The notes beneath the pieces are model-generated. The model was given only the letters and a program-made list of their open reading frames with translations. It was not told the origin of the DNA and did not search any database. Made by a program: the position numbers and the translations under genes. A stretch of 20,000 nucleotides of DNA from Chiloscyllium plagiosum (lineage: Eukaryota), in NCBI RefSeq assembly GCF_004010195.1, contig NC_057755.1, positions 7,989,034-8,009,033 of the forward strand, read 5' to 3'. Each line of letters begins with the position of its first letter. Position 1 is the stretch's first letter. Positions 1 through 20,000 of this stretch are shown piece by piece.

Positions 1-4
1 TGTT

Positions 5-1935
5 GTTTAATGTCCATGCAGTACATGAAACGAGATAAATGAGCTTGTAGTGTGTATTGAAGGTGGCAAGTGGGATGTCATGGGGACAAAGTAACCAATG
101 ATACGGATCCTTTCAAAAGGACAGGCGGTGGGCAGAGAGGGTGGGCTTGCTTTGTTAGTAAGAAATTAAATTAAATTAATAGCAAGATGTGATATAGAGT
201 AAGAAGGTGTAAAATCATTCTGGGTAGAATTGGGGAACTGCAAAGGAAATATGACTCTGATGAGAGTTGTGTCCTGGCTTCTCAACAGTATTCAGGATGT
301 GAGGCAGAAAATAAATCAGGAAATAGAAAAGGTCCATAGGAACGACAATAGTACAGGAATAATGGGTCACCTCAATACACAGAAAATCGAGTGGGTCACC
401 CATCTCGTCTTCAAGATTTGTTATATTTGGAGCAACTTGTGATGGAGCCCAAAAGGCAACAGGCACTTCTGGATTTCGTAGTCTATTATGAGCCAGACTT
501 GATTGGGGATGCTAAAGCGAAGCAACCAGAAGGGCCAGTGAACATAGTATAACGAAATTCAGCTAACCGTTTAAGAGTGAGAATCTAGAAACAAATGTAC
601 TATTGCAATTGAATGAAGCTAACTACAAAGTCATGAGGCAGGAGCTGTGCACAGTTGATTGGAAAGAGTAGGGTAGCAATGTTAGGAGTTTCTTATCGTA
701 ATTGACGGTACAGAGCAGAAATTCATCCCAATGAAGAAGAAGCATACTAAAAGGAGAATGAGGCAACTAAGGTTGAACGGAATGTCAGAGACTGGATGAA
801 ATCAAATGGAAGTCACTTAAAAATAGTGGCAAGTTATAGGATTGGGAAACCTTTAAAAAACTAGCAAAGGATGACTAAAACATCTGTAAGGGGGAAAATG
901 ATGCAAATTGATGGTAGGCTCGGTCGTAATATAAATGAAGATTGCAAAATCCTTATTTATATACAAAAGGTAAGGGACAGGCAAAAGTGAATGTGGGACC
1001 ATTGGAAAATGAGGCTGAAGAAATAGTAATGGAGAACTACTTCTGACATTTGAGAGGAACTGAATGGGTAATTTGCAATAGTTTCAGAGTGGAGGCAACA
1101 GCAGCGTACCAGAAGTTCAAGACAGTCAGGGGCAGAGGCGATTTCGATTACCACCACGAAGAGGATGGTACTGGGATAGCTGAAACGTGTGATAACTATA
1201 AATCACTGGGACCTCACAGACCTTCTTCCACAGTTCTGAAGCAGATAGCTGAGGAGCTTATAGAGGCATTGGTGTTGATCTTTCAGGAATCCCTGGCCCG
1301 AGAAAGGTTCGCAGAGGACTGGAAAATAGTTCATGAATCATTTGTGTTCAGGAAAGGTGACAGGAAGACAGAAAATAATAGCCATCTCATTTGACCTCAG
1401 TCATCGCTAAGACTTTGAAGTCAATTTTTAAGGATGAGATCGCAGACTACTTGTAAATAAAGGAGGGCTGAGATGGAACGGTTTCATCAAGGGGATGTCA
1501 TACCTAACAAATATGTTAGAATGCTTTGAGGCTCTGATGAGAGAGTTCGATAAAAGAGAGCCATTGGACATGATCTCTGGATTTCCCGAAGACTTTTGGC
1601 TAAGCCCTGCACAGGAGGCTGCAAAATAAGATGCGATCCTATTGAGCAATGTGCGGGCATGGATAGAGAATTGGCTGAATGACAGAAGGCAGAGAGTGGG
1701 GATAAATGATTCATTTTTAGGATGATATTTGGTGATGCATGATGCTGAATAGGGCTGTGTATTGGTATCACAAGCATTCTCGTTGCAAATTAACGATCTG
1801 CATGAACAAACTGAGGCATTGTTGCGACGTTTGCAGAAGTCACAAGATAGGTGGAGGGAGAGATCGTGTTAGGGAAGTGGCGAGGCTGTAGAAGGAACAG
1901 CTGCATAGTGGGAAGCTTTGAAGAATGATATAACT
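5..1935 (+). mobile_element. Decayed CR1-clade LINE, ORF2 fragment (APE endonuclease through RT)
   Basis: ORF 1050-1394 reads KSLGPHRPSSTVLKQIAEELIEALVLIFQESL...EDWK...FRKG, matching the CR1 pattern KSPGPDGLHPRVLKE...PEDWK.ANVTPLFKKG. An HGF.KG.S.LTN-like stretch follows at ~1478-1530 and an INDL...FA.DTK-like stretch at ~1789-1850. Many stops and frameshifts; ends approximate. Confidence 0.85.
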
Positions 1936-2406
1936 TGAGCCCAGTGTTGGACCTTTCTATCAGTGCGAGGGGCAAGAATGGTAGCTGTTGGGAATGCTGG
2001 ATGACAACAAGAATTGAGGCTTATGGTTAAGGAAAAGAAGAAAGCATATGTCAGGTATAGACAATATGGGTCAAGTGAATACCTAAAACTGTATACGTGC
2101 AATTGCAGTATTCTCAAGAAGGAAATCGGGAGGGCAAAAATGGGACATGAGGTCGCTTAGGGTTAATGAGAATCCAAAGGGAGACTATGAATGTATTAAG
2201 GACAAAAGAAGAACAAGGTGGATCTTTGGGTTCCTTAGAATTTAGCAAGGCTACCTACATGTGAAACTGTAGTAGGTGGGTGAAGTACTAAATAAATATT
2301 TCACGTCAGTATTTATTAATGAGTAGAACATTGGAGAACTTGCAGAAAAAGATCAGTGATGTCTTGATAAGTATCGTTATTACAGACGAGGTTATGCTGG
2401 ACAACT

Positions 2407-2545
2407 TTGGTCAGAATCTTTGGTGACCTTTAAACGGCAATTGGATAGGTACATGGATGGGTGCTTAAGCTAGGACAAATGTTCGGCACAACATCGTGGG
2501 CCGAAGGGCCTGTTCTGTGCTGTATTGTTCTATGTTCTATGTTCT
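2407..2545 (+). mobile_element. Short 5'-truncated CR1 3' end with (TGTTCTA)n tail, inserted in the older CR1
   Basis: Has the conserved 3' stem gggccgaagggcctgttctgtgctg followed by tgttcta repeats. Flanked by aact at 2403-2406 and 2546-2549 (possible short TSD). Confidence 0.75.
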
Positions 2546-2652
2546 AACTCAGAACGCATAATGTGCAGCCATTATTTATACAAGATAGCAAGTAAAAGCC
2601 AGCGAACTATAGACCAGTGAGCCTGGTTTAGTGATAAGAAAGCTTTGAAGGG

Positions 2653-2871
2653 AGAAATAACTCCAAGAAGGGAGTGTTCCCGTCACAATGTTGTCTTTTA
2701 TTTACACGTGCACAATAAAGCTTGATCAAATCCAGTTACAAGAATTGGAAGACTGTGAGACTCCTTGTCAGTATCTATTAGCCAGGGATCCATGATTAGC
2801 CTGGGTAAACAGGCCCAACCAGGGATCTCACATTCGATGTAATATACCGGGTCTTCATTCTAATCACTACA
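2653..2871 (-). mobile_element. Solo-LTR-like insert (~220 bp)
   Basis: Splits CR1 ORF2, which resumes at 2872. The minus strand starts TGTAGTG and has AATAAA near its 3' end. Shares taaacaggcccaa.cag and the terminal a.cactaca/taactaca with 14075-14263. Confidence 0.55.
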
Positions 2872-3807
2872 TTATTTACATGTGTTTGGAAAGACAAGGA
2901 CTGATGAGAGATAGACAAGAAAGCTTTATGCATTGGAAATCGATTATCACTAACCTGACTGAGTTTATTTTAAAGAAGTGACAAAGAGGTCTGATGAAGG
3001 CAGAGTGGTGGACGTTGTCTGTGGAGACTTCAGCAAGGTGCTCAACAAGGCTACATGTGGCCACCGGAGAACTGCAATGATTGGTGCTGGTTCCACTGCA
3101 GTTTGCGATTTATTTTAACTGGGTAAATGTGAATACAGTAGGGACGATTGTAAGTTTACAGATGACAACAAAATTGATGGTGCAATGGACTGTCAAGAAG
3201 ATTATATGAGACTGCAACTGGACCTTGAGCAGATGGGCCGTTGGGCCAAGGACTGGCAGATGGAGATTAATATAAATGTATGTGAAGTGGTACAGTTGGG
3301 TAGGGGAAATTATGGCAGGTCTAATACTCTTAATTTTAAAATTCTGAGCAGTGTTTGGTGAACAAAGAAGACTTGGAGTGGACGTTGGTAGTTCCTTGAA
3401 AGTTGATGCGCAGGTAGACAAAATAGAGAAGAAGGCATTTGATACAATTTCCTTTATTGATTAATGCATCAAATTTCGGCGTTTAGATGTCATATTGCAC
3501 CGGTTAGGCCAATTTTGGAATACTGTGTTCAACTCTGATCTCCCTGCTATAGGAAAGATGGCATTAAACTTGAAAGGGTTCAGAAACGATTTACAAAGGT
3601 TTTACCCATGTAGGCACTTGAGAGCGATAGAGAGTGATTAATTAGGTTGGGATTGTGTTCTCTAGAGAATCAGAGGCAGAAGTTTATGGAGACGATAAAA
3701 TCACGAGGGACATGGATAAAGTGAATAGCATGCTCTTTTTTCCCAAGGGAGAGGAGTCCAACACTAGAAAGCACATTTTTATGGGGAAGCGGGAAATATC
3801 TGTTCCT

Positions 3808-4290
3808 ATGAATGAATGAATGAATGAATGACTTACTTATTGCCACATATATTTCGAACAAATACATGAAAAATGTATCGTCACCCCAATCCAGCACCAT
3901 TTTAAAGTACAAGAAAAACTAAAGAAAGTATGTAAACAAAATTCATCTTCATTGGTCAGGGTCTGGAGAGTTGCTTCTCTCAGCCCAGCACTGCCAGGCG
4001 TCCGTGGTCCGGGCACTGACACCACCACAGTTGACAACCTGCTGATGCCGCCAGGAGTCCATGCTCCGGATCGAACGCCTCCAGGTGCCCTCGGTCTGAG
4101 CATAACACAGACAGGACTCTGCACTCTAGACCTATTGCAGCCAGGAGTCCCCAGTCTGGATCTACAGCAGCCAAGGACCCGTTTTCCCGTCCCATGAAGC
4201 CAGCAGTCCCAATCGACACTACTCTGGCCTCCCTGCTGAAAAAAAGAAAAAGAAAACAGAAGACAAAATGGCGGGAGAGAAAAAGAATGC
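3808..4290 (-). mobile_element. Unclassified non-autonomous retroelement-like sequence with (CATT)n 3' tail and internal 30-bp repeats
   Basis: (GAAT)n at 3808-3830 is a (CATT)n tail on the minus strand, preceded by ...gtggcaataag. The body is GC-rich with 30-bp periodicity. The 5' boundary is uncertain. Confidence 0.4.
4050..4197. repeat. Degenerate 30-bp minisatellite (~5 units)
   Basis: ccagg-like unit starts at 4051, 4081, 4111, 4141 and 4171 (exact 30-bp spacing), with a related unit at 3994. Confidence 0.7.
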
Positions 4291-5043
4291 GGATGGGCTC
4301 ACCCTAAATACGAACCTGCTTCTTCCATGCTACGAGACCCTGGGATGAGGTGGAGCTGTGTTCAGCTCATCCTGGTATTGCACCAGTATGCTCGGTTTCC
4401 TCGTGTCATGCCTTTTACTAATTATTCCCTTGTCTTGTTCAGTCAATTAGTCTTAGGTCTTTGACCCGAAATAAAAGTTCAGTTTTCAGAGTTTTTTGGG
4501 GAGAGATGCTAATATTTGAAACTTTCCCAGGTTGCGAGAAATACTCCATGGATAGCAATCTGTGAACCATGACCTGTTGTCGGGATCAGTCGTCACTTTT
4601 CACAAAACGGGGTCTCAGGATGAGGCAGTCACAACCACATCCTTACAAACACACACATATACACACAGTCATTCTGGAATATTAGTAACACATCTATACG
4701 CAGACACCAAATCACACTCACATCCACAAACATATTAAGAAATAAAGTTATACATTAAGGCATTAGACTCCAACATGCAAGATCTTGTAGAAACGTTGCT
4801 ATACACATACTCAAGCACAATTACAGAGCTACAGAAACAGTTTGGTATGGGCAAAGAATGACACTCATAAACAAATGCAGAGATACAGAGAGATCGTTTT
4901 GGACACATAGAAAGTCTCGGCAGCCAAACACGGTCTCAACAATACACTCATCTACTTGAACAGTCAGGCAGACACAAACTCACACCCACACTCAGAGACA
5001 CATACATGCATAGAGTCACAGAACCATAATAAAATGCAATAGC

Positions 5044-5046
<3 letters not shown>

Positions 5047-5126
<80 letters not shown>

Positions 5127-5170
5127 NNNNNNNNNNNNNNNNNNNNNCACACACACACACACACACACAC
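5047..5170. repeat. (CA)n microsatellite spanning a 21-N assembly gap (5127-5147), within a CA-rich low-complexity region (~4630-5480)
   Basis: Seen directly in the sequence. Confidence 0.97.
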
Positions 5171-5780
5171 TATAACTAAGCACAGCCACAAGCAGCATAT
5201 ACACAGACATAAATGCAACAGATGCTCGTGTGCAAAACGCTGACACAACACTATCCAGTAACAGTCACAGACATACATAAAAACGCTCACAGTGACTGAA
5301 GTACTTTCTCAACAGACTCGATAACATACCCAAGATGTACCACAATATATAGGTACCGACATACAGCCAAATACTCACACACAGTGGAAATAAAAGCAAC
5401 ACACAAACACAACAACACACTCACAAAGTGGATCAAAGTCTCATCTAAGGACAAAAACCACGTGTTATTCACAGACACAGTGACATTCCCACTAAGGCAA
5501 TGATATAGTCCTACATAGGGAACGCACTGAGACCCTCAGCTGAGGGGAGCGAGAGGGAGAGAGAGATGGACAAACAAAGCGCAAGAGATGGTGGGGCAGT
5601 GCATATACTGTAATTACTATCGTGGCAAGTTATTGCTGGCTGTATTTATGCATTTTGTAATTTGGAAAATCTCTACCTGGGGAAACATATCAGGAAATGA
5701 AGGTATCAGAAAGGGATTTGACCCAATGTATGGGAGCATGTGCAAACTGACATACGTATCTGAGAAGTTCAATGGGGGCA

Positions 5781-6182
5781 AAAGAGAAACAGAGAGGGAG
5801 AGAAATAAACGAGAAAGACAGAGAGAAATATGGAGAATGGATTACACAAGATACAAAGAGTGAGAGGTGCAGACAGAGAATGACAGATAAAGATAGAGAC
5901 AGTGCGAGAAATAAAGAGAGACTGAGTGTGAGAGACAGCAACAGAGAAAGAGACAGAAATATAGAAAGAGAAGACAGACCAAGTGTGAGAGTGATAGAGT
6001 GAGAGACAATCAGAGTGAGAGACACTGAGAGAGAGACTGACAGCAACAAACTGAGAAATAATGAGAGAGAGAAAGCCAAAGGTTGAGAAAAACGTGAAAG
6101 ACTGAGAGAGAGAGAGAGAGTGGGGGAGGAGGAAAGAGAGAGAGAGAGACAGAAAGTTAGATAGCTGGATAGAGAGAGAGAG
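5781..6182. repeat. (GA)-rich low-complexity / decayed microsatellite
   Basis: Seen directly; produces spurious SL/ER-rich ORFs. Confidence 0.9.
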
Positions 6183-6619
6183 GGCGGCAATATATTTGTG
6201 ATGTGATGAAATGGGACTGGGCTTAAGAAAGCCTATTAAAAATAAACAAAAGTACACGAAACAATAAACAATACAGCCAAAAGAATCACCAGCAACCGGA
6301 GCCTTTCTCTTGTTTTAACATAGCATTTATTACGAGCTGAACAGAGAGAGCCTGACAATCATCATGGTGCAGGGGGAATATTTGTGTCCCTCCCCTCATC
6401 TCCTCCAGAGAAAATGCAGAAATCCCTCCTGCTGGTCTTTAACACTCATCGACAAGGCAATCCGTGAAGACCCAATGTTCCATCTGAATCCATCACACAC
6501 AGACAGTCCATCATTTCAAATCACTCTACCAAACTTTTTCCATGCTTCACAATGCACCACCCCTCCCCCTACTCTCATCCGTTGCCCTTTGCCTACAGTC
6601 CCTTTGTCATGCTATGCAA

Positions 6620-6797
6620 TAATTTGAAGACCGAAATGGATAGATTCCTTTTACATTTGGGGTGTGTGGTGTAGTCCTGAGACGTACACGGAAATGCAGA
6701 TTTGACTTTATGATTGAATGATTCACGAATTTCTGGAATGGCAGGTGATCCAGACTTGACAGGCTTAATGGCCTAATGCTGCTGATTGTCTGTGTGT
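6620..6797 (+). mobile_element. Highly decayed CR1 3' end
   Basis: ttgaagaccgaaatggatagattc (FK.E.DRF-like ORF2 end) and gaatggc...aatggccta.tgctgct resemble the CR1 3' UTR. Confidence 0.5.
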
Positions 6798-7073
6798 CCC
6801 CGTGTCATTCAATCCATCCGTCAGTCAGGGATAGCAGCACGTTCCTGATTGTGCTGAATGATGACTCATTATATTTTCCGCCTCCCTATCCACCCCTGGG
6901 TGTTATCCATGCGATTGTGATTATAGAATTCTGGCTGTACGTATGCAATTCCTGTACTGGGAACACTGTGGCTGCCTCCCTCTCTCATTTGCTTTGTTCA
7001 GTCATTAAGTGAACAATTTATATGACAAGCTGTTGCACCGCATTCCGGAACTTTGCTCTGAACTTAGACAGAG

Positions 7074-7885
7074 TCACTGCATAAAAAAAAATGTGTTTGT
7101 GCTGCAGCTGAAATCCTTGAGCATTTCTCCGACTTGTGGAAAAATATTGGATTCTCCAATTGATTTTCCATTAATCCTACGGTATATGAAATGTATACCA
7201 TATACGAACCACAGAAGTATAAAGCTGATGGATATGGTGAAGAGGGAAATCACCGACTTCCTTCGGTTCTCCATCTCTGCGTCACTGTGACTTCCTCCAT
7301 TCCTCTGACCCCTCAGTCTCCTGCGGACTCGACTGGCCACTAAAATGTACCTGACTGTCAGACTATTCATCAGCAGAATTAACACGAATGGAATAAAAGG
7401 GGTTAAAATGTGACTAAACCAGTTAAACCCCAGCCACTTGGGATCAGTAAGGAAATTTGACTTTATTCGGCAGTACCACGGAACATTGTCAATTATCTTC
7501 CTAGGTTCAAATCGAAAATAGAATGGAATGTTGTTTGAAAAGAGCAGAATGCCAGTTGCAGCTACCACCACAGCCAAAGCTTTCTCTGTCCAATATGTTC
7601 TCTTCATTTTCTGACAACAAATGGCCACAAAACGATCAAAGGAGAAAAGGACTATAAACCAGACCGAACACTCTGTGGCTGCCTTAGCCAGGGCAAAGAT
7701 AGAACTACACAGAGGGGTTATGTCCAGGAAACACTTCGGGAAGTAATAGATCATCAGTCGATTCAGTATAATGTTCGTGCCAATGAACAGTAGATCCGCT
7801 GTTGCCATAGCCAATAAACATCGCATGGTGCAAGTAGAAAGGCCGCACTTTCCCTGTGCGAGGGCAAAAATCATGAGGGCATTAA
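7074..7885 (-). CDS. GPR139-like: GPR139-like class A (rhodopsin-type) GPCR, main coding exon (TM1 second half to TM7); frameshifted at the end of TM7, possible pseudogene
   Basis: Protein reads VNALMIFALAQGKCGLSTCTMRCLLAMATADLL...CSVWFIVLFSFDRFVAICCQK...LTPFIPFVLILLMNSLTVRYILVASRVRR...FILLW...SCSTNTF. It has the TM2 ADL, DRF, TM5 P and TM7 N motifs typical of the expanded chondrichthyan GPR139-like family. A polypyrimidine tract plus cag acceptor (minus strand ttttgtcttctgtttcttgcag, AG at 7887/7886) gives a phase-1 exon, so ORF positions 7886-8033 are intronic. Probably a paralogue rather than the GPR139 orthologue. Confidence 0.88.
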
Positions 7886-8351
7886 CTGCAAGAAACAGAA
7901 GACAAAATAAAATAAAAAAAATATTGGTTGAACAGCTTTGGTAACTCTCCGATCTTTGGAAGATCTTAACACCTAAGTGGGTCATTTGGGAGGTGTCAGA
8001 GATTGTCGTGAAAATTAAATCGACTTGACTCAACTATTAGCAAGAGCCAGGAAAGGAGCTTTATTTTTACTTCTGCAGAAGTGACTCTAGTACACAAATG
8101 CTAGATGCCTTAATGTAAAGGAGTGCCTTAGCATGGTACAGACACTTGCTTTATTCTGTTTCTTATCACACTCTCAAGGGAGAATCCCCTGGTCTTAGAC
8201 ATAACAGTTCTTTAGCTTTCACTGAGTTCGACTATCGCAAGGTCGAGTTGAATGTTTACAGAATTCAAACAGAGATAAGCTGACTTCAGACCTTCATCAA
8301 AGTATTTTTTATCTTATACAGCATTAAGTTAAAGAAAAGCATTCTCTATCA

Positions 8352-8397
8352 AATTTCACAGTCAATGGGTAATTAATTTCACAGTAAATGGATAATT
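8352..8397. repeat. 23-bp tandem duplication
   Basis: aatttcacagtcaatgggtaatt followed by aatttcacagtaaatggataatt. Confidence 0.8.
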
Positions 8398-8429
8398 TTC
8401 CATTACAGAGATCAAATCTAAAAATAGTA

Positions 8430-10630
8430 GTTTGGAGCTGCTCAATTCTGGTCTGAAGTAAATGGAAAAGTTAAAAACACACAACACCAGGTGAGAGTCC
8501 AACAGATTCTTCTGGAGTACAAGCTTTTGGAGTGCTGTCCTTCATCAGGTTGCTAGTGGAACAGGATCGTAGGACACAGAATTTATTGCAAAGTATCATA
8601 GTGTCATACAACTGATGTTAGATATTGAACAACTAGATTGCTGTTAAGTCTTTCATCTTTTAAACTGAGTTCCAAGTTTCGACACAATAATATGTAATCC
8701 CAGACCTACTTTCAATGCACATTCCCAAGGTAACTCAAGGTTGTATATAAAAAAAACTCAGCTCAGACAATGCATTAATGATGTGAGGTTAGAGTTTGCA
8801 GGCATTCCAATCTTGAGTTAGATTTGTGCTATTCCCAAAGTAGGAATTTATAAAATGTGACATGGATTGAGTGCCCACATTTTGCGTGCTATTTGAACAA
8901 AATAGATTGCACCAGCAAATACAATTCTGCAAATGCTAATTCATCACACAGAACTTTTCACGTGTTTGCGTGCAAATGAGAGAGGGGGGGGGGGGGGGAG
9001 AGACAGAGAGAGAGAGTAAGAAAGTGCGTGTGCTTATGATACTGTATGTGTGTGAATGTGTGTGTGAGAGAGAAAGAGAGTATGTATGTGTGTGGTAGTG
9101 TGCGCACGTGCATGCCCAAGAGAGACCGAGTGTATGAGAGCAGGTCTGCGTGAGTGTGTGACTATGTAGGGCTGTGTGTATGTGTGTCCTTGTGTGTGAG
9201 TGTGTGCGAGAGTACAGTGTTTTGGGGTTACCTGTAGTGTGGCACGAATGCAAGGTTCCAGTTGAGGCTATACTCATTGGTGCTGAACCTGGCTATCAGC
9301 CTCTGCTCGGACACTCTCCGTTGTTGTATACTCTGAAGTCTGCCTTGGAGGGCGGTCACCCGAAGATCCGAGTCTGAATGACCCTGACTGCTGAAGTGTT
9401 CACTGACTGGGCGGGAACATTCCTGTTTGGTGATTGTGTGTGGTGTCCATTCATCTGTTGCCAGAGCTTTCGCTTTGTCTCCCCATCCTTGCCTGCAGCA
9501 TATGGGATAGACAACATTGGCTGAGTCACATGAACATCTGCAAAGCACATGGTTGGTAATGTCCCCATGTGTAATGATAGTGATCATGCCCACATCTCTT
9601 GCAGTGATTGCTACGATAGAATTGCATGGAGTTGTGGGCGACTTCGTCCTGAAATCCAGGTTGTTAACTGCAAACAATTGTCTATTGCAGGTTTGACAAT
9701 TGTTTAAAGGCAAGAAATAGAGGTGTAGGAAAGGTCTTAGCGAAGTGCTCATTCTCATCAATAATGTCTTGTAGTCTGTGACAAACATGGCGTACTTTCT
9801 GTGCACCTGGGAAGTACTGGACAACGAAGAGTACCCTCTGAGTAATATCCGTGTCTGTCTCCTTAGGAGGTCATCATGGTTTCTCACCGTGGTACGTTGG
9901 AACTGACGATCAAAGAGTTGAGCATCATGCCCTGTTCGTATGAGAGCATCCTTCAGCACCATCAGGTGTCCGTCACCTTCCTCCTCATTTGAATAGATTC
10001 TGTGTATGCAGGAGACTTCTCCGTAGGGGACGACTATATTTTTTGGGGTGGGAGCTTGAACTTGTGAGGTTATCGGTGGGTTTGTGGGAGAGTGAGGTAC
10101 TGAGGTGCCTGTTCTTGATGAAGATGCATGTGTCCAAGAATGAGACAAATACTGAAGTGTAATCCATGTGGTGAGGCTTGTTGATATCAGTGTAGTTGTT
10201 TCAGTGACTCTTCGTCATGGGTCCAGAGGAGGGAAATGTCATTAATATATCTGGTGTAGAGTGCTTGTTGGAGGACCTGTAAAGCGAAGAAGAGTTAGAC
10301 AAACGTGTACATGGAAGTGTTGGCATTTTGGGGTGCACATTTGATCACATGACTGTTCGCAGTGTCTGCATGAAGAACTAGTTGTCAAATGTCAATACGA
10401 TGTGGTCAAAGATGAAGCATGTAAGTTGTAGTACGGTGCTCACAGATTGGCAGTTATTGACATTAAGAACTGAGGCTGTTTCAGTGATGCCGTCATCATA
10501 GGGAATGTTGGTGTAAAGTGTCAAAATGTTCACTGTGTCGAGGAATGTTCCTGGATTGACTGGTCCGTGGTGCTGAGTTTCTGTATGAAAGCTGTAATGT
10601 CACAACATAAGCTGGGGGTCCCCTACAATG
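8430..10630 (-). mobile_element. Penelope-like element (decayed RT + GIY-YIG endonuclease + 3' pLTR region)
   Basis: Minus-strand remnants: LYTNIP (~10500-10520), RYINDI (RT YxDD site, ~10236-10253), VSFLD...KPTD, PYG...IHRI, ANVVY.I.C (GIY half; the YIG part appears deleted) and VSEHF...R...EQRLI...N. The 3' region has GT/GA microsatellite and a hammerhead remnant at 8519-8550. Confidence 0.85.
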
Positions 10631-10784
10631 GGTTTTAAGATGGATCGACAAAATCGAAAATGTCTCACAGGGTTCCATTTCCTTGTCAGTCGGGAAACAC
10701 TTCAACAAGTCAAGGAGATTTGGCCTCGCATCTTCGGTGTCTATCCTCCAAGGCAAACTTTGGGACAAGCTACAACACAGAGTG

Positions 10785-11006
10785 CCAAAAGAGAAAATGC
10801 TGGAAAATCTCAGCAAGTCTGGCAGCATCTGTAAGGAGAGAAAGAGCTGACTTTTCGAGTCCAACTGACCTTTGACAAAGGGTCAGTTAGACTCGAAACG
10901 TCAGCTCTTTTCTCTCCTTACAGATGCTGCCAGACCTGCTGAGATTTTCCAGCATTTTCTCTTTTGCTTTCAGATTCCAGCATCCGCAGTAACTTGCTTT
11001 TATCCA
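10785..11006. mobile_element. Young fold-back (palindromic) non-autonomous Penelope-derived element with 13-bp TSD
   Basis: Inverted arms 10786-10874 and 10876-10966. Perfect flanking direct repeat acaacacagagtg at 10772-10784 and 11007-11019. Confidence 0.88.
10870..10905 (+). ncRNA. Minimal type I hammerhead ribozyme motif, U3-A8 core variant
   Basis: TTGACAA-A-GGGTC-agtta-GACTC-GAAA-C-GTC: core, stem II, GAAA, palindromic ACGT stem III and GUC triplet. Confidence 0.6.
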
Positions 11007-11942
11007 ACAACACAGAGTGACCGTGTAGAGGCTGATAGCCAATTTCGATAACCATTAGGATGGCATCAGTCAGGACATTGGGTTAATTTCAGGTGACCCC
11101 AATCCAGTATACACACACACTCACAAACAAGTATGCATCCACACCTGCGCACTCACTTTTTCGTAATCACACACTCACGCAGACCCTTTCTCATCGCCAT
11201 GTACACTTTCAGGCACATATACACACACAGTGCCCCACTCACACCATGCACACGCCGTCTCATAGCCATTTACAATATTAAAAACACGCACACAATCTAT
11301 CAAGTAAACACACGCAGTCACACTCTCCCTTTCTGTCTCCCTCTCTCACTCTCTCTTTCTCTTTCTCTCCCTCCCTCTCTCACTTGCATGCACACACACA
11401 TTGAAGTCTACGGGCTGAATTTACATTTGTAGAATTGTATTCGCAGATGCATTCGATTTTGCACAAAAACACACACAAAATCTGCAGGCAGTCAATCCAT
11501 GTCACAGTTTATAACTTCCTACTTTGGAAACAGGACCAGTCTGACCCAAGTTTGGAATACATACTGACTCTAACCTTATACCTTTAATGCTTTGTCTGAC
11601 CTGAGATGCCACCTTTTGTTTTGAGAAAACCTTAAGTTATCTCGTGAATGTGACTTGGAAGAAGTTATGGGATTTATGTATTAATGAATTAAAACCTGGA
11701 ACCTGATTTTAAAGATGAAAAGCTGAACAGCAATCTCGGTTTGTTCAACATATTGCACCAGTGTTTTACACTTTGTTTTTATAAATTCTATGTCTTATTT
11801 TCCGGCTCCACTAGCTATTTGACTTAGGAGCAGCATTCCAAAAGCTTGCACTTCCAAACGTACCTGTTGGACTATAACCTGGCGTTTTGTGATTTTTAAC
11901 TTTGACCACCCTGGTCCAAGATCAGCATCTCCACGTCTTCCG

Positions 11943-12247
11943 TGGGGCAAGGAACTGATAAACAACAAGATTGCATAATTTTTAATTTGAAAAGCAAGTG
12001 GTTTAAACTTGAGGGGAAGGCTTTCCCAAAGATACTAGTGAGTTAGTGAAATACAGTGCTTGGGAGGATAGCTGAGGCGAGAAACCTCAGAGTCTTAAAG
12101 CACTTGGATGAGCAAATGATGTGTCTTGTCGTTCGAGAATATGAGCCGAGCGCTGGAAGCTGAAATGAGTATCAGTTTGATGCAGCTTTGATCAGGTAAG
12201 TGTAATGACCCAACCTACCTCTTCTATGGCATAAGGTTCTGTGATTC
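11943..12247 (+). mobile_element. Decayed CR1 3' end
   Basis: ORF2 C-terminus-like sequence (ttaaagcacttggatgag) and a 3' UTR ending ttctgtgattc. Confidence 0.6.
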
Positions 12248-12294
12248 CAAGAATTGCTCCTGTGAAACACGTTGTAATATTAAATATTTTAATG

Positions 12295-12488
12295 ATAAAT
12301 CAAAGAGCTGTGGATGCTGGAAACATGAACTGCAACAAAAACAGTTGGATAAAATCAACAGGTAAGGCCACATCTATTGACAGAAAAAGGGAGTTAACTT
12401 TTCGTATCCAGAATCCCTCTTCTTTAGAACATATTTTTCTGATGAAGCGTCACTGGACTCAAAACCTTAACTCAGTTTTCTCCGCAGA
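12295..12488. mobile_element. Old Penelope-derived fold-back element with decayed hammerhead motifs
   Basis: The left end gctgtggatgctggaa matches the reverse complement of the 10967-11006 tail. ctgatgaagcgtcactggactcaaaa at 12439-12464 has an inverted remnant at ~12393-12430. Confidence 0.65.
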
Positions 12489-12537
12489 AAAGACCATACA
12501 TTTCAAATAAGGACAGGTGTTCCTTTCTTAACGGAGA

Positions 12538-14072
12538 TTGAGAACAATACAGCGGCCCTTCGGCCATCGATATTGCGCTGACTTGTGAACTGTTCCCATC
12601 TCGTCCCCACTACACTGTCCCATCATCATCCATGTGCTCGTCCAAGGATTGTTTAAATCTCCTGAGTGTGGCTGAGTTAACTACATTGGCAAGCTGGGCA
12701 TGCCATGCCCATACCACTCTCTGAGTAAAGAACCTGCCTCAGACATCTGTCTTAAATCTATCCTCCCTCAATTTGTAGTGATGCCTCCTCGTACAAGTTG
12801 ACATCATCATCCCAGGAAAAAAGACTTTTACTGTCTTCCCTATCTAAACCTCTGATCATCTTGTATGTCTCTATCAAATCCCCTGTTAGCCTTCTTCTTT
12901 CCAATAAGAACAGACCCAATTCTCTCAGCCTTCCCTCATAAGACATTCCCTCCAGACCAGACAGCATCCTGGTCAATCTCCTCTGCACCTTTTCCAATGC
13001 TACCACATCATTCCCGAAATATGGAGAGCAGAGATGTACAGAATATTACAACTGTGGCCGCAGTTGCAGGATGATATTGTGGCTCCAGAACTGAATCCCT
13101 CTAGCAATGAAACCTAACAAACCGTATGTCTTCTTAGTAGCACTATCAACCTGGGTGGCAACTTTCAGGGATCTATGTACATGGAGTCCAAGATTCCTCT
13201 GCACATCCACACTACGAAAAATCTTTCCATTAACCCAGTACTCTGCCTTCCTGTTATTCTTCCCAAAGTGCATTACCTCACATTTAGCTGCATTGAAATC
13301 CATTTGCCACATCTCAGCCCATTACATTTTTTTTTTACATTACATTACATTACAGTGTGGAAACAGGCCCTTCGGCCCAACAAGTCCACATCGACCCGCC
13401 GAAGCGCAACCCACCCATACCCCTACATTTACCCCTTACCTAACACTGCGGGCAATTTAGCATGGCCAATTCACCTGACCTGCACATCTTTGGACTGTGG
13501 GAGGAAACCGGAGCACCTGGAGGAAACCCACGCAGACACGGGGAGAACGTGCAAACTCCACACAGTCAGTCGCCTGAGGCGGGAATTGAACAGTCAGTCG
13601 CCTCAGGCGCTGTGAGGCAGCAGTGCTAACCACTGTGCCACCGTGCCGCCCAATTCTGCAGTTTATCCACGTCCCCCTGCAACCAGTAGCATTCTTCCAA
13701 ACTGTCATCTGAAAATTTACTAATCCACCCACCTATGCCTGCGCCTAAATCATTTATAAAAATGATAAACAGCAGTTGTCACAAAACAGATCCTTGTGGC
13801 ACACCATTAGTAACCGGATTCCAGGCTGAATATTTTCCAAGAACCACCACTCGCTGCCTTTTTTCAGAAAGCCGGTTTGTAGTCCAAACTGCTCAATCAC
13901 CATCAATCCCCTGCCTCTACAGTTTTTCCAACAGCGTACCATGTGGAACCTTATCAAAAGCTTGACTGAAGTTCATGTATACCATGTCAACTGCCCTACC
14001 CTCTTGTACATGCTTGGTCACCTTCTCAAAAAAACCTCATTGAGGTTTATAAGATATGACCTGCCCTTGACA
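12538..14072 (-). mobile_element. CR1 LINE, RT C-terminal half and 3' UTR (interrupted by SINE)
   Basis: Minus-strand ORFs WQMDFNAAKCEVMHFGKNN... and ALEKVQRRLTRMLSGLEGMSYEGRLRELGLFLLERRRLTGDLIETYKMIRGLD are typical CR1 ORF2 C-terminus. DFSQAFDKVPHG-like at ~13940-13975. 3' stem ggcccttcggcc at ~12553. Confidence 0.93.
13322..13651 (-). mobile_element. tRNA-derived SINE (HE1 / V-SINE type)
   Basis: 5' GGGCGGCACGGTGGCACAGTGG (A box), GTTCAATTCC (B box), V-domain-like TTTGCACGTTCTCCCCGTGTCTGCGTGGGTTTCCTCC, CR1-like 3' end gggccgaagggcctgtttccacactg and (TGTAA)n tail. gccca on both sides (13317-13321, 13648-13652). Confidence 0.92.
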
Positions 14073-14074
14073 AC

Positions 14075-14263
14075 TGCCCTTCATTGACAAATACATAGCT
14101 TTTGTTAAGGGCTCTCACTGAGTCAGACATTCAGTATCTCTATATCCCTGACATTCAACCTTTCATGTCGGTCAGGCCTCTCTAATTGGCCCTGATAAAC
14201 AGGCCCAATCAGCGAACCCATAGCCTATGAGGTGCAGCTGGCTGACCTCATTACAATAACTAC
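14075..14263 (-). mobile_element. Partial solo-LTR-like element, same family as 2653-2871
   Basis: Shared core taaacaggcccaa and terminus ctcattacaataactaca (minus strand starts TGTAG). Confidence 0.5.
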
Positions 14264-14473
14264 AGGGAGAAGATGCGATGCCTTCCTGAAAGTAGAATTT
14301 TGCAAGTCGGGCAAGAGATCGAAAAAGCTTATCCCCGGGTTACTCCGATGCTCATTAGGTGGAGGAATGTGAGAATGGAAACGGTGGTTGTGCGGCAATG
14401 GTCTTTGTATGTCTCGACTATTGGCGAGATTTCTCGGGCTGGTGCGATCTGAAAACAGTGGAAATGTGGATTT

Positions 14474-14485
14474 CCTTTATATAGG
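14474..14485 (-). promoter_or_regulatory. Candidate TATA box (CCTATATAAAGG)
   Basis: Strong TATA consensus in apparently non-repeat DNA, pointing toward the GPCR exon. No transcript evidence. Confidence 0.25.
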
Positions 14486-15557
14486 ACGTGGATAGGTACT
14501 CTTCAAAGGAGACGTCCCCTAGTCATCGCCGAACATTACTCAAAACCCTCAAAGATTGGGGAAAGTGTAATCAAACTCCGTTTGGAGTACAATGAAGCTG
14601 GCCACGTGAAAGAGAAAAGGAACAGATTCACAAGATTGTCGTGCTTCAGTATCCTTGACTTGAGGTAAACCCTTCTTTCACATGCCTCATAAATTCAAGA
14701 ACAGAGTTCTTTCTGAAGTGTTACTTTGTGATTTTCAGGAGATCCTTAATAACGCACCAGTTAACAGATACAGTTATTGTTCAATCGTCAACTGTTTTCT
14801 GATGATGCGTGCATTCTTTGGATGGAAACAGACTGGAAGAATACATCAATATCTTGATCTGTTTACAAGTGGCCAAGAACATAAAGCGACAATGCACAAT
14901 TAGAAGGACTAATCAATCACATCTCACAGCATTGAATTGACACAAGAGCACACATCAAAGCATGCAGCCATTTATTAGCCCTCCTTCAAAAATCATGGGC
15001 GCACTTCTACCACAGGAAACTGTCATGCCGAACACGTTTTCTACAGAATGGGATCACGGTGAATGCATTTCCATTGAACACACGCAACAAGTGGATGACT
15101 TGAACCAGGTAGTTGTATGTTTGTTACCACATCTCAGGACTCAATCAAAACACAAATATAACAATTCATCTAGCGTTTGGTAGAACAAGATGCAGTTTCC
15201 TGGTAAAATTATATTGTACCTGCGGAATAAATGCTACCTTACCAATCAAATTTCAAGGAATCAAATGCATCACTGAATTACAGTGGTCTAAGCTCCTGCT
15301 TTCCATGACACAGGACCATTCTCTACCTTGTTCCAGCCCTTGCTGCATCCTTCACTCTTTCATCATTCGCAATCTCACCTTCCTATCCTTGCGCCCTCGC
15401 ACTGTCCTCTCCCTTTCTTACCAACTTCTGCCTCTTGGAAGCTTACAGCTGTAACACCATAACGTAGGAGCAGAATTAGACCATTCTAGTCTGTTCTGAC
15501 TTTTGATTATGGCTGGTATGATTCTCAAACCCATTTTCTTGTGTTCTCTCCTAAAGC

Positions 15558-16134
15558 GATGACAGAAAGAGAACAAAGTGCAGATGATGGAGAGGCAGGA
15601 TCAAAAACTGTGGCACTTGAAAAGCACAGCAGGTCAGGAAGTCTGGGAGGAGCTGGAGAATCGACATTTCGGGCATAAGCTCTTCATCAGGAATGTGGCA
15701 GGGTAGGGAGTGGAGGAATGGTGTTGAGAGAGAAAAAGAAGAGTAAGATAAGATAATAGGGAGAAGAAGATAATAGGGAATGCTATAGATGTGTGCAGTT
15801 GGGAGGTGATTGTGATAATTCAGTCAGGAAAGAGCACAAAACCTGGGAAGGCAGCAAAGTTAAGAGGGGTTGCAAAACATGGAGTTGCACCTTCCCACTT
15901 TCCTCTCCACTTTCCCCAAAGACCTATTACAATCATACCCATACCTACATCCACCTAGCCTTCCAAGTTAACTTCTCCCCACCCCGAACCTCCTCTTTTT
16001 CTCTCAGCCACCTTCCCCTCGTCCCGACACCCCTGCACACATTTCTGATTAATGGCTTATGCCCGAATCATTGACTGTGCTGCTCCTCCGATGCTGCCGG
16101 ACCTGGTGATGTTTTCCAGGGTGACACTTTTTGA
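15558..16134. mobile_element. Penelope-derived inverted-repeat element with hammerhead motifs in both arms
   Basis: Arms ~15600-15695 and ~16040-16134 are diverged reverse complements, with a purine-rich then pyrimidine-rich interior. Degenerate 16-bp TSD tgttctctcctaaagc (15542-15557) / tgttttctccttaagc (16135-16150). Confidence 0.75.
15661..15692 (-). ncRNA. Minimal type I hammerhead ribozyme motif (near-intact)
   Basis: Minus strand CTGATGA-A-GAGC-ttat-GCCC-GAAA-T-GTC; one mismatch in stem II and C>T in stem III. Confidence 0.6.
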
Positions 16135-16536
16135 TGTTTTCTCCTTAAGCATTGATCCCTTTATTTATCAAGAGACTATATATCTTTGTTTTAAATACAC
16201 TCAATGACATGCCATTCACTTCCATGTCTGGCAATGAGGTCTGCAGTTTCACCAGGCATTGGCTGAAGAATTTCCTCGACCCCTCAGTTTGATTGGATTT
16301 CCACTTCATTCTGAGACTGTGCTGTTGCATCCTCGTCGTTCCTAGGAATGGCTCCATCTTCTTTATTTCCACGCTATACGGGCCTGTCAGTATTCTGTAA
16401 GTTTCAGTCTTTCCCTCTCTCATCCATCTGCACTCCATCGAGTATGGACCCAGAGCTGGAAACTGCTCCTCTTATGAATGGCCTGCATCTCCAGCATCAT
16501 TCTTGTCCAACTTCTCTGGACCGCGTTCAACACTCG

Positions 16537-17187
16537 TACTATGCCCCAGGTCCCTCCCCCTCAAAATATTTCGTGAAAGTATCCTAGACTTTGCTATATG
16601 TTTTAAGCAGGCGCCAGGCACATATTCTCGGAGTGGTGCAGCTGGTCAAATCACTTTAACCAAAACAGATTTTATTTACAAGATTACCGAATGAAGCTCA
16701 AACAAAAGAGAAGAGAATATAAAATAACTTAACGCATCCGAAAATCCAGCAGGTTACCCCAACTAAATGATGCTGTTCCAAATACTTGCAACAATCCCCA
16801 TAAACGCTCCTAAGCAACCAAGAAAAAAAAATCAAACACATCTTCTTTCGGGAAAGATTTCTAAGAGAGGACTGATCAGCATGAATCTGCTTTTTGGGTC
16901 TTGCAGCGTCAAGTTCTGTCTGGTGAAACCAAACCAAACCAGAGAAAAGCTAAACTGGGTGAATTGGTTGCACCCATTTCCTTGAACAAGTGTTTTCTTT
17001 AAACTAGAAAGCCTTTTACCTGAGGCAGTGTCTGGTATGTAAAATGAAATCGGCCCTAAAGACCTTATAACCTAGACCTTTCAGAATCACGGCTTTTATA
17101 GTCTCTGAAAAGAAAACCAAGGACAGTATAACCTTCAGAATCACTGCTTTTATAGTCTCCAAAAAGAAAATCAAGGACATCATCACA
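16537..17187 (-). mobile_element. Solo-LTR-like insertion (~650 bp)
   Basis: Interrupts the CR1. The minus strand begins TGTGATG, with AATAAA (plus tttatt ~16671-16676) about 135 bp from the 3' end. No clear TSD. Confidence 0.5.
17078..17180. repeat. 54-bp tandem duplication within the LTR-like element
   Basis: tcagaatcac.gcttttatagtctc..aaagaaaa.caaggaca starts at 17081 and 17135. Confidence 0.85.
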
Positions 17188-18589
17188 CGAGTCCATCCTT
17201 CCTTCGACACGGGATGCAAAACTGCTCACACTGTCCCAATGCAGTCAGAACAGAGCTTAGCAGAGTTTCTGCGTCTCTTGTATTCTTGCCCTCTTGAAAG
17301 GAATCTCACTTGGCTTCCTGACTTGTAAGTAAACCTGCATGTTACTATTTAGCAGATCCTGAACGTTGACCCCCAAGACGCTTTGCACTTCAGAACTCTG
17401 AACCATTCGCCTTTTAGAAAGTAATGCTGTCACCTCATTCTACCAGTACCACTGCACCCTCCTCCTGTCCCGCTTCTACTCTGTCACAGCAGAAAACCCC
17501 TGGCGCCGTCTTCACCTTTGTTAATCTGCCAGTCATCTGTAGAACCTGTACGGGTAGTGATAGAAAATAGAACGAACAGTAAATACAGGTAAGGTTTGTC
17601 TATGGACCCAAAAGAGTACTAGAGATACGTTAAGGCTAAAACAGGGGACATGCAGTGTTCGGCTACAAACATGCTGACGTTAATGTATATATAGGTTGGA
17701 TAAACCAAACTAGCTATAATGTTGTGGAAGATAATTTGCTTAAGTCCATATGCGATTCTGTTTTGGACCAATGCATTGGGGAAGAAATGAGTAAACACGT
17801 TTTTCTGATTCGGTGGTAGGAGCAGGTTGTTGTGCAACGAGATGGTATTAATTAATAATCTTATTGTGTTGGGGGTAAGCATAAGATGCTAGAATTATTT
17901 CTTGTTATAGAGAATGAAGAAATTTAATCAAAAATGAAGATCCGCAGTCTAAATAAACATAAAAAGAAAGGATTGATTCATAAATTGCCAATTATTGATT
18001 GAGGAACGTTAATAAAAGCTTTGGATAAGTGATGGGTAATATATCAGAAATGTACGAATGTGTTACAACAGTTGTTCTTTCCCCTCCTGTGCATAAATAA
18101 AACAAACAAGTTGACAGTAGGGAACTGTACCTGACTCCATGGGGTGTCAGACCGGGAAGCTTGCAGATTTCCACTAGCTTGACCTGCGACAGAAAAAAAC
18201 AAATCTGCCCTTAAGTGGACAGACTTCCCTGCTTGTGGCCAAATGAGTCTACATACATGAAATGTCTATTACAAGTCTGTTCATATATAATTATGTATAC
18301 TTTCAATACACAATAATATTTACATAAAACAACCAGAGCTTTAATGCACAACAATATTTATACATGAACACAAACAGATCCAACGCACAATGATATTTAT
18401 GTTTAAACTGAAACAGTTTCACTCCATATATCATTTTTATTTACCAATACGAAGAGTTCCAATATATTACAACACTTACATAAAGACACAAAGTTCTCCA
18501 ACACACGACAAAATATAGTAAATTATTCATAAATATGTATGGACATATATATTTGTAATAAACTGCTTATGCAATATTAAATATTGCAT

Positions 18590-19045
18590 ACAAGAATGAT
18601 TATACGGTGTAAATCAGTGTACTGTATCCAGATTTGCAGATGATACAAAATAGTGGGAAGGCAAGTTGCAAGGGGGATACAAACAGTTTTCAGAGAGATA
18701 TTGTATGATAAAGTAAGTGTGCAAAATTTTGTCAAGTAGAATATAACGTAGTAAAATGTGGATTTGAACATTTTGGGAGTTCGAGCAAAAGAGCAAAGTA
18801 ATATATAAATAGAGAAAATAAACTGGAGGAAGCTGCAACATGAAGGGACTTGAGCGCAAATGTGCACAAAACACAAAAAGAAAGCACACCGGTGCAGTAG
18901 GGAATTGGGAAGGCTAATAGACTATTGCTCTTTATTGCAAGGACGTCGGAGGAAAAGAGGAGAAAATACGTACTGCCACTTTTGAAGGTGAAAGTGCGAC
19001 TACATATGGCATACTGTGAGTAGTTTCGGTCTTTTTTTTAGGGAA
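18590..19045 (+). mobile_element. Decayed CR1 RT fragment
   Basis: tttgcagatgatacaaaa = FADDTK (~18633), then QRDI, KC...FG, KAN.LL.FIAR and VR.H..YC-like remnants. Confidence 0.8.
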
Positions 19046-19505
19046 AGCAGAAACATGCAACATTTATGTATAATACAAACAAGAACAACTCTAAATAATA
19101 TTTAAATATAGACACAAATATCTCCAGTAAGCATTCATACCTTAGTACAAAAACCTACAACAAACAGTAATAGTTACATAATAGCACAAACATTTCTTTC
19201 TTAATACATGAAACACTTGGAAAAAGTTGCTAAAGCATTCACAATCATGTAGATGAACCTACGGTGCAAATTGATATCGTAAGGACTTTAAACTAATTGA
19301 AGTGGATGACGGTTCAGGAGACATCATCAACATTTCTAGAACAAGTAAATAGAACAGAGACTATGGAGAGGGGCAGGAATTTAACTTCAGGCTAAGTAGA
19401 TAAGGGGATAACAATGACAAGGCAGGCAGTCAATGAAAGACTCAGGCTATTGCAGTAGATCAGTCAACATAAACAGGCGAGGAGAAGAGGTTGAGTAACG
19501 GGTAA

Positions 19506-20000
19506 GGGGTAAGTAACGGGGCTCAGGTCTCTGGCACGGAGCCTGTCCCCGTTACTCAGAAGGGAAGGGTGAAGAAGAGCAGAGCAGTAGTAATTGGGGA
19601 CTCGATAGTTCGTGGCACAGATAGGCGGTTTTGTGGGAACGAGAGAGACTCACGTTTGGTATGTTGCCTCCCAGGTGCAAGGGTACGTGATGTCTCTGAT
19701 CGTGTTTTCCGGGTCCTGGAGGGGGAGGGGGAGCAGCCCGAAGTCGTGGTCCACATTGGCACCAACGACATAGGTAGGAGGAGTGCAGAGGATGTTAGAC
19801 AGGCTTTCAGGGAGCTAGGTTGGAAGATCAGAGTTAGAACGAACAGAGTTGTTGTCTCTGGCTTGTTACCCGTGCCACGTGATAGAGATTCGAGGAATAG
19901 GGAAAGAGAACACTTAAATGCGTGGCTACAGGGATGGTGCAGGAGGGAGGGATTCCGGTTTTTGGATAACTGGGGTTCCTTCTGGGGACGGTGGGACCTC
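19506..20000 (+). mobile_element. Young 5'-truncated CR1 LINE, ORF1 SGNH/GDSL esterase domain (open to the window end)
   Basis: Uninterrupted frame 19506-20000: ...RAVVIGDSIVRGTDRRFCG...CCLPGARVRDV...VVVHIGTNDIG...VVVSGLLP...LNAWLQGWCRREGFRFLDNWGSFWGRWDL. Contains SGNH blocks I (GDS), II (PGA) and III (GTND). CpGs are retained. Confidence 0.93.

What the first reader, a model, noticed from the sequence alone, without database searches (positions are those of the whole stretch)
10870..10905. Hammerhead ribozyme motif with a compensatory U3-A8 catalytic core at the axis of a palindrome
Seen: TTGACAA(10872-10878)-A-GGGTC-agtta-GACTC-GAAA-CGTC. Stem II pairs fully (one G-U) and the GAAA and GUC triplet are intact. 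Known: the hammerhead core is C3UGANG8A, positions 3 and 8 form a tertiary pair, and the U3-A8 double change is a tolerated covariant. Minimal type I hammerheads with a palindromic stem III occur in Penelope-like elements. Inference: the two core changes are exactly the compensatory pair, which suggests this family was selected for self-cleavage and would be missed by CUGANGA searches. In this copy the inversion point leaves only about 2 bp of stem I and the long hairpin would sequester the motif.
Basis: partly seen in the sequence, partly recalled or inferred. Interest (0 to 1): 0.7.

Follow-up and report, generated by a model that had tools for sequence, protein, structure and literature searches.

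The report
Penelope end-stub with variant hammerhead
This is one of over a thousand copies of the end piece of a Penelope-type jumping gene, whose family carries a hammerhead-shaped RNA motif with an already published U-A core variant that is predicted to cut itself only as a pair; this copy sits head-to-head with its own mirror image and is predicted to be inactive, so it is largely ordinary.

Summary
The motif is real at the stated coordinates. It is the minimal type I hammerhead in the end repeat (pLTR) of an abundant Penelope-like retroelement family. U3-A8 is the family state: 1,076 of 1,178 copies with the rest of the motif intact. Sister families keep C3-G8. The family stem I is 4 bp; this copy has 2 bp and is buried in a ~180-nt hairpin. 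U3-A8 cores in Penelope hammerheads are published (PMC4209133), and this scan has already noted them on other DNA. Selection for cleavage is plausible but rests on one lineage switch; no cleavage was tested. The palindrome is a head-to-head pLTR insertion with a 13-bp target duplication inside an older Penelope-like copy. Side result: all 60 classifiable head-to-head pairs, of 74 found, join one short arm to one tailed arm. Copies start preferentially at the first base of stem I, 32 nt after a TATA box. They were therefore likely copied from uncut RNA, by priming at two sites. New member of a known kind.

The parts
10772..10784 (+). Left target-site duplication (13 bp)
   Evidence: Identical 13-mer at 10772-10784 and 11007-11019
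10785..10874 (-). Inverted pLTR arm, short (tail-less) form; its own hammerhead is broken (the axis gives U at A6, and C15.2 is changed)
10868..10871 (+). 5' strand of stem I in this copy (ACCT, 2 bp); the family has AGCT (4 bp)
10870..10880 (.). Self-complementary core CTTTG-A-CAAAG that forms the head-to-head junction; axis A10875
   Evidence: sequence; same junction at 21 other loci as an exact 35-mer
10872..10878 (+). Hammerhead core box UUGACAA (U3, A8)
10879..10894 (+). Extra A, then stem II (5 bp, G10.1-C11.1, one G-U) with a 5-nt loop
10895..10902 (+). GAAA box, palindromic ACGU in place of stem III, GUC triplet; predicted cut after C10902
   Evidence: layout as in PMC4209133
10903..10906 (+). 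3' strand of stem I (AGCT)
10876..11006 (+). Direct pLTR arm, long form with the ~35-nt tail
   Evidence: 98.5% over 137 nt to the upstream pLTR of full element L199; two 3'-end classes
11007..11019 (+). Right target-site duplication
8467..11903 (.). Older, decayed Penelope-like insertion (body on the minus strand, inverted 3' piece on the plus strand) into which the palindrome inserted
   Evidence: 74% inverted self-match 8467-9016 / 11343-11903 and RT/endonuclease-like translations; no Pfam hit for 9228-10214

Best explanation
The motif is the minimal hammerhead in the end repeat of an abundant Penelope-like retroelement family whose normal core is U3-A8, and this copy is a head-to-head pair of end pieces that is predicted to be inactive. 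Shown: family state, 4-bp stem I in the family, link to an RT/endonuclease body, target duplication, fixed 5' and 3' copy ends. Inferred: the element's RNA starts at the first base of stem I behind a TATA box; the U3-A8 pair keeps the core tertiary pair, so the family ribozyme likely cuts weakly, as a dimer through ACGU or with help from the element's protein. The pair was likely made when the enzyme primed cDNA on both target strands, at the short site and at the tail site, on uncut RNA. The two cDNA ends then annealed through CTTTG-A-CAAAG, a self-complementary stretch that the U3-A8 state itself creates.
For: Core tally with the rest fixed: U3-A8 1,076 of 1,178; C3-A8 62, C3-G8 2, A3/G3 26, U3-G8 6, U3-C/U8 6 (hand count of the 102 listed rows). 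The two C3-G8 copies are a chimera with another family (L202) and one segmentally duplicated, diverged insertion. In the first 100 of 2,719 rows sharing stem II, 37 of 41 sister-family rows are C3-G8 and 0 are U3-A8; 54 of 59 focal rows are U3-A8 and 0 are C3-G8 (hand count). Full decayed element L199: two UUGACAA hammerheads 3,234 bp apart flank DKG, RT, CxxC-linker and GIY-YIG-like pieces. 5' edges fall exactly at the A of AGCT in 35 of 94 positional loci; the TATA box starts at -32; the same edge is the best-supported upstream loose end in two large contig sets. One short plus one tailed arm in 34 of 34 and 26 of 26 classifiable pairs. Fold: in the window copy stems I and II have probability 0.0; in a near-consensus copy starting at AGCT stem II is 0.86-1.0 and stem I 0.3-0.9. 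Literature: PMC4209133, PMC3088659, PMC11167929.
Against: No cleavage, RNA 5' end or circle was observed. One switch cannot separate selection from drift. The Pfam support for the body is weak (RVT_1 at E 0.013 in 1 of 6 pieces). Only 2 of 379 arms begin exactly at the cut site, in a sample biased against them. Only 10 of 33 unpaired copies show a target duplication directly at the 5' edge; 5 continue into element body and 18 are unresolved. The core-axis junction is the minority form (1 of 39 pairs against 6 of 39 on the AGCT axis). In a lizard element, ribozyme mutants did not affect insertion in vitro (PMC11167929).
Confidence: 0.78

Rival explanations
1. Neutral switch: the U3-A8 state arose by two easy mutations in one master copy (CpG decay of G8, then templated correction of C3 within the near-palindrome) and spread with the element. 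The ribozyme is dispensable or dead in this family.
For: C7-G8 is a CpG in the C3-G8 form seen in L205, and its duplicates L206/L207 read C3-A8. After G8A the flanking stretch is one mismatch from a perfect inverted repeat, and that mismatch is position 3 (sequence). Copies were copied through the cut site. Ribozyme mutants did not alter insertion in vitro (PMC11167929).
Against: All other core bases, G10.1-C11.1, the ACGU palindrome and a 4-bp stem I are kept in the master. No mixed-state source family is seen: of 22 C3-A8 copies inspected, 5 keep a native-like flank and the rest are junction or deletion products or unclear. The same covariation recurs in unrelated organisms (PMC3088659, PMC4209133).
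Confidence: 0.25
2. The palindrome came from one cDNA folding back on its palindromic 3' end and copying itself (self-priming), not from two priming events.
For: Self-priming was proposed for Penelope head-to-head palindromes (PMC3846280, passage read). It would also give a long first arm and a shorter second arm.
Against: In several pairs the tailed arm is reduced to its last 30-70 nt while the short arm is complete (L090, L172, L261, L269, L322), so the short arm holds sequence that the long arm lacks. Other pairs have 20-120 nt between the arms. Later deletion in a palindrome could mimic the first point.
Confidence: 0.25
3. The fixed 5' edge is a 3' splice site (pyrimidine tract then AG), as in Drosophila Penelope, where the intron ends at helix I, and not a transcription start.
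For: The native upstream sequence is a pyrimidine tract ending in AG. The base before AG in 21 unpaired copies is C 9, A 8, G 4, like exon ends (exon-end frequencies recalled). PMC4209133 reports the Drosophila case.
Against: The edge peak includes the AG (21 of 55 unpaired copies at -4, 4 at -2). No shared upstream exon is seen. In L149, L163 and L186 the target duplication lies at or within 3 nt of the AG, which is not part of it. A TATA box lies at the usual distance.
Confidence: 0.12
4. U3 is an artefact of the inversion in this copy and the family is canonical.
For: The axis lies inside the core, so here TTG is the mirror of CAA.
Against: 64 of 69 positional copies with a native core read U3-A8, as do both hammerheads of full element L199.
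Confidence: 0.01

Closest known systems
U3-A8 minimal hammerheads of Cercyon Penelope-like elements, Schistosoma mansoni (Cervera and De la Pena 2014, PMC4209133)
   Same: Minimal type I layout, no stem III, palindromic 15.2-16.2, extra base before stem II, G10.1-C11.1, 4-5 bp stem I, U3-A8 core, place in the pLTR, many single copies and close opposite-strand pairs.
   Different: Vertebrate host (likely a cartilaginous fish; inference); stem II 5 bp instead of 7-8; a homogeneous family (mean 3.4% from majority in 30 best-matching copies). The parts read report U3-A8 only for S. mansoni; the supplement was not seen.
Neptune/Nematis-type endonuclease-bearing Penelope-like elements with inverted pLTR and tail (PMC8557442, PMC3846280)
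   Same: DKG motif, C-terminal GIY-YIG-like domain with CxxC, linker CxxC, inverted 5'-truncated copy, 30-40 nt tail at one end, target duplication, TATA box in the pLTR.
   Different: The papers say the tail is 'often' or 'optionally' at one end; here the one-short, one-tailed rule held in 60 of 60 classifiable pairs. Most copies are 100-140 nt stubs that begin at stem I.
Poseidon element of Anolis carolinensis (Frangieh et al. 2024, PMC11167929)
   Same: Two fixed 3' ends about a tail length apart; the hammerhead lies near the start of the ORF; uncut RNA is the insertion template.
   Different: Canonical C3-G8 core and Poseidon clade there; activity was measured there (protein-assisted cleavage), not here.
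Natural U3-A8 hammerheads (Perreault et al. 2011, PMC3088659)
   Same: Same covariation, stated to be active in vitro.
   Different: Those were not described as Penelope pLTR motifs in the passages read; minimal forms without tertiary contacts may tolerate the swap less well (recalled, not checked).

Membership tests
Minimal type I hammerhead of Penelope-like elements | Core boxes N3-UGAN-N8-A and GAAA with a Watson-Crick 3-8 pair and an NUH triplet | tested here: met
Minimal type I hammerhead of Penelope-like elements | Stem II with G10.1-C11.1 and an unpaired base after A9 | tested here: met
Minimal type I hammerhead of Penelope-like elements | Stem I of 4-5 bp, family state | tested here: met
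   AGCT in 55 of 69 copies with a native core
Minimal type I hammerhead of Penelope-like elements | Stem I of 4-5 bp, this copy | tested here: not met
   2 bp; stems I and II have probability 0.0 in the hairpin: a broken copy of a member family
Minimal type I hammerhead of Penelope-like elements | Palindromic 15.2-16.2 allowing a dimer stem III | tested here: met
   ACGU. The cofold minimum of two copies was not the active dimer
Minimal type I hammerhead of Penelope-like elements | Self-cleavage as dimer or with protein help | not testable with these tools
   Only contigs were available
Endonuclease-bearing Penelope-like element | pLTRs flanking one ORF with RT and C-terminal GIY-YIG endonuclease | tested here: met
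   L199: two pLTR hammerheads 3,234 bp apart around DKG, RT and GIY-YIG-like pieces; weak RVT_1 hit in 1 of 6 pieces; the copy is decayed
Endonuclease-bearing Penelope-like element | Inverted 5' copy, optional 30-40 nt tail, target duplication | tested here: met
   13-bp duplication in the window
Neptune/Nematis clade | CX2-5CxxC linker before the endonuclease and CCHH motif | tested here: inconclusive
   CxxC linker and YYIRCxxC...YI-like motif with two downstream His read by eye in L199 and L200; the first linker Cys is a stop in L199; no RT tree was built
Non-LTR retrozyme | Tandem non-coding repeats, each with a hammerhead | tested here: not met
   No tandem array at the site; copies are dispersed singles, inverted pairs or partial tandems tied to a coding element
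microRNA precursor | Rfam family match at the gathering score | tested here: not met
   Best 49 bits against a cut-off of 99; the hairpin is a transposon palindrome

The most novel reading that the evidence does not exclude
The stubs record a coordinated two-site priming step of Penelope retrotransposition in a living genome: a dimeric enzyme always primes one target strand at the short site and the other at the tail site, on uncut RNAs that begin exactly at hammerhead stem I. The U3-A8 hammerhead serves less as a cutter than as the self-complementary module that pairs the two templates or cDNA ends and so builds the inverted repeats.
Probability: 0.25. Interest if true: 0.55.

Novelty: new member of a known kind. 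Interest (0 to 1): 0.24.

Why it matters
As a ribozyme finding it adds a vertebrate family to a published core variant and confirms that CUGANGA-only searches miss whole families (here more than 1,000 exact copies). The stronger point is mechanistic: how Penelope elements form their inverted ends and tails is described as unresolved (PMC8557442). The strict short-plus-tail pairing and the fixed 5' edge give countable predictions that the existing in vitro system (PMC11167929) could test.

Tried and rejected
Rfam: no hammerhead family listed, only microRNA-like hairpin scores. Inversion artefact for U3: rejected. A C3-G8 source subfamily: the diagnostic pattern found 3 copies, which share flanks, so one insertion; polarity unresolved. 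A second large U3-A8 family with a shorter stem II region: 159 hits against 35 control; the 100 listed are deletion variants of this family or decayed copies of a canonical one; longer spacings were not searched. Genomic marks of cleavage (5' edges at the cut site): 2 at +31, 1 at +29 and 7 at +28 among 379 arms; most +28 cases sit on a 4-nt microhomology, and the sample was anchored across or upstream of the cut site, so inconclusive. Expression: no RNA holder listed; contigs only, so no start or cut could be mapped. Pfam on body pieces: 5 of 6 without a hit; older element piece no hit. Cofolding two 41-nt copies did not return the active dimer as minimum. Papers: searches for hammerhead + Penelope + shark, hammerhead + U3-A8 and hammerhead + C3U + G8A found no report for this family. 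Lunse et al. (RNA Biol 14:1499) was not held, and the supplements of PMC4209133 were not opened; either may list such variants.

Full report
Observation. The motif is the only match to a strict minimal-hammerhead descriptor in the window, and 2 of 200 Markov controls give one. It lies at the centre of a palindrome from 10786 to 10966 with its axis at A10875, inside the core. A 13-bp target duplication flanks the whole unit at 10772-10784 and 11007-11019. The unit interrupts an older, decayed Penelope-like insertion whose inverted arms match at 74%. The genome is 3.56 Gb; the best protein relative of the family's endonuclease piece is from a ray at 63%, so a cartilaginous fish is likely (inference).

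Family state. An exact 25-mer from stem II through the cut site occurs 1,537 times, control 0; a 27-mer from stem I through stem II occurs 1,773 times. With the rest of the motif fixed, positions 3 and 8 read U-A in 1,076 of 1,178 copies. By hand count of the 102 other rows: C3-A8 62, C3-G8 2, A3-A8 11, G3-A8 14, G3-G8 1, U3-G8 6, U3 with C or U at 8 six. Of the 22 C3-A8 copies among the 30 fetched, 5 keep a native-like flank; the rest are junction or deletion products or unclear. One C3-G8 copy is a chimera with another family; the other belongs to three copies that share flanks. In a positional sample (94 loci from the first 100 rows, six pair partners merged), 64 of 69 copies with a native core are U3-A8 and 55 of 69 have AGCT as the 5' strand of stem I, giving 4 bp. 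Among the first 100 of 2,719 rows sharing stem II, sister families are C3-G8 in 37 of 41 rows and never U3-A8, and the focal family is U3-A8 in 54 of 59 and never C3-G8 (hand count). In two large contig sets from coded organisms B and C no other letter reached 5% at either position. So the two intact states exist and mixed states are rare, but this is a single switch.

Carrier. Locus L199 holds a full decayed element: an inverted short arm, a hammerhead, pieces with DKG, RT, linker CxxC and GIY-YIG-like motifs, and a second hammerhead 3,234 bp on; both read UUGACAA. Pfam gave only a weak RVT_1 hit in 1 of 6 pieces. The motifs fit the Neptune/Nematis type as defined in PMC8557442 (passages read); no tree was built. 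Thirty best-matching copies with native upstream differ from their majority by 3.4% on average.

Copy ends. 5' edges fall exactly at the A of AGCT in 35 of 94 loci; 15 keep 10 or more native bases upstream; 23 begin further in. The native upstream holds a TATA box starting at -32 and a TGACTCA element at -55 (the reading as promoter elements is recalled knowledge). A target duplication abuts the edge in 10 of 33 unpaired copies, control 0 of 33; 5 continue into element body; 18 are unresolved. The same edge is the best-supported upstream loose end in both large contig sets, among 24 rows shown of 442. I read it as the RNA start (inference); a splice acceptor is the rival. 3' ends form two classes, about +97 and +132 from position 3. 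Head-to-head pairs make up 39 of 94 loci; 34 could be classed and all 34 join one short and one tailed arm (p 6e-11 under independence). A second set of 80 loci, chosen from rows not yet fetched, gave 35 pairs, 26 classed, all 26 mixed (p 1.5e-8). The other 14 pairs had at least one arm outside both classes. The window copy follows the rule. Junctions lie on the AGCT palindrome in 6 of 39 pairs and on the core palindrome in 1 of 39; the core-axis form occurs at 21 loci as an exact 35-mer. The core palindrome exists only because of U3 and A8 (sequence).

Folding (computed). The window unit folds into one hairpin of -155.6 kcal/mol with zero probability for stems I and II. A near-consensus copy starting at AGCT forms stem II (0.86-1.0) and stem I (0.3-0.9); adding 56 upstream bases lowers both to about 0.1-0.3. 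The natural C3-G8 copy L205 is predicted to misfold through a 6-bp helix across the core, 5.0 kcal/mol below the open form, against 1.5 for U3-A8. This offers a reason why U3-A8 could be favoured in this sequence, but it is one prediction.

Mechanism. Shown: family state, layout, ends, pairing rule, target duplication. Inferred: transcription from the pLTR starts at stem I; the protein primes on both nicked strands at two internal sites; cDNAs run to the RNA 5' end through the uncut ribozyme and join through short palindromes. This fits the lizard element, where both strands are cut and extended, two start sites define the tail, uncut RNA is the template and cleavage needs protein (PMC11167929, first two of four parts read). 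Self-priming is the published alternative (PMC3846280, passages); pairs whose tailed arm is truncated while the short arm is whole argue against it, unless deleted later. Whether the family ribozyme cuts is untested; I put it near even to modestly likely, since minimal forms cut poorly even as dimers (PMC4209133).

Against the reading. No RNA evidence; weak Pfam support; one switch with an easy mutational route; few edges at the cut site in a biased sample; the cofold did not give the active dimer.

Comparison and novelty. U3-A8 was seen in nature in 2011 (PMC3088659, passages) and in Penelope minimal hammerheads of S. mansoni in 2014 (PMC4209133, first two of four parts read). A review (PMC6765202, passages) describes dimer cleavage and pLTR promoters. 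The tail at one end and inverted copies are known (PMC8557442, PMC3846280). A 2026 preprint (10.64898/2026.07.22.740005, first part and passages) included one chondrichthyan for retrozymes. PMC6155905 and PMC7151607 (passages) added nothing on this family. Three searches found no report of this family; Lunse et al. was not held and supplements were not seen. The scan has noted U3-A8 Penelope hammerheads and palindromic stubs in at least three other genomes; a search by sequence found none like this one. Verdict: new member of a known kind, interest 0.24; the pairing rule is the part worth keeping.

Noticed in passing
window 15600-16135: Inverted pair of pLTR remnants of another Penelope family; the minus-strand arm at 15690 keeps a canonical CUGAUGA core.
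   Followed up: partly
window 12380-12480: Divergent pair of decayed hammerheads; the plus one at 12439 belongs to the sister type with a 4-nt loop and C3-G8 core.
   Followed up: partly
window 8516-8548 (minus) and about 11820-11852 (plus): The older host element carries its own decayed C3-G8 hammerhead, so four Penelope hammerhead families occur in this window.
   Followed up: partly
window 7074-8033 (minus): 319-codon open frame matching rhodopsin-family receptors (PF00001, E 1e-17).
   Followed up: no
window 1047-1868, 3119-3361, 12758-13321: Fragments that resemble CR1-type LINE reverse transcriptase (label recalled, not tested).
   Followed up: no
L036, L095, L099, L110, L204: Perfect AGCT-axis palindromes repeatedly show U3 changed to G in one arm; possibly selection against or repair of perfect palindromes.
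   Followed up: no
L020, L043, L201, L069, L086, L170: Partial head-to-tail tandems in which element body joins directly to the AGCT start, like template jumps; L020 and L043 hold two same-strand hammerheads about 200-350 nt apart, natural dimer candidates.
   Followed up: partly
L205-L207 (G000:C49, C100905, C29050): One diverged insertion, segmentally duplicated, with C3-G8 in one copy and C3-A8 in two; a possible relic of the state before the switch.
   Followed up: partly
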